From: Gemmatimonadales bacterium
Lineage (GTDB): Bacteria > Gemmatimonadota > Gemmatimonadetes > Gemmatimonadales > GWC2-71-9
Assembly: GCA_037189525.1 (NCBI GenBank)
Contig: JBBCJC010000003.1
Span: 544,001 to 608,000 of the forward strand
DNA length: 64,000 nucleotides
Reading direction: 5' to 3'
The notes under the pieces are model-generated. The model saw only the letters and a list, made by a program, of their open reading frames with translations. It did not search any database and had not been told where the DNA came from. A program made the translations under genes and the position numbers. Below, in pieces: positions 1 through 64,000 of the stretch (within the stretch, counting starts at the first letter, position 1; each line of letters opens with the position of its first letter).

Positions 1-1
1 T

Positions 2-466
2 CCGGCCACGCCATACGGTGTGCAGCAGATGCTGATTCGTTCGGGCATCGAAACCAAGGGCATGCATGCGGTCGTGGTCGGCCGCTCGAACATCGTCGGG
101 AAGCCGATGGCCAGCCTCCTGGTGCAGGATACGCCGGGCGGCAATTGCACCGTGACGGTCTGTCATTCGCGGTCTCGCGATCTGCCTGGACTGACTCGGC
201 AGGCGGATCTACTGGTGGTGGCCATCGGACGCCCGGACTTCGTTCGTGGTGATATGATCAAGCCGGGTGCGGTCGTGATCGACGTCGGCATCAATCGCGT
301 CGCGGATGCGGCTGCGCCCAAGGGTTATCGGATCGTCGGTGATGTCGCGTTCGACGAAGCCATGCAGGTTGCGAGCGCGGTCACGCCGGTGCCGGGCGGG
401 GTCGGGAAGATGACGATTGCGATGCTGCTGATGAATACGGTCCAGGCGGCGCGGCAACAGTCGTGA
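2..466 (+). CDS. folD: Bifunctional methylenetetrahydrofolate dehydrogenase/cyclohydrolase (5'-truncated by window)
   Basis: Frame open from position 2 (PATPYGV); motifs [27 protein letters not shown]. Confidence 0.95.
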
Positions 467-1650
467 AGCGTCGCAGGGTCGCCCCCAACGATTTGTTCGG
501 CGAGGTACCGGCTGCGTCGTCGGGCGCCGACAGTACCCGCGCCGCCTTTTCGGTTTCGGAGCTGGCGGGAGCGCTCAAAGAGCTGGCGGAAGGTGCGCTG
601 GGGCAGGTCTGGGTCAAAGGCGAGCTGACCGGCTTCAAAGCCTACGAAACCGGGCATTGGTACTTCACCCTGCGCGATGAAGGTGCGCAGCTCCGGTGCG
701 TGATGTGGCGGACCTACGCTGAGCGGCTCCGGGTACCGCCGCCCGAGGGCACTGAAGTCTACTTGCTGGGCACGCCCACGGTCTGGGCGCCGCGGGGCGA
801 GTTGCGCCTCTCCGCGGTTACCGTGCTACCGACCAGTGGGGTTGGAGTCCAGCAACTGGCGTTCGAGCGGACCCGCGAACTGCTCGAGCGCGACGGCCTT
901 TTCGATCCGGCCCGCAAACGCGCGTTGCCCGCCTTTCCCCGAGGACTCGCCGTCGTGACCAGCAGTGACGGCGCGGTCATCCACGATATCGTGACGGTCG
1001 CGCGGCGCCGCTGGCCTGCCACCCGGGTGGTCATCGTCCCGGCGCGGGTGCAGGGCGGCGATGCCATCGAGACGCTGGTCGAAGCGCTCGAGATGGTCGA
1101 TCGCCTGACCGACATCGATCTCTGTATCGTCGCCCGCGGCGGCGGAGCCAAGGACGACCTGCTGGCCTTCAACGCCGAGGCCGTCTGCCGGGCCCTGGCG
1201 CGCGTGAGGGTGCCGACCATCTCGGCCATCGGTCACGAAACCGACGTCACCCTGGCTGATCTGATCGCGGACGTGCGGGCGCCGACGCCGTCGGCCGCTG
1301 CGGAGCTGGCGTTACCCGATCGTGCCCAGGTGGCGCGGCATGTGGCGTCGCTGGCCAACCGGCTGGCCGGCGGCCTGCGCCGGCGGATCGACTGGCAGAC
1401 GGAACGAGTCGACCGGATTGCCGATCGGGCCCGCCACGCCATGACCGGACGGCTGCAGCGTCAGTCGCACCGGTTCGAGCGGCTTGCCACCGCCCTCGAT
1501 GCGCTCAATCCGCTGGCTGTGCTGGCGCGAGGCTACAGCGTGGCGCAGACCGACGAAGGCAAAGTCGTCACCCGCCGGAGCCAGTTGCCGCCGGGAACTC
1601 CCTTTACCCTCCGCGTCGCCGATGGCGCGATCCAGGCCAGGTCGGAATGA
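463..1650 (+). CDS. xseA: Exodeoxyribonuclease VII large subunit
   Basis: [11 protein letters not shown]-fold, [22 protein letters not shown]; followed by xseB. Confidence 0.95.
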
Positions 1651-1865
1651 CTGATCCTTTGAGTGCCGATCTCGACCGGCTTGAACAGATCGTCCATGCC
1701 CTCGAACGCGACGACCTCGATCTCGATGGCGCGCTCGCGCTGTTCGAGGAAGGGATCGGGCGGTTGCGAGCCGCCAAGGAACGACTTGCGGAAGCCGAGG
1801 CCAAGGTCGAACGGGTCCTGACCGACGCCGCCGGCGTGCTCAAGCTCACCCGGTTCGATGCCTGA
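1647..1865 (+). CDS. xseB: Exodeoxyribonuclease VII small subunit
   Basis: 72 aa, LEQIVHALE...LDGALALFEEG pattern; overlaps xseA stop. Confidence 0.92.
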   Translation: MTDPLSADLDRLEQIVHALERDDLDLDGALALFEEGIGRLRAAKERLAEAEAKVERVLTDAAGVLKLTRFDA

Positions 1866-2760
1866 GGCCGCGGCCGAAGCGCTGCTCGCCGAAGCCCAGT
1901 CGATCGCCGAGCACCACCTTCTCGACCTTGCCGAGCGGTTACGGCGCGAGGTGCCGGGCTCGCTGGGCCAGGCGCTGCAGTACGCGCTGGGAACCTCGGG
2001 CAAGCGGATCAGGCCGGCGCTGGTGCTGGCCTGTTACCGTGCGGCGGGAGGCCGGGAGCCCGCGGTTGCGCGGCTTGCGGTTGCGGTCGAGGTGATTCAC
2101 ACCTATTCGCTGGTCCATGACGATCTGCCGTGCATGGACGACGATGCGCGGCGCCGGGGCCGGCCGACCACGCACGTCATGTTCGATGTCACGACGGCCA
2201 CTCGGGTCGGGTACCTCCTGGTTCCCGTGGCCGTCGAGGTGCTCTGCGAAGCTGCCGATGAGCTGCGCCTGTCTGCGGCGACCCGTCAGGCCATTGCCGG
2301 GACCTTGCTGGCGGCGAGCGGGATTCGCGGTATGGTCGGAGGGCAGTGGCTCGACCTCGATGCGGAAGGCCGCTCGCTCGAGGCCGCGGAGCTCACCGCC
2401 ATCCATGCGCGGAAGACTGGCGCCTTGATCGAAGCGGCCTGCGTGGTGGGAGGGCTCGCGGCGGGAGCAAACCCCGCGATGCTGGCCGGCCTGGCCGGGT
2501 TCGGGCGGGAAATCGGGCTGGCCTTCCAGGTCGCCGACGACGTCCTCGATGCGACCGCCACGACGGCGCAGCTCGGGAAGACGGCCGGACGGGACGCCTC
2601 TCTCGGCAAATCCACCTATGTCCGCTTTCTCGGTGTCGACGGGGCGCGGACCGAGGCGATCCGGCTGGCTGATGCGGCGGTTCGGTCGCTCGACCAGGCG
2701 GGGATCGTCGAACCATCCCTGCCCAGTCTGGCCCGTTATATTGTGAATCGACAGTCTTGA
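1858..2760 (+). CDS. ispA: Farnesyl/geranylgeranyl diphosphate synthase
   Basis: GKRIRP, HDDLPCMDDD-RRG, FQVADDVLD, GKTAGRD. Confidence 0.93.
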   Translation: MPEAAAEALLAEAQSIAEHHLLDLAERLRREVPGSLGQALQYALGTSGKRIRPALVLACYRAAGGREPAVARLAVAVEVIHTYSLVHDDLPCMDDDARRRGRPTTHVMFDVTTATRVGYLLVPVAVEVLCEAADELRLSAATRQAIAGTLLAASGIRGMVGGQWLDLDAEGRSLEAAELTAIHARKTGALIEAACVVGGLAAGANPAMLAGLAGFGREIGLAFQVADDVLDATATTAQLGKTAGRDASLGKSTYVRFLGVDGARTEAIRLADAAVRSLDQAGIVEPSLPSLARYIVNRQS

Positions 2761-2770
2761 AGGATTCTGC

Positions 2771-4669
2771 ATGTCGCTTTTATCGACTCTTCGGGGTCCG
2801 GCCGACCTGAAACAGCTCTCGCGCGAGCAGTTACCCGAGCTCGCCGAGGATATCCGCCAGCGTTTGATTCAGGCGTGTTCGGTCACCGGCGGTCACATCG
2901 GCGCCAGCCTGGGGTGCGTCGAGCTGGCCATCGCGCTGCTCTACGAGTTCGACTCGCCCTCCGACAAGGTCGTCTGGGACGTCGGGCATCAGGCGTATGC
3001 CTGGAAGTTGCTCACCGGGCGGGATGCCGGTTTCGAAACGTTGCGCCAGCGCGATGGGATCTCGGGTTTCCTCAAGCGGAATGAAAGCGAGCACGATCAG
3101 TTCGGGGCGGGGCATGCCGGTACCGCGATGTCCGCAGCTTTCGGGATGGCGACGGCGCGGGATCTCCTGGGGCTCGATTACAAGGTCGTCGCCGTCGTTG
3201 GTGATGGCGCCCTGACGTGTGGCCTCTCGTACGAGGGGATGAACAACGCCGGACACTCCGACCGCGACGTCATCCTGATCGTCAACGACAATGGGATGTC
3301 GATTTCTCCCAACGTCGGCGCCATCAGCAAAACACTCGGCCGCATCGTCGCGAGTCCGTTCACAAATCGCCTGCGCGACGTGGTGAAGCACTGGACCTTC
3401 AAGGCCGGGAAGGTCTTCGGCGACGAAGTGGTGGAGTTTGCCAAAAATGTCGAAGAGAGCGCGAAGAATCTCTTCTCCGAAGGGATGTTCTTCGAGGAGT
3501 TGGGCTTCCGCTACTTCGGCCCGATCGACGGCCATGATGTCGGCAAGCTGTGCGACACCTTCCGGTTCGTTCGTTCGCTCTCCGGTCCGCGGGTCATCCA
3601 CGTCCTGACGGAAAAGGGGAAGGGCTTTGTTTATGCCGAGGCCAACAAGGAAAAGTGGCACGGCCTGGCAGCCTACGATCCCGAAACGGGCGATCTCCGC
3701 AAAGCGGCCAGCGGGCCGCCCACCTGGACCCAGGTATTCGGTGAAGCGCTGACGGCGCTGGCCGACGACCATCGCGATTTCGTGGTGATCACCGCGGCAA
3801 TGCCGTCGGGAACGGGCACCGGCATCTTTCAGCGGAAATGGCCGGAGCGGTTCTTCGATACCGGCATTGCCGAAGGACACGCCGTCACGTTCGCGGCCGG
3901 CATGGCCACCCAGGGCGTCCGCCCCGTCTGCGCGATCTACTCGACGTTCCTGCAGCGCGCGTACGACAACATCATTCATGATGTGGCCATCCAGCACCTG
4001 CCCGTGATGTTCTGCATGGATCGCGCGGGACTGGTCGGCGAAGATGGCCATACGCACATGGGCCTCTATGACATCCCGTACATGCTGGCCGTGCCCGGGA
4101 TGGTCGTGACCGCGCCCAAAGATGCCAATGAACTGATCGGCTTGATCAAGACCGGGCTCCGCTACAACGACGGCCCGTTCTGCACTCGGTATCCGCGGGA
4201 CAAGGCTCCCGCCGAGCCGTCGCCGATCGATACCATTCCGGCGGTACCGCTCGGCAGCTGGGAAATGCTGCGCAGCGGGTCCGATGCCGCCATTCTCGCG
4301 GTCGGGACCATGGTGGCGCCGGCGCTGGATGCCGCCGCTCGCCTCGAAGCCGAGGGGGTCGATGCCGCGGTGGTCAACTGCCGCTTCCTCAAGCCGTACG
4401 ACCGTGCCATGCTCGAGACGATCGTGGCGGGGACCAAGCGGATCATCACGGTGGAAGAGGGCTGCGTCGTCAACGGCTTCGGTGCGTACCTGGCGCGTGA
4501 ACTGAGTGAAACCCATCCCGAGGTCCAGGTCATCACGCTCGGCGTGCCCGATCAGCTGATCGATCAGGCGCCGCGGGCCGATCAGTTGGCCTGGTTCGGG
4601 CTGACCGGGCCGCAGATTGCCGAGCGCGTCCTGGCGCTCAAGCACGAGTCCAGCTTCGAGGCTCGATGA
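2771..4669 (+). CDS. dxs: 1-deoxy-D-xylulose-5-phosphate synthase
   Basis: GGHIGASLG, WDVGHQAY, GDGALT, YSTFLQRAYD, DRAGLVGEDG. Confidence 0.97.
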   Translation: MSLLSTLRGPADLKQLSREQLPELAEDIRQRLIQACSVTGGHIGASLGCVELAIALLYEFDSPSDKVVWDVGHQAYAWKLLTGRDAGFETLRQRDGISGFLKRNESEHDQFGAGHAGTAMSAAFGMATARDLLGLDYKVVAVVGDGALTCGLSYEGMNNAGHSDRDVILIVNDNGMSISPNVGAISKTLGRIVASPFTNRLRDVVKHWTFKAGKVFGDEVVEFAKNVEESAKNLFSEGMFFEELGFRYFGPIDGHDVGKLCDTFRFVRSLSGPRVIHVLTEKGKGFVYAEANKEKWHGLAAYDPETGDLRKAASGPPTWTQVFGEALTALADDHRDFVVITAAMPSGTGTGIFQRKWPERFFDTGIAEGHAVTFAAGMATQGVRPVCAIYSTFLQRAYDNIIHDVAIQHLPVMFCMDRAGLVGEDGHTHMGLYDIPYMLAVPGMVVTAPKDANELIGLIKTGLRYNDGPFCTRYPRDKAPAEPSPIDTIPAVPLGSWEMLRSGSDAAILAVGTMVAPALDAAARLEAEGVDAAVVNCRFLKPYDRAMLETIVAGTKRIITVEEGCVVNGFGAYLARELSETHPEVQVITLGVPDQLIDQAPRADQLAWFGLTGPQIAERVLALKHESSFEAR

Positions 4670-5535
4670 ACGTCGGCGTCATCGGCAATCCTCGTTATCG
4701 TGGCCTCTCCGCCATCCTTGCGGGGCTTGCCGATCGCGCCGAGTCGCTCGGCATCGCCTTCCAGACGGAGCCGGAACTGGCCTCGCTGTGGGGGCGGCCG
4801 ATCCCGCTGATCGATACCAGCACCCTCGACGCAATGCTGACTCTGGGCGGCGACGGCACCCTGTTGCGGGGCGCCCGCTCGCTGGCCGGCCGGCCGGTCC
4901 CGCTCCTGGGTGTCAACCTGGGGCGAGTCGGGTTTCTGACTGCCTGCACCCGGAGTGATCTCGATCAGGCCGTGACCCAACTGGCCTCGGGTGAGTACGA
5001 GGTCGAACATCGCCTGGCGCTCAATACCGAGATCGTCGGCAAGGGCGGTTCGCGCTTCACGCTGCCTCAGGCGCTCAACGATGTCTGCGTCCACAAGGCC
5101 GGTGTGGCGCGGATGATCCAGCTCGCGGTCACCGTCGACGATCAGGAAGTCGGACCGTACAGCGCCGACGGCCTCATCATCGCCACGCCGACCGGGTCGA
5201 CCGCCTATTCGCTGTCGGCCGGGGGGCCGATCATCGCGCCCAGTGTTCGGGCTGTGGTCATCACACCCATCTGCGCCCATACGCTCGCCGTGCGCCCGCT
5301 CGTAATCCATGCCAGTTCCCGGATCGGTATCGTCCCGTTCCAGGGCTCTGCCGGCGACCTGTTGATTTCGATCGACGGGCAGCAGGCCATGTCACTCGGT
5401 CCCGACGATGTGGTCGAGATCGTCCGGAGCCCCGAGTTCGTACACTTGGTGCGCTTGGGCCCCCGCGCCTACTTCAGCCGACTGAGAGAGAGCCTCCGCT
5501 GGGGCGATCTCGCGGAGCGCGACGGACGGCAATGA
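4666..5535 (+). CDS. nadK: NAD kinase
   Basis: LGGDGTLL, NLGRVGFL, DGLIIATPTGSTAYSLSAGG. Confidence 0.96.
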   Translation: MNVGVIGNPRYRGLSAILAGLADRAESLGIAFQTEPELASLWGRPIPLIDTSTLDAMLTLGGDGTLLRGARSLAGRPVPLLGVNLGRVGFLTACTRSDLDQAVTQLASGEYEVEHRLALNTEIVGKGGSRFTLPQALNDVCVHKAGVARMIQLAVTVDDQEVGPYSADGLIIATPTGSTAYSLSAGGPIIAPSVRAVVITPICAHTLAVRPLVIHASSRIGIVPFQGSAGDLLISIDGQQAMSLGPDDVVEIVRSPEFVHLVRLGPRAYFSRLRESLRWGDLAERDGRQ

Positions 5536-7199
5536 TCACCGAGCTCCGCGTTCGCGATCTGGTCACCATCGCCGACGCCACTTTGCAGCTCGGGCCCGGT
5601 CTCAACGTCCTGACGGGCGAAACGGGGGCCGGCAAATCGATGCTGGTCGACGCCCTGGCCCTTCTCCTGGGCGGTCGCGCCGAGAGTGGAGCGGTCCGGC
5701 CGGGTGCCGCGAAAGCCATCGTCGAGGCGGTCTTTGAGCCGCTGCCCAAAGGGGTCGATCGGGTTCTCGAATCGCTCGGCCTGGACCCGGTCGACGATCG
5801 GCTCGTCATCCGGCGGGACGTCTCGACCGAAGGCCGGTCTCGCGCCTGGGTCAACGGCAGTCCGACCACCATCGCCGCGCTCGAGCAGATCGGTGGATGG
5901 CTGGTCGACCTCCACGGCCAGCACCAGAGCCAATCCCTTCGCCATCCCGATGCGCAGCGGCACCTGCTCGACGCCTATGCCGGCGCGCGGGCCGATGCGC
6001 TGGCGGTCGCGGCGGCGCACCGCGCGCTGGTCGAACTGGCTCGCGACGAGTCCGACCTGGTCGAACGGCGTGACGCCGCCCTCAAGCGGGCCGACTATCT
6101 CCGCCATGTCGTTGCCGAAATCGATGCCGCCAAGCTGACCGCGGGCGAGGAGGATCGGCTCGATCAGGACATCACCCGGCTGACCCATGCCGAGGAGATG
6201 CGCGAGCTGAGCGACCGGATCGGCGCGGCGGTCGACGATGATGACGATGGCGTCCTCAAGGCGCTCCACGACGCCGAACGCGCCCTGACTCGGCTCGAGC
6301 GACTCGACGGCGCGGTGGGCGAATGGCGGAGCTGTCTCGACGGCGCCTACGCATCGCTCGAAGAACTGGCCCGCCTGGCTCGCGACTACGCGCGCGGAAT
6401 CGAAGACGATCCGCGGCGGTTACGCGAGCTGGAGGCCCGCCGCGATGTGCTCGATCGGTTGGCGCGCAAGCACGGGGCAACGGTTGCTGCGATCCTGGAG
6501 ACCCGGGCCCAGGCCGCCGCCGAACTCGATCTGGTCGACCGGGCCGAGTTCGACCTCGCCGCGCTGGCCGCGCGCCGGCAGGCCGCGGAGGAGGCGCTCC
6601 AGAGCGCGGCACGCGGCCTGAGCGATCGTCGCCGGGTGGCGGGCGATCGGCTGGCCCGCGCGGTCAATCGCCAGCTTCCCAAGCTGGGACTGCCCGGTGG
6701 TCGCTTCGAAGTCGGCCTGATTCCGTTGGATCCGATCGGTCCGCACGGAGCGGATCAGGTCCAGTTCACCGCGCAACTCAATCTGGGGTTGGAAGCGCGC
6801 CCGGTGCATCGGGCGGCCTCCGGTGGGGAACTTTCCCGGCTCTTGCTGGCGCTGACCGTAGCGCTTGCCAGGCAGGACGGGGTGCCGACGCTGGTGTTCG
6901 ACGAAATCGATCAGGGCGTCGGCGGCGAGGTCGGTCCCCAGCTCGGTACGGCGCTGGCGGAGGTTGCGGCCCGGCACCAGGTGCTGGTGATCACTCACCT
7001 GCCTACCGTGGCGGCGCGGGCCGATCGTCACGTCGTGGTCAGCAAGCGGGCCAAGGGAGGCATTGCCACCAGTGATGTGGAGGTGCTCCACGGCGAAGAT
7101 CGCATCACCGAGATTGCCCGGATGCTGGGTGACGCCGACGGCGACTCGGCCCGGCGCCACGCCATGACACTGCTGGGGCAGGCCCCGGTCCGGCGCTAG
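5532..7199 (+). CDS. recN: DNA repair protein RecN
   Basis: TGETGAGKS Walker A, ASGGELSR signature, VFDEIDQG, ITHLP. Confidence 0.96.
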   Translation: MITELRVRDLVTIADATLQLGPGLNVLTGETGAGKSMLVDALALLLGGRAESGAVRPGAAKAIVEAVFEPLPKGVDRVLESLGLDPVDDRLVIRRDVSTEGRSRAWVNGSPTTIAALEQIGGWLVDLHGQHQSQSLRHPDAQRHLLDAYAGARADALAVAAAHRALVELARDESDLVERRDAALKRADYLRHVVAEIDAAKLTAGEEDRLDQDITRLTHAEEMRELSDRIGAAVDDDDDGVLKALHDAERALTRLERLDGAVGEWRSCLDGAYASLEELARLARDYARGIEDDPRRLRELEARRDVLDRLARKHGATVAAILETRAQAAAELDLVDRAEFDLAALAARRQAAEEALQSAARGLSDRRRVAGDRLARAVNRQLPKLGLPGGRFEVGLIPLDPIGPHGADQVQFTAQLNLGLEARPVHRAASGGELSRLLLALTVALARQDGVPTLVFDEIDQGVGGEVGPQLGTALAEVAARHQVLVITHLPTVAARADRHVVVSKRAKGGIATSDVEVLHGEDRITEIARMLGDADGDSARRHAMTLLGQAPVRR

Positions 7200-8818
7200 C
7201 GGGCCGGCGCGCCGTTCTGCTCGCCGAAGAGGCGGGTGTAGAATCGCAGGTCGATCCGGACCAGGTGCGCGTCCGGGAGAATGCCCGTTTGGCTCCGGAC
7301 GATGCGCTGATACCGGAAGCTGGCATCCATGGGGAGCTTCCGGCGACCGAGTTTGTCGACGCCGGAATGGGTGTAGGTCAATCCCGCATTGACGGTCATG
7401 AAGGTCGACTTGCTGCCATCCGCCAGCACCGCCAGGTCGACGCCCTCGACTTCAGGCTGGCCAGCGACGTAACTGTACTGATCGACGCCTCGAGACCAGT
7501 AGTCCACTCCCGCATAGAACATCAGATAGGGCGCCAGACGAAAAAACGGCTGCGCGGACAGGCGGACGACGTCGCCCGGGTCGCGACGGACGCCGGCCAG
7601 CGACGTGGCCGGCGCGATTGGCTGCTCTCGCGGAGTGACGCGCCGGTTCTGGTTGCCGGGCAACTGGAGGTTGTAGCCACCGGTGAGCCGCGCACCAAGC
7701 CGGCCCAGGCTCAGATCCGTCACCAGGGAAATCTCGACGTCGGGCTGGCGATCTCCCGTGCCGACATCGAAGAGCCGGTCCGGCTGGTCGAGCTGCGCGG
7801 TGCGAAGTCGGACCGTGCCGTCCAATACCGTCCGGATGCCGCTGCCGAACGTCGAGGCCGGATAGCGGTCGATCAATCCGATCGAGGCGCCGACCTCGAC
7901 ATCACCGAGATAGGAGTAGACCGGGGTATCGATCCGACCGGTGCGAATCGATCCATCCGGGTTGGTCAGGTATTCCTCGAAGCCTGCGTAGCCGAGTCGT
8001 GAGCCGGGAAGGGCAGGCTGGCCGGTGGCGCCGGTGACTCCCACGGCCGCCAGGTCGCTCCGCAGGGTTGCCACGAGCTGGAGTAATGCCACGCCGGCCG
8101 CCGACGTCCGGGTCGGGGCAAAATCCGCCGTGGGACTTTGCAGCAACGCGGTCAGGTCGGCCTGCTTGGCCTGGACCCTGGCGGCCGTCTCGATGGCGCG
8201 CTGCTTGAGCGCGGGGTCGCTGTCGTAGTCGCCCGCGGCAATCCGGCCGTTGAGGACGGCCAGCGCGGAGTTCAACTCGATGAAGAACGATTGGGTTGCG
8301 GCGCGTCCGGCGGCGTCGCCGTAGACCGGGCTGGCCGGGTTGAACGCGGCGTTGGCGCCGGAGGAATCTATCACGACGCGAGGCTCCGCATCGACGGCGA
8401 CGATCGGCACCCAGCCGCGAACCGTCAGCCAGCGCGTCAGGCCCAGCGCGCCGCCGATCCCGAAGGTGTTGCGCCCCACGATCTGAGAGGCAACTGCCCG
8501 CCCGACCGACAGGTTGAGCGCCTCGATGCCGGTGGCTCGGCGCAGCGCGTCTTCACTCGCGCCGAGTGTCGGCAGGAACCGCCGATCGAGGGGCGCATTG
8601 AAATCGGCAACCGCTTCTTCGCGCCCGCCGTTGTTCCAGCGCCAGTCCCAATTCTCGAACTCTGCCGAGAGAGTCCATTGGATTCGACCCTTGGGTACCA
8701 AGAGCGGCAACCCCGGCGCCGAGAGCGGTGCCGGTACCTGGGCCACTGCCAAGGAGGGGATGAGGTGGCTGAGGACGAGGCCGACGGTCAGCAGCGAGGC
8801 GCGGAGCATAGCGGGCAT
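7196..8818 (-). CDS. Secreted hypothetical protein, probable outer-membrane beta-barrel
   Basis: Start re-assigned to ATG 8818 or 8809 because the longer ORF runs through the tRNA; signal peptide MLRASLLTVGLVLSHLIPSLAVAQ; alternating hydrophobic/aromatic strands ending VRIDLRFY. Confidence 0.7.
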   Translation of the reverse strand: MPAMLRASLLTVGLVLSHLIPSLAVAQVPAPLSAPGLPLLVPKGRIQWTLSAEFENWDWRWNNGGREEAVADFNAPLDRRFLPTLGASEDALRRATGIEALNLSVGRAVASQIVGRNTFGIGGALGLTRWLTVRGWVPIVAVDAEPRVVIDSSGANAAFNPASPVYGDAAGRAATQSFFIELNSALAVLNGRIAAGDYDSDPALKQRAIETAARVQAKQADLTALLQSPTADFAPTRTSAAGVALLQLVATLRSDLAAVGVTGATGQPALPGSRLGYAGFEEYLTNPDGSIRTGRIDTPVYSYLGDVEVGASIGLIDRYPASTFGSGIRTVLDGTVRLRTAQLDQPDRLFDVGTGDRQPDVEISLVTDLSLGRLGARLTGGYNLQLPGNQNRRVTPREQPIAPATSLAGVRRDPGDVVRLSAQPFFRLAPYLMFYAGVDYWSRGVDQYSYVAGQPEVEGVDLAVLADGSKSTFMTVNAGLTYTHSGVDKLGRRKLPMDASFRYQRIVRSQTGILPDAHLVRIDLRFYTRLFGEQNGAPAR

Positions 8819-8893
8819 TGAGGGGGAAAATGCCCGGCTCGGGCGTCGGATGCCAGGGGATCGTGCGCCTGCGTGAGGCGCGATGACCGAGAG

Positions 8894-8977
8894 TGCTCGG
8901 GGCGGGACTCGAACCCGCATGGGGTTGCCCCCGAGGGATTTTAAGTCCCTTGTGTCTACCGGTTTCACCACCCGAGC
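8894..8977 (-). tRNA. tRNA-Leu (anticodon UAA), CCA not encoded
   Basis: GCTCGGG/CCCGAGC-type acceptor stem, AGGGA-CTTAAAA-TCCCT anticodon arm, long variable arm, GGTTCGAGTCC T-arm. Confidence 0.96.
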
Positions 8978-9261
8978 GGGAGTCGTGACACGTGGTGAAG
9001 ATAGTCGCCGCTCGGACCCGTGGCGAATCCGGTGCAACGAAGGCGGCGTGGTCCCTGTCCAATGCGCAGCGCCACCTGCGAAGACTGCGGATTCCCCGGC
9101 CCGATTGCTAAGGAGGGCCGCCGGAGCGTGCCGATGGCCCGAAGTGTGCTTGGTACCCTGATGTATGCCCGGGAAGCTGCCGGTGTCAGGCGCAGTTGCG
9201 ACGCGATAGGCGGGTAGTTTGGGCCGCCGCCGAAATCCGTTTCGGTTTTTCGCTACCGCTC

Positions 9262-9289
9262 TTGACAATATTTGTATACATTGTATGTG
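9262..9289 (+). promoter_or_regulatory. Putative sigma70 promoter with palindrome TGTATACA in spacer
   Basis: Perfect TTGACA at 9262-9267, weak -10 TATGTG at 9284-9289 (16 bp spacer), AT-rich island; palindrome at 9273-9280. Confidence 0.5.
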
Positions 9290-9445
9290 CAGGGTTTGGC
9301 CAGAGGTTCGTGTTAACTGGGCAGGTAGGTCAGGTGAGGCCGTCTCGTGACTACGCGGGGGCCTTGCCCGGGGCATCATGCCAGGTCCGGCATGTGCGCA
9401 CCGGGTCGTACGGGGACCGTTCTCCTTCGGAGGCTCGAAACTGGT

Positions 9446-9664
9446 ATGGCAAAGGCTGCAAAGAAGAACCCGAAGTTCGTCGCACTGGGTCGTAAGGGTG
9501 GTAAGGCCACGGCCAAGACGCGTAAAAAGTCAGAATGGGCGCGCCTGGGCCGGCTCGGTGGTTTGGCCACGGCAAAGACCCGCACCAAGGCGCAGCGGTC
9601 CGCGTCGGCTCGGAAGGCCGCGTTGGCCCGGCACGCCAAGGCACGCGCCAAGAAGCGGTCGTAA
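9446..9664 (+). CDS. Small Lys/Arg/Ala-rich protein with two GRxGG (KGG-like) repeats, possible nucleic-acid-binding protein
   Basis: GGAGG at 9429-9433 before ATG 9446; 72 aa; repeats LGRKGGKATAKTRKK and LGRLGGLATAKTRTK differ mainly at synonymous sites. Confidence 0.8.
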   Translation: MAKAAKKNPKFVALGRKGGKATAKTRKKSEWARLGRLGGLATAKTRTKAQRSASARKAALARHAKARAKKRS

Positions 9665-9686
9665 GGTAGAGAGCGCCGAAGGTAAC

Positions 9687-9721
9687 TTTCGCCCCTTGGC
9701 ATCACGTTCCAAGGGGCGGAA
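9687..9721. terminator. Stem-loop between convergent genes, probable terminator or 3' stabiliser
   Basis: TTTCGCCCCTTGG-N9-CCAAGGGGCGGAA, 13 bp with one G-U pair; outer AGCGCC/GGCGCT helix at 9672/9727. Confidence 0.5.
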
Positions 9722-9832
9722 GGCGCTACTTGTCCGAGTCGTCTTCGGACGAGTTGACGTAGTCTTTTTTCCCGATTGTTCCCGCCGAAATTTCAGTTGA
9801 ACCAGGGGAGTGCCCGGTTGCGTGGGGAGATG

Positions 9833-11944
9833 CTACGGCGTCCAGCCTGCGCGTAGTCCGGCGTACATTCTCCGACCGTAGATGCCGACCCAGTTGGTCG
9901 GGCGCTGGTCGAGCACGTTGTCGACGCCGAGCACGATGCCCAGTCGCTCGGTGAGATCGACACGTCCCTGTACGTCCCCCGATACGAACGTGCCCTGCTC
10001 AGCGCGCGCGCCATCGAGCTGGCGGAAGGGCGCCGTTCCGGTAATGGCCACCGTCGCCGCCAATCCCATCCGATTGTTCGGGGTGTTCCACGCTCCGCGC
10101 ACCCGGCCGCTGTGTCGGGCCCGGCGGGTCAGCGGTTCGCCGGTCGATCGATCTTCCGTGTCGAGGAAGTTGTAGCCGATGGTGAGGTCGGTGGTGCGCC
10201 GGGTCCAGCGCAGGCCGAGTTCCACGCCCTGGGTGATCGCCCGGGACACGTTGCGCGCCGAGTAGCGGATCAGTCCGCTCGGAGCATCGAACCCGAAGTC
10301 CGCGAGTTCGATCAGATCGCGCAGATTGTTGTGATAGGCCTCGGCGTCGAGGGAGACTCCGCCGCCCACTGCCCAGGTAACGCCCCCGGACACCTGCCAG
10401 GATCGCTCGGGTCTGAGGTCCGGGTTGCCGCTCAGGATGTATCCCGCCGTCGGATTCGGAAAATCCCAGAGCAGTTCCTTGAAGCTCGGACCGCGGTACC
10501 CTCGGCCCACGCCCCCGCGAATCCGGAGCCGATCCGATGCGGTCCATGCCGCGGCCAGGTTTGGCGTGACGGCTTCACCCCACCGTGAGTTCCAGCTGAG
10601 CCGCGCGGCGGGCGTGATGAGCAGGTCGCCCTTGGTGATCCCCATCTGGAGATAGCCCTCTGCCATGTCGTCGGAGACGATGCCGGCCACCTTGCCGGGC
10701 GATTCGATGGCCCGATGGCTCAGGTCCAGGCCGGCATCCCAGGTCTGCCCGCCAAGCAGGCCAGACCATCCCAGCGAGGCCTTGGCCATCCACTCAGACT
10801 GCGACGGCGTAGTGTCGATTGCCAGCGGGCGCGGCGCGCGGGCCTGGCGGAAGAGATGCTCGTACCGTTCGAGGTACAGACGGGAACGGGCGGTGCTCTG
10901 GCCCCGCTGCCAACGGAGCTCGGCCCATCCGGCTGCGCCGGTATTGTCGTTGAAGCCGTTGAAGCCGTCAGAGGAGACGCGCCAGCGCTGCCGCTCTCGC
11001 AGCACATTGACGTCGGTCCTGATGGCCAGGGTCGGGGTGGCGGCAATCCGCCCGGTCGCGCGCATATCCCACACCCGGCTCAGCGCCTCGTCGGACCACG
11101 AGGAGCTGGCGACTCGGGCCTGCTCACGCCAGGCGCCGGTGATTCGGAAGCTGACCGGCCCGCCGGCCTGAGCCGTAAGCTGTGCATCCCGTCGGCCCAT
11201 GCTGCCCACGTGGACGCGGCCGTCGAGCGCGAGCGGTCCGTCGGGATCACGCGTGATGATGTTGACGACCCCGCCCAGCGCGTCCGAGCCGTACAGGGAG
11301 GACATCGGTCCTTTGACCACTTCGATGTGGTCGGCCGCCACCGTCGAGATCCGGCTCAGGTCCCGGTTCTCGAGCATGGCTCCGACCGTCGGCTCGCCGT
11401 CGATCAGCACCAGTACGCGCGCGCCGTCGATGCCGCGGATCGCCAGGTTCGCACCGGTCGGGGCATTGGGGAGGATGGCCAGCCCCGGCACCGTCGCGAT
11501 GACCTGATCGAGGGATGCGGCGGCGGCGCCTTCGATCTCGGCAGCCGCAATGCGGGTGACCGCAATGGCCGACTCGCCGGCCCGTTGCGCCCGCCGGCTC
11601 GCGGTCACCACCAGGTCTGCCAGCATGGTAGGCGCGCCGGTCAGACCGATACGAAGCACGGTGTCGCCCGGGGTCACCACATGGAACCCGGCCCGATAGC
11701 CGCCGGCACGCACCACCAGGGTGTCTCCCGGCGCCGCCGCGATGGTGAACCGGCCGTCGCCGCCCGACTCGGTGCGATGGCTCCCGGGACGAATGGCGAC
11801 CCGGACGCCGGCCAGCGCGCTGCCGGACTCGGCGTCGACCACGATGCCGCGAACCTGGCGGAGCGGGGGCCCCTGTTGCGCCGCCACTCCGGCCGGGAGC
11901 AGCGCGATCAGAAGACCCAGACCGAGTCGATCGATGCGATTCAT
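9833..11944 (-). CDS. TonB-dependent receptor with N-terminal carboxypeptidase-regulatory-like domain
   Basis: ATG 11944 overlaps upstream stop (ATGA); signal peptide; plug motif IEVVKGPMSSLYGSDALGGVVNIIT; GNPDLRPE. Confidence 0.93.
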   Translation of the reverse strand: MNRIDRLGLGLLIALLPAGVAAQQGPPLRQVRGIVVDAESGSALAGVRVAIRPGSHRTESGGDGRFTIAAAPGDTLVVRAGGYRAGFHVVTPGDTVLRIGLTGAPTMLADLVVTASRRAQRAGESAIAVTRIAAAEIEGAAAASLDQVIATVPGLAILPNAPTGANLAIRGIDGARVLVLIDGEPTVGAMLENRDLSRISTVAADHIEVVKGPMSSLYGSDALGGVVNIITRDPDGPLALDGRVHVGSMGRRDAQLTAQAGGPVSFRITGAWREQARVASSSWSDEALSRVWDMRATGRIAATPTLAIRTDVNVLRERQRWRVSSDGFNGFNDNTGAAGWAELRWQRGQSTARSRLYLERYEHLFRQARAPRPLAIDTTPSQSEWMAKASLGWSGLLGGQTWDAGLDLSHRAIESPGKVAGIVSDDMAEGYLQMGITKGDLLITPAARLSWNSRWGEAVTPNLAAAWTASDRLRIRGGVGRGYRGPSFKELLWDFPNPTAGYILSGNPDLRPERSWQVSGGVTWAVGGGVSLDAEAYHNNLRDLIELADFGFDAPSGLIRYSARNVSRAITQGVELGLRWTRRTTDLTIGYNFLDTEDRSTGEPLTRRARHSGRVRGAWNTPNNRMGLAATVAITGTAPFRQLDGARAEQGTFVSGDVQGRVDLTERLGIVLGVDNVLDQRPTNWVGIYGRRMYAGLRAGWTP

Positions 11945-13038
11945 TGAATCTGGGCGTACCGCAAGGTGATGTGACCGCTCGCGCCGGTGGCGCTGTAATA
12001 ATTGATCAGTTGGATCTTGTAGACGTCGTTGCCGGCCTTCACCAGGTAGACGTTGAAGGTCGGAGAGAGCCGGTTGTCGCCCGTGAGATTGTAGAGGAAG
12101 GGGCCTTTCTTGTCGGCCAGTGTCGCGCTGAACGGCACGACGCCGCTCCGCCCGGCCAGAAAGGCGCCGTACTCGGCGGCGTCCGCCGCGGTGGTCATGC
12201 CATCGAACGACTGAGACCCGTCGACCGGAAACGTGCCGGCTCCGCAGGCAACGTTGGGCACGATTGCGAAGCTTTCGGTATCGAACCGGATGTCCCAGCC
12301 GCAGCCCGTGGCCGCGCCGGTAGCGCCCGTGCCGAAATCGAGGGCGACGCTGCCGGCTTCGACCTGGAGGACCGCCGTTTGCTTCGCACCCAGCGTCCCG
12401 TTGGGCGCCTGCGTGCGCCATTCGACCGTGGCGGACGTCAGGGTGGCATTCTGCTGACTGCTGCCGCCGCTCGTGCTCTGAATCACCCGGAAGACGGCGT
12501 GGCCGCCGTTGCTGCTTCGCTTGAGCTTCCACGACATGGTGGCGTTCGCAACCGGGCCCTGCGGACCGAAGCTGAGCCAGGCGAGCGGATTGGCCTCGAT
12601 CCGTTCCGACACGAACGACGCGGCCGGCGGAATGTTGCTCGTTCCGATCGCGTCGAAGGCAGCCTTCTGGTTTTCGGCGGTAAAGCCGAGGATCTGCTCG
12701 TTGGTGGCGTTCTCGTTGTTGGCGAGATTGAAACCGGTGAGTCCCTTCGGCCCCGAAATGCCGCCGTTGAGGCGTACTTCGTAGCGCCGTACGGCCAGAT
12801 CCCAGGCCGACGAGGTGCTCGGATTGGTCACCTGGACCGTCTGTCCCGACGCGAGATCGAAGTACACGAAGTTGGCGTTGGATGACGCATCGAGGGTCAC
12901 CGTTCCGGAGGGCAACTGGGGGTCGTCGGGACCGGTCGTATCGCTTTCACACCCGGTGAGTACCGCGCCGGCGACCGCGAGTGCGGCCACGCCGCGAATG
13001 CGGGAAGCCAGGCACGGAAGGAACGATGAGATTTGCAT
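11941..13038 (-). CDS. HmuY-family lipoprotein, probably two HmuY-like repeats
   Basis: Lipobox LTG-C; YFDLASG...WDLAVRRYEVRLNGG; second WDIRF motif; C-terminal YKIQLINYY...GHITLRY; coupled to the TonB receptor. Confidence 0.8.
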   Translation of the reverse strand: MQISSFLPCLASRIRGVAALAVAGAVLTGCESDTTGPDDPQLPSGTVTLDASSNANFVYFDLASGQTVQVTNPSTSSAWDLAVRRYEVRLNGGISGPKGLTGFNLANNENATNEQILGFTAENQKAAFDAIGTSNIPPAASFVSERIEANPLAWLSFGPQGPVANATMSWKLKRSSNGGHAVFRVIQSTSGGSSQQNATLTSATVEWRTQAPNGTLGAKQTAVLQVEAGSVALDFGTGATGAATGCGWDIRFDTESFAIVPNVACGAGTFPVDGSQSFDGMTTAADAAEYGAFLAGRSGVVPFSATLADKKGPFLYNLTGDNRLSPTFNVYLVKAGNDVYKIQLINYYSATGASGHITLRYAQIQ

Positions 13039-13176
13039 CGAAAACACCGTTGGAAAAGGTCAGGCGGACCGCAGCCGGTCCGAAACCGGGAACCTATCGG
13101 GGACACCCCGCGAAAAGGTACCGAACTACTACGGTACCGGGGTTGCTTCTGACGGCGGTCCGAATCACGTTCCCGG

Positions 13177-13926
13177 ATGACCAATACCGAAAATCCGGCG
13201 GCGCAGCGATCGGCCGACGAACAACGCTTTCTTGCCGCTCCCGGCTCGCGACTCGCCGAGTTCTTCCGTGTCCTCAGGATCGCGGCGGAGTTCGTCCGCG
13301 GCTTTCGCGCCCTGCATTTCGTCGGGCCGTGTGTCACCGTCTTCGGATCGGCCCGGTTTCCCGAGGACCATCCCTACTATGAACTGAGCCGGAAAGTCGG
13401 CGAGCGGATTGCCGGCCTGGGCCTCACGACCATGACGGGCGGCGGCCCCGGGGTGATGGAAGCGGCCAATCGGGGCGCGCGGGAAGCGGGCGGCCGATCG
13501 ATCGGCTGCAACATCTGGCTGCCCAAGGAGCAGCACCACAATCCGTACGTCGACCGGGTCGTCACCTTCCGGTATTTCTTCGTTCGCAAGGTGATGCTGG
13601 TCAAGTACAGCTACGCCTTCGTGGTGCTGCCGGGCGGCTTCGGCACGCTCGACGAACTGTTCGAAGCGCTGACCCTGGTGCAGACCCAGAAGATCACCGC
13701 CTTTCCGATCGTGCTGATGGGGGTGGACTACTGGACCAAAATGTTCGATTTCATGCGCGAGACGCTCGTTGCGCAGGGCACCATCGACGAGTCCGATCTC
13801 CGTCTCTTTCGGCTCACCGACTCGCTCGATGACATGGTCGAAGAACTGGAGCGATCGATGGCCGTCAACGCTCCGGGGTGGTCGCAGTCGCCTCGGCCGA
13901 AGCCGATTCTGGGCGAACGTACCTGA
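13177..13926 (+). CDS. LOG family (TIGR00730-type) nucleotide phosphoribohydrolase
   Basis: VFGSAR, TGGGPGVMEAANRG, FFVRKVML, PGGFGTLDE. Confidence 0.92.
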   Translation: MTNTENPAAQRSADEQRFLAAPGSRLAEFFRVLRIAAEFVRGFRALHFVGPCVTVFGSARFPEDHPYYELSRKVGERIAGLGLTTMTGGGPGVMEAANRGAREAGGRSIGCNIWLPKEQHHNPYVDRVVTFRYFFVRKVMLVKYSYAFVVLPGGFGTLDELFEALTLVQTQKITAFPIVLMGVDYWTKMFDFMRETLVAQGTIDESDLRLFRLTDSLDDMVEELERSMAVNAPGWSQSPRPKPILGERT

Positions 13927-13944
13927 TTGGGAGCCGGACCTGCC

Positions 13945-14757
13945 ATGCCGCCACGCCTCGAACCCCTCGCGCCCGGTCGGGCGCCGGACCTGACCGACAA
14001 GGAGGCCCGGGCCGCCGCCGGGACACCCAAGGGCAAGGAAGCCGATGCGTTGCTCGACCCACTGCGCCACCGGATGGAGGTGCTGCAGCACGCGCTGGGT
14101 GCGGAGGATCGGCGCGCGGTGCTGGTGGTGCTCCAGGGGCGCGATGCCTCAGGGAAAGACGGCACCGTCAAGAAGGTCTTCGGCGATCTGAACCCAGCCT
14201 ACTGCCGGGTCAGTACCTTCAAACGTCCCACGCCGCTCGAACTGCGCCACGATTTTCTCTGGCGGGTCCATCAACAGACTCCGCCCGCCGGAGTGATCGG
14301 CGTGTTCAACCGGTCTCACTACGAAGACGTACTCGCGGTTCGGGTGCACGAGTTGGCGCCGGAAGCTCTCTGGCGCGCGCGCTACCGGCACATCAACGAT
14401 TTCGAACGGATGCTGGTCGACCACGGGGTCACGATCCTCAAGTTTTTTCTGCACATCTCGAAAGGTGAGCAGCGGGAGCGGCTCGAGGAACGGCTGGACG
14501 ACCCGACCAAGAACTGGAAATTCGACGTGGGTGATCTGGCGGAGCGAGACCGCTGGGACGCCTATACCGCGGCTTACCGCGACATGTTCGTCGAAACGGG
14601 GACGGCGCACGCGCCGTGGTATCTGGTCCCGGCCGATCAGAAGTCGGTGCGGGATCTGCTGATTGCCGAGGTCGTGGTGGATGCGCTGGAACGGCTCGAC
14701 CCCCGCTATCCCGCGGCGGATCCGGCCGTGCTGGCTTTCAGGGGAAAGATCCGCTGA
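13945..14757 (+). CDS. ppk2: Polyphosphate kinase 2 family, class III-like
   Basis: QGRDASGKDG Walker A, FNRSHYEDVL, KFFLHISK, NWKF. Confidence 0.92.
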   Translation: MPPRLEPLAPGRAPDLTDKEARAAAGTPKGKEADALLDPLRHRMEVLQHALGAEDRRAVLVVLQGRDASGKDGTVKKVFGDLNPAYCRVSTFKRPTPLELRHDFLWRVHQQTPPAGVIGVFNRSHYEDVLAVRVHELAPEALWRARYRHINDFERMLVDHGVTILKFFLHISKGEQRERLEERLDDPTKNWKFDVGDLAERDRWDAYTAAYRDMFVETGTAHAPWYLVPADQKSVRDLLIAEVVVDALERLDPRYPAADPAVLAFRGKIR

Positions 14758-14766
14758 TCCGGCGGG

Positions 14767-15225
14767 TCAGAACGTGCCGCCCGGTCCCGCAATCAGATAG
14801 GCGAGCCGGTCGCCGTTCATGTAGAACGGGAACTTGGTTGCAAAGGCGTTGACGAATTTGGCGGTGAGCTTGGCGTCGCTCGACGACACCGCTATCGACA
14901 CCAGGGGAAAATTGCCCGCCGGGACGTGATCGTAGTCGAGCACGTAATAGGTGCGGTCGAAGGAGGTGTTGAGCCCGCCGGGGAGATACTGCGCCAGTCC
15001 CTGCGGAATCTGGCCGGCGCCGGCCTCGGGAGGCCAGCCGTCGTGGTCCGCGTAGTAGTTCAACGCCGCCACGGTGACCGAGCGGAAGTCGGCTGTCAGG
15101 GAGGCTACCCGCGCGGTCGACCGCAGGTCGATGTATTTGAGCATCCCCAGCGTGGCCAGCATGCTGACGATCAGGGTGACCATGATCATCTCGACCAGGG
15201 TAAACCCACGCCGGTTGCTGCGCAT
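14767..15225 (-). CDS. Type IV pilin / pseudopilin-like protein
   Basis: Class III signal RRG|FTLVEM with E5, hydrophobic helix, NYYADHDGWP. Confidence 0.88.
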   Translation of the reverse strand: MRSNRRGFTLVEMIMVTLIVSMLATLGMLKYIDLRSTARVASLTADFRSVTVAALNYYADHDGWPPEAGAGQIPQGLAQYLPGGLNTSFDRTYYVLDYDHVPAGNFPLVSIAVSSSDAKLTAKFVNAFATKFPFYMNGDRLAYLIAGPGGTF

Positions 15226-15716
15226 CACTGCCGCCTCTGCAGCGCATGGATCGCGCTGGCGGCAATCGACTCGATCGGGCTCGAGGGCCGGAGCCGGATC
15301 AGCGAATCGCCGCTCGGCAGGCTCACTTCGAAATCATGCGCACCAAGCTTTGTGAAACCGATCGCCTGGTTGGTGACACCCGCTTCGTCGAGCGTCGCCG
15401 GCAGACGGCCGGTCCGTGCCTCGTAGTTCCGGATCCGTCCGACCGCATCCACCAGCGTCAGTTCGGCCGATGCGGTGCGAATGGCAGGAGTCTCCACTGG
15501 CAAGCCCGGGCCTACCAGCCATGCGGGCCGGAGGGCAAGCAGGGTTCCTCCCGCAATGAGGAGAGCTGCCAGGGCCACGCGCAGCGCGGTCTGACCCTGA
15601 CGCGTTCCGCGCCGCGCCTGGTCGGCGGCTTTGGTCCGCTGGTCGGCCACCGCGGCCTGGGCCGCCTGGTACAGCGCACTCTTGCTGTGTGTCTGATTCG
15701 ACGTGTTGCGCCCCAT
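15225..15716 (-). CDS. Membrane-anchored hypothetical protein with pilin/GspG-like segment
   Basis: One TM helix; RIRNYEARTGRLPATLDEAG; TGATG overlap with the pilin gene. Confidence 0.7.
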   Translation of the reverse strand: MGRNTSNQTHSKSALYQAAQAAVADQRTKAADQARRGTRQGQTALRVALAALLIAGGTLLALRPAWLVGPGLPVETPAIRTASAELTLVDAVGRIRNYEARTGRLPATLDEAGVTNQAIGFTKLGAHDFEVSLPSGDSLIRLRPSSPIESIAASAIHALQRRQ

Positions 15717-15952
15717 GCTCTCAGCCCCTTTCCGGAGGCCCCACCCCCAACTTAATCGGACGATCCGATTGACCGGACGATTTTTCCGCCGGATTCGCCA
15801 GGCGGAGGTGGTCGAGGCCGTTTCGGAAGCCGGTCGCCTGCTGGTATACTAAGCTTTGACGTGGCAACGTTCTAGACACCATGCAAGACGACGCGGCTGG
15901 AGGCCCGATGAGCCCCCCTCCGAACGGCTTGCCGGCTTTCATATCGAGTTTC

Positions 15953-17212
15953 ATGCCATCCTTGGACCTGATCGCCGTTCCTGGCGACAAGAGCATCACC
16001 CACCGGGCTCTGATGCTGGCCGCCCTGGCGCGGGGAACCAGCCGGATTACCCGCCCATTGACCTCCCTCGACGCCCGCTCGACCGCCCGGGTGCTTCGCC
16101 AACTCGGCGCCACGATTGGATCCCTGCGCAGCGAGGGAACCGTGCTGGTGACCGGCCGGGGTCGCTTTCGCGAGCCGGTAGCTACGCTCCATTGCGGCAA
16201 CTCCGGCACCACCGCCCGGCTGATGCTCGGGCTGCTGGCGCCCCATCGGTTTGCCAGCCGCCTGACCGGCGATGCCAGCCTGCGTCGTCGTCCGATGCGG
16301 CGGCTCACCGAGCCACTCGGCGCCATGGGTGCGCGTTTCGAGCCTCTCTTGGCCGACCGGCTGCCGCTCGTGATCCGCGGCGGCAAGCTCGAGAGCATCC
16401 GCTGGGAATTGCCGGTTTCGAGCGCGCAGCTCAAGAGCGCTTTGCTCCTGGCCGGCATCGTCGGCGATGTGCCGGTGTCCGTCAAAGAGCCGCACGGCAA
16501 GGCGCGCGATCACACCGAGCGGATGCTGCGAGGGCTGGGCTTCACGGTTCGGGAGCGTGGCGGCTGGGTCGGCCTCGAGGGCGGGGGGCCGATCGCGCCC
16601 TTCGAGATCGCGGTGCCCGGCGATCCGAGCTCGGCGGCCTTTCTGGTCGGGGCCGGGTTGCTGGGCAGCCGCCAGGTGCGGATCGGCCCGGTCGGCCTCA
16701 ACCCGACTCGGACGGCTTTTCTCGATGTGCTGTCCCGGATGGGCGCTGCGGTCGACGCGGAGGTGTCCGGGACCGAACTGGGCGAACCGGTCGGCACCAT
16801 CGAGGTCGGGCCCGGAACGCTCAAGGCTACGGTGGTTCCCGCCGGGGAGATTCCGGCGCTGATTGATGAGGTGCCGCTGCTCGCGGTCATGGCCGCGCGC
16901 GCCGAGGGGACCACGCGGTTCGATGAAGTCGGCGAACTCCGGGTCAAGGAGAGCGATCGGCTGGCGCTCATCGCGGAGAATCTGGTCCGGTTGGGCTACC
17001 GGGCAGCGGGTGAGGGCAACACGCTGATCGTGGAGGGGAGTGATCATCCGCCGCGCGGCCGCGTGCGCACCGACGGCGACCACCGCATTGCAATGGCGTT
17101 TGCCGTGCTGGGCACGGTGCCGGGCGCGCGCATCGTGGTCGATGATCCCGACTGTGCCGCCGTCAGCTTTCCGGGGTTCGACGCCGCGCTCCGCCAGGTG
17201 CGGGGCCGCTGA
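15953..17212 (+). CDS. aroA: 3-phosphoshikimate 1-carboxyvinyltransferase
   Basis: PGDKSITHR, CGNSGTTARL, SAQLKSA, RDHTERML, RVKESDR, DHRIAMAF; start may be 15881. Confidence 0.96.
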   Translation: MPSLDLIAVPGDKSITHRALMLAALARGTSRITRPLTSLDARSTARVLRQLGATIGSLRSEGTVLVTGRGRFREPVATLHCGNSGTTARLMLGLLAPHRFASRLTGDASLRRRPMRRLTEPLGAMGARFEPLLADRLPLVIRGGKLESIRWELPVSSAQLKSALLLAGIVGDVPVSVKEPHGKARDHTERMLRGLGFTVRERGGWVGLEGGGPIAPFEIAVPGDPSSAAFLVGAGLLGSRQVRIGPVGLNPTRTAFLDVLSRMGAAVDAEVSGTELGEPVGTIEVGPGTLKATVVPAGEIPALIDEVPLLAVMAARAEGTTRFDEVGELRVKESDRLALIAENLVRLGYRAAGEGNTLIVEGSDHPPRGRVRTDGDHRIAMAFAVLGTVPGARIVVDDPDCAAVSFPGFDAALRQVRGR

Positions 17213-17886
17213 TGACGGTGCGCGTCATTGCGATCGATGGTCCCGCTGCGTCGGGGAAGTCGTCGACGGCGTCGGCCGTGGCCCGTCGAATCGGGGCCTA
17301 CCATCTCGACTCCGGCGCGCTCTATCGCGGCCTCACGGCGGTGGCGCTCGATGCCGGAACCGACGACCCGGCCGAGGTCATTGCCGCCGCCGAGCAGCGC
17401 GGTCTGGCGCTGGTGCGCGACGGGATCGAGATCGTGCCGGTCCTGGATGGCCGGGCTGCCGAGCCGGTGATCCGTTCGGCCGCCGTCACGGGGCATGTCT
17501 CCGCGATTGCTGCGCTCGGACCGCTTCGCGACTGGGTCAATCACCGCCTCCGGGCGGTGGCCGATGGCGGGCACCTGCTGGTGCTGGACGGGCGTGATAT
17601 CGGCACCGCCGTCTTTCCCGAGGCCCCGCTCAAGTTCTTTCTCACCGCCACACCGGAGGCCAGAGCCCGCCGGCGCCTGCGGCAGCGGGGGGCAGCCCCC
17701 GACGGCCCGGCCCTCCGGCAAGAAGCCGAGGCGCTGGCGGCCCGGGATGCCTTCGACTCGGAGCGAGCCGTGGCACCACTTCGCCAGGCGGATGACGCCG
17801 TGCTGCTCGATACCACCAATCTCTCCTTCGACGACCAGGTCGCCCGGATCGTGGCGGCCGCCAGGGCGGTTCTGCACCAGTCCTGA
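17212..17886 (+). CDS. cmk: Cytidylate kinase
   Basis: IAIDGPAASGKS, LDSGALYR, DGRDIGT. Confidence 0.96.
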   Translation: MTVRVIAIDGPAASGKSSTASAVARRIGAYHLDSGALYRGLTAVALDAGTDDPAEVIAAAEQRGLALVRDGIEIVPVLDGRAAEPVIRSAAVTGHVSAIAALGPLRDWVNHRLRAVADGGHLLVLDGRDIGTAVFPEAPLKFFLTATPEARARRRLRQRGAAPDGPALRQEAEALAARDAFDSERAVAPLRQADDAVLLDTTNLSFDDQVARIVAAARAVLHQS

Positions 17887-17905
17887 GCCCTCCCGGGCCT
17901 CCGCC

Positions 17906-17934
17906 TTGTTTGGCGGCCGGCCGGCCAATATCTT
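17906..17934 (+). promoter_or_regulatory. Putative sigma70 promoter for rpsA
   Basis: TTGTTT-N17-TATCTT. Confidence 0.5.
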
Positions 17935-18019
17935 TCCTTGCTGGCCTGGATCGCGTCGATCCTGGCGTCTTTCACTTCAACCCCGGGTGAGTTCGTCCCG
18001 GGTGCTCAGGAGGATCTCC

Positions 18020-19729
18020 ATGTCCAAACCCCGCAAGTCAGGGGCTGCCCAGTTCTCGACCGCGACGGGCCTTCGCGTCCGCACGGATTTGTACGACGAG
18101 AACTATTCGGATGCCGATTACGAAAGCATGCTCTCGTTGTACGAGGGCACCATGGCCCAGATCGTCGAGGGCGAGATCGTCAAGTCGAAGGTCCTCCGGA
18201 TCACCGACAACGCGGTCATCCTCGATGTCGGGTTCAAGTCCGAAGGCTCCGTACCGCTCGACGAGTTCAAGGAGCGGCCGCAAGAGGGTGAAGAGGTCGA
18301 GGTTTTCCTGGAGCACCTGGAGGATCAGGAGGGCGCGGTCGTGCTCTCCAAGAAGAAGGCCGACTTCATGCGGGTCTGGGAAAAGATCCGCGTGGCCCAC
18401 GAGAACGACGAGCCGGTGCAGGGCACCTTGATGAAGAAGATCAAGGGCGGCGTGGTCGTGAACGTGATGGGCGTCGACGCCTTCCTCCCGGGGTCGCAGA
18501 TTGCGCTCCGCCGGGTGCCCAACATCGACGAGCTGCTGGGACAGAACTTCGAGTTCAAGATCATCAAGCTCAACAAGCGCCGCCGGAACATCGTGGTGTC
18601 GCGCCGCGTGATCCTCGAGAACGAGCGGGCCAGCAAGCGCGAGCACCTGATGAAGGAGCTCCAGCCGCAGCAGGTGCGCAAGGGCGTGGTCAAGAACATC
18701 ACGGACTTCGGCGCGTTCATCGATCTCGGTGGCGTCGACGGCCTGCTCCACATCACCGACATGTCGTACGGCCGGGTGTCGCACCCGACCGAGCTGGTCC
18801 AGATCGGCTCCGAGGTCGAGGTCAAGATCCTGGACATCGACTGGCAGCGTGAGCGGATCTCGCTGGGCATGAAGCAGCTCCAGCCGTATCCGTGGAAGGA
18901 CATCGCCGAGAAGTACCCGGTCGGTACGCGGGTGCAGGGCAAGGTGGTCTCGATCACCAACTACGGCGCCTTCGTCGAGCTCGAGGCGGGCATCGAAGGT
19001 CTGGTGCACATCTCCGAGATGAGCTGGACCCGCAACGTCCGGCATCCGTCGAAGATCGTCTCCATCGGCGAGACTATCGAGGCGGTGGTGCTCAAGGTCG
19101 ACGAGACCGAAGAGAAGATCTCGCTCGGTATGAAGCAGACCGAGCAGGACCCGTGGATGATCCTGCCGCAGCGGTACCCGGTGGGCACCCGGATCCAGGG
19201 CAAGGTGCGCAACCTGACCAGCTTCGGCGCCTTCGTCGAGATCGAACCGGGGATCGATGGCCTGATCCACATCTCCGACATGTCGTGGACCAAGCGGGTG
19301 CAGCATCCGTCGGAAGTCGTCAAGAAGGGCGACGGCGTCGACGTGGTGGTGCTCAACATCGATGCGGAGAACAAGCGGATCTCGCTCGGACTCAAGCAGG
19401 CCGAAGAAGATCCCTGGCTCAAGATCGGCGAGAGCCTCCCGGTCGGGTCGGAAATCCGCGGTCGGATCGTGCGGATGATGGACAAGGGCGTCGTGGTCGA
19501 CCTGGGTAACGACCTCGAGGGCTTTGCGCCGATGTCGCAGCTGGGCTTCGAGAACGTCCAGAACCCGGCCGACGTCGTGACCGAGGGCCAGGTGGCCGAT
19601 GTCGAGGTCATCGAGGTCGATCCGATCCATCACCGGATCGTGGTCGTGGTCAAGACGTATCCGGACGACGAGACCGGCGCGCCGCCCAAGCAGGATCCGC
19701 TGCCGCCGATTACCGACACGATCGAGTAA
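18020..19729 (+). CDS. rpsA: 30S ribosomal protein S1
   Basis: AGGAGG before ATG 18020; repeated S1 domains (FGAFIDLGGVDGLLHITD, GIEGLVHISEMSW). Confidence 0.97.
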   Translation: MSKPRKSGAAQFSTATGLRVRTDLYDENYSDADYESMLSLYEGTMAQIVEGEIVKSKVLRITDNAVILDVGFKSEGSVPLDEFKERPQEGEEVEVFLEHLEDQEGAVVLSKKKADFMRVWEKIRVAHENDEPVQGTLMKKIKGGVVVNVMGVDAFLPGSQIALRRVPNIDELLGQNFEFKIIKLNKRRRNIVVSRRVILENERASKREHLMKELQPQQVRKGVVKNITDFGAFIDLGGVDGLLHITDMSYGRVSHPTELVQIGSEVEVKILDIDWQRERISLGMKQLQPYPWKDIAEKYPVGTRVQGKVVSITNYGAFVELEAGIEGLVHISEMSWTRNVRHPSKIVSIGETIEAVVLKVDETEEKISLGMKQTEQDPWMILPQRYPVGTRIQGKVRNLTSFGAFVEIEPGIDGLIHISDMSWTKRVQHPSEVVKKGDGVDVVVLNIDAENKRISLGLKQAEEDPWLKIGESLPVGSEIRGRIVRMMDKGVVVDLGNDLEGFAPMSQLGFENVQNPADVVTEGQVADVEVIEVDPIHHRIVVVVKTYPDDETGAPPKQDPLPPITDTIE

Positions 19730-19752
19730 TCACGCGACGCTGACGCAGTTGG

Positions 19753-19791
19753 ACGTGGCGGACTCCTTCCGGGGTCCGCCACGTTGCGTTT
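19753..19791 (+). terminator. Probable intrinsic terminator after rpsA
   Basis: ACGTGGCGGACTCC-TTCC-GGGGTCCGCCACGT, 14 bp stem with weak T tail TGCGTTT. Confidence 0.65.
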
Positions 19792-19989
19792 GGGGGGCGG
19801 TCCTTCCGGTCGGTCGCTTTATGCTCTGGGCGGGCCAGATCGGCGTCCTCGTTCTCCCGCTGACCATCGTCGTCCTGGACCGTCGAGGCCCACCGGCGCG
19901 GCGACATCTGAACCCATTCATTTCCCGTTTCAAACGGCCGGCCGTCGATCCCGTCGCGAGCCGATCGGCGCCCGGTTTAGATTGCCGCC

Positions 19990-21543
<1,554 letters not shown>

Positions 21544-21556
21544 CGGTGACCATTTC

Positions 21557-23056
21557 ATGACGATACGACGTGTCCTGGTGGCCAACCGGGGTGAAATTGC
21601 GCTCCGGATCATTCGGGCGTGCCACGAAGAGGGACTGGAAGCGGTGGCCGTCTACTCCGACGCCGATCGCGGCTCGCCCTATGTGCGCGCGGCCGACGCC
21701 GCGGTCCATATCGGACCGTCGCAGGCTGCGCAAAGCTATCTGCTGATCGATCGGATTCTCGATGCGGCGCGGTCGACGGGCGCGCAGGCGATCCACCCCG
21801 GCTTCGGATTCCTGTCCGAGCGGGCGCCCTTTGCCCGGGCGGTCGAGGCAGCCGGGCTCGTCTTCATCGGCCCGCCCGCCTCCGCCATCGACGCCATGGG
21901 CGACAAGACCGAAGCTCGGCGGCGGATGGAAGCTGCCGGCGTGCCCGTCGTGCCCGGCGCCATGGCCGCCTTGACCGATCCCGCCGAGGCTGCCGTGCTG
22001 GCCGAATCGCTCGGCTATCCGGTCCTGGTCAAAGCGGCGGCGGGCGGCGGCGGGAAGGGAATGCGCGTCGTTCGCGAAGCTGGCGAGCTGTCGGGAGCGC
22101 TCGAGTCCGCGGCGTCGGAGGCGCTCAAGTCCTTCGGTGACGCGTCGGTCTACCTGGAAAAATTCATCGAAGAGCCCAGGCACGTCGAAATCCAGGTCCT
22201 GGCCGATCACGAGCGGACCATCCATCTGGGCGAGCGCGAGTGCTCGGTGCAGCGCCGGCATCAGAAGCTGTTGGAAGAGGCGCCGAGCGTTGCCGTCGAT
22301 GAAGCGCTCCGCGAACGGATGGGAGCGGCTGCCGTGGCCGCGGCTCGCGCCGTCGGGTATCGGAGCGCGGGCACCTGCGAGTTCCTCCTGGCCCGCGACG
22401 GTTCGTTCTACTTCCTCGAGATGAACACCCGGATCCAGGTCGAGCACCCCGTCACCGAACTGATCTACGGGGTCGATCTGGTGCGCGAGCAGCTGCGCAT
22501 CATGCGCGGCTTGCCGATGAGCGTGCCCGAGGGGCCGCTCACCCCGCGGGGCTGGGCCATCGAATGCCGGATCACGAGTGAAGATCCGGCCAACGGATTT
22601 TTGCCGTCGACCGGGCGGATCGAGTATCTCCGCAGTCCGGCCGGCCCCGGCGTGCGCTGGGACAGCGGCGTCGAAACGGGTGACGAGGTGGGTCTCTTCT
22701 ACGATTCGATGCTCGCCAAGCTGATCGTGCTTGGCCGCTCCCGAGAAGACGCGATCGTCCGGATGGAACGCGCCCTCTGGGAACTGGTCGTGGTCGGCGT
22801 CGCCACCAATCAGTCGTTTCATCTGCGGCTCCTGGCGGATCCCGACTTCCGGGCCGGCAACATCCATATCCAATTCCTGGAACAGCGCCCCGATCTGATC
22901 ACGGGGCCGGCGGCGCCCGAGGTCGTCGAGCGTCTGGCCGTGGCGGCGGCGCTGGCTGAGCATGAACGGCGCCTGTCGCACAAGCCCGCCGTGGCGGTCG
23001 ACGACGGCCGGGCCAGCGCCTGGTTGGCCCGGGCCCGGCAGGAGGGGCTTCGGTAG
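21557..23056 (+). CDS. accC: Biotin carboxylase subunit
   Basis: VLVANRGEIA, HPGFGFLSE, GGGGKGMR, RECSVQRRHQK, EMNTRIQVEHP. Confidence 0.92.
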   Translation: MTIRRVLVANRGEIALRIIRACHEEGLEAVAVYSDADRGSPYVRAADAAVHIGPSQAAQSYLLIDRILDAARSTGAQAIHPGFGFLSERAPFARAVEAAGLVFIGPPASAIDAMGDKTEARRRMEAAGVPVVPGAMAALTDPAEAAVLAESLGYPVLVKAAAGGGGKGMRVVREAGELSGALESAASEALKSFGDASVYLEKFIEEPRHVEIQVLADHERTIHLGERECSVQRRHQKLLEEAPSVAVDEALRERMGAAAVAAARAVGYRSAGTCEFLLARDGSFYFLEMNTRIQVEHPVTELIYGVDLVREQLRIMRGLPMSVPEGPLTPRGWAIECRITSEDPANGFLPSTGRIEYLRSPAGPGVRWDSGVETGDEVGLFYDSMLAKLIVLGRSREDAIVRMERALWELVVVGVATNQSFHLRLLADPDFRAGNIHIQFLEQRPDLITGPAAPEVVERLAVAAALAEHERRLSHKPAVAVDDGRASAWLARARQEGLR

Positions 23057-23059
23057 GCG

Positions 23060-24307
23060 GTGACGACCGAGCTACTGCCGATCGACCGGATGGCAGCGGG
23101 CGGCGTCGGCGTCGGGCGCCTGGCGGACGGGCGCGTGGCTTTCGTGCCGCGTACCGCGCCGGGCGACCGGGTCGAGATGCGGGTGATGCAGGTGGCGCCG
23201 CGGTTCGTGCGCGGCCGCCTGGTGCGCATCGTCGAGCCCGGCCCCGACCGGACCGAGCCCGGGTGTCCGCACTATGTCGCCGATGAATGCGGCGGGTGCC
23301 AGCTCCAGCATCTGTCGGCCGAGGCCCAGCGGCTGGCCCGACGCGCCATCGTGGGCGACGCGATCCGGCGGATCGGCAAGCTGGCGGCCGACGATCCGCC
23401 GCTGGTCCCGGCCGCCGCGGAATGGGGCTACCGGGCCAAGATCTCCCTGAGCCGACGGTCCAACGGGGCGGTGGGCTATCATCGGTACGATCGCCCCGGC
23501 GAGATCTTTCCGGTGCGCGAGTGTCCCATCGCGGCTGAGGGCATCAACCGCCTGCTGAGCCGGCTGCGCCAGAGCCGTCCGGACCTGCCGCGTCACCTGG
23601 CTCGGCTGGTGCTTCGGCTCGACCGGTCGGGAGCGGAGCACGTCGTCGTGGAAACCGGGGAGGGGCCGGTGTGGCAGGGCGGCCGCGCGCTCCATGCGGC
23701 CATCCAGGCCGAGGCGCCGCTCACGATCTGGTGGCGCCAGGCGGGTGAGGCGCCGCGGGCCGTGGCCGGGAGTGACAGCGCCTATCCGCCGACGGCGTTC
23801 GAGCAGGTCAATCCGGTCATGGGCGACCGGGTTCGGGCGGCGGCGGTGGAGCGCCTGGGTGCGGTCGGGGGGCGGTCGGTCTGGGATCTCTATGCCGGCA
23901 TTGGGGAAACCAGCACCATGCTCGCCGAAGGCGGCGCGGACGTTGTCAGCGTCGAGTGGGACCGCAGCGCCGTGGCCGAGTCGGCTCGGCGGCAGGCGTC
24001 CTTTGGCCGGCAGATCGAGCGGATCGCCGGCGCCGTCGAGCGGGTCATCGGATCGCTCGGCCGCCCGGACCGGGTGGTGGTCAATCCGCCCCGGTCCGGG
24101 ATGGCAGCTGCGGTGGTCGACGGTCTCCGGGAGCGGCGTCCGGAGCGGATCGTCTATGTCTCCTGTGATCCGGCAACGCTGGGCCGGGACCTGGCCCGTC
24201 TGGTCGGGTCGGGGCCGCCGGCCTATCGGCTCGTGAGCCTGGAAGCCTTCGATCTCTTCCCTCAGACGGCCCATGTGGAAACCGTGGCCGTGATGGAGCG
24301 GGCATGA
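23060..24307 (+). CDS. rlmD: RlmD/TrmA-family RNA m5U methyltransferase with TRAM domain
   Basis: CPHY...CGGCQLQH, FEQVN, DLYAGIG, NPPRSG, YVSCDPATL, DLFPQTAHVE. Confidence 0.85.
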   Translation: MTTELLPIDRMAAGGVGVGRLADGRVAFVPRTAPGDRVEMRVMQVAPRFVRGRLVRIVEPGPDRTEPGCPHYVADECGGCQLQHLSAEAQRLARRAIVGDAIRRIGKLAADDPPLVPAAAEWGYRAKISLSRRSNGAVGYHRYDRPGEIFPVRECPIAAEGINRLLSRLRQSRPDLPRHLARLVLRLDRSGAEHVVVETGEGPVWQGGRALHAAIQAEAPLTIWWRQAGEAPRAVAGSDSAYPPTAFEQVNPVMGDRVRAAAVERLGAVGGRSVWDLYAGIGETSTMLAEGGADVVSVEWDRSAVAESARRQASFGRQIERIAGAVERVIGSLGRPDRVVVNPPRSGMAAAVVDGLRERRPERIVYVSCDPATLGRDLARLVGSGPPAYRLVSLEAFDLFPQTAHVETVAVMERA

Positions 24308-24819
24308 AATACGTCGTGACGATTGCGGGTCAGCAGGTCGAGGTCGAGGTGATGCCCGAAGGGGTCCGGGTCGGCGGGACGCTCCGCCGGGCGGAACTCC
24401 GGCGGGTTCCGGGGACCCCGCTCGCCAACCTCCTGCTGGATGACTCCTCCTGGATCGTGACCTTGTCTCCGGGCAAGCCGGGAGAGTGGGCCCTGCAGCG
24501 GCGTGGCGAGCGGTTCGAGGTCGACGTGGTCGATGAACGGACCCGTCACATCCGGAGCCTGGTGGGCGAGGGCAAGGCCCAGGGCGGGCCGGTGGTGCTC
24601 AAGGCGCCGATGCCGGGGCTGGTGGTCCGGGTCCTGGTGGAGCCGGGCCAGTCGGTCGTGGCGGGCCAGGGCCTGGTCGTTCTCGAGGCCATGAAGATGG
24701 AAAACGAGCTCAAAGCGGCCGGCCCGGGCATCGTCGACCAGATCCTGGCCACGCCCGGACAGGCCGTCGAGAAAGGGGCGCAGCTGATCACCTTTGCCGC
24801 ACCACCGGCGGCCTCCTGA
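24304..24819 (+). CDS. Biotin carboxyl carrier protein
   Basis: APMPG and EAMKMEN biotinylation motif. Confidence 0.93.
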   Translation: MKYVVTIAGQQVEVEVMPEGVRVGGTLRRAELRRVPGTPLANLLLDDSSWIVTLSPGKPGEWALQRRGERFEVDVVDERTRHIRSLVGEGKAQGGPVVLKAPMPGLVVRVLVEPGQSVVAGQGLVVLEAMKMENELKAAGPGIVDQILATPGQAVEKGAQLITFAAPPAAS

Positions 24820-24881
24820 CGGCGAGGAGACCCCGACGCCCCCGGACCTGAGCCGCGACAGGCGTGCCGGCCGGGGTTAAA

Positions 24882-24912
24882 CTTGACCTAAGTCAAGCCC
24901 CCACAGTATTAT
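24882..24912 (+). promoter_or_regulatory. Putative rplM promoter with inverted repeat over the -35
   Basis: TTGACC-N18-TATTAT; CTTGAC-CTAA-GTCAAG at 24882-24897. Confidence 0.55.
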
Positions 24913-24968
24913 TCATGGCTCCGCGATAATCGCGACGAGCGCCGAACATAGAGGATGCACGCACGGCC

Positions 24969-25412
24969 ATGAAGACTTTTTCGGAGCGAACGCAAGACGT
25001 TCAGCACGGCTGGCATGTCGTTGATGCCAGCGGGGTCCCGCTTGGGCGCCTCGCGAGCACCGTTGCGCAGCTCATTCGAGGGAAGCACAAACCGACCTTC
25101 ACGCCGCACGTCGACGGGGGCGATTTCGTCATCGTCGTCAACGCGGACAAGGTCAAGTTGACCGGGACCAAGCTCGAGAACAAGCGGGCCTTCCGGCACA
25201 CCGGCTACATGGGTCACGAGCGGTTCACGCCGGTCAAGGACCTCCTGGCCAAGCACCCGGATCGCGTGATTCAGAAGGCGGTCTTCGGGATGCTGCCCAA
25301 GAACGCGCTCTCGAAGCAGCGCCTGCGCGGCAAGCTCAAGGTGTATGCCGGCGAGAGCCATCCGCATGCTGCGCAGAGTCCGAAAGCTTACCCGATCAAG
25401 GTGTCCGCATGA
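24969..25412 (+). CDS. rplM: 50S ribosomal protein L13
   Basis: WHVVDA, LGRLAS, GKHKPTFTPHVDGGD, GMLPKN. Confidence 0.97.
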   Translation: MKTFSERTQDVQHGWHVVDASGVPLGRLASTVAQLIRGKHKPTFTPHVDGGDFVIVVNADKVKLTGTKLENKRAFRHTGYMGHERFTPVKDLLAKHPDRVIQKAVFGMLPKNALSKQRLRGKLKVYAGESHPHAAQSPKAYPIKVSA

Positions 25413-25813
25413 CCGCGAGTCCCGAATTGCTGCGTTGGCATGGCGTTGGCCGCCGCAAGACCAGTGTTGCCCGCGTCTACCTCACGCCCGGAACCGGGAA
25501 GTGGGAAGTCAACGGCCGGACGCTGGGCGATTACTTCCCGCGTCCCTCGCTGGTCCAGCACATCCAGCAGCCGTTTTCGGCGACCGACACGCTGGGTGCC
25601 TTCGACGTGCGGGCGCATTGTGATGGCGGCGGGGTGACCGGTCAGGCCGGCGCGCTCCGGTTGGGCATTGCCCGGGCGTTGCTCGAGGTCGATGGTATGC
25701 ATCGCACCAAGCTGCGCGCCGGCGGATTGCTGACCCGCGACCCGCGTGCGGTCGAGCGGAAGAAGCCGGGTCGTCCCGGCGCCCGGAAGCGGTTCCAGTT
25801 CAGCAAGCGGTAA
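25409..25813 (+). CDS. rpsI: 30S ribosomal protein S9
   Basis: GRRKTSVARV, GGGVTGQAGA, ERKKPG...QFSKR. Confidence 0.97.
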   Translation: MTASPELLRWHGVGRRKTSVARVYLTPGTGKWEVNGRTLGDYFPRPSLVQHIQQPFSATDTLGAFDVRAHCDGGGVTGQAGALRLGIARALLEVDGMHRTKLRAGGLLTRDPRAVERKKPGRPGARKRFQFSKR

Positions 25814-25871
25814 TCACAGCGGATTGGCGGGCGGCTCCGGAGTTTTCTCCTGGCCGCCGCCGATCCGAACG

Positions 25872-25950
25872 ACACACATCGCCGGATCGATTGCGGGGTG
25901 CCCTGCGGGGTTCGTGATCGAGACGATGGCGGTGGCGGATCAAACCCGAA
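25872..25950 (+). ncRNA. t44-like rpsB leader (S2 autoregulatory RNA)
   Basis: ACACACA...GGGGTGCCC-TGC-GGGGT...AACCC in the same order as the E. coli t44 leader, directly upstream of rpsB. Confidence 0.7.
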
Positions 25951-25974
25951 TACTTGGAAGGATTTGTTCTTCGA

Positions 25975-26871
25975 ATGGCGCTGCCTGAACTGCAGGAACT
26001 GCTCGACGCAGGTGTTCATTTCGGTCACCAGACCCGCCGGTGGAATCCGAAGATGCGGCGATTCATCTTCGCTGAACGCTCCGGGATCTACCTGATCGAC
26101 CTCCAGAAGACCCGCACCCAGATTGCCAAGGCGCAGGAGCTGATCAAGTCGGTGGTGACGCGGGGCGAGAACGTCCTCTTCGTCTGCACTAAGAAGCAGC
26201 TCAAGGCGCTGGTCCAGGTCGATGCCGCCGAGTGCAATGCGCTCTGGGTCACCGAGCGGTGGCTGGGCGGGACGCTCACCAATTTCCAGACCATCAAGCG
26301 TCAGATTCGGCGCCTGCGGGAGCTGGAGCAGGGTGCGACCGACGGCGATTTCGACAACTACACCAAGAAAGAAAAGCTGCTGTTCGAGCGTGAGCGGGTC
26401 AAACTGTCCCGGTACCTCGAAGGCGTGAAGCAGATGAGCCGTCTCCCCGGCGCGATCTTCGTGGTCGATGCCAAGAAGGAGCGGATCGCGATTCAGGAAG
26501 CCAACAAGCTGGGCATTCCGGTGGTCGCGATCGTCGATACCAATGCCGATCCGGACGTCGTGACGGTGCCGATTCCGGGCAACGACGACGCGATCCGGTC
26601 GGTGGGCCTGATCACGCGGGCGTTGGCCGAGACGGTCAAGGAAGGCCGGATGGCGGCGCCGACGCGTGATAGCGCGGACGATGCCGAATCCGAGACCTAC
26701 AGCACCGATGCCGGCAGCGAGGGCGAGGGCGATGGAGATCGTCGCCGGCGCCGGGCGGGTGCTCCGGCTGGCGGCGGCGGGGCCGGTGGCGCCCGTAAGC
26801 GGCGGCCGAAGCCCGAAGCCATCGCGGCGCGGCTCAAGACGGATGGCGATGCACCGGCGGGAGACGCCTGA
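25975..26871 (+). CDS. rpsB: 30S ribosomal protein S2
   Basis: AGVHFGHQTRRWNPKM, RWLGGTLTN, PGNDDAIRS. Confidence 0.97.
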   Translation: MALPELQELLDAGVHFGHQTRRWNPKMRRFIFAERSGIYLIDLQKTRTQIAKAQELIKSVVTRGENVLFVCTKKQLKALVQVDAAECNALWVTERWLGGTLTNFQTIKRQIRRLRELEQGATDGDFDNYTKKEKLLFERERVKLSRYLEGVKQMSRLPGAIFVVDAKKERIAIQEANKLGIPVVAIVDTNADPDVVTVPIPGNDDAIRSVGLITRALAETVKEGRMAAPTRDSADDAESETYSTDAGSEGEGDGDRRRRRAGAPAGGGGAGGARKRRPKPEAIAARLKTDGDAPAGDA

Positions 26872-27019
26872 CCGGCTCGCCGACCAAGCGCCTCTGATCC
26901 AGTTGCCGCCGCGCAATGGCCCCCGAGGGTCGTTCGCGGCGGCGTCGTATCGGACTGCAGCATCGGCGCCGTTTCCAAGTGTGGATCAATTCTTTACTCC
27001 GTAAACCTGGTTGATAGAC

Positions 27020-27886
27020 ATGAGTTACAAGCCAACACCGAAAGAGATCAGCGAGCTCAGGGCCCGAACCGGCGCCGGTATCGGCGACTGCAAGGCGGCG
27101 CTCGAAGAAACCGGCGGCGACATGGAGAAGGCTGCGGAGTCGCTGCGCAAGCGCGGCATTGCCAAGGCCGAGAAGCGGGCCGGGCGGAGCGCGGGCCAGG
27201 GGCTGGTGGTCATTCACTTAGCCCAGGACGGGCGGTCGGGCGGCATCATCGAGCTCAACTGCGAAACCGACTTCGTTGCCAAGACCGACGACTTCCAGTC
27301 GCTCGCGAACGATCTGGCGGTGCATGTCGCGGCCCACGCGCCGGAGGGCATCAAGGCCGGATCGATCGACGAGCAGTCGTTCCGCGGGAAGACGCTGGCC
27401 GAGGCGATCAAGGAAGTCTCGGGCAAGACCGGTGAGGCGATGACCCTCAACCGCTATGCCCGGTTCGTCCAGCCCGAGGGCGTGGTGGCGTCGTACCTCC
27501 ATCACAACGGCCAGGTCGGTGTGCTGGTCGACGTGGCCGGACCCGCGGGCGACGTGCTGCTGGCGCTGGCCAAGGACGTGGCGCTCCACATCGCGTCCGC
27601 CGATCCGGTCGGCGTGACTGAGGCGGACATCCCGGCCGATCTGGTCGATCGGGAGCGCCGGATTGCCGAGGAGCAGGTGGCGGCCGAGGGTAAGCCGGAG
27701 AACATCCGGGCCAAGATCGTCGACGGCAAGGTGCGCAAGTTCGTAGCCGAGCGGACGCTGGTGGGTCAGCCGTTCGTGAAGGACGAGAACCAGTCGGTGG
27801 GCGATCTGATCGCCGCAGCCTCGAAGGCCGCCGGGGCGACCGTCACGGTGCGCCGTTTTGCCCGCTTCAAGGTGGGTGAGGCCTAA
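27020..27886 (+). CDS. tsf: Elongation factor Ts
   Basis: [26 protein letters not shown]. Confidence 0.97.
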
Positions 27887-28596
27887 TGGGCTTGGCGTAT
27901 CGCCGAGCCCTGCTCAAGCTCTCCGGCGAGGCGCTCGCCGGGGAGCGGTCCTCCGGTCTGGACTACGGTATCGTCGAAGGCCTGGCCGGGCAGCTCAAAG
28001 GCGTGCACGCGCAAGGGCTCCATCTGGGCCTGGTGGTCGGCGGTGGCAATATCGTGCGCGGCACGCACGCCAGTAAGGAAGGGCTCGACCGCGTCAACGC
28101 CGACTACATGGGCATGCTGGCGACGGTCATCAATGCGCTGGCTCTGCAGGACATCCTCGAGAAAATGGAAGTGCAGACCCGGGTGATGACGGCGATTCGG
28201 ATGGAGTCGCTGGCGGAGCCGTACATTCGCCGTCGCGCGGTTCGCCATCTCGAAAAAGGCCGGATGGTGATCTTTGCCGGCGGGACCGGGAATCCGTTCT
28301 TCTCGACCGACACGGCCGCGGTACTCAGGGCGCTGGAAATCGGCGCCGAGGTGATCCTCAAAGCCACCAGCGTCGACGGGATCTACACCGGAGACCCCAA
28401 GAAGGAGCCCGACGCGAAGTTCATTCCGGAGTTATCCTTCCAGGAGGCGATCGTGAAAGGGTATGCCGTGATGGATGCCAATGCGTTCGCGCTCTGCAAG
28501 GACAACAAGCTGCCGATCGTGGTCTTCAACATGAACAAACCCGGCGCCATTGCCAGAGTGCTGTCCGGGGAACGAGTGGGGACGATCGTACGATGA
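27886..28596 (+). CDS. pyrH: UMP kinase
   Basis: [26 protein letters not shown]. Confidence 0.97.
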
Positions 28597-29147
28597 GCCA
28601 GATTCCCGAGATCCAGAAGCACGCCCGGGAGGGCATGCACAAAGCCGTCGAGAATACCAAGCGGGAGTTCAGTTCGATCCGCACCGGCAGGGCCAGCACG
28701 CATCTGCTCGATGTGCTGCGGGTCGAGGCCTATGGCACCCATCTGCCGATCAATCAGGTCGGGATGGTCTCGGCGCCCGAGCCGCGGCTGCTGACGATCC
28801 AGGCCCACGATAAGTCATTGATCATGCCGATCGAGAAGGCGATTCGTGAGTCCGATCTCGGTCTCAATCCGTCGACCCAGGGCAACCTGATCCGGATTCC
28901 GATTCCGCCGCTCTCGCAGGAACGGCGCAAAGACCTGATCAAGGTGATCCACAAGCTGGCCGAGGAAGGGCGGATCGCGATCCGCCACGCGCGCACCGAC
29001 GCGTTGCAGAAGGTCAAGAAGGTCGAACACGTCTCCGAAGACGACAAGACCCGCGCCGAAAAGGACATTCAGAAGCTGACCGACGAGCACGTCAAGCAAG
29101 TCGACCAGCTGGTGCAGGGCAAAGAAGTGGAGATCATGGAGGTTTGA
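28593..29147 (+). CDS. frr: Ribosome recycling factor
   Basis: [22 protein letters not shown]. Confidence 0.97.
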
Positions 29148-29893
29148 CCTCCGATCCGGCGCAGGTGCTGGCGCGCGTGCAGCGTGATGGCCGGGTGCCC
29201 GGTCATGTCGCGGTGATCATGGACGGAAACGGCCGCTGGGCTGCGCAGCGGGATCTGCCGCGGACCGCCGGTCATCAGGCCGGCATGGCGACGGTCCGCC
29301 GGATCGTCGAAGCGAGTATCGCCGCGGGGGTGCGCACCCTGACTGTGTTTGCGTTCAGCCAGGAAAACTGGCAGCGCCCGCCCGAAGAGATCGATGCGCT
29401 GATGGCGCTGTTGCAGGAGTATGTCGCGACCCAGTCGGCCGAGTTGTCGGCCCAGGGCGTTCGGGTCCGCATGCTGGGCGATCTGACCCGCCTCTCGCCG
29501 GCTGCGCGCCGAGCGGTGGAGTTCGTCGAAGGCGCCACCGCTTCGGGCACCACGCTGGCGCTCAACATCTGCATTTCCTACAGCGCGCGGGCGGAACTCG
29601 TGACGGTTGCCAGGCAACTGGCGACGGACGCGGCGGCGGGTCGGATCGACCCCGCCGCGATCGACGAGGCCGATATCGCGGAGCGGCTCTACACCGCGCC
29701 CTGGGGCGATCCGGATCTGCTGATCCGCACCTCGGGTGAGTTCCGGATTTCGAATTTCCTGCTCTGGCAACTCGCGTACGCCGAGCTCTATGTGACCCCG
29801 GTGCTGTGGCCCGATTTCGGCCCGTCCGATTTCTACGAGGCGTTACTCGACTACCAGCGTCGAGAGCGGCGTTTCGGGCGGGTCTCAGCCTGA
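29144..29893 (+). CDS. uppS: Undecaprenyl diphosphate synthase
   Basis: HVAVIMDGNGRWA, FSQENWQRP, IRTSGEFRISNFLLWQ; TTG start overlapping frr stop. Confidence 0.95.
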   Translation: MTSDPAQVLARVQRDGRVPGHVAVIMDGNGRWAAQRDLPRTAGHQAGMATVRRIVEASIAAGVRTLTVFAFSQENWQRPPEEIDALMALLQEYVATQSAELSAQGVRVRMLGDLTRLSPAARRAVEFVEGATASGTTLALNICISYSARAELVTVARQLATDAAAGRIDPAAIDEADIAERLYTAPWGDPDLLIRTSGEFRISNFLLWQLAYAELYVTPVLWPDFGPSDFYEALLDYQRRERRFGRVSA

Positions 29894-29905
29894 GGACGGT
29901 TGGCC

Positions 29906-30787
29906 ATGTCGAATAACCTGCAGCGCATCCTCTTTGCCGTCATTGCCATTCCGATTGCCCTCGGGGTCGTCTACTGGGGCGACTGGCCGCTGGCGGTGCT
30001 CGTCGCGCTGATCGCCGCGCTTGGCGCGAAGGAGATGGTTTCGCTGGCGCGGCACCAGGGCCTCGCGCCGCTCGACAAACATGCCATCGCCTTTTCCACC
30101 GTCATTCCGATCGGGGTTTGGCTGACCTACGGCGGCCAGCCGATTGCCTGGGGTAATTTCGCGCTGACGTCGCTGATGCCCTCGGTCTGGTTTACCCTGG
30201 CCGGTACGGTCATCTGGATTCTGACCGCGACCCTGATCCGTCGCAATCCCGATGAGCGCCCGCTCGGCGTGGCAAGCGTCACCTTACTGGTGCCCCTCTA
30301 CTGCGCCGTCCTGCCCAGCTTTCTTCTGGGGATCCGGTATGCCACAGGGCTCGGCCGGAGTTGGGAAGCGACCGCGGCAGTCTTCTTTCCGCTGGCGGTG
30401 ACCTGGATCTGTGACACCGCCGCGATGTACGCGGGCAAGGCCATCGGCGGAGCGAAGCTTGCACCGGTTGTGAGCCCCGGTAAGACACGGGCTGGGTCGG
30501 TCGCCGGGCTGATTGCGGGCCTGGTCACCGCGGTCCTGTTCAATCGGCTGGTGATGACGCCGTTAGGGTTCACCATCAGCGATCTCGAAGCCGTGGCGTT
30601 CGGCGTGGTGCTGTCGGTTGCTGCGCAAATCGGTGACCTGGCCGAGTCGCTCTTCAAGCGGGAGGCGGGGGTCAAGGACTCGAGCGGGCTGATTCCGGGC
30701 CATGGCGGAGTTCTCGATCGCTTCGACGCACTGTACTTCGTGGTGCCGATCGCGGCGATGCTCTACAGCATCTTCGGCGTGATCTGA
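29906..30787 (+). CDS. cdsA: Phosphatidate cytidylyltransferase
   Basis: SPGKT, GDLAESLFKREAGVKDS, PGHGGVLDRFD. Confidence 0.95.
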   Translation: MSNNLQRILFAVIAIPIALGVVYWGDWPLAVLVALIAALGAKEMVSLARHQGLAPLDKHAIAFSTVIPIGVWLTYGGQPIAWGNFALTSLMPSVWFTLAGTVIWILTATLIRRNPDERPLGVASVTLLVPLYCAVLPSFLLGIRYATGLGRSWEATAAVFFPLAVTWICDTAAMYAGKAIGGAKLAPVVSPGKTRAGSVAGLIAGLVTAVLFNRLVMTPLGFTISDLEAVAFGVVLSVAAQIGDLAESLFKREAGVKDSSGLIPGHGGVLDRFDALYFVVPIAAMLYSIFGVI

Positions 30788-30795
30788 TTCCAGCC

Positions 30796-31929
30796 ATGCG
30801 CGGTGTTGCCGTCTTGGGATCGACCGGGTCGATCGGTTGTTCCACGCTCGATGTGCTGCGCCGGCACCGCGACCGTTTCCGCTTGGTGGCGCTCACCGCC
30901 GGTACCAATGCCGCAGCGCTTGATGCGCAGGTGGCGGAGTGGCAACCGGTGTTTGCCGGCCTGGTCAACGGCACGGTCGGCGGCAGCCGGGCCAACGGGA
31001 CGGCCTGTCTGGTCGAGGCCGCCACCCATCCCGATGTCGATATCGTCGTCAATGCCGTGGTCGGATTTGCCGGACTCGAAGCGACGCTCGCGGCGCTGGA
31101 AGCGGGCAAGCGGGTTGCCCTGGCCAACAAGGAGTCGCTGGTCGCTGCGGCATCGCTGGTCGAACGGGCCCGCCGCAGGGGCGGCGGGGAACTGGTGCCG
31201 GTCGATTCGGAGCATAGCGCGGTGCTCCAGTGCCTCACGACCGACGGCCCGCGTCCGACCCGGCTGATTCTCACGGCTTCCGGCGGACCGTTTCGCGACT
31301 GGCCCGCCGATCGGGTGGTGGCCGCCACGGTGTCCGAGGCGCTGCAGCATCCGACCTGGCGGATGGGTAGCAAGATCACGGTCGACAGCGCGACGCTGGC
31401 CAACAAGGCGCTCGAGGTCATCGAGGCGCATGTTTTGTTCGATCTCCCGTACGATGCGATCGACGTCGTGGTGCATCCGCAGAGCGTGGTGCATGCGTTC
31501 GTCGAGTTTGCCGATGGCAGCGTGCTGAGCCAGCTCGGCTATCCGTCGATGGAATTGCCCATCCTCTATGCGCTGACCTATCCGGAGCGGTTGCCGGATG
31601 CGGGCGTTCGCCGGTTCGATCCGGTCACGGCCGGTCCGCTCACCTTCGAGCCGGTTCGTCACGATGTGTTCCGTACCTTTGCGATCGGCGTGGCCGCCGG
31701 CCGCGCAGGCGGTACGGCGCCGGCCGTGTTCAACGCAGCCAACGAAGTGGTGGTTGCGGCGTTCCTGGCCGAGGAGATCGGATTTGGCCGGATTGCTGAA
31801 GTGGTCGATCAGGTGCTGGGGTTGCATCGGACCGAACCGGCCGACGACCTCGTCGCGATTCGGCGGGCGGATGCCTGGGCCCGCACGGCCGCGCGGGCTA
31901 CCATCGAGGGCACGCGGGCCGGGGTGTAA
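30796..31929 (+). CDS. dxr: 1-deoxy-D-xylulose 5-phosphate reductoisomerase
   Basis: LGSTGSIG, LANKESLV, PVDSEH, HPTWRMGSKITVDSATL, NAANE. Confidence 0.97.
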   Translation: MRGVAVLGSTGSIGCSTLDVLRRHRDRFRLVALTAGTNAAALDAQVAEWQPVFAGLVNGTVGGSRANGTACLVEAATHPDVDIVVNAVVGFAGLEATLAALEAGKRVALANKESLVAAASLVERARRRGGGELVPVDSEHSAVLQCLTTDGPRPTRLILTASGGPFRDWPADRVVAATVSEALQHPTWRMGSKITVDSATLANKALEVIEAHVLFDLPYDAIDVVVHPQSVVHAFVEFADGSVLSQLGYPSMELPILYALTYPERLPDAGVRRFDPVTAGPLTFEPVRHDVFRTFAIGVAAGRAGGTAPAVFNAANEVVVAAFLAEEIGFGRIAEVVDQVLGLHRTEPADDLVAIRRADAWARTAARATIEGTRAGV

Positions 31930-31964
31930 CGCCGTCTGTTACTCGATGGGGGTGGGGGGTGGGC

Positions 31965-31993
31965 TTGCGCAAATCCTAACGACTTCCCAGATT
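31965..31993 (+). promoter_or_regulatory. Putative sigma70 promoter, predicted TSS at the leader-peptide ATG
   Basis: TTGCGC-N17-CAGATT-N6-ATG; no SD upstream of ATG 32000. Confidence 0.55.
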
Positions 31994-31999
31994 AGAAAC

Positions 32000-32095
32000 A
32001 TGCGCTCGACCCGATTCTATTCGTTTGCGACCTATTTTACCTACGCGGCGTATTTTGCCAGCGGGGGAGTGGCTCGCATGCGTAGATCAGGCTGA
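32000..32095 (+). CDS. Phe/Tyr-rich attenuator leader peptide [31 protein letters not shown]
   Basis: 4 Phe + 4 Tyr within codons 6-19; directly upstream of a terminator and aromatic biosynthesis genes. Confidence 0.88.
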
Positions 32096-32131
32096 CAGTA
32101 GCGCCAGACGCAAGCGAACCACGGCCCCCGC
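32061..32131 (+). promoter_or_regulatory. Antiterminator helix of the attenuator
   Basis: GCGGGGG/GTGG/TCGC/TGCGT (32061-32083) pair with ACGCA/GCGA/CCAC/CCCCCGC (32108-32131); 20 bp overlapping the terminator 5' arm. Confidence 0.85.
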
Positions 32132-32154
32132 AAATCGCGGGGGCCTTTTTGTTT
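32123..32154 (+). terminator. Intrinsic terminator (attenuator)
   Basis: GGCCCCCGC-AAATC-GCGGGGGCC followed by TTTTTGTTT. Confidence 0.92.
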
Positions 32155-32175
32155 GCCCAAAGCCCCGAGGATCCG

Positions 32176-33018
32176 ATGACCGCGTTTTCTGCCCAGCTGC
32201 CTGCGACCGTTCCCGTCACCGTCGGGGATCGGTGCTGTTTTGGTGGCACCGATCTCGTCGTGATCGGCGGGCCCTGCTCGGTCGAGAGCGCGGCCATGGT
32301 ACTCGACACCGCGTTGTCCGTGGCGGCGTCCGGAGCGCGGATGCTCCGGGGTGGGGCCTTCAAACCGCGCACCTCGCCCCACACCTTCCAGGGAATGGGC
32401 GACCCGGCGCTCGACCTGCTGGCCCAGGCCGGCGAACGGGCCGGTCTCCCGGTCGTGACCGAAGTGACCGATCCTCGGCACGTGGATCGAGTGGCCGGGG
32501 TGGCCGACATGCTCCAGGTCGGCGCCCGCAACATGCAGAACTACGCCTTGCTCGCCGAGGTCGGCCGGAGTGGAAAGCCGGTCCTGCTCAAGCGCGGCCT
32601 GGCCGCGACGCTCAAGGAATTCCTGCTTGCTGCGGAGCATATCCGGGTCGCGGGGAACGATGCGGTGGTGCTCTGTGAACGCGGGATCCGCACCTTCGAA
32701 ACCGCCTCCCGTTTCACGCTCGATGTCACCGCCGTTCCCGTCCTCAAAGCCGAGAGCCACCTGCCGGTCATCGTGGACCCGAGCCATGCGGGCGGGCGCG
32801 CCCCGCTGGTGGCCCCGCTGGCCCGGGCGGCCATCGCGGCAGGTGCGGACGGGTTGATCGTCGAGGTACACCCCGAGCCGGCGACGGCCCAGTCCGATGC
32901 GGAGCAATCGCTGACGTTCGCCGCGTTTGCGGAGCTGATGGTGCAGGTGGAGCGGGTGGCGCTCGCCGTGGGGCGGACCATCGGTGCCGCGCCGCTGGCC
33001 GTCGGGGCCTCGGTATGA
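32176..33018 (+). CDS. aroF: DAHP synthase type I-beta, catalytic domain only
   Basis: [54 protein letters not shown]; 280 aa. Confidence 0.93.
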
Positions 33019-33566
33019 TGCGGATTGCCATTCAGGGCGAACTGGGCGCCTTCTCCGAGATCGCGGCCGACTATATGAGCCGGGGCGAGCACGAGGTGGT
33101 TCCCACCCGCTCGTTCCGGGACGTGGTCGAGGCGGTGGAGAGTGGCCGGGCGGATGCCGGTGTTCTCCCGATCGCCAACAGTATCGTGGGGCCGGTGGTG
33201 GACAGCGTCGATGCCCTGGCAAGCGGGACGGCGGTCCTGGTCGATGGCGAATGCGACGTTCCGGTGCGCCTCCACCTGATGGGCCTGGGCGCGGCCACCC
33301 TCGACCGCGTGGCGCACGTCGCATCCCATCCCGTAGCATTGGCGCAGTGTACTCGTTTCCTTGGCGGCCATCCCGATTGGTACGTCGAGACCTATTACGA
33401 CAGCGCGGGCGCGGCGCGTGACGTGGCCGCGCGCGGGGATTCTTCGTTCGTCGCCATCGCGGGCGACGCTGCCGCCACGCGGTATCGGCTTGCCATTCTG
33501 GCCCGCGACGTCCACGATCTGCCGGACAACTCGACCCGCTTCGTGCTGATTCGGAGGCGCCCATGA
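33015..33566 (+). CDS. pheA: Prephenate dehydratase, catalytic domain only (no ACT domain)
   Basis: [37 protein letters not shown] followed by stop 7 codons later. Confidence 0.9.
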
Positions 33567-33940
33567 CCCGCCGGATGTGGGGCCTTCGCGGCGCCATCAC
33601 CGTCGACGCCGACCGTCCGGAGCTGATCCGGGCCGCGACGCGCGAACTGCTCGAGACGCTCGTCACCAGGAACGACCTGGATCAGGACGAGATCGTGAGC
33701 GCCATCTTCAGCGTCACCACCGACCTCGTGAGCGAATATCCGGCTACGGGTGCTCGCGAGCTGGGTTGGGTGGAGGTGCCGCTGCTCTGCACGACCGAGA
33801 TTCCGGTGCCCGGCGGCCTTCCGCGGGTCATTCGGGTCCTGCTGCATGTCGAGCCTGCCGTGCCGCGAGCCCGATGGCAGCCGGTCTACCTCCGGGGGGC
33901 CACGGTGCTGCGTCCCGATCTGGTGCCGGTCCCCTCCTGA
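33563..33940 (+). CDS. aroH: Chorismate mutase, AroH class
   Basis: GLRGAIT, FSVTTDL..EYPA..AR, VPLLC..EIPVPGGLPRVIRVL, YLRGA..LRPDL. Confidence 0.93.
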   Translation: MTRRMWGLRGAITVDADRPELIRAATRELLETLVTRNDLDQDEIVSAIFSVTTDLVSEYPATGARELGWVEVPLLCTTEIPVPGGLPRVIRVLLHVEPAVPRARWQPVYLRGATVLRPDLVPVPS

Positions 33941-34117
33941 GGCCGGCTCGATGCCGAGCCGCCGGCTATTTCGGAATGGCTGGCGGTCGGGTTACCCTTC
34001 CTGCCGCAATTTGTTCCTCGGCGGAACAATCCGCCCCGGCGCTCGGCCGGGGCGGTCGGATCTCCGGCGTCCGGCGGAATATCCGCCCGGATTTGCCCGG
34101 CTGAACCTGGGGTTGGT

Positions 34118-35455
34118 GTGGGCTTAACGATCATCTCGACACTCGTCGTCATCGGTGTGCTCGTGTTCATCCACGAGCTGGGGCATTTCCTGGCCGCGAA
34201 GTGGGCCGGGATCCATGTCCACCGGTTCTCGCTGGGCCTGGGCGCGCCGATTCGCTGGCTCTCGTTCAAGCGCAACGAGACGGAATATTCCGTGTCCTGG
34301 CTGCCGCTTGGTGGGTACGTCAAGATGGCCAGCGACATGGAAGAAACCGATGCGATGCTCGAAGGCGGGGCGGAGCAGGTCGAAGTGCCCCGCGAGCGCC
34401 GCTTCGAAGCCAAGCCGATCTGGGTTCGGATGGTCGTGATCCTTGCCGGCGTAGTCATGAATGCGCTGTTTGCCTGGCTGGTGCTGTCCGGACTGATCTA
34501 CGTCCGGGGCCGGCCGACGCTCCCGGTCACCACGATTGCCGGCGTCGACTCGACCCGGCTGCCGGCCGGCGCGCGCGGGTTGGAACTGGTGGCGCGGGGC
34601 GATCGCGTCGTGGCGGTCAACGGCGTTGCCGTGACGACCTGGGAAGAGATGCAGCGGGAGTGGTTGGGAATCCGCGATACCGTCACGATTGACGTGGCGG
34701 GCAAGAGTCCGGTGGTCATTGCCGGCTCGCTCGAAGACCGGAGGACGGCGCTCACCACGATGCGTCCCTTGCTTCCTCCGGTCGTGTCGGATGTGGTGCC
34801 GCAGCGACCCGGAGCGCAGGCCGGCCTGGCCCGGGGCGATACGATCGTCACCTTCGATGGCGCGGCCGTCGGCGAGTGGCGCGAGATGGTGAGCCGGATC
34901 GAAAGCAAGGCCGATCAGCCAGTGGAACTGCTCGTCGGCCGTCCGACCGGGCGTACCGTCATCCAGGTCACTCCAGCCGCTGAGGACGTGGAGGGCCGGA
35001 CCGTCGGACGCATCGGGATTTACGGACCGCTCCAGCCGGAACTCCGCGAGCGGGTCGGGCTTGGGACCGCGGTGGTCGAGGGCGGTGAATGGACCTGGTT
35101 CATTGCGACCCAGATTGCCAACACGGTGCGCGGGATGTTTTCGGGGCGCGTCTCCACCCGCGAGGTGGGCGGCCCGATTGCCATCGGCATGGCCGCCGGG
35201 GAGAGCGTTCGGCGGGGAGCCGAGGACTTCCTGGTGTTCATGGCGGCCATTTCCGTCAACCTGGCCGTGCTCAATCTGCTGCCGATTCCGTTGCTCGACG
35301 GCGGGCAGTTCCTCTTCCTGCTGGCGGAAGCGGTCACCCGGCGCCCGATAACGGGACGGGTGCGGGAATGGCTTACCATGGCCGGCTTCGTGGCGCTGGT
35401 GATGCTGATGGTATTGGCCTTCTCCAACGACATCCGGCGGTTGCTCGGCATTTGA
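34118..35455 (+). CDS. rseP: RIP metalloprotease RseP
   Basis: HELGH, LPLGGYVKM, PDZ-like region, NLLPIPLLDGG. Confidence 0.95.
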   Translation: MGLTIISTLVVIGVLVFIHELGHFLAAKWAGIHVHRFSLGLGAPIRWLSFKRNETEYSVSWLPLGGYVKMASDMEETDAMLEGGAEQVEVPRERRFEAKPIWVRMVVILAGVVMNALFAWLVLSGLIYVRGRPTLPVTTIAGVDSTRLPAGARGLELVARGDRVVAVNGVAVTTWEEMQREWLGIRDTVTIDVAGKSPVVIAGSLEDRRTALTTMRPLLPPVVSDVVPQRPGAQAGLARGDTIVTFDGAAVGEWREMVSRIESKADQPVELLVGRPTGRTVIQVTPAAEDVEGRTVGRIGIYGPLQPELRERVGLGTAVVEGGEWTWFIATQIANTVRGMFSGRVSTREVGGPIAIGMAAGESVRRGAEDFLVFMAAISVNLAVLNLLPIPLLDGGQFLFLLAEAVTRRPITGRVREWLTMAGFVALVMLMVLAFSNDIRRLLGI

Positions 35456-35573
35456 GGATTCAGGCTCCGTAGTACTACGGTTTCGCATCCCTCCGATCCC
35501 GGTGATCTTGGTCGCGCTGCGCGATCGGTCCGGGTCGAACTCGGGGGATGCGCGCCGAGTGGGGGGGGGAGCC

Positions 35574-36638
35574 GTGAGCGTAGTCCGGGAGCCGCGCGTC
35601 GGTGTCCTGCTCGTCAATCTGGGAACACCGGATACGCCGAGTGTGAAGGACGTCCGGCGCTACCTGCGTGAGTTTCTCGGCGACCCCCGGGTCCTCGATG
35701 TCCATCCGGTCCTGCGCTGGTACCTCCTCAACCTGGTTTTCCTTCCGTTTCGTCCTCGGCGTTCCGCTGCGCAGTATGCGTCCATCTGGACCGCGGCCGG
35801 CTCGCCGCTCCTGCTGCACAGCCGCGCCCTGACCACCGCATTGCAGCAACGACTCGGCTCGAGTGTGACGGTCGACCTGGCCATGCGCTACGGCCAACCC
35901 ACGGTCGATAACGCGCTCGACCGTCTGATGGCGGCGGCGGTCGACCGGATCATCGTGGTGCCGCTCTATCCGCAGTACGCCAGCTCCGCAGGCGGCACCG
36001 CCATCGCGCACGTGATGCGGCGAGCGGCCGAGCGATGGAATGTGCCGCCGATCGAAATCGTCGCCGACTACTTCGACGACCCCCGCTTCATCGAGGCGCT
36101 CTGCCGTTCGGTTCGTCCGGTGCTCGACGGGTTCGATCCGGACTTCGTACTGATGAGCTATCACGGTGTGCCCGAACGCCAGGTGCGCAAATCCGATCCC
36201 TCGGGCGACTGGTGCCTGCAGTCCGATCGCTGTTGTGAGGGGATCGATCAGGCCAATCGCTGGTGCTACCGGGCGCAGTGTTTTGCGACCAGTCGTCATC
36301 TGGCCGCGGGGCTCGGCCTGGCGTCCCACCAGACCGGGACCGCCTTTCAGTCCCGGCTCGGTTCTGACCCCTGGATCCGTCCGCATACCGATCGGATGTT
36401 CGGTCAGCTGGCCGCGGCCGGGGTGCGCCGCCTGGCGGTCGTCTGTCCCGGTTTTGCGGCGGATTGCCTGGAGACCATCGAGGAAATCGGCGATCGCGGG
36501 GCCCACGCCTGGTCCGCGCTGGGCGGCGAGGCGTTTCAGCTGGTTCCCTGTCTCAATGCCGAGCCGGGTTGGGTCGATGCGCTGGCGGGGATGATCGAGG
36601 CCCGGATCGGAATCGAGGCGTCCGTCGGTAGCATCTGA
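35574..36638 (+). CDS. hemH: Ferrochelatase with internal Cys-rich insertion
   Basis: LLVNLGTP, LAMRYG, PLYPQYA, SYHGVP, FQSRLG..PW, FAADCLETIEEI. Confidence 0.94.
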   Translation: MSVVREPRVGVLLVNLGTPDTPSVKDVRRYLREFLGDPRVLDVHPVLRWYLLNLVFLPFRPRRSAAQYASIWTAAGSPLLLHSRALTTALQQRLGSSVTVDLAMRYGQPTVDNALDRLMAAAVDRIIVVPLYPQYASSAGGTAIAHVMRRAAERWNVPPIEIVADYFDDPRFIEALCRSVRPVLDGFDPDFVLMSYHGVPERQVRKSDPSGDWCLQSDRCCEGIDQANRWCYRAQCFATSRHLAAGLGLASHQTGTAFQSRLGSDPWIRPHTDRMFGQLAAAGVRRLAVVCPGFAADCLETIEEIGDRGAHAWSALGGEAFQLVPCLNAEPGWVDALAGMIEARIGIEASVGSI

Positions 36639-36740
36639 CCTGCCAGTGGCCGGGCTTCACTCCATTCAGGTACTATTCGGATACGGGTGCGGGCCCGATC
36701 CGGCGCAACGCCCCGAGACGCTTCACCAGGAGGGGTTTGG

Positions 36741-36869
36741 ATGAGCAAGCTGCTTCGCGGATTGGCGGCAGGGTGGGGTGCCAAGAAGTTGGGCGGGGGA
36801 TGTCTGAGCACCGTGCTGATTTTTCTGCTTCTCTGGTGGTTACTCGGTAATTTCGAGATCTTCAAGTGA
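36741..36869 (+). CDS. 42-aa membrane microprotein
   Basis: AGGAGG SD at 36728; one hydrophobic helix; stop overlaps the MFS start (GTGA). Confidence 0.75.
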   Translation: MSKLLRGLAAGWGAKKLGGGCLSTVLIFLLLWWLLGNFEIFK

Positions 36870-38119
36870 GCGTTCCGGTCTCCGTCGAGCCGGTGTCGGG
36901 CGAGTCCCCGGCACCGGCTGCCGACGGTGTCAGCGGGTATGATCGACGCGCCATTGCGTACCTGGCGGTAGCGCATGGCGTCGATGATTTCTACCAGGCC
37001 GCGGTGCCTGCGCTGGTGCCGTTCTTCGTCGTCGCGCACAATCTGAGCTATCAGGCGGCCGCCGGGGCCGTCCTGGTCTCCAATCTGCTGTCGTCGCTGC
37101 TCCAACCGTTCTTCGGATACTGGGCCGATCGCCATCGGGCGCCGTGGCTCGTTTGGGGCGGGATGGGACTGGCCGGCATCGGCGTGTCGCTGGCGGTGCT
37201 GACGCAGTCGTTTCCGCTCGCGCTGGTCCTCTGCGGTATCACCGGAGTGGGGATTGCCGCGTTTCATCCGGAGGCCTCGCGGGCCACGGCCCAGGCGTCG
37301 GGTCGCCGGCGTGGCACCGGGATGAGCGTCTTCGCGTTGGGCGGAAACGGTGGTTTTGCCCTGGCGCCCCTTGCGGTCGTGCCGCTGGCCTCGAGTTATG
37401 GAATTCGTGCCGTGGCGGTATTGATCGTGCCGGCGCTGGCCATGATGGCGTTCCTGGTTCGTAACGCGACGCAGTGGCAGTCGATTCGGGTTGCCCGTCC
37501 GGCTGCCGGCGCCGGCGAGCATGCCGCGGAGCCGGAGGCGTGGGGGGCGTTTGCGCGGCTGACCGGCGCGGTCGGGATGCGCTCGATCGTCTTTTTCGGT
37601 CTCAACACCTTTCTGCCCATCTACTGGGCGACCCGTTTCAATCTCGATCTCGCGGCCGGAGGCCTGGCGCTCACCGTCCTCCTGATCGTCGGCGTGGTGG
37701 GCACCCTACTGGGCGGCCGAGCGGCCGACCGGTTCGGGGCGCGCGCGGTGGTGGTGGTGTGTTCCTGCGCGCTGGGTCCGTTGCTCTGGCTCTTTCTCCA
37801 GGCCGATGACCGGCTGGTCGCGCTTGGTCTGCTGATTCCGCTTGGTATTGCACTCTCGGCGCCGTTCAGTGTGATGGTCGTGCTGGGTCAGCAGTATCTG
37901 CCGCGCCACGTCGGCACGGCGTCCGGCGTGACGCTGGGCCTGGCGGTCACCGTCGGCGGACTGGCCGCGCCGGTGCTCGGCCGCATGGCTGACGAGCAGG
38001 GCGTGGCCGCTGCACTCGGCGTACTGGTCTGGACGGCGTTGCTCACGGCGGTACTCTCGCTTACCCTGTCGCCTGTTCCCAGTGCCCGTGCCGGCGGCCC
38101 GTCGCGCACCGTGACCTGA
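36866..38119 (+). CDS. MFS transporter, Fsr-like
   Basis: HGVDDFY, QPFFGYWADR, AAFHPE, GGNGGFALAP; about 12 TM segments. Confidence 0.88.
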   Translation: MSVPVSVEPVSGESPAPAADGVSGYDRRAIAYLAVAHGVDDFYQAAVPALVPFFVVAHNLSYQAAAGAVLVSNLLSSLLQPFFGYWADRHRAPWLVWGGMGLAGIGVSLAVLTQSFPLALVLCGITGVGIAAFHPEASRATAQASGRRRGTGMSVFALGGNGGFALAPLAVVPLASSYGIRAVAVLIVPALAMMAFLVRNATQWQSIRVARPAAGAGEHAAEPEAWGAFARLTGAVGMRSIVFFGLNTFLPIYWATRFNLDLAAGGLALTVLLIVGVVGTLLGGRAADRFGARAVVVVCSCALGPLLWLFLQADDRLVALGLLIPLGIALSAPFSVMVVLGQQYLPRHVGTASGVTLGLAVTVGGLAAPVLGRMADEQGVAAALGVLVWTALLTAVLSLTLSPVPSARAGGPSRTVT

Positions 38120-38311
38120 TCCGATCGGCGTCCGGTCCGGGGTCGGACCGGTCTGTCGTTTTCGGTTCTTCGAGCGCGCGGCGATCGGGTCAGGACCGCT
38201 GGTAACCTCGGCCAGCACGGTTCTCGTCGTTCCGGAGTTTGCCGGCCGGGTATCGTTGACGATTCCTCGAGCCGGGAGCAACTTTCCATTCTGCCTTCAC
38301 TCGGAAATCCC

Positions 38312-39421
38312 ATGGCTTCCACTCGCCGTCAGTTCGTTCGGCAGGCATCCTCCGTTGCCGGTGCCGCCGCGCTCGCGCCATTCCACATCTGGGTGCCGCG
38401 TTTTCGCACCCAGAAGAAACTCAACATCCTGATCCTGGGCGGGACCAACTTCATCGGTCCATACCAGGTTCAGTATGCGCTCGACCGCGGGCACACCATC
38501 ACCCTCTTCAACCGGGGCAAGACGAACCCCGCGCTCTTTCCCAACGTCGAGAAGCTCACGGGCGACCGCAACAACGACCTCAAGTCGCTGGAAGGGCGCA
38601 AATGGGATGTCGTGATCGACATCTCCGCCACCAATCCGGAGTGGGTCGCGCTGTCGGGACGGGTGCTGGAGCATTCGGTCAAGCAATATGTCTTCATTTC
38701 GACCCGGTCGGTCTATTACGACACGAGCCGGGTGCCGATGACCGTCGATGCGCCGCTGTTCTCCCCGGAGAACACTCCGGTACCCGCCGGGCGGCCGCTC
38801 CCGTACGGGCTTGCCAAGGCCATCTCCGAAAAGACGCTGCGTGACCGGTTCGGCAACCGGCTGCTGGTGGTGCGTCCGTCGCTGGTGGTCGGCCCCGGGG
38901 ATACCACCGACCGGTTTACCTACTGGCCGTTGCGGATCGAGCGGGGTGGGGAGGTGCTCGCGCCGGGCGATGGGACCGACCCGGTCCAGTTCATCGACGC
39001 CCGGGATCTGGGCGAGTGGGTCATCCGCCTGGTCGAGATGGGCACCACGGGGTACTACAACGCCCTGGGGCCGCAGACGCCCCGGTCCTTTGCGGAATTG
39101 CTCCACGGGATCAAGGCCGTCACCACCTCGAACGCCACGTTCACCTGGGTCGACACCGACTTCCTGCTGGCCAATCAGGTCCGGCCCTACCAGGAAATGC
39201 CGGTCTGGCAGCCGGCCCGGGACGGGAAAGAGGGCTTTGCCCGGTTCGACATCTCGCGCGAGGTGGCGCTGGGGCTCACGTTCCGGTCTCTGGCGGTGAC
39301 CACCAAGGACACGCTCGACTACTACCACGCCCAGACGCCCGAGCGCCAGGCGCAGCTCCGGGCCGGCATCACGCCCGAGCGGGAGCAGGAAGTCCTGGCC
39401 GCCTGGCGGGCGCGCCGGTAG
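38312..39421 (+). CDS. NAD-dependent epimerase/dehydratase (atypical SDR) with twin-arginine signal
   Basis: STRRQFV leader; ILGGTNFIG, FNRG, YGLAK, RPSLVVGPGD, QFIDARDL. Confidence 0.85.
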   Translation: MASTRRQFVRQASSVAGAAALAPFHIWVPRFRTQKKLNILILGGTNFIGPYQVQYALDRGHTITLFNRGKTNPALFPNVEKLTGDRNNDLKSLEGRKWDVVIDISATNPEWVALSGRVLEHSVKQYVFISTRSVYYDTSRVPMTVDAPLFSPENTPVPAGRPLPYGLAKAISEKTLRDRFGNRLLVVRPSLVVGPGDTTDRFTYWPLRIERGGEVLAPGDGTDPVQFIDARDLGEWVIRLVEMGTTGYYNALGPQTPRSFAELLHGIKAVTTSNATFTWVDTDFLLANQVRPYQEMPVWQPARDGKEGFARFDISREVALGLTFRSLAVTTKDTLDYYHAQTPERQAQLRAGITPEREQEVLAAWRARR

Positions 39422-39450
39422 TAGTCCAGGGGGCCGGAATGGCCCTGGCG

Positions 39451-39493
39451 GACGCCCCTGCTCCCAGCCGCCCGGCCGGGGAGCGGGGGCGTC
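39451..39493 (+). terminator. Strong stem-loop after the SDR gene
   Basis: GACGCCCCTGCTCCC-N13-GGGAGCGGGGGCGTC, 15 bp with one G-U; weak T tail. Confidence 0.5.
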
Positions 39494-39522
39494 TTGCCTC
39501 CCGGATTCTGGCTATCTATATT
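39494..39522 (+). promoter_or_regulatory. Putative sigma70 promoter for rpsO-pnp
   Basis: TTGCCT-N17-TATATT. Confidence 0.6.
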
Positions 39523-39581
39523 GAAAGGCTACAACCACTTACGAACTTTTTAAGCGCGTCGAAGCAACGAGGACACAGCAA

Positions 39582-39842
39582 ATGGGGTACGACAAAGCGG
39601 GCGTCATGGCGAAGTATCGCCAGCACGGCGAAGACACGGGATCGGCCCGGGTTCAGGTCGCCATGCTCACCGAGCGTATCAACTCCCTCACGGATCACTT
39701 CCGCACCCATCCGAAAGACCATCATGGTCGGCGCGGGTTGCTGAAGATGGTCGGTCAGCGGCGGCGGCTCCTTTCTTATCTCCGCAGCACCGATCTTCAG
39801 ACGTACCGAGCGCTGATTCAGGACCTCGGTCTCCGTCACTAA
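39582..39842 (+). CDS. rpsO: 30S ribosomal protein S15
   Basis: [35 protein letters not shown]. Confidence 0.97.
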
Positions 39843-39860
39843 ATCATCGGCTCCAGACGC

Positions 39861-39888
39861 GGGCGCCCCAGGATATGACGGGGCGCCC
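39861..39888 (+). other. Stem-loop in the rpsO-pnp spacer (terminator or processing site)
   Basis: GGGCGCCCC-N10-GGGGCGCCC; no U tract. Confidence 0.45.
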
Positions 39889-39950
39889 TCGGTGCTTTGG
39901 GGCTGCCTGGTGTGTCGATGACTACCAGTTCACCGATGAGGGATAATCCT

Positions 39951-42032
39951 GTGCATCGTATCGAAACGACTTTTGCCGGGCGGCCGTTGCTGCTCGAAAC
40001 CGGCCGTCTGGCCAAACAGGCCGCGGGCTCCGTGCTGGCGCAGTTCGGAGAAACCGTCGTGTTGGCCTCCGTGACGGTGAGCAGCCGCGAATCGTCGCTG
40101 CCGTTTTTTCCGCTGACCGTCGAGTATCGCGAGAAGAGCTACGCAGCTGGCAAGATCCCCGGCGGCTTCCTCAAGCGCGAAGGCCGTCCGAGCGACGACG
40201 AGATTCTGGCGGCGCGCATCATCGACCGCTCGATTCGTCCGCTCTTTCCCGAAGGCTTCAAGAACGAAGTCCAGGTCTTCGTGACGGTCGTCTCGGCCGA
40301 TCAGGAGCACGGCGCCGATGTGCTTGGTGCGCTGGCGGCGTCGGCGGCGCTGGCCATCTCGCCGGTGCCGTTCAACGGACCGATCGCGACGGTACGGGTC
40401 GGCCGGGTCGAAGGCAAGTGGATTCTGAACCCGACCTTCCACCAGCTCGAGTTCTCCGATCTCGACGTGACGGTGAGCGGGAACGGTGAGTCGATCGGCA
40501 TGGTCGAGGGCGGTTCGGCCGAAGTGTCCGAAAGCGATGTGATCGAAGCGCTCAAGGTCGCCCAGAAGGGGATCCGCGAGCTGCGTGGCCACATCGAGAC
40601 GCTGGTGGCCAAGGAGGGCAAGCCCAAGATGACGTGGACCCGCGCGGAGCCGGACGCGGTGCTCGTCAAGCGGGTGCGCGAGCTGGCCGAGAAGGACATG
40701 GCCAAGGCGATCAACCACAAGGACAAGGCGGGCCGGGCCGGTCAGGTGCGGGCCATTCGCGACGCGGCGGCCGCCGTGCTTGCCGTCGAGTTCCCGGACA
40801 AGATCAAGGACGCCGACGCCGAGCTCGACGAGATCGAGTACCGGGTCATGCGCGGCCAGGTGCTCGACAAGGGCGAGCGGATCGACGGGCGCGATCTCGA
40901 GACGGTTCGTCCGATCTCGATCGAAGCCGGCATCCTGCCGCGCACCCACGGCTCCGCGCTCTTTACCCGCGGCGAAACGCAGGCGCTGGTGGCGGTGACG
41001 CTGGGCACCTCGGACGACGAGCAGCGGATCGACTCGATCAACGTGGCGGGTGAGTCGACCAAGTCGTTCATGCTGCACTACAACTTCCCGCCGTACTCGA
41101 CCGGTGAAGTGCGTCCGATCCGCGGCACCAGCCGTCGTGAAGTGGGCCATGGTGCGCTGGCCGAGCGGGCGTTGCAGGCGGTGCTGCCGGGCTTCGATGC
41201 TTTCCCGTACACGCTGCGGGTGGTGTCCGAGATCCTCGAGTCCAACGGCTCGTCCTCGATGGCGACGGTCTGCGGCGGCTCGCTGGCGCTGATGGATGCG
41301 GGCGTCCCGATCAAGGCGCCGTGCGCAGGTGTCGCGATGGGGTTGATCACCGACGGCAAGCGGGTGGCGGTGCTCACCGACATCCTCGGCACCGAGGATC
41401 ACCTGGGCGACATGGACTTCAAGGTGGCCGGAACGGAACAGGGCATCACCTCGATCCAGATGGACATCAAGATCTCGGGTCTGAGCCTCGAGATCATGAC
41501 CGATGCGCTGGAGCGGGCCCGTCGCGGCCGGCTGCACATCCTGGGCGAGATGAAGAAGGCGCTTGCTGCGCCGCGTCCGGAGCTGTCGAAGTACGCGCCC
41601 CGGATCTTCACGATGATGATCAAGCCGGACAAGATCGGCGACGTTATCGGTCCCAAGGGCAAGACCATCCGGGGCATCCAGGATGCCACGGGCGCCAAGA
41701 TCTCGATCGAGGATTCGGGTCTCGTCACCATCGCCGCCGTCGGTGGCGAAGCGGGCGACAAGGCGCGCGAGATGGTGTCGGCGCTGGTGGCGGAGCCCGA
41801 GGTCGGCAAGGTCTACGAAGGCCCGGTCAAGAGCACGACGGCGTTCGGCGCCTTCGTGGAAATCATGCCCGGCGTCGAAGGCTTGCTGCACATCAGCGAA
41901 CTGCAGCATGGCCGGACCGAGAAGACCGAAGACGTGGTCAAGAAGGGCGACATCGTGCGAGTCCAGCTCCTCGAGGTGGATGATCGGGGCCGCATGAAGT
42001 TGTCGCGGAAAGCGCTCCTGCCCAAGGAGTGA
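39951..42032 (+). CDS. pnp: Polyribonucleotide nucleotidyltransferase
   Basis: ETGRLAKQA, DRSIRPLFP, HGSALFTRGETQ, SNGSSSMA, GDMDFKVAG; KH and S1 domains. Confidence 0.97.
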   Translation: MHRIETTFAGRPLLLETGRLAKQAAGSVLAQFGETVVLASVTVSSRESSLPFFPLTVEYREKSYAAGKIPGGFLKREGRPSDDEILAARIIDRSIRPLFPEGFKNEVQVFVTVVSADQEHGADVLGALAASAALAISPVPFNGPIATVRVGRVEGKWILNPTFHQLEFSDLDVTVSGNGESIGMVEGGSAEVSESDVIEALKVAQKGIRELRGHIETLVAKEGKPKMTWTRAEPDAVLVKRVRELAEKDMAKAINHKDKAGRAGQVRAIRDAAAAVLAVEFPDKIKDADAELDEIEYRVMRGQVLDKGERIDGRDLETVRPISIEAGILPRTHGSALFTRGETQALVAVTLGTSDDEQRIDSINVAGESTKSFMLHYNFPPYSTGEVRPIRGTSRREVGHGALAERALQAVLPGFDAFPYTLRVVSEILESNGSSSMATVCGGSLALMDAGVPIKAPCAGVAMGLITDGKRVAVLTDILGTEDHLGDMDFKVAGTEQGITSIQMDIKISGLSLEIMTDALERARRGRLHILGEMKKALAAPRPELSKYAPRIFTMMIKPDKIGDVIGPKGKTIRGIQDATGAKISIEDSGLVTIAAVGGEAGDKAREMVSALVAEPEVGKVYEGPVKSTTAFGAFVEIMPGVEGLLHISELQHGRTEKTEDVVKKGDIVRVQLLEVDDRGRMKLSRKALLPKE

Positions 42033-43285
42033 CCGTGGCTCGGGAGCAACTCGACGAGCGGCTCTACCAGACCACCGCACCGAACGGCCTCGTGGTGCTC
42101 ACCGAGCACTTGCCGGGGCTCCGATCCGTGGCGGCAGGCATCTGGTTCCGCTCGGCGAGTGGTCACGAGCGGCGCGAGCAGATGGGGATTGCCCATCTGC
42201 TCGAGCACATGGTGTTCAAAGGGACCGAGCGGCGGACGGCCAAGGAATTGGCCCATGCGCTCGAAGTGCGCGGCGGCGGCCTCGACGCGTACACCAGCCG
42301 AGATCATACCAGCTTTCAAGCGCATGTCCTCGACCAGGACCTTCCACTTGCCGTGGAGGTTCTGAGCGATCTGGTGCGCCGTCCGCTCCTGCGGGCGGAG
42401 GATCTCGAACTCGAGCGCAACGTCGTGCTCGAGGAGATCAAGGGCGTCGAGGATACCCCGGACGACCTGGTCTTCGATCTGGCCTCCGCGGCGCTCTGGC
42501 CGTCGCATCCGTACGGTTACTCGATTCTGGGCACGCCGGACACCGTGAGCGCGCTGTCGGCGGCCGATCTGGCGGCCTTCCATCGCGCGGCGTACCATCC
42601 GCGAAACGCGGTCATCGCCGCAGCGGGCAACGTCGACCATGATCAGTTGCTGGATCACCTGGCCGCCGAAGGGTGGTTCGAGACTTCGCTCGATGGCGAG
42701 CGGACCCCTCCGGTGGTACCGGCTCCCGCGCGCCGCGGCGACAACGCGATGGTGCCGCGGGAGACCGCGCAGGCGCACCTGGTCCTGGGGACCGATACCT
42801 TCGCGTCGCGCGATCCGCGGCGCTACGCGCTGGCCATTCTGATCAATCTGCTGGGTGGCGGGATGTCGAGCCGGCTGTTCCAGCGGGTGCGGGAACAACT
42901 GGGCCTGGCGTACGCGATCTATGCGTATCAGCAGGCCTACCGGTCGACTGGCTTGCTGGGCATCTACGTGGCGACCCAACCCGCCGCGGCGCTGCGCGCC
43001 CGGGAGGCGATTGCGGTCGAGCTCGAACAGCTGGCAGCTGGGGGCTTGAGTGACACGGAGCTGGCCGACGGTAAACGGCAGTTGCAGGGCCAGCTGATGC
43101 TGGCATTGGAAAACCCGTCGAGCCGGATGCACCGGCTGGCGGGTTTCGTGCTCAATGACGATCGATACCGTAAATTGGACGAAGTCCTGGCGGCTATCGA
43201 CGCAGTGAGCCGGGAGGACGCGCTCGCGGTTGCCGGAGAGTTTCTGGCGCCGGAGCGGATGACCGTAGTACAGTTGGGCGGCTGA
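42029..43285 (+). CDS. M16 family zinc peptidase
   Basis: Inverted zinc motif [21 protein letters not shown]. Confidence 0.92.
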
Positions 43286-43340
43286 AGGTTCCGGCCGCTC
43301 CGGACGTAAACCAACTTTGTCGCAACAGGTGGAGACGGGC

Positions 43341-44453
43341 ATGATCATCGGCGTACCGAAGGAGATCAAGACCAATGAGAATCGGATCGCATTGGTCCCG
43401 GCTGGTGCGGAGCTACTGACGGAGACGGGTAATACGGTCTACATCGAGAAGGGGGCCGGGCTGGGGAGCGGCTTCACCGATGAGGACTATGTGGGCGCCG
43501 GCGCGAAGATCCTCGACACCGCGGACGAGGTCTGGGCCAAGGCCGACATGATCATGAAGGTCAAGGAGCCGATCGCGGTCGAGTGGCCGCGGATGCGCGC
43601 CGGACAGGTCATCTACACCTACTTCCATTTTGCGGCGTCGGAAGAACTGACCCGGGCCGTGATTGCCTCTGGCGCGATTGCGATTGCATACGAGACCGTG
43701 CAGTTACCGACCGGCGAGTTGCCGCTGCTCACGCCGATGTCCGAAGTGGCAGGCCGGATGGCGGTGCAGGAGGGGGCCAAGTACCTGGAGAAGGTCTACG
43801 GCGGCCGCGGTGTGCTGCTGGGTGGCGTGCCCGGTGTGCCGCCGGCAGACGTGATCATTCTGGGCGGTGGCGTGGTCGGCATCAATGCGGCCAAGATGGC
43901 GGCCGGCATGGGCGCCAATGTCACCATCATGGACCTGTCGCTCGATCGGTTGCGCTACCTCGACGACGTGCTGCCCGCTAACGTCACCACCCTCTATTCC
44001 AACCGCTACAACATCCTCGGCGCGATTCAGCGGGCCGATCTGGTGGTGGGTGCCGTGCTCTTGCCGGGTGCCAAGGCGCCGCGTCTGATCCGGCGTGAAG
44101 ACCTCAAGACGATGAAGCCGGGCGCGGTAGTGGTCGACGTTGCGGTCGACCAGGGCGGCTGTGTCGAAACGATCAAGCCGACCACGCACGAAGATCCGAT
44201 CTACTTCGTCGACGGTGTGCTGCATTACGCCGTGGCCAACATGCCGGGCGGCGTGCCGCGGACTTCGACGCTGGCGCTGACCAATGCCACGCTGCCGTAT
44301 GCCATTCCGCTGGCCAAGCTGGGCTGGCAGGAAGCCTGCCGCCGCGATCGCGCGCTGCAGCTCGGCCTCAACGTGGTCGAGGGCAAGGTGGTTTATCCCG
44401 GCGTCGCGGAGGCCTTCGGCCTGCCGCTGGTCGACGTCGGCGCGGTGTTGTAG
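43341..44453 (+). CDS. ald: Alanine dehydrogenase
   Basis: [39 protein letters not shown]. Confidence 0.96.
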
Positions 44454-44556
44454 TATGCCGACCTGCCGGACGCACCGAGGGATGGTGCGTCCGGCCGGTC
44501 GATGCATTACAGGTCGTTCCCCCCTCGGTCAATCCGCTTCCTCCGCATCGACGACC

Positions 44557-44994
44557 ATGACGATTGTTCAGATTCAGCGACTCCCCCACGGTGCGGAGCT
44601 GCCGGTGCCAGCTCTGCAGACGGCAGGCTCGGCAGGTGCGGATATCGCGTCGGCCGACGAGGGCACTCTGGCCCCTGGCGAGCGGCGGATTTTCCGGACC
44701 GGTTTTGCGGTGGCGATTCCCACCGGGTTCGAAATCCAGCTCCGGCCGCGGTCCGGCCTTGCGGTCAAGCACGGCATCACCCTTCCCAACAGTCCGGCCA
44801 CCATCGATTCGGACTACCGCGGCGAACTCATGGTCGGCCTGGTCAATCTGGGCCAGGAGGCGTTTCAGGTGACCCGCGGTATGCGGATTGCCCAATTGGT
44901 ACTCGGGCGAGTCGAACCGGTGCAATTCGAACTGGTTGATTCGTTACCAGCGACGTCGCGGGGTGAGGGCGGCTTCGGGAGCACCGGCCTATAA
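44557..44994 (+). CDS. dut: dUTP diphosphatase
   Basis: SAGAD, RPRSGLA, TIDSDYRGE, RIAQL, RGEGGFGSTG. Confidence 0.96.
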   Translation: MTIVQIQRLPHGAELPVPALQTAGSAGADIASADEGTLAPGERRIFRTGFAVAIPTGFEIQLRPRSGLAVKHGITLPNSPATIDSDYRGELMVGLVNLGQEAFQVTRGMRIAQLVLGRVEPVQFELVDSLPATSRGEGGFGSTGL

Positions 44995-45071
44995 ATAGTT
45001 CGCCGTTCCATTGTTAAACGCCTCGCTCGGGCCCGGAGGGGCGGGGCGGAGTTGGGTCGGCTGGTGCAGCC

Positions 45072-45100
45072 TTGTCGAAGTTCTTGCCGGACATTAACTT
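45072..45100 (+). promoter_or_regulatory. Putative sigma70 promoter for the mre operon
   Basis: TTGTCG-N17-TAACTT. Confidence 0.5.
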
Positions 45101-45130
45101 GCGCATCGGCCGGGGGGCGTCAGCTATCTC

Positions 45131-46165
45131 ATGAAGTTTCCGTTCAAATTCAAGTCACTCATACCCGCGAACGAGATCGCCGTCGATCTCGGCACGGCTA
45201 ACACGTTGGTTTACGTCAAGGGCGAGGGGATCGTCCTCAACGAGCCATCGGTGGTGGCCATCGACCGGGGCAGCGGGGAACCCAAGGCGTTCGGGCTCGA
45301 TGCCAAACGGATGCTCGGGCGGACCCCCGAAGGGATCATCGCGGTCCGGCCGCTCAAGGACGGCGTGATCGCCGATTTCGAGCGGACCGAGAAGATGCTC
45401 CGGCATTTCCTCAGGACCATCATTTCGAAGCATTTCTTCCACGTCAAACCGATGGTGGTCGTCGCGGTCCCCTCCGGAATTACCGAGGTGGAACGCCGGG
45501 CCGTGCGTGACTCGGCCGAGACGGCGGGCGCCAAGGCGGTGTTCATGGTGGCGGAGCCGATGGCGGCTGCCATCGGAGTGGGGCTTCCGGTCGAAACCCC
45601 GACCGGCAACATGGTCATCGATATCGGCGGCGGCACGACCGAAATCGCCGTGATCGCGCTGTCCGGCATCGTCTGCGACACCTCGATCCGCACCGGCGGT
45701 GATGAGCTGGACCAGGCGATCGTCCAGTTCATGCGGAAGAACTACAACCTGCTGGTCGGTGAGCCGACCGCCGAAGCGATCAAGATCAAGATCGGGTCGG
45801 CCTACCCGACGGGGGACGAGCGGGAGATGGAGGTCAAGGGCCGCGACTTGGTCTCGGGGATCCCGAAAACGGTTCGGGTGCACTCGACCGAGGTGCGGGA
45901 GGCGGTCCAGGAACCGATTCAGCAGATCGTCGACGCGGTTCGCCGGGCTTTGGAGATCACCCCGCCTGAGCTCGCGGCCGACATCGTCGACCGGGGCATC
46001 GTGATGACGGGTGGTGGCGCGCTGATTCGCGGGCTCGATCTTCTTTTGCAGCAGGAAACCGGTCTCCCGATTCACGTCGATGAGGACCCCCTGACGTGCG
46101 TCGTCCGCGGTACCGGTCGCATTCTCGACGAGTACGACAAGTATCGGAATGTCCTGACGAGGTGA
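45131..46165 (+). CDS. mreB: Rod shape-determining protein MreB
   Basis: [33 protein letters not shown]. Confidence 0.97.
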
Positions 46166-46166
46166 C

Positions 46167-47009
46167 ATGAGGCCGAGCCTGGGCCGGTCGCTGTCCCGGA
46201 GCGATACGTTCCTTCTCGCGGTGTGCCTGGTCCTGTCGCTCACCGCGCTGGCCTTGCCGTCGCGCTGGACCCAGGCGTTTGCTTCCTCGGTTCGATCGAC
46301 CGCCCTCGCCCCGCTCCTCTGGATTCAGACCAACGCCGAAGAGCAGCGCACCAGCCGGCTCCGGCTGCGCGCCATTGCCGAGGCTCGTGATTCGGCCGCG
46401 CTCGCGGCGCAGTCGCTGGCGGCGCTTTCGGCGGAGAACCAGCAGCTTCGCGCTCTGCTCGACCTCCGGCCCAAGGTGGGCTACCAGACGGTTGCCGCGG
46501 AGGTGCTCAGGCAGTCGCTGCCCACCGACGGCAGGACCTTGCTGATCGGGGCGGGGCAGTCGGCGGGCATCGCGGTCGGCGACCCGGTGGTCTCTCCCGA
46601 AGGCTTGATCGGTCTCGTGATCAGCGTGGACGTCGCGTCCTCGGTGGCGATGTCCTGGGCGCATCCGGATTTCGCGGTCGCCGCGGCTACGGAAGACGGG
46701 AGTGTCATGGGCATCGCGGCACCGATCAGTAATGTGGGGGCCAACGAGGCCTTTCTCGAGCTGCGCGGCGTGCCCTATCGCGATACCGTCGCGGTCGGTA
46801 CGCAGGTTTTGACGTCCGGTCTGACCGGGGTCTATCCCAAGGGCATCCCGATCGGTCGTGTCACCGGCGTTCGCCGCGAAGAGTTGGGGTGGGAGCGGAT
46901 CTATCGTCTCAATCCGCTGGCCAATCCGGCCCACGTGACGCACGTGCTGGTCTACCTGATTCGCAGCAGCAATCGATTGTCCATCGGCGAGGCCGATTCG
47001 AATCCATGA
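46167..47009 (+). CDS. mreC: Rod shape-determining protein MreC
   Basis: TM + coiled coil ENQQLRALL, GLIG, TSGLTGVYPKGIPIG. Confidence 0.92.
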   Translation: MRPSLGRSLSRSDTFLLAVCLVLSLTALALPSRWTQAFASSVRSTALAPLLWIQTNAEEQRTSRLRLRAIAEARDSAALAAQSLAALSAENQQLRALLDLRPKVGYQTVAAEVLRQSLPTDGRTLLIGAGQSAGIAVGDPVVSPEGLIGLVISVDVASSVAMSWAHPDFAVAAATEDGSVMGIAAPISNVGANEAFLELRGVPYRDTVAVGTQVLTSGLTGVYPKGIPIGRVTGVRREELGWERIYRLNPLANPAHVTHVLVYLIRSSNRLSIGEADSNP

Positions 47010-47500
47010 CGACGAGCCGGCGGGCCCAGCGATGGCGGGTCGGGGTCGTGATCGCGATCCTGGTAGCTGCGCATTTCTACGTCCGCCCCTGGTTCGGGCG
47101 GGCCGGGCCGGATCTGGTCATGCTCGCGCTGATGCTGGTCGCGATCCGGAGCCGGCCGGGGACGGCCGCCGTCGTCGGGTTCGTGGTTGGTCTCACGGCG
47201 GATATCCTCACCCCGGCGCGCTTCGGCGCCGGCGCGCTGGCGCACACCATCGTCGGGTACCTGGCGGCCTGGGGTCGCGCGGTATTTTTCCCGGACAATC
47301 TGCTGGTCAACGCCGGCCTGTTTGCCGCTGGCCTTTGGGTCCGAAACCTGATTGTATTGATCACCAGTTCGGCGACGCCCGGTGACCTGGCGGAATCGCT
47401 CCTGATCTGGTCGCCGATCCAGGCGTTGTCAACGGCCGTGGCGGGGGTGATCGTCGTGGTGATGTTCCGGGAATGGCTGGCCATCCGGCTGGAAGAATGA
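47006..47500 (+). CDS. mreD: Rod shape-determining protein MreD
   Basis: Hydrophobic, PDL and GFVVGLTAD motifs; between mreC and mrdA. Confidence 0.85.
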   Translation: MTTSRRAQRWRVGVVIAILVAAHFYVRPWFGRAGPDLVMLALMLVAIRSRPGTAAVVGFVVGLTADILTPARFGAGALAHTIVGYLAAWGRAVFFPDNLLVNAGLFAAGLWVRNLIVLITSSATPGDLAESLLIWSPIQALSTAVAGVIVVVMFREWLAIRLEE

Positions 47501-49368
47501 GCAGCGCGTTCAATCCTTTCCGGGTTCGTGAGCGGAGCGCCATTGCGACCTGGGTGCTTGCCGTGGTGTTCCTGCTGCTGATCGGAGCGTTCTTTCGTGC
47601 TCAGGTACTGAGCAGCGAGGACTTTCGCCGGCAGTCGGCCAACAATCGCCTCCGCCGGCTGACGCTGGCTTCCCCGCGTGGCATCATTTTCGACCGCCAC
47701 GGAGTTCCGATCGCCGAGAATGCGCCGGGGTACACGGTACGCCTGGTGGCGCGGACCGGATCGGGGCAGAGCCCGAAGGACTCGCTGCGCGCCGTCGTTC
47801 GGCGGATCGGCAAGTTGGTACCGATCAGCGAGGATCTGGAGGCGCAGGTGGTCCGCCGGTACGAGATTGCCCCGTTCCAGCCGGCGCTGGTCTTTGCCAA
47901 TGCGAGTCTCGAGACGGTGGCGGTGCTCGAGGAGCATCGCTATCTGCTGCCCGGCCTGGTGGTGCGCACCGAGCCGCGCCGATCGTATCCGGGCGGGTCG
48001 GCGGTGGCGCATCTGATCGGATATGTCACCGAGGTCTCCGACGACGACCTCGAGAAGAAACGGTATCCCGGCGCCAAAGCGGGCACGCTGGTCGGCAAAG
48101 ACGGGCTCGAGTCTCGCTACGATTCAATCGTGCGGGGCCTCGAAGGTGTCAGTTTCGTCGAGGTCGATGCCCGGGGCCGCATGGTGCGCGACGAGAGCCA
48201 GTCGCCGGCGCTCAAACCCGTAGCGGGCGAGCCGATCAAGACGACCATCGATCTCGGTCTCCAACTCTATACCGACAGTCTCTGGAACGCGGACTACGCA
48301 GGTAAGCGCGGCGGGGCGATCGCGATGATGCCCAACGGCGAGGTCCTGGCGCTCTACTCAGCGCCCACGTTCGATCCGAATGAATTCATCAGCGGGGTGT
48401 CGCCGCGCCGCTGGGGCGAACTCAATACCGACGAAGCGCGCCCGCTCCTCAACCGGGCCGTGCGCGGCTCGTTCCCGCCCGGCTCACCGTTCAAGCTGGT
48501 GACGGCCGCAGTGGCGCTCAAGCGGGGGCTGGTTGACTTCGATTCGCACATGCCGCAGTCGTGCACCGGCGGCCTGCGCTTCGGGAATCGGGTCTTCCAC
48601 TGCTGGAAGCGCAGCGGACACGGCTCGCTCGATCTGACCGGGGCGATTGCCAACAGCTGCAACGTCTACTTCTATCAGCTGGGCCTCAAGATCGGCCTCG
48701 ACAATCTCCTGAACGAAGTGACGGCAATGGGGCTCGGTCGCCCGACCGGCATCGATCTGGGCTCCGAACGCAGTTCCATTTTCCCGCCGTCGACCGCCTA
48801 CTACGACCGGCAGTACGGGTCGCGGGGCTGGAGCAACGCCGTCACCCTCAATCTGTCGATCGGGCAGGGGGAGAACGCCCAGACGCTGCTCAGCCAGGTG
48901 CGCTTCTACGCAGCGATGGCCGGCGACGGCGTCATCCCTACGCCGTACATCGTCAAGCCGCCCACCGATGCCCAGCGCTCACTGGGTCTCTCGCCGGAAC
49001 AGCTGCGTGGCTTGCGGAGCGCGATGCAGGCGGTGGTGGACCGGGGCACGGCGGCACGAAGCGGCGGGCGCGACATCCGGGTGGCCGGGAAGACGGGTAC
49101 GGCACAGAATCCCCACGGCGCGGATCACGGCTGGTTCGTTGCCTTCGCTCCGGCGGACGACCCCAAGATCGTGGTGGGCGCCATCATGGAGTTTGCCTTG
49201 CACGGTACGGTCGTGGCACCGTTCGTCGTCAAGGTGATTCGCCGCTATCTCGAAAGCCTCGATCCGTCGCTCGCGAAAGTAGACGTCCGGATCATGCTCC
49301 AGCCCGACTCCGCAACCACGGAGTCGGACCTGCCGGACGACTCGACCGGGCAGATTCGGGAGCCCTAG
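47497..49368 (+). CDS. mrdA: Penicillin-binding protein 2
   Basis: PRGIIFDR, SxxK (GSPFK), SxN (SCN), KTG. Confidence 0.94.
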   Translation: MSSAFNPFRVRERSAIATWVLAVVFLLLIGAFFRAQVLSSEDFRRQSANNRLRRLTLASPRGIIFDRHGVPIAENAPGYTVRLVARTGSGQSPKDSLRAVVRRIGKLVPISEDLEAQVVRRYEIAPFQPALVFANASLETVAVLEEHRYLLPGLVVRTEPRRSYPGGSAVAHLIGYVTEVSDDDLEKKRYPGAKAGTLVGKDGLESRYDSIVRGLEGVSFVEVDARGRMVRDESQSPALKPVAGEPIKTTIDLGLQLYTDSLWNADYAGKRGGAIAMMPNGEVLALYSAPTFDPNEFISGVSPRRWGELNTDEARPLLNRAVRGSFPPGSPFKLVTAAVALKRGLVDFDSHMPQSCTGGLRFGNRVFHCWKRSGHGSLDLTGAIANSCNVYFYQLGLKIGLDNLLNEVTAMGLGRPTGIDLGSERSSIFPPSTAYYDRQYGSRGWSNAVTLNLSIGQGENAQTLLSQVRFYAAMAGDGVIPTPYIVKPPTDAQRSLGLSPEQLRGLRSAMQAVVDRGTAARSGGRDIRVAGKTGTAQNPHGADHGWFVAFAPADDPKIVVGAIMEFALHGTVVAPFVVKVIRRYLESLDPSLAKVDVRIMLQPDSATTESDLPDDSTGQIREP

Positions 49369-50607
49369 ATGCGGACCACGCTCGATCGTCCGCTCCTGAT
49401 TACGCTGTTCCTGCTCTGCGGGTACGGCCTCGCCATGGTGTACTCGGCGGGGCAGACCGATGTGCCGTCGTTTGCGGAGCGAGCGTGGATTCGGCAGGCG
49501 GGCTGGATGGTCGTAGCGGTGATTGCCGCGTCGCTGTCGTTCCGGGTTTCGTTTCGGCTGCTCGAGTGGAGCGCGCCGCTCCTCTACGGGCTGGGTCTGG
49601 TGCTGCTGGTCGTCACCCTCCTGGTCGGAACCGGCGCCGGTACCGCAGCAAGCAGCAAGAGCTGGCTGGCCATCGGCGGGGTGCGCATCGGGCAACCGGT
49701 CGAACTCGCCAAGCTGGGCACCGTGCTCCTCCTGGCGCGCTATCTGTCCGGTCTCCGCCATGCGCCGGCGACCCTGCGCGACCTGGTCACCCCCGGACTG
49801 ATTGCCGGCGTGCCGTTTTTGCTGGTGCTCCGCCAGCCCGATCTGGGCAGCGCCATGGTTTTCATCGGCATCCTCTTTACGATGCTGTTCTGGGGCGGGG
49901 TGCGTCCGTCGCTGCTGCTGTTGCTGGCCTCGCCGATGGTGAGCCTGCTGCTCGCGGCCAATACGGCCTGGTGGGCCGGCTGGATCGTCCTCCTCACGGT
50001 ACTGCTGCTGGTTTGGCGCACCTATGTGAGCGAGGGGGTCTTCATCTGGCTCGTCAACGCCGCGATGGGCGTGCTGGCCATCATGCTGTGGGATCGCCTC
50101 AAGCCGCACCAGCAGCAACGTCTGGTCTCGTTTCTCAATCCCGCGGCCGACCCCGTCAACTCGGGCTACCAGGCGATTCAGTCCAAGGTGGCAATCGGAT
50201 CTGGCGGATGGTTCGGTAACGGCTGGCTCGAAGGACCGCAGAAGCGGCTGGCTTTTCTTCCGGAGCAACCGACCGACTTCATCTTCTCGGTCGTGGGGGA
50301 GGAAATGGGCTTCATCGGCGTGCTGGTGGCCCTGGCGTTGTTTTTTACCCTGTTCCTGATTCTGATTCGGGTGGCCCGCCGAGCGACCGACACATTCAGC
50401 AGCCTCGTCGTCTTCGGGGTGCTGGGAATGCTCTTTACCCACGTGTTCGAAAACGTGGGGATGACGATCAATCTGATGCCGATCACCGGTATTCCGCTGC
50501 CCTTCTTTTCGTACGGCGGCTCCTTCGTCCTGGCGTGCGGGCTGTCCATGGGGCTCGTTTTTCGGGTGGCGTGGGATGCCCGCTCCAGTGGCTATGTTGA
50601 GACATAG
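49369..50607 (+). CDS. rodA: Rod shape-determining protein RodA
   Basis: QPVELAK, QPDLG, TDFIFSVVGEE, PITGIPLPFFSYGGS. Confidence 0.95.
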   Translation: MRTTLDRPLLITLFLLCGYGLAMVYSAGQTDVPSFAERAWIRQAGWMVVAVIAASLSFRVSFRLLEWSAPLLYGLGLVLLVVTLLVGTGAGTAASSKSWLAIGGVRIGQPVELAKLGTVLLLARYLSGLRHAPATLRDLVTPGLIAGVPFLLVLRQPDLGSAMVFIGILFTMLFWGGVRPSLLLLLASPMVSLLLAANTAWWAGWIVLLTVLLLVWRTYVSEGVFIWLVNAAMGVLAIMLWDRLKPHQQQRLVSFLNPAADPVNSGYQAIQSKVAIGSGGWFGNGWLEGPQKRLAFLPEQPTDFIFSVVGEEMGFIGVLVALALFFTLFLILIRVARRATDTFSSLVVFGVLGMLFTHVFENVGMTINLMPITGIPLPFFSYGGSFVLACGLSMGLVFRVAWDARSSGYVET

Positions 50608-50711
50608 CAACAGGTTATCTGTCAAGGTCTGGCGCGAACCGACCCCGGCCGCCAGATTCCACCGCTCGATTTCATTTGTGGAGATGATCTTCTTGCGACC
50701 CGACGGCAGCG

Positions 50712-51587
50712 ATGGCCTGGTTTAGAAAAGAACGAAAGCCGCGGGCGTCTCAGCGCGCCCGGCTCGAGATCCCGAAAGACGCATGGGACAAGTGCGAGGC
50801 GTGCGATCACGTCGACATTCGGGAACGGTTCGAGCGGGCGCTCAACGTGTGCCCGGCTTGCGGCCACCATCGTCGGTTCACGGCCGAGGAGTATATCGAG
50901 CTGCTGACCGACGCGGGCACCTGGCGTGAGTTGAACACCAATCTCCGCGCGCTCGATCCGCTGTCGTTCGAGCACTATCCGGATCGGACCAAGCTGGCCC
51001 AGGCCAAGACCGGCCAGCTCGATGCGATGTACACCGGCCTGGCGCGTCTCGAATCGATTCCGATCCATCTCGGCGTGATGAACTTTGCCTTCATGGGCGG
51101 CTCGATGGGGTCGGTGGTCGGCGAGCGGATTGCCCGCCTGGCGCGTCGGTCGGCCGACAAAGGTGTCCCCCTCATTCTGGTCTGCTGCTCCGGCGGCGCC
51201 CGGATGCAGGAGGGGGTTTTCTCGCTGATGCAGATGGCCAAGACGTCGACCGCCATCGCGGAAGTGAAACGCGAAGGCGTGCCGTTCCTGACCCTGCTGA
51301 CCAACCCGACCACGGGCGGCGTCTCGGCGAGTTACGCCATGCAGGGCGATGTGATCCTGGCCGAGCCGGGCGCCGTGATCGGGTTTGCGGGACAACGCGT
51401 CATCAAACAGACCATCGGTCAGGATCTTCCCGAAGGATTTCAGACGGCGGAGTTCCTGCTGGAGCATGGTCAGATCGACGACGTGGTCCCTCGCGGCTCC
51501 CTCCGTGAGACGATCACCCGGCTCTTCCGCCACATGCTGGGACACAAGGCCGAAGCGCAAGCCGGAGGGCCGAGGGCCGACGGGTGA
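50712..51587 (+). CDS. accD: Acetyl-CoA carboxylase carboxyltransferase beta
   Basis: C4 zinc finger, FMGGSMG, SGGARMQEG, PTTGGVSAS. Confidence 0.96.
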   Translation: MAWFRKERKPRASQRARLEIPKDAWDKCEACDHVDIRERFERALNVCPACGHHRRFTAEEYIELLTDAGTWRELNTNLRALDPLSFEHYPDRTKLAQAKTGQLDAMYTGLARLESIPIHLGVMNFAFMGGSMGSVVGERIARLARRSADKGVPLILVCCSGGARMQEGVFSLMQMAKTSTAIAEVKREGVPFLTLLTNPTTGGVSASYAMQGDVILAEPGAVIGFAGQRVIKQTIGQDLPEGFQTAEFLLEHGQIDDVVPRGSLRETITRLFRHMLGHKAEAQAGGPRADG

Positions 51588-52852
51588 GCGATTCCGCGAG
51601 CCCGTTGGTGGAGGCCGTAGAGCTCAGTTACCGCGACGCCCTCGAATTTCTCTTTCCCAGAACGACCGCCATCAAGTTCGGACTCGAGCGCACCGAGCGT
51701 TTACTCGAGGCGCTCGGCAACCCCCATCACGTGATGCCCGTCGTGCATGTCGGCGGGACCAACGGGAAGGGGAGCGTCACGACACTCGTGGTTGCTGCGC
51801 TGGCGGCGGCCGGGTGGCGGGTCGGGACCTATACGTCGCCGCATCTGGTCGATTTCCGTGAGCGGGTTACCGTGGACGGAGTGCCGATCTCGGAAGCTGC
51901 CGTCGCGATGTGGACCAACCGGCTGCGTGCCCTCATCGAGACCGAAGGCGCCACCTTTTTCGAAGCGACCACCGCGATTGCCTTTGCGGACCTGGCGGCG
52001 CGCGGGGCCGAGATTGCGGTGATCGAGGTCGGACTGGGTGGCCGGCTGGACAGCACCAACGTGGTTCGGCCGCTGGTGAGCGGAGTCACCAAGATCGCAA
52101 TGGACCACCAGAAGTACCTGGGCGACACGCTCGACCGGATTGCCGCGGAGAAGGCGTGGATTGCCAAGCCCGGGGCGCCGTTCGTCATCGGCGAAGAGGA
52201 CCCGGCGGTGATCGCCGTGCTGGAATCGGAAGCTGCCCGGGCGGTTCAATCTCTCGATCCCGCAGCGCGGCCCGACCTGCGGCTGGTGCCCGCCGGAGCG
52301 GTGTGGGAGGGGCCGCTGGGCCTGGCAGGCCCGCATCAGCGGCGCAACGCGGCGGTGGCAGCTGCCATGCTGGCTGCCCTGCCGGAGCCCTACCGCCCCA
52401 CCGCCCAGGCGACCGCCGAGGGGTTTGGGTCGGCGTTCGTGCCAGGCCGACTCGACCGGCGGGGAAAGTGGCTCTTCGACGTGGCGCACAATCCGGACGG
52501 GGTCCGGGCGTTGGTGCGGGCGCTCGAGGATCAGGGTCCGCCCAAGCCGATCCATGCCCTGGTCTCGATCCTGGGTGACAAGGAGTGGCCGGCCATGTTG
52601 GTCGAGCTCGACCGCGTCATCGATCAGGGCGTCCTCACGGTCGCGCCGTCGGCCGACACCCGGAAGTGGGATCTGGACTGGCTCCGCGCCTGGCTCGAAC
52701 GGTCGGATCGGCCGTCGCCGCACGCCCGCTGGCGGCTGATCGAGGACTTTCCGGCGGCGCTGGCGGAGGTCCAGCAGGGTGCCGGAACGGTGCTGGTCAC
52801 CGGCTCGTTTCACACCGTGGGCGACGTCATGGCGGCGCTGGGTTTCGCCTGA
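51584..52852 (+). CDS. folC: Folylpolyglutamate/dihydrofolate synthase
   Basis: HVGGTNGKGS, TSPHL, EVGLGGRLDSTN, DVAHNPDG, TGS. Confidence 0.95.
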   Translation: MSDSASPLVEAVELSYRDALEFLFPRTTAIKFGLERTERLLEALGNPHHVMPVVHVGGTNGKGSVTTLVVAALAAAGWRVGTYTSPHLVDFRERVTVDGVPISEAAVAMWTNRLRALIETEGATFFEATTAIAFADLAARGAEIAVIEVGLGGRLDSTNVVRPLVSGVTKIAMDHQKYLGDTLDRIAAEKAWIAKPGAPFVIGEEDPAVIAVLESEAARAVQSLDPAARPDLRLVPAGAVWEGPLGLAGPHQRRNAAVAAAMLAALPEPYRPTAQATAEGFGSAFVPGRLDRRGKWLFDVAHNPDGVRALVRALEDQGPPKPIHALVSILGDKEWPAMLVELDRVIDQGVLTVAPSADTRKWDLDWLRAWLERSDRPSPHARWRLIEDFPAALAEVQQGAGTVLVTGSFHTVGDVMAALGFA

Positions 52853-52896
52853 TCGAGCGCCGTCCATAACCGGGGGGCCCCCGTCTATATTGGGGC

Positions 52897-54210
52897 ATGG
52901 CGATTCAGGCCCTCCCCGGTTTCCGTGACTTCCATCCAGATGATCTCGCCGCTCGGTCGCACCTCTTCGGGGCGATGCGGCGCGTGGCCTTACGGTACGG
53001 CTTTCAGGAGTACGACGGCCCGCCGCTCGAGTCGCTGGAGCTCTATACCCGGAAGAGCGGGGATGAGATCGTCGGCCAGCTCTACAATTTCCGGGACAAG
53101 GGCGATCGGGAGGTTGCGCTCCGGCCGGAGATGACCCCGACGCTGGCCCGGATGGTGGCGCCCAAAGCGGGCGCCCTCAAGAAGCCGATCCGGTGGTTCT
53201 CGATCCCGCAGCTGTTCCGCTACGAACGGCAGCAGCGCGGTCGTCTCCGGGAGCATTTCCAGCTCAACTGCGATCTGATCGGCGAGGCCGGTCCGCTGGC
53301 CGACGCCGAGATCGTGGCCCTCTGCATCGACGTGATGCGGGAACTGGGCCTGACCGAGGCCGACGTGCGGGTGCGGATTTCCGATCGGCGTCTGTTGACG
53401 GGGATCCTGACCCAACTCGGCCTCACGGATGCGCAGCGGACGCTGGCGTTTCAGGCGCTCGACAAGCTCGGGCGGAGTGAGTACGCTGCGCGGGAGGCGG
53501 CCCTCCGCACTGCCGGCGTCGGCGACGCGGTGCTCGAGCGGCTGGCGGGGCTTGCCGCCATTACGAGTTGGGACGCCCTCGACGCGGCATTTCCGGAGCT
53601 GGGTGCGGACGCGGCACCGCTCCGCGCCAGCTGGCAGGCGCTCGAGGCCATGGGACTCGGCGGATTCCTCGATCTCGATCTGACGATCGTGCGGGGGCTC
53701 GCGTACTACACGGGTACGGTCTTCGAGTTGTTCGATGCCCAGCGGTCGCTGCGCGCCATCTGCGGCGGCGGGCGATACGACAATCTGCTGCAGGCCTTGG
53801 GCGGGGTCGATTTGCCGGCGCTCGGTTTCGGGATGGGCGATGTCGTCTTGGGAGAATTGCTGCGCGAACGCGGGCTCCTGCCGGGGGCGCCGGCCAGCGC
53901 GGATGTCTTCGTGGCCCAGGTCACTCCGGACGACCGCCCGCATGTGCTGGCGCTGACCCATCAGCTCCGGGATGCCGGGTTCCGGGTGGAGTTCCCGTTT
54001 GCGGAGCAGGCGATTGGCAAACAGCTCAAACTGGCCGACGCGCGTGGCGCGCGGGCCGTGGTGGTAATCGGGCCCGATGACCGGGCTCGTGGACACGTGA
54101 TACTCAAGGACCTGTCGGCAGGGTCGCAGCTGGCCGTCGAGCCGGCCCGCCTGCCGGACGCACTCGATCACATGGGTATTTCCAGGGTCGCAGCTCGGCT
54201 CGAGAGATAA
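52897..54210 (+). CDS. hisS: Histidine--tRNA ligase
   Basis: LRPEMT, FRYERQQRGRLREHFQ, RGLAYYTG, GGGRYD. Confidence 0.96.
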   Translation: MAIQALPGFRDFHPDDLAARSHLFGAMRRVALRYGFQEYDGPPLESLELYTRKSGDEIVGQLYNFRDKGDREVALRPEMTPTLARMVAPKAGALKKPIRWFSIPQLFRYERQQRGRLREHFQLNCDLIGEAGPLADAEIVALCIDVMRELGLTEADVRVRISDRRLLTGILTQLGLTDAQRTLAFQALDKLGRSEYAAREAALRTAGVGDAVLERLAGLAAITSWDALDAAFPELGADAAPLRASWQALEAMGLGGFLDLDLTIVRGLAYYTGTVFELFDAQRSLRAICGGGRYDNLLQALGGVDLPALGFGMGDVVLGELLRERGLLPGAPASADVFVAQVTPDDRPHVLALTHQLRDAGFRVEFPFAEQAIGKQLKLADARGARAVVVIGPDDRARGHVILKDLSAGSQLAVEPARLPDALDHMGISRVAARLER

Positions 54211-54219
54211 GGAATCGTC

Positions 54220-55671
54220 ATGTCGGACAACAAAGCACTCACGACGCGGGCGCAGGACTTCAGCGCCTGGTACAACGAACTGATCGCCCGCGCCGAACTG
54301 GCGGACTACAGCCCGGTACGCGGCTGTATGGTGATTCGTCCGAACGGGTTTGCGATCTGGGAGCACATGCAGTTGGCGCTCGACCGGATGTTCAAAGACA
54401 CCGGCGTGCAGAATGCGTACTTCCCGCTCTTCATTCCGCAGAGCTTCCTGGCCAAGGAAGCCGAGCACGTCGAGGGCTTTGCGCCGGAAACCGCGGTCGT
54501 CACGCATGGCGGTGGTAAGGAACTCGAGGAGCCGCTGGTGGTCCGGCCGACCTCGGAAACGATCATCGGGTCGATGATGGCCAAGTGGATTCAGAGCCAT
54601 CGGGATCTCCCGATGCTGCTGAATCAGTGGTGCAACGTGGTGCGTTGGGAAATGCGGACCCGGCTCTTCCTGCGCACCACCGAGTTCCTCTGGCAGGAAG
54701 GGCATACGGCCCATGCCACCGAGGCGGACGCCGAGGCACGGACGCTCGAGATGCTGCAGGTGTATCGGCGGTTCCAGGAGGATTATCTCGCCATTCCGGT
54801 CATCTCGGGGCGGAAGAGCGAAAGCGAGAAGTTCGCGGGGGCGCTGCGCACCTACGCGCTCGAAGGCCTGATGCAGGACAACAAAGCCCTCCAGCTGGCG
54901 ACCAGCCATAATCTCGGGCAGAACTTTGCCAAGGCGTTCGACATCACGTATCAGACTGCGGACGGCGGTCTCGAACACGTCTGGAATACGTCGTGGGGCT
55001 CCTCGACCCGGATGATCGGTGGCATGATCATGGCGCACAGCGACGATGCCGGCTTCGTCTGTCCGCCTCGGCTGGCGCAGTGGCAGGTGGTGATCGTGCC
55101 GATCTACAAGACCGATGCGGAGCGAGTGACGGTATTCGAGGCTGCGACCCGGCTGGCTGCCGAGCTCAAGGCGCAGGAGCTGCGCGTCATGGTCGATATC
55201 CGAGAGGGGATCAAGCCGGGCGCCAAGTACTACGAGTGGGAAGGACGCGGGGTGCCGTTCCGGATCGAGATCGGTCCTCGCGATCTCACCACCAACTCGG
55301 TCATGCTCGCTCGGCGCGCAGGCGGGCCCAAGGCATCGTTTCCTCTCGCGGGACTCGGCGGGCGTCTGCATGGCGAGATCGATGCCATGCAGCGGGCGCT
55401 GCTCGATACGGCGCGGACCCGACGGGAGGCCAACACGCTGCGTGGCCCCAAGAGCAAGCAGGAGTTCATCGACTACCTGGAAAGCGGTGGCGGAATGGTC
55501 TACGCCGGTTGGTGCGGAAGCCCGGCCGTCGAGGCCGAGATCAAGGAAGCGACCAAGGCCACCATTCGGGTCATTCCGGACCCGGAGTTCCGGTCGGCCA
55601 CGCCGCCCTCTACCTGCATCTGGACCGGCGAGCGCGCCGTGTCCGAAGTCGTGTTTGCGAGGGCCTATTGA
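54220..55671 (+). CDS. proS: Proline--tRNA ligase, archaeal/eukaryote-like type
   Basis: RPTSET, NQWCNVVRWE, FLRTTEFLWQEGHT, SHNLGQNF, C-terminal FARAY. Confidence 0.96.
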   Translation: MSDNKALTTRAQDFSAWYNELIARAELADYSPVRGCMVIRPNGFAIWEHMQLALDRMFKDTGVQNAYFPLFIPQSFLAKEAEHVEGFAPETAVVTHGGGKELEEPLVVRPTSETIIGSMMAKWIQSHRDLPMLLNQWCNVVRWEMRTRLFLRTTEFLWQEGHTAHATEADAEARTLEMLQVYRRFQEDYLAIPVISGRKSESEKFAGALRTYALEGLMQDNKALQLATSHNLGQNFAKAFDITYQTADGGLEHVWNTSWGSSTRMIGGMIMAHSDDAGFVCPPRLAQWQVVIVPIYKTDAERVTVFEAATRLAAELKAQELRVMVDIREGIKPGAKYYEWEGRGVPFRIEIGPRDLTTNSVMLARRAGGPKASFPLAGLGGRLHGEIDAMQRALLDTARTRREANTLRGPKSKQEFIDYLESGGGMVYAGWCGSPAVEAEIKEATKATIRVIPDPEFRSATPPSTCIWTGERAVSEVVFARAY

Positions 55672-55718
55672 GCACACCGATTGTCCGCAACACCGGCGCC
55701 CAGGCGCCGGCCGATCCG

Positions 55719-56999
55719 ATGCCGCTGTTTGCGGACGCCGGTCTGGAACGTGACGGGCACGGCGTCCTGCGCATGGATGGCGTGGCGCTCGACTCGATTG
55801 CGGCCGATGTCGGAACCCCGACCTACGTCTATCACGCTGCGCCGATTCGGGAGCGCTTTCAGGCCCTGACATCGGCGTTTCGTGACATTCCCCACGAGAT
55901 TCACTTCGCGGTCAAAGCGAACTCGAATCTTGCCGTCCTGCATCTGCTCAAAGAACTCGGGGCCGGCGCCGACATCGTATCGGGAGGCGAACTCCAGCGG
56001 GCGTTGCGCGCTGGTTTCGATCCCGGCTTGATCGTGTTCAGCGGGGTCGGGAAGTCGGAGGAGGAACTCGAAGCGGCCGTGGCGGCGCAGATCGGAAGCA
56101 TCAACATCGAAGCGCCCGAAGAGATGACGGTGCTCGAACGGATTGCCGCTCGCCGATCCGATCCGACGCCGATCCGGCTGGGCATTCGGGTCAATCCCGA
56201 TGTGGCGGCCGAGACCCATCCGTACATTTCGACCGGTATGGGCGGGATCAAGTTCGGGGTTCCGGCCGAACAGGTACCGGCGCTTGCCAAGCGGATTGCC
56301 GCCAATCCGCGGTTCACGCTGGTCAGCATTGCGATGCACCTGGGCAGCCAGTTGCTCGATCCGGCCCCGTTCGCCAGCGGAGCTGCCAAGCTGACTCAGC
56401 TGCTCGACCAGCTGGTTGCCCTTGGTATCACGACGATCACCACGCTCGATGCCGGCGGTGGGTTGGGCATTCGATATCGGGACGAAACGCCGCTCAGTCC
56501 AGAGGCGCTTGCCGCGCAGCTCCGGCCCATCGTAGCCGGACGCGGGCTCACGCTGCATCTCGAGCCGGGGCGCTTTCTCGTGGGCAGCGCGGGTGTGCTG
56601 CTCACCGAGGTGCTCTATCGGAAGCGATCGGGTGGTAAAGATTTCGTCATCGTCGACGCCTCGATGACGGATCTGGTGCGCCCGAGCCACTATCAGGCCT
56701 ACCACGCCATGGTCGAAACGACCCGCCGTCATCCGGGCGGCATCGTGGCTGATGTGGTCGGTCCGGTCTGCGAAACCGGCGACTTCCTGGCGCTCGATCG
56801 TGCGCTTCCCGACGTGCAGCCGGGCGAGCGGATCGCGATTCTCTGTGCCGGAGCCTATGGCGCCGTAATGTCCTCCAACTACAACACCAGGCCCCGGGCG
56901 CCGGAGGTGCTGGTCGATCGCGGCCGGTACGCCGTTGCCCGCCCGCGTGAGACGATCGACGCGCTATTCCGCGACGAGATCGTCGAGCCGTTACCGTAA
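55719..56999 (+). CDS. lysA: Diaminopimelate decarboxylase
   Basis: [38 protein letters not shown]; alternative TTG start at 55668. Confidence 0.95.
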
Positions 57000-57009
57000 C
57001 AGGTTGCCC

Positions 57010-58560
57010 GTGAGCAAGAACGCAATTCTCATCCTGGACTTCGGGTCCCAGTTCACGCAGCTGATTGCGCGCCGGGTCCGCGAGGCGCACGTCTATTGCG
57101 AAATCCATCCGCCGACGCGCTCGCTCGAGTGGATCAAGGCCTGGAATCCAAAGGGGATCATCCTTTCCGGCGGGCCCAACTCGGTCTACGACGAGGGAGC
57201 GCCGACTGCTCCGCAGAATCTGCTCGACCTCGATGTTCCGGTGCTTGGCCTCTGCTACGGGATGCAGATCATGGCGCAGCTGGCGGGCGGCACGGTGGTG
57301 CCGGCCGGCCGGCGGGAGTATGGCCGGGCGCAGATCACGGTGCAGGGTGGCAAGCTGTTTGGCGGTTTCCATGCCGGTGAAGGCACCACGGTGTGGATGA
57401 GCCACGGCGATCACGTCGATGCGGTGCCGCCCGGGTATCGCCTGACGGCGTCGAGTGACAATTGCCCGATTGCGGGTATCGAGCACGAGCAGAAGCCCTG
57501 GTATGCGGTCCAGTTCCATCCGGAGGTGGCGCATACGGCCCGGGGCGGGGAAATCCTGAACGCCTTTCTGTTCGACATCTGCGCCTGCACGCCGGATTGG
57601 ACTTCGGCGCATTTCATCGAGACCGAGGTCGCCAAGGTTCGGGCGCAGACGGGGGAGACGGCGCGCGTCATCTGCGGCCTGTCGGGTGGGGTCGATTCGG
57701 CGGTGGCGGCGGCGCTGGTGCACCGAGCCGTTGGCGACCGACTCACCTGCATCTTCGTCGATCACGGCCTCTTGCGTCTGCATGAGCGCGAGCAGGTCGA
57801 ACAGACCTTTCGCCGCCACTTAGGGATAGATCTCCGCGTCGTCGACGCGAGCGAACAGTTTCTCGGCCTCTTGGCCGGAGTGACGGATCCCGAGCAGAAA
57901 CGGCGGATCATCGGCCATACCTTCATCGATGTCTTCGAGCAGGCGGCCAAAGAAGTTGGCGAGGGCGTCGGGTTTCTGGTGCAGGGCACGCTCTATCCCG
58001 ACGTGATCGAATCGGTGTCGCCGACGGGCGGCCCTTCGGTGACGATCAAGAGTCATCACAACGTGGGCGGCTTGCCCGAGCGGCTGCCGTTCAAGCTGGT
58101 CGAGCCGCTCCGCGAGCTCTTCAAGGATGAAGTCCGCTCGGTGGGCAGAGAACTGGGCCTGCCTGAGGAGATCGTCGGGCGGCATCCGTTTCCGGGGCCG
58201 GGCCTCGCCATCCGGATTTTGGGGGACATCACTCGGCCCTCGCTCGATACGCTCCGCCAGGCCGACGCGATCTATCTCGAGGAGATTCGCGCCGCCGGAC
58301 TCTACGATGACATCTGGCAGGCCTTTGCAGTGCTGCTGCCGATCCGCTCGGTCGGTGTGCAGGGTGACGGCCGGACCTACGATCAGGTGGTCGCCCTCCG
58401 CGCGGTGACCAGCCGCGACGGTATGACGGCGGATTGGTACCCGTTCCCGCCGGAAGTCATGGGCCGGATCTCCAATCGGATTGCCAACGAGGTCCGCGGC
58501 GTCAATCGGGTCGTCTACGACGTGAGTTCCAAGCCGCCGGCCACGATCGAGTGGGAGTGA
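57010..58560 (+). CDS. guaA: GMP synthase
   Basis: [39 protein letters not shown]. Confidence 0.97.
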
Positions 58561-58665
58561 CGCCGCTCATCGAGACTGTCCGGACGTAGGTTCTGCGGAG
58601 CCGGCGTCAGACTTCATTGCGGTCACGCCGGTACTGTCCCCTCGGTACGAGGCAACGTCGGTGAA

Positions 58666-59448
58666 ATGACTCCGAGAGCGGAGAACGCAGGCGATCTGCG
58701 TGTCCTGGTGACGGCCGCCGGCGGTGGCCTCGGCCGGGTCGTGGCAACCCGATTCCGCCTGGCTGGTGCGCAGGTCGTGGCGTGTGACATCGACCGGCCG
58801 GCGATCGAGTCGCTCGTTGCGGAGACCGGGGCCATCGGGCTCGCCGCCGATGCCGGCATCGAGGCGGCGGTACGGTCGATCTTCGAGGTCGTCGATGACC
58901 GGCTGGGCGGGCTCGATGTGCTGGTCAACAACGTCGGTATCGCCGGTCCAACGGCCGCTGCCGAGGACGTGGCGCTCGAGCAGTGGGAAAGTTGTCTCCG
59001 CGCCAACCTGACCAGTCATTTCCTGTTTGCCCGCGCCGCCATTCCCGGCATGAAACGGCAGGGCAGCGGGCTCATCGTCAATATTTCCTCGGGCAGTGCC
59101 AAGGTCGGCTTGCCGCTCCGGCTGCCGTATGTCGTGTCGAAAGGCGCGGTGTTGAGCCTGACGACCAACCTGGCCCGCGAACTCGGTCCTTTCGGCATTC
59201 GGGTCAACGCCATCCTTCCCGGCGCCATTCGCGGCCCAAGAATCGAGCGTGTCGTCGCCGCGAAAGCGGAGGCGCTCGGCGTGCCGGCGGCCGAGTATGA
59301 GCGGTCGCTGCTGCGCTACATCTCGATGCGGACCATGGTCGAGCCCGATGATATCGCCGCCATGATCGAGTTCCTGGCCTCGCCCGCGGGGAGCCGGATC
59401 TCGGGGCAGCTGATCGGTGTCGACGGCAATGTGGAATGGGAGGAATAG
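58666..59448 (+). CDS. Short-chain dehydrogenase/reductase
   Basis: TAAGGGLG, LVNNVG, NISS, YVVSK, RVNAILPG. Confidence 0.92.
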   Translation: MTPRAENAGDLRVLVTAAGGGLGRVVATRFRLAGAQVVACDIDRPAIESLVAETGAIGLAADAGIEAAVRSIFEVVDDRLGGLDVLVNNVGIAGPTAAAEDVALEQWESCLRANLTSHFLFARAAIPGMKRQGSGLIVNISSGSAKVGLPLRLPYVVSKGAVLSLTTNLARELGPFGIRVNAILPGAIRGPRIERVVAAKAEALGVPAAEYERSLLRYISMRTMVEPDDIAAMIEFLASPAGSRISGQLIGVDGNVEWEE

Positions 59449-59619
59449 GGTGGGGACGCTGACCTGCTGCCGGTCCCCCACTGAGCCGCCCGCGTAGAAC
59501 CTACGGGATTGTCCTGATTCAACGAGACAACCGTCAGCCGGCTGTGTCGCCCCCCCTCATAGTTGTGATGTACCGTCCTGCTGGAGACGCTGCGGTACCG
59601 CCCGGACCGAGGTGATTGA

Positions 59620-60072
59620 CTAAGCGGTCTTGAGATCCAGAAGGTCCAGGAACTCGTCGGTCGACGTGAGGCGGCTCAGCCGGAGCGGGACTTCGGGGTC
59701 TTTGGCAAGCTGCGCAATCTTCCCGAGCACCGGCAGGTACTGGTTGGCGACCTCGGAGGGAGGAGCGACGATCAGGAACACGTTGTTGACGATCTTCTGA
59801 TCGATGGAATTGAAGTCGATCCCGCTCTGATGCCGGCCAAAAGCGACCCGAAGCCGGTTCACGGCAAGCGTGCGACAGTGGGGCACCGCCACGCCCCGTC
59901 CGATCCCGGTCGACCCCAACTGCTCTCGGCGCTGGACCAGCCGCAACACGGTGCCGTGCGAACGGGGATCGATGCCGAGGAGATGCACCATCTCTGCCAG
60001 CACCGCATCCTTGTCGGTACCGTGGAGGTCGAGCGAAATTGCTCGAGCATCGAAAAAGTCGCGCAGTCGCAT
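59620..60072 (-). CDS. PTS EIIA (Ntr/fructose-type) domain protein
   Basis: RE..GSTGIGRGVAVPH phospho-His motif. Confidence 0.9.
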   Translation of the reverse strand: MRLRDFFDARAISLDLHGTDKDAVLAEMVHLLGIDPRSHGTVLRLVQRREQLGSTGIGRGVAVPHCRTLAVNRLRVAFGRHQSGIDFNSIDQKIVNNVFLIVAPPSEVANQYLPVLGKIAQLAKDPEVPLRLSRLTSTDEFLDLLDLKTA

Positions 60073-60180
60073 GCGGGGGGAAGTCTATGATTTCGACCGG
60101 AAATCCGGTAGGGTCATCGGCCGTATCCTGCGCACATCCTGCTGGTCGTTACAGTCGCACCCTTAGCCACCGAGGATTCC

Positions 60181-60567
60181 ATGGCGCTCTCTGCCGCGCA
60201 GTCGCTGAGTCTCGTTCGTCGGATCGTGGCTGCAATACTGCTGATTCACGGTGTGGCCCGGATTGCGCACGGCGGAGTGGCGGGGTTTGGCGAGTTTCTC
60301 AACGGGCAGGGCATCCCGCTGGGCAATTGGTTGGCCTGGGCGATCTCGATCTTCGAGGTCGCGGGTGGTATCGCGCTGTTCCTCGGCCGGTTCGTGCGAC
60401 CGGTGGCCTGGATCTTTGCCGTGCAGTTGGCGGCAGGGATTGCGCTGGTCCATGCTCGTGAAGGATGGTTCGTGGTGGGTCTGGGGCGGAATGGGGTGGA
60501 ATTCAGCGTACTCCTGATCGGCTGCCTCGTCGCCCTGGCGCTGGCTCAGGAGCCGACTCGCAAGTAG
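60181..60567 (+). CDS. DoxX family membrane protein
   Basis: HG after first TM, EVAGG, VH...GWF...NGVEF. Confidence 0.88.
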   Translation: MALSAAQSLSLVRRIVAAILLIHGVARIAHGGVAGFGEFLNGQGIPLGNWLAWAISIFEVAGGIALFLGRFVRPVAWIFAVQLAAGIALVHAREGWFVVGLGRNGVEFSVLLIGCLVALALAQEPTRK

Positions 60568-60576
60568 TTTTAAGCC

Positions 60577-61560
60577 ATGCGGTTACCGTACGCCACCTCG
60601 ATCGAGACCCCGTTGATCCTGGCCCCCATGGCCGGGGTCTCGGAGGCGCCCTTCCGGCAGATTTGCCGGCAGTTCGGCGCGGATGTCCTGATGACCGAGT
60701 TCCTGGCGGCCGAGGCCATCCGCCGGGGCATTCGCGCCACGCTGGAAGGCTGCGAGTTCGAGTCGATCGAACGTCCGCTCGGCGTGCAGATCTACGGGGC
60801 GGATCCGGACGCGATGGCCCGCGCCGCCGAAATCGTAACCGCAGAGTATGCGCCCGACTTCATCGACATCAACTTCGGGTGTCCGGTCAAGAAGGTGGTG
60901 CAACGGAACGGCGGGTCGGGCTGCCTCCGCGACATGGACCTGGTGACCAAGATCATCCGGGCCGTGGTGCGCGCGACCCAGTTGCCGGTCACGGTCAAGA
61001 CGCGGAGCGGCTGGAGCGAGGATTCCCGTCAGCCGGTCGAGATTGCCCTTCGGATGCAGGACGCCGGCGCCAAGGCTTTTACGCTGCATGCGCGGACCCG
61101 GACCCAGATGTTTTCGGGCAACGCCAACTGGGACGAGATTGCGCGCGTCGTCGAAGCGCTCGAGATCCCGGTCATCGGCAACGGCGACATCGAATCGCCG
61201 GCCGACCTGGTGCGGATGAAGGAACATACCGGTTGCGCAGCAATCATGATCGGGCGCGGGTCGTTCGGCAATCCGTGGCTGTTCGAACAGGGCAGGGCGC
61301 TCCTCGACGGCGCCGCCGACTTCCGGCGTCCGTCGCCGGCGGAACGGTTCGAGGTCGCGCTGCGCCATGCCGAGCTGGCGCTCAGGCTCCAGGGCGATTC
61401 GCGCCGAACGGTCATCGAGTTCCGGAAGCACCTGGGCTGGTACACCAAGGGGCTGCCGCAGGCATCGTCCCTTCGCGAACGTCTCTTCCAGGTCGAGACC
61501 ATGTCCGCAGCCGAAGCGATCTTTCGCGAGTATCTTGAGGCAAGTACCATAGGCGTCTGA
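60577..61560 (+). CDS. dusB: tRNA-dihydrouridine synthase B
   Basis: LAPMAGVS, IDINFGCP, HARTR, IGNGDI, MIGRG..GNPW, RKHLGWY. Confidence 0.93.
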   Translation: MRLPYATSIETPLILAPMAGVSEAPFRQICRQFGADVLMTEFLAAEAIRRGIRATLEGCEFESIERPLGVQIYGADPDAMARAAEIVTAEYAPDFIDINFGCPVKKVVQRNGGSGCLRDMDLVTKIIRAVVRATQLPVTVKTRSGWSEDSRQPVEIALRMQDAGAKAFTLHARTRTQMFSGNANWDEIARVVEALEIPVIGNGDIESPADLVRMKEHTGCAAIMIGRGSFGNPWLFEQGRALLDGAADFRRPSPAERFEVALRHAELALRLQGDSRRTVIEFRKHLGWYTKGLPQASSLRERLFQVETMSAAEAIFREYLEASTIGV

Positions 61561-61614
61561 TCGATTCCGTCCGGTACGGTTCTCCTCTTTCCGATGACAT
61601 CTAAGGAGCGCTCG

Positions 61615-63378
61615 ATGACTCGTTCGTATCGGCACGTCTGTGCCGGGTTGGCGACCTTGGGGCTCCTCGCCTGTGGCGGCGGTACCGGCCCGGTCACACC
61701 GCCGCCGCCTCCACCACCTCCCCCGCCACCGCCTGCTGCCGTGGCCTCGGTCGAAATCACGGGGAACTCGACTACGCCGCTGGCCGGTGGTCAGACCCGA
61801 GCCTTGTCGGCAACCCTGCGCGATGCCGGCGGCACCGTCCTGACCGGCCGAACGGTGACCTGGAGCACCAGCAGTGAAGCGATCGCAACGGTGTCTACCG
61901 CGGGTCTGGTCACGGCCACGGGGGCCGGTACTGCCACGATTACGGCCGCCTCCGAGGGCCGGAATGGTACGGCGCAGGTGATCGTCGAGCTTGTACCGGC
62001 CGCGATCCAGCTGACGTATGGCAGTTCGTACCTGCTGCTCCAGGACACGCTGCATCTCGCCGCGCGCGTGGTGGATAACGGCGGCCGGGTCGTGCCGGGC
62101 ACGACGGTCACCTTCACGACCGGGAATTCGAGCGTGGCGAGCGTCTCGTCCACCGGGATCGTCACGGCCGACGCGCCGGGTCAGGTCGAGATCACGGCCG
62201 CAGCCGGAACGCTCACCCGAACCGCCGCGCTCACCGTCACGGCGGGCGGCGGAACCCGAGTGGGGAGTCTGGCGGCAATCGACAGCCTCGTGATCAGCGA
62301 GTTGGTCCGCACCAATATTCCGGCCGTCTCGGTCGCCATCGCGCGCAACGGTGAATTGGTCTTTGCCCGTGCCTACGGCTATGCCGACACGACGACCAAA
62401 CGGATCGCGCTGCCCGAGCAGATGTACCGGGTCGGCAGCACCTCGAAGCCGCTCACGGCCGTGGCAGCGATGCGTCTGGTACAAGAAGGAAAGCTTTCCC
62501 TCGACGATAAGCCGTTTGTGATGCTCCAGGCCGAGATTCCACTGCTTGCCGGGCAGACCGAGGATCCGCGGCTGGCGGATGTCACGCTGCGCGACCTGCT
62601 CCAGCATTCGGGCGGCTGGCACGTCGACCGCAGCATCGACGATATCATCTGGCGCGCGGTCTGGCAGGACGCGGTGATCGACCCGGCGCAGTTCTCGCGC
62701 TATGGCCGTGGCGTCGCGCTGACGACGACACCAGGTACGGCATACGCCTACACCAACTACGGATATCAGATTCTCGGCCGGCTGATCGAGAAGGCTTCCG
62801 GCCAGCCGTACGAGACGTACGTGAAGGACGCGATCCTCACCCCGGCCGGCGTGACCACGATGCGGCTCGGCCGAACTCCGCTCGCGATGCGCGATCCGCT
62901 CGAGGTCACCTGCTATACGACGTCTCCGGTCGTCACCGGATTGTACGGCACCGGGCCGTGGTGCGACGTGGTACCGGCGCAGGAGTACGCCGAAGCCTCC
63001 GGTTCCTGGGTCGCGTCGGCCACGGACATGGTTCGCTGGATGTCGGTCGTCGACGGATTCCCGGGATCCCGCGCCGACCTCCTGACCACCGCGACGATCA
63101 CGGCCATGACGGCGCGACCGACCGCCGTCTGGCCGGGAACCGGCACCTATTACGCACTTGGCTGGCAGGTGGCGACGGATGGCGCGGGATTGCGATGGTT
63201 CCATTCGGGCGCCCAGTCGGGCGGCGACGGGTTCGTGCTTCGGTTGCCTAACGGCGTGCTGATGTCCATTCTGGTGAATCGCGACCGTCCGCTGAGCGTC
63301 GTAGCCGACCAGGTCGACCAGAAGCTGGTCCCGCTGGTTCGCGCCATCACGACCTGGCCGGGCGGAACGGCGTTCTGA
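61615..63378 (+). CDS. Lipoprotein: poly-Pro linker, two Ig-like (Big_2) domains and a class C beta-lactamase-like serine hydrolase
   Basis: Lipobox LLA-C; 12 Pro; WSTSSEAIATVSTAGLVTA repeats; SxxK (STSK), LLQHSGG, YxN (YTN), HSG. Confidence 0.87.
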   Translation: MTRSYRHVCAGLATLGLLACGGGTGPVTPPPPPPPPPPPPAAVASVEITGNSTTPLAGGQTRALSATLRDAGGTVLTGRTVTWSTSSEAIATVSTAGLVTATGAGTATITAASEGRNGTAQVIVELVPAAIQLTYGSSYLLLQDTLHLAARVVDNGGRVVPGTTVTFTTGNSSVASVSSTGIVTADAPGQVEITAAAGTLTRTAALTVTAGGGTRVGSLAAIDSLVISELVRTNIPAVSVAIARNGELVFARAYGYADTTTKRIALPEQMYRVGSTSKPLTAVAAMRLVQEGKLSLDDKPFVMLQAEIPLLAGQTEDPRLADVTLRDLLQHSGGWHVDRSIDDIIWRAVWQDAVIDPAQFSRYGRGVALTTTPGTAYAYTNYGYQILGRLIEKASGQPYETYVKDAILTPAGVTTMRLGRTPLAMRDPLEVTCYTTSPVVTGLYGTGPWCDVVPAQEYAEASGSWVASATDMVRWMSVVDGFPGSRADLLTTATITAMTARPTAVWPGTGTYYALGWQVATDGAGLRWFHSGAQSGGDGFVLRLPNGVLMSILVNRDRPLSVVADQVDQKLVPLVRAITTWPGGTAF

Positions 63379-63381
63379 TCT

Positions 63382-64000
63382 ATGCGACAGACCGTACTGG
63401 AGACCACGGAACCGTCGCTCACCTGGATCGACGTGATTGCCCCGGACCGGGCCGAACTCACCGAGCTGGCCCGGGAGTTCGGTTTCCACTCCATGTCGGT
63501 GGAGGATTGCCTCGATCCCTGGCACCTGCCCAAGGTCGAGCGGATGGGCGACACCACGTTTCTCATCCTGCGGGTCTTCGACTCCAACAGCCCACCAACC
63601 GGCGGGACCATCCAGGACATCACCCGGAAGATCGCCATCTACTATCGGGCGGGTCTGGTCATCACGATCCACCGGGTCGACCTGCCGGCCGTCCATGCGG
63701 CGCGCGATCAGTTTTCGCATTGGTCGGGCGCCGGGACGCTGCACGAGACCCGGATCCTCGGGTTCATCATCAATGCCGCGCTCGATTCCTTCGAGGCCCC
63801 GCTCGACGTCGCCGAACGGACGGTGGATTCGTGCGAGGATGCCCTGATGAACCAGCACATGCCGACGCCCGATCTGCAGACGGTCCATGAGGTCAAACGG
63901 CGGGTTGGGCTGATCAAGCGGCTGCTCTGGCAGACCAACTCGGTCATCCAGCGTCTGGTACCGGTGCAGGAGCGGAGCGGGGCAGTGTTTCAGGACGTCA
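63382..64000 (+). CDS. corA: CorA-family divalent cation transporter (3'-truncated by window)
   Basis: Not in the ORF track; translates MRQTVLE...WIDVIAPDRAELTELAREFGFHSMSVEDCLDPWHLPKVE, a typical CorA N-terminus. Confidence 0.8.
   Translation, partial: MRQTVLETTEPSLTWIDVIAPDRAELTELAREFGFHSMSVEDCLDPWHLPKVERMGDTTFLILRVFDSNSPPTGGTIQDITRKIAIYYRAGLVITIHRVDLPAVHAARDQFSHWSGAGTLHETRILGFIINAALDSFEAPLDVAERTVDSCEDALMNQHMPTPDLQTVHEVKRRVGLIKRLLWQTNSVIQRLVPVQERSGAVFQDV

Follow-up and report, generated by a model that had tools for sequence, protein, structure and literature searches.

The DAHP synthase-pheA-aroH operon in the window, by which we mean the whole stretch of 64,000 nucleotides analysed here, is very likely controlled by a ribosome-mediated transcription attenuator of the classical type. 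The anatomy of its leader region, the cognate genes downstream, the recurrence of such leaders in relatives and the modelled position of the switch together argue for this reading, and computation thereby supports the initial annotation, which had recognised a trpL/pheL-type architecture. Given such an attenuator, a response to Phe can be expected with great confidence, and a response to Tyr as well is probable. An OR gate for Phe and Tyr may reasonably be inferred, although Tyr is without effect in the aroR precedent discussed below.

Leader peptide and RNA helices

The predicted features of the leader region are as follows.

31965..31970, + strand: predicted -35 hexamer, TTGCGC; conservation with two same-genus genomes begins just upstream, and its geometry matches related leaders
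31988..31993, + strand: predicted -10 hexamer, CAGATT, 17 nt past the -35 and 6 nt ahead of the leader ATG
32000..32095, + strand: leader peptide ORF of 31 codons, with 4 Phe and 4 Tyr within codons 6-19
32013..32088, + strand: long 1:2 helix predicted without a ribosome, -30.1 kcal/mol at length 32090, containing the region of the 6-bp protector
32061..32131, + strand: antiterminator of 20 bp, arms 32061-83 with 32108-31
32123..32154, + strand: intrinsic terminator of 9 G-C pairs with a 5-nt loop and a U tract (8 T in 9 nt)

The leader has Phe at codons 6, 9, 13 and 19 and Tyr at codons 7, 12, 15 and 18, and six of these eight codons are TTT or TAT, exactly as had been read from the sequence at the outset. 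The share of TTT/TAT in the long coding ORFs of this genome, which is 65.5% GC, is 0.26, and the excess in the leader has a binomial P of 0.006. Of the genome's 39,757 short ATG ORFs, the leader alone contains at least seven Phe or Tyr per 14 codons. In the folding models described below, codons 6-15 are the likely sensor codons. A 165-codon ORF at 31598-32095, which ends in the leader, was considered and taken as a shadow frame, since it overlaps dxr and is interrupted in one relative by an 8-nt insertion that lies upstream of the promoter.

All three helices that had been claimed, namely the protector, the 20-bp antiterminator and the 9-bp terminator with its U tract, pair as described. The antiterminator fold has an energy of -39.8 kcal/mol and a z-score of -5.0, equalled by none of 200 shuffles, and its lowest 7 bp (32061-67 with 32125-31) occupy the 5' arm of the terminator, so that the two structures are mutually exclusive. 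The terminator hairpin proper (32123-32145), recognised by its sequence pattern, is followed by TTTTTGTTT. The role given to the protector needs revision: its 6 bp (32041-46 with 32080-85; -7.3 kcal/mol as a duplex) are indeed complementary, but they do not form the main 1:2 helix, being minor in the ensemble (P no higher than 0.08 for the complete transcript) and the best fold only with the ribosome at F9 on a short transcript. In the ribosome-free leader, the helix at 32013-32088 is the best fold up to 32122 and the antiterminator is best by 32131.

Predicted promoter and translation start

The leader ATG at 32000 has no Shine-Dalgarno sequence, and the -35 was missed by a consensus promoter scanner. 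Placement of the -10 hexamer 6 nt before the ATG would give a leaderless transcript with its start at or near 32000, and, given the attenuator, the sequence makes it quite likely that the leader is translated in this leaderless manner. A -35/-10 pair lies upstream of 65 of 70 distinct related leaders (described below), with an in-frame start 5-11 nt past the -10 in 58 and 6-7 nt past it in 38; the same -10-to-ATG geometry is found at only 26 of 10,886 sampled ATGs of the genome. According to the title of a paper cited in PMC4046766, which was available in part, the leader of C. glutamicum ilvBNC is translated without a ribosome-binding site. In three RNA runs (shares 0.06-0.07; few short contigs), each run gave one near-identical contig of 151-173 nt on the leader region at a depth of 2-3; one of these contigs reaches back to 31955, ahead of the predicted start, and two extend past the terminator.

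Switching in folding models

Equilibrium folding of the full leader was rejected as a test of the switch, with no switch visible: on the complete transcript the terminator has a P of about 1 at every ribosome position, because its 3' arm repeats the first seven bases of the antiterminator and displaces only those, while the upper 13 bp stay. As the terminator wins at equilibrium wherever the ribosome stands, we infer from these models that the decision must be kinetic. When the RNA ends short of the terminator's 3' arm, the antiterminator has a P of about 1 up to an A-site codon of 17-19 and of 0 beyond, the last such codon being 17, 18 and 19 for ribosome footprints of 12, 9 and 6 nt, respectively. 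When the arm is available as far as 32143, a ribosome at F6, F9, Y12 or Y15 leaves the antiterminator as the best fold, and one at Y18, F19 or the stop leaves the terminator. In these models three Phe and three Tyr codons (F6-Y15) can safely be placed in register, Y18 is borderline and probably out of register, and F19 is probably also out of register. The original set of control codons therefore stands for F6-Y15 and falls short at Y18 and F19, where the terminator folds best once its 3' arm is out.

The proposed sequence of events is as follows. A sigma70-type promoter would start the transcript at the leader ATG. With charged Phe-tRNA and Tyr-tRNA plentiful, the ribosome would pass codon 19-20 and cover 32061-67, leaving the 5' arm of the terminator free, and transcription would stop near 32150-54. 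With either Phe-tRNA or Tyr-tRNA scarce, the ribosome would stall in codons 6-15, and 32061-83 could pair with 32108-31 before the 3' arm of the terminator leaves the polymerase, allowing read-through.

Operon and genomic setting

The leader heads a cassette of three genes, with the following coordinates for these and the flanking genes.

30796..31929, + strand: dxr, left flank of the inserted cassette and outside the switch
32176..33018, + strand: type I-beta DAHP synthase, TIGR01361 above cut-off with a PF00793 match, catalytic barrel only
33015..33566, + strand: prephenate dehydratase (pheA), catalytic domain only, the sole PF00800 match of the genome
33563..33940, + strand: AroH-type chorismate mutase, TIGR01796 above cut-off, PF07736
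34118..35455, + strand: rseP, right flank of the inserted cassette and outside the switch

Stops and starts overlap between DAHP synthase, pheA and aroH. DAHP synthase and chorismate mutase feed both the Phe and the Tyr branches and pheA belongs to the Phe branch, and the operon thus serves both. The DAHP synthase at 32176..33018 has no match to the ferredoxin-like regulatory domain PF18152, which is present in both paralogues, and no ACT domain is found in the prephenate dehydratase at 33015..33566, which ends with its catalytic domain. Since both enzymes lack allosteric domains, the sequence suggests that the attenuator may be the main feedback acting on them.

Among 22 genomes of the same genus, the cassette lies between dxr and rseP in three, rseP directly follows dxr in 17, and two are uninformative. 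This distribution points to insertion of the cassette in one sub-lineage, repeated loss being less likely. In a FastTree phylogeny the sister of the DAHP synthase is a Gemmatimonadales sequence (L035) with a support of 0.99, which fits that order. In 31930-34117, the cassette that separates dxr from rseP, a consensus scan detected neither a terminator after dxr and ahead of the leader nor a promoter ahead of rseP, so that read-through into rseP might likewise depend on the attenuator.

The TyrA-like gene of this genome lies on another contig and not in the DAHP synthase-pheA-aroH operon. A PF02153 search of the genome gives no match, and a PF20463 search finds a TyrA-like ORF (L233:949-1854, contig C5) that passes both Pfam cut-offs on rescan. 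In the genome's phenylalanine-hydroxylase-like gene, Ala stands where a homologue has the first conserved His, an iron ligand. The presence of the TyrA-like ORF and the replacement of this His led us to reject the idea that tyrA is missing and that Tyr is made only from Phe. Calls of tyrA absence in this genus from PF02153 alone appear unreliable, in that a divergent TyrA-like gene is missed; no claim made here rests on the order-wide tallies of PF02153 (204 of 301 genomes) or PF00351 (151 of 301), which include some genomes marked as unpublished (G114, G278). The phenylalanine-hydroxylase-like gene (L232:1477-2220, - strand; C5 ~484,250-485,150) immediately follows a leader of 4 Cys and 2 Phe codons with its terminator, and may be a diverged enzyme under cysteine control.

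Related leaders

We assembled 119 DAHP synthase loci, comprising the window's own locus, those of the two paralogues and the top-scoring matches from two homologue searches, the second of which contributed 30 + 60 loci out of 150 matches listed. An aromatic-rich short ORF followed by a terminator within 700 nt upstream of DAHP synthase was present at 72 of the 119 loci, and at one of 119 in a reverse-strand control. In 80 named loci from other genomes, whose titles name Gemmatimonadota, Chloroflexota, Planctomycetota, Calditrichota, Bacillota and Deltaproteobacteria, among others, a leader match was counted by eye on the coding strand in 23 and on the opposite strand in four. At two loci, L046 (99-215 and 2124-2201) and L066 (2223-2339 and 2475-2609), two leader and terminator matches precede one DAHP synthase, and the second may have arisen by chance.

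The loci yielded 70 distinct leader peptides, including perhaps one or two false matches. The modelled antiterminator collapses 0-3 codons past the last aromatic codon in 49 of the 70, and in an arm-pairing shuffle test 27 leaders beat all 20 shuffles (about three expected); with the ribosome at the stop, just 16 fall below 0.2. The leader of the window is itself unremarkable in the shuffle test, with 7 of 20 shuffles as high.

Three near-identical copies of the region (91% identical) differ at five sites within 32061-32145, and none of the five falls on a pair of the antiterminator or the terminator (P 0.008); one of them converts a mismatch to a C-G pair. The Y12 codon has a synonymous change in one relative that keeps Tyr. 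For covariance modelling, close copies were too alike and distant ones too different. The conservation that the initial annotation had looked to in related upstream regions is therefore found in part: aromatic leaders recur well above the control, but the three close copies, 91% identical, hold no compensatory changes.

Leader make-up and operon content

The codons of the related leaders follow the genes behind them. In leaders linked to pheA (n=19), Phe exceeds Tyr in 14, equals it in three and is exceeded by it in two, with averages of 3.95 Phe and 2.16 Tyr. Leaders linked to tyrA have more Tyr than Phe in 15 of 16 cases, four having no Phe codon at all, and each of the seven linked to trpE has four Trp codons. 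A further 27 leaders have none of pheA, tyrA and trpE in the stretch fetched, and one has both pheA and tyrA. The pheA-type enzymes lack a regulatory-domain match in 15 of 19 cases, with at most 158 nt from terminator to catalytic match; at all 16 tyrA-type loci this distance is at least 249 nt. The raw Mann-Whitney p for leader make-up against operon is 1e-5, which is overstated since kin share traits, and a tree-based test gives two supported independent pairs, or four on all branches, with a sign test p of 0.5. With kin sharing traits and only 2-4 independent pairs, we regard the match of make-up to operon as a pattern and not as a test.

The Phe-free leaders, with 4-6 Tyr, stand before DAHP synthase-tyrA operons (L184, L196, L011 and L185), and would be cleaner cases of Tyr sensing than the leader of the window. 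In the same genome as the window, a leader with four Trp codons, a promoter and a terminator precedes the second DAHP synthase, which heads trp genes (C3:116483, - strand), and similar Trp leaders occur in other genomes of the genus; no leader was detected at the third DAHP synthase paralogue of the genome. The genome also has leaders rich in His and in Thr, which share the promoter-ATG geometry and have terminators, and possibly one rich in Lys (C1:590654, -; C1:804115, +; C2:214939, -). Candidate cysteine-sensing attenuators are four short ORFs rich in Cys, with a terminator behind each (C2:314795, -; C5:194724, +; C5:533942, -; C5:485152, -).

A wider reading of these patterns, which we offer tentatively and at somewhat under even weight, is that in this order leader codons, and not allostery, apportion the control of DAHP synthase to the paralogues, with leaderless attenuators retuned for each operon (Phe-rich with pheA, Tyr-rich with tyrA, Trp with trpE). 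The pheA-type copies, that of the window included, would then have shed their regulatory domains and have a true Phe-OR-Tyr attenuator as their only feedback, and the Phe-free Tyr leaders before tyrA would sense Tyr-tRNA.

Alternative explanations

The same attenuator may in practice be a Phe-only sensor like C. glutamicum aroR, with the Tyr codons as tolerated neighbours, an explanation that splits the preferred one rather than replacing it and that we consider unlikely, though with a real share of the probability. The tyrA-linked leaders, dominated by Tyr in 15 of 16 cases and Phe-free in four, make Tyr codons look usable as sensors, and both branches draw on DAHP synthase and chorismate mutase. 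In this leader the Tyr codons in register number three (7, 12 and 15), and in one relative Y12 persists despite a synonymous change. Against these points stand the content of the operon, which has pheA and not tyrA, the TyrA-like gene being on another contig; the preponderance of Phe over Tyr in pheA-type leaders (3.95 against 2.16 on average); and aroR itself, which has a Tyr codon and yet, in the covered part of PMC11802643, is described as unaffected by Tyr.

Explanations that dispense with sensing of amino-acid supply are far less probable. That U-ending codons make the leader a sensor of general decoding speed or of tRNA wobble modification would suit the six of eight sensor codons that end in U, against an expected 26%, and U-ending codons make up 169 of 346 Phe/Tyr codons in related leaders; however, C-ending codons are as common there (177 of 346), the U-rich codons of the leader double as the 5' strand of the 1:2 helix, and codon identity tracks the pathway branch, all of which leave this idea quite improbable. 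We give marginally less credence still to a constitutive terminator of an upstream rpsB-dxr transcript together with a small peptide that has nothing to do with it and functions as a protein. Such a terminator would have a use where none is found between dxr and the leader, and would agree with the outcome at equilibrium, and the leader aromatics recur with a six-residue periodicity that would be compatible with a helix. It would nevertheless leave the 20-bp antiterminator and the flip position unexplained, while related leaders share composition and position but not sequence, their make-up tracks the downstream gene, and the leader travels with the cassette, in three of 22 genomes of the genus. 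An attenuator responding to Phe, and probably to Tyr, is the reading that we retain.

Comparison with known systems

The window's leader shares with E. coli pheL-pheA, trpL, hisL and leuL a leader of cognate codons, an overlapping antiterminator and terminator, and biosynthetic genes downstream, and unlike the pheL type it has codons for two amino acids and is probably translated leaderless. The multivalent attenuators thrL (Thr/Ile) and ilvL (Leu/Val/Ile) act as an OR gate for several products of a branched pathway, and the leader described here resembles them in having codons for several products in one leader, in this case for the aromatic pathway. An Rfam search of 31800-32400 gave Phe_leader (RF01859) 17.5 bits against a cut-off of 55 and Leu_leader 19.9 against 50, and contained no T-box or riboswitch family among its nine matches up to E 10.

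Attenuation ahead of DAHP synthase has been described before. Song et al. (2005) listed putative attenuators ahead of the type I-beta DAHP synthase/pheA/tyrA operons of Thermus, Thermoanaerobacter and Bacteroides, which have in common with the window a predicted terminator and antiterminator before the same enzyme class; the covered portion of that paper does not use the words 'leader peptide', and the covered rows of its table include no Gemmatimonadota (PMC1173090). An element before aroF of Shewanella is given, in the part of PMC2659441 covered, as an 'attenuator sensing tyr-tRNA', and our literature search found no tested leader-peptide attenuator that senses Tyr-tRNA. A balanced Phe/Tyr leader does not appear in the covered parts of PMC1262725, PMC2659441, PMC3082878, PMC4833913 and PMC10272879, and we found no published description of such an attenuator in Gemmatimonadota; mixed Phe/Tyr leaders may nevertheless be on record in Vitreschak 2004, Lopatovskaya 2010, Neshat 2014 or the supplements.

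In C. glutamicum, a Phe-Tyr-Phe leader, aroR, precedes aroF and responds to Phe, with Tyr without effect, according to the summary of Neshat et al. 2014 in the covered part of PMC11802643 (see also Mentz et al. 2013, PMC4046766, likewise covered in part). As far as these partial sources describe it, aroR shares with the present case ribosome-mediated attenuation and a leader that has codons for both Phe and Tyr ahead of a DAHP synthase operon; aroR has Phe-Tyr-Phe only, the window's leader has 4 Phe and 4 Tyr and belongs to another phylum, and the two are likened by codon content and not by sequence. Unlike in the aroR operon, the enzyme here is of type I-beta without a regulatory domain, and is followed by pheA and aroH. 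The novelty suggested for a leader of this kind was consequently overrated, since the mechanism and, in the covered part of PMC11802643, a Phe/Tyr leader before a DAHP synthase operon are both published. Attenuators for two amino acids, such as thrL, are textbook knowledge. The mechanism is not new, and the leader is a further case of a known attenuator class.

The interest of the present case is in the Tyr response, the leaderless start, the enzymes without regulatory domains and the order-wide match of leader codons to operon. The Phe-only, balanced, Tyr-only and Trp-only leaders form a natural series on one scaffold in which it can be asked whether Tyr codons sense Tyr, the lineage offers a test of attenuation standing in for lost allosteric domains, and the leaders bear on how leaderless initiation is coupled to attenuation. 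Set beside the known systems, they would add a little-studied order, probably Gemmatimonadales, to the groups with ribosome-mediated attenuation, and the copy in the window is one that Rfam misses.
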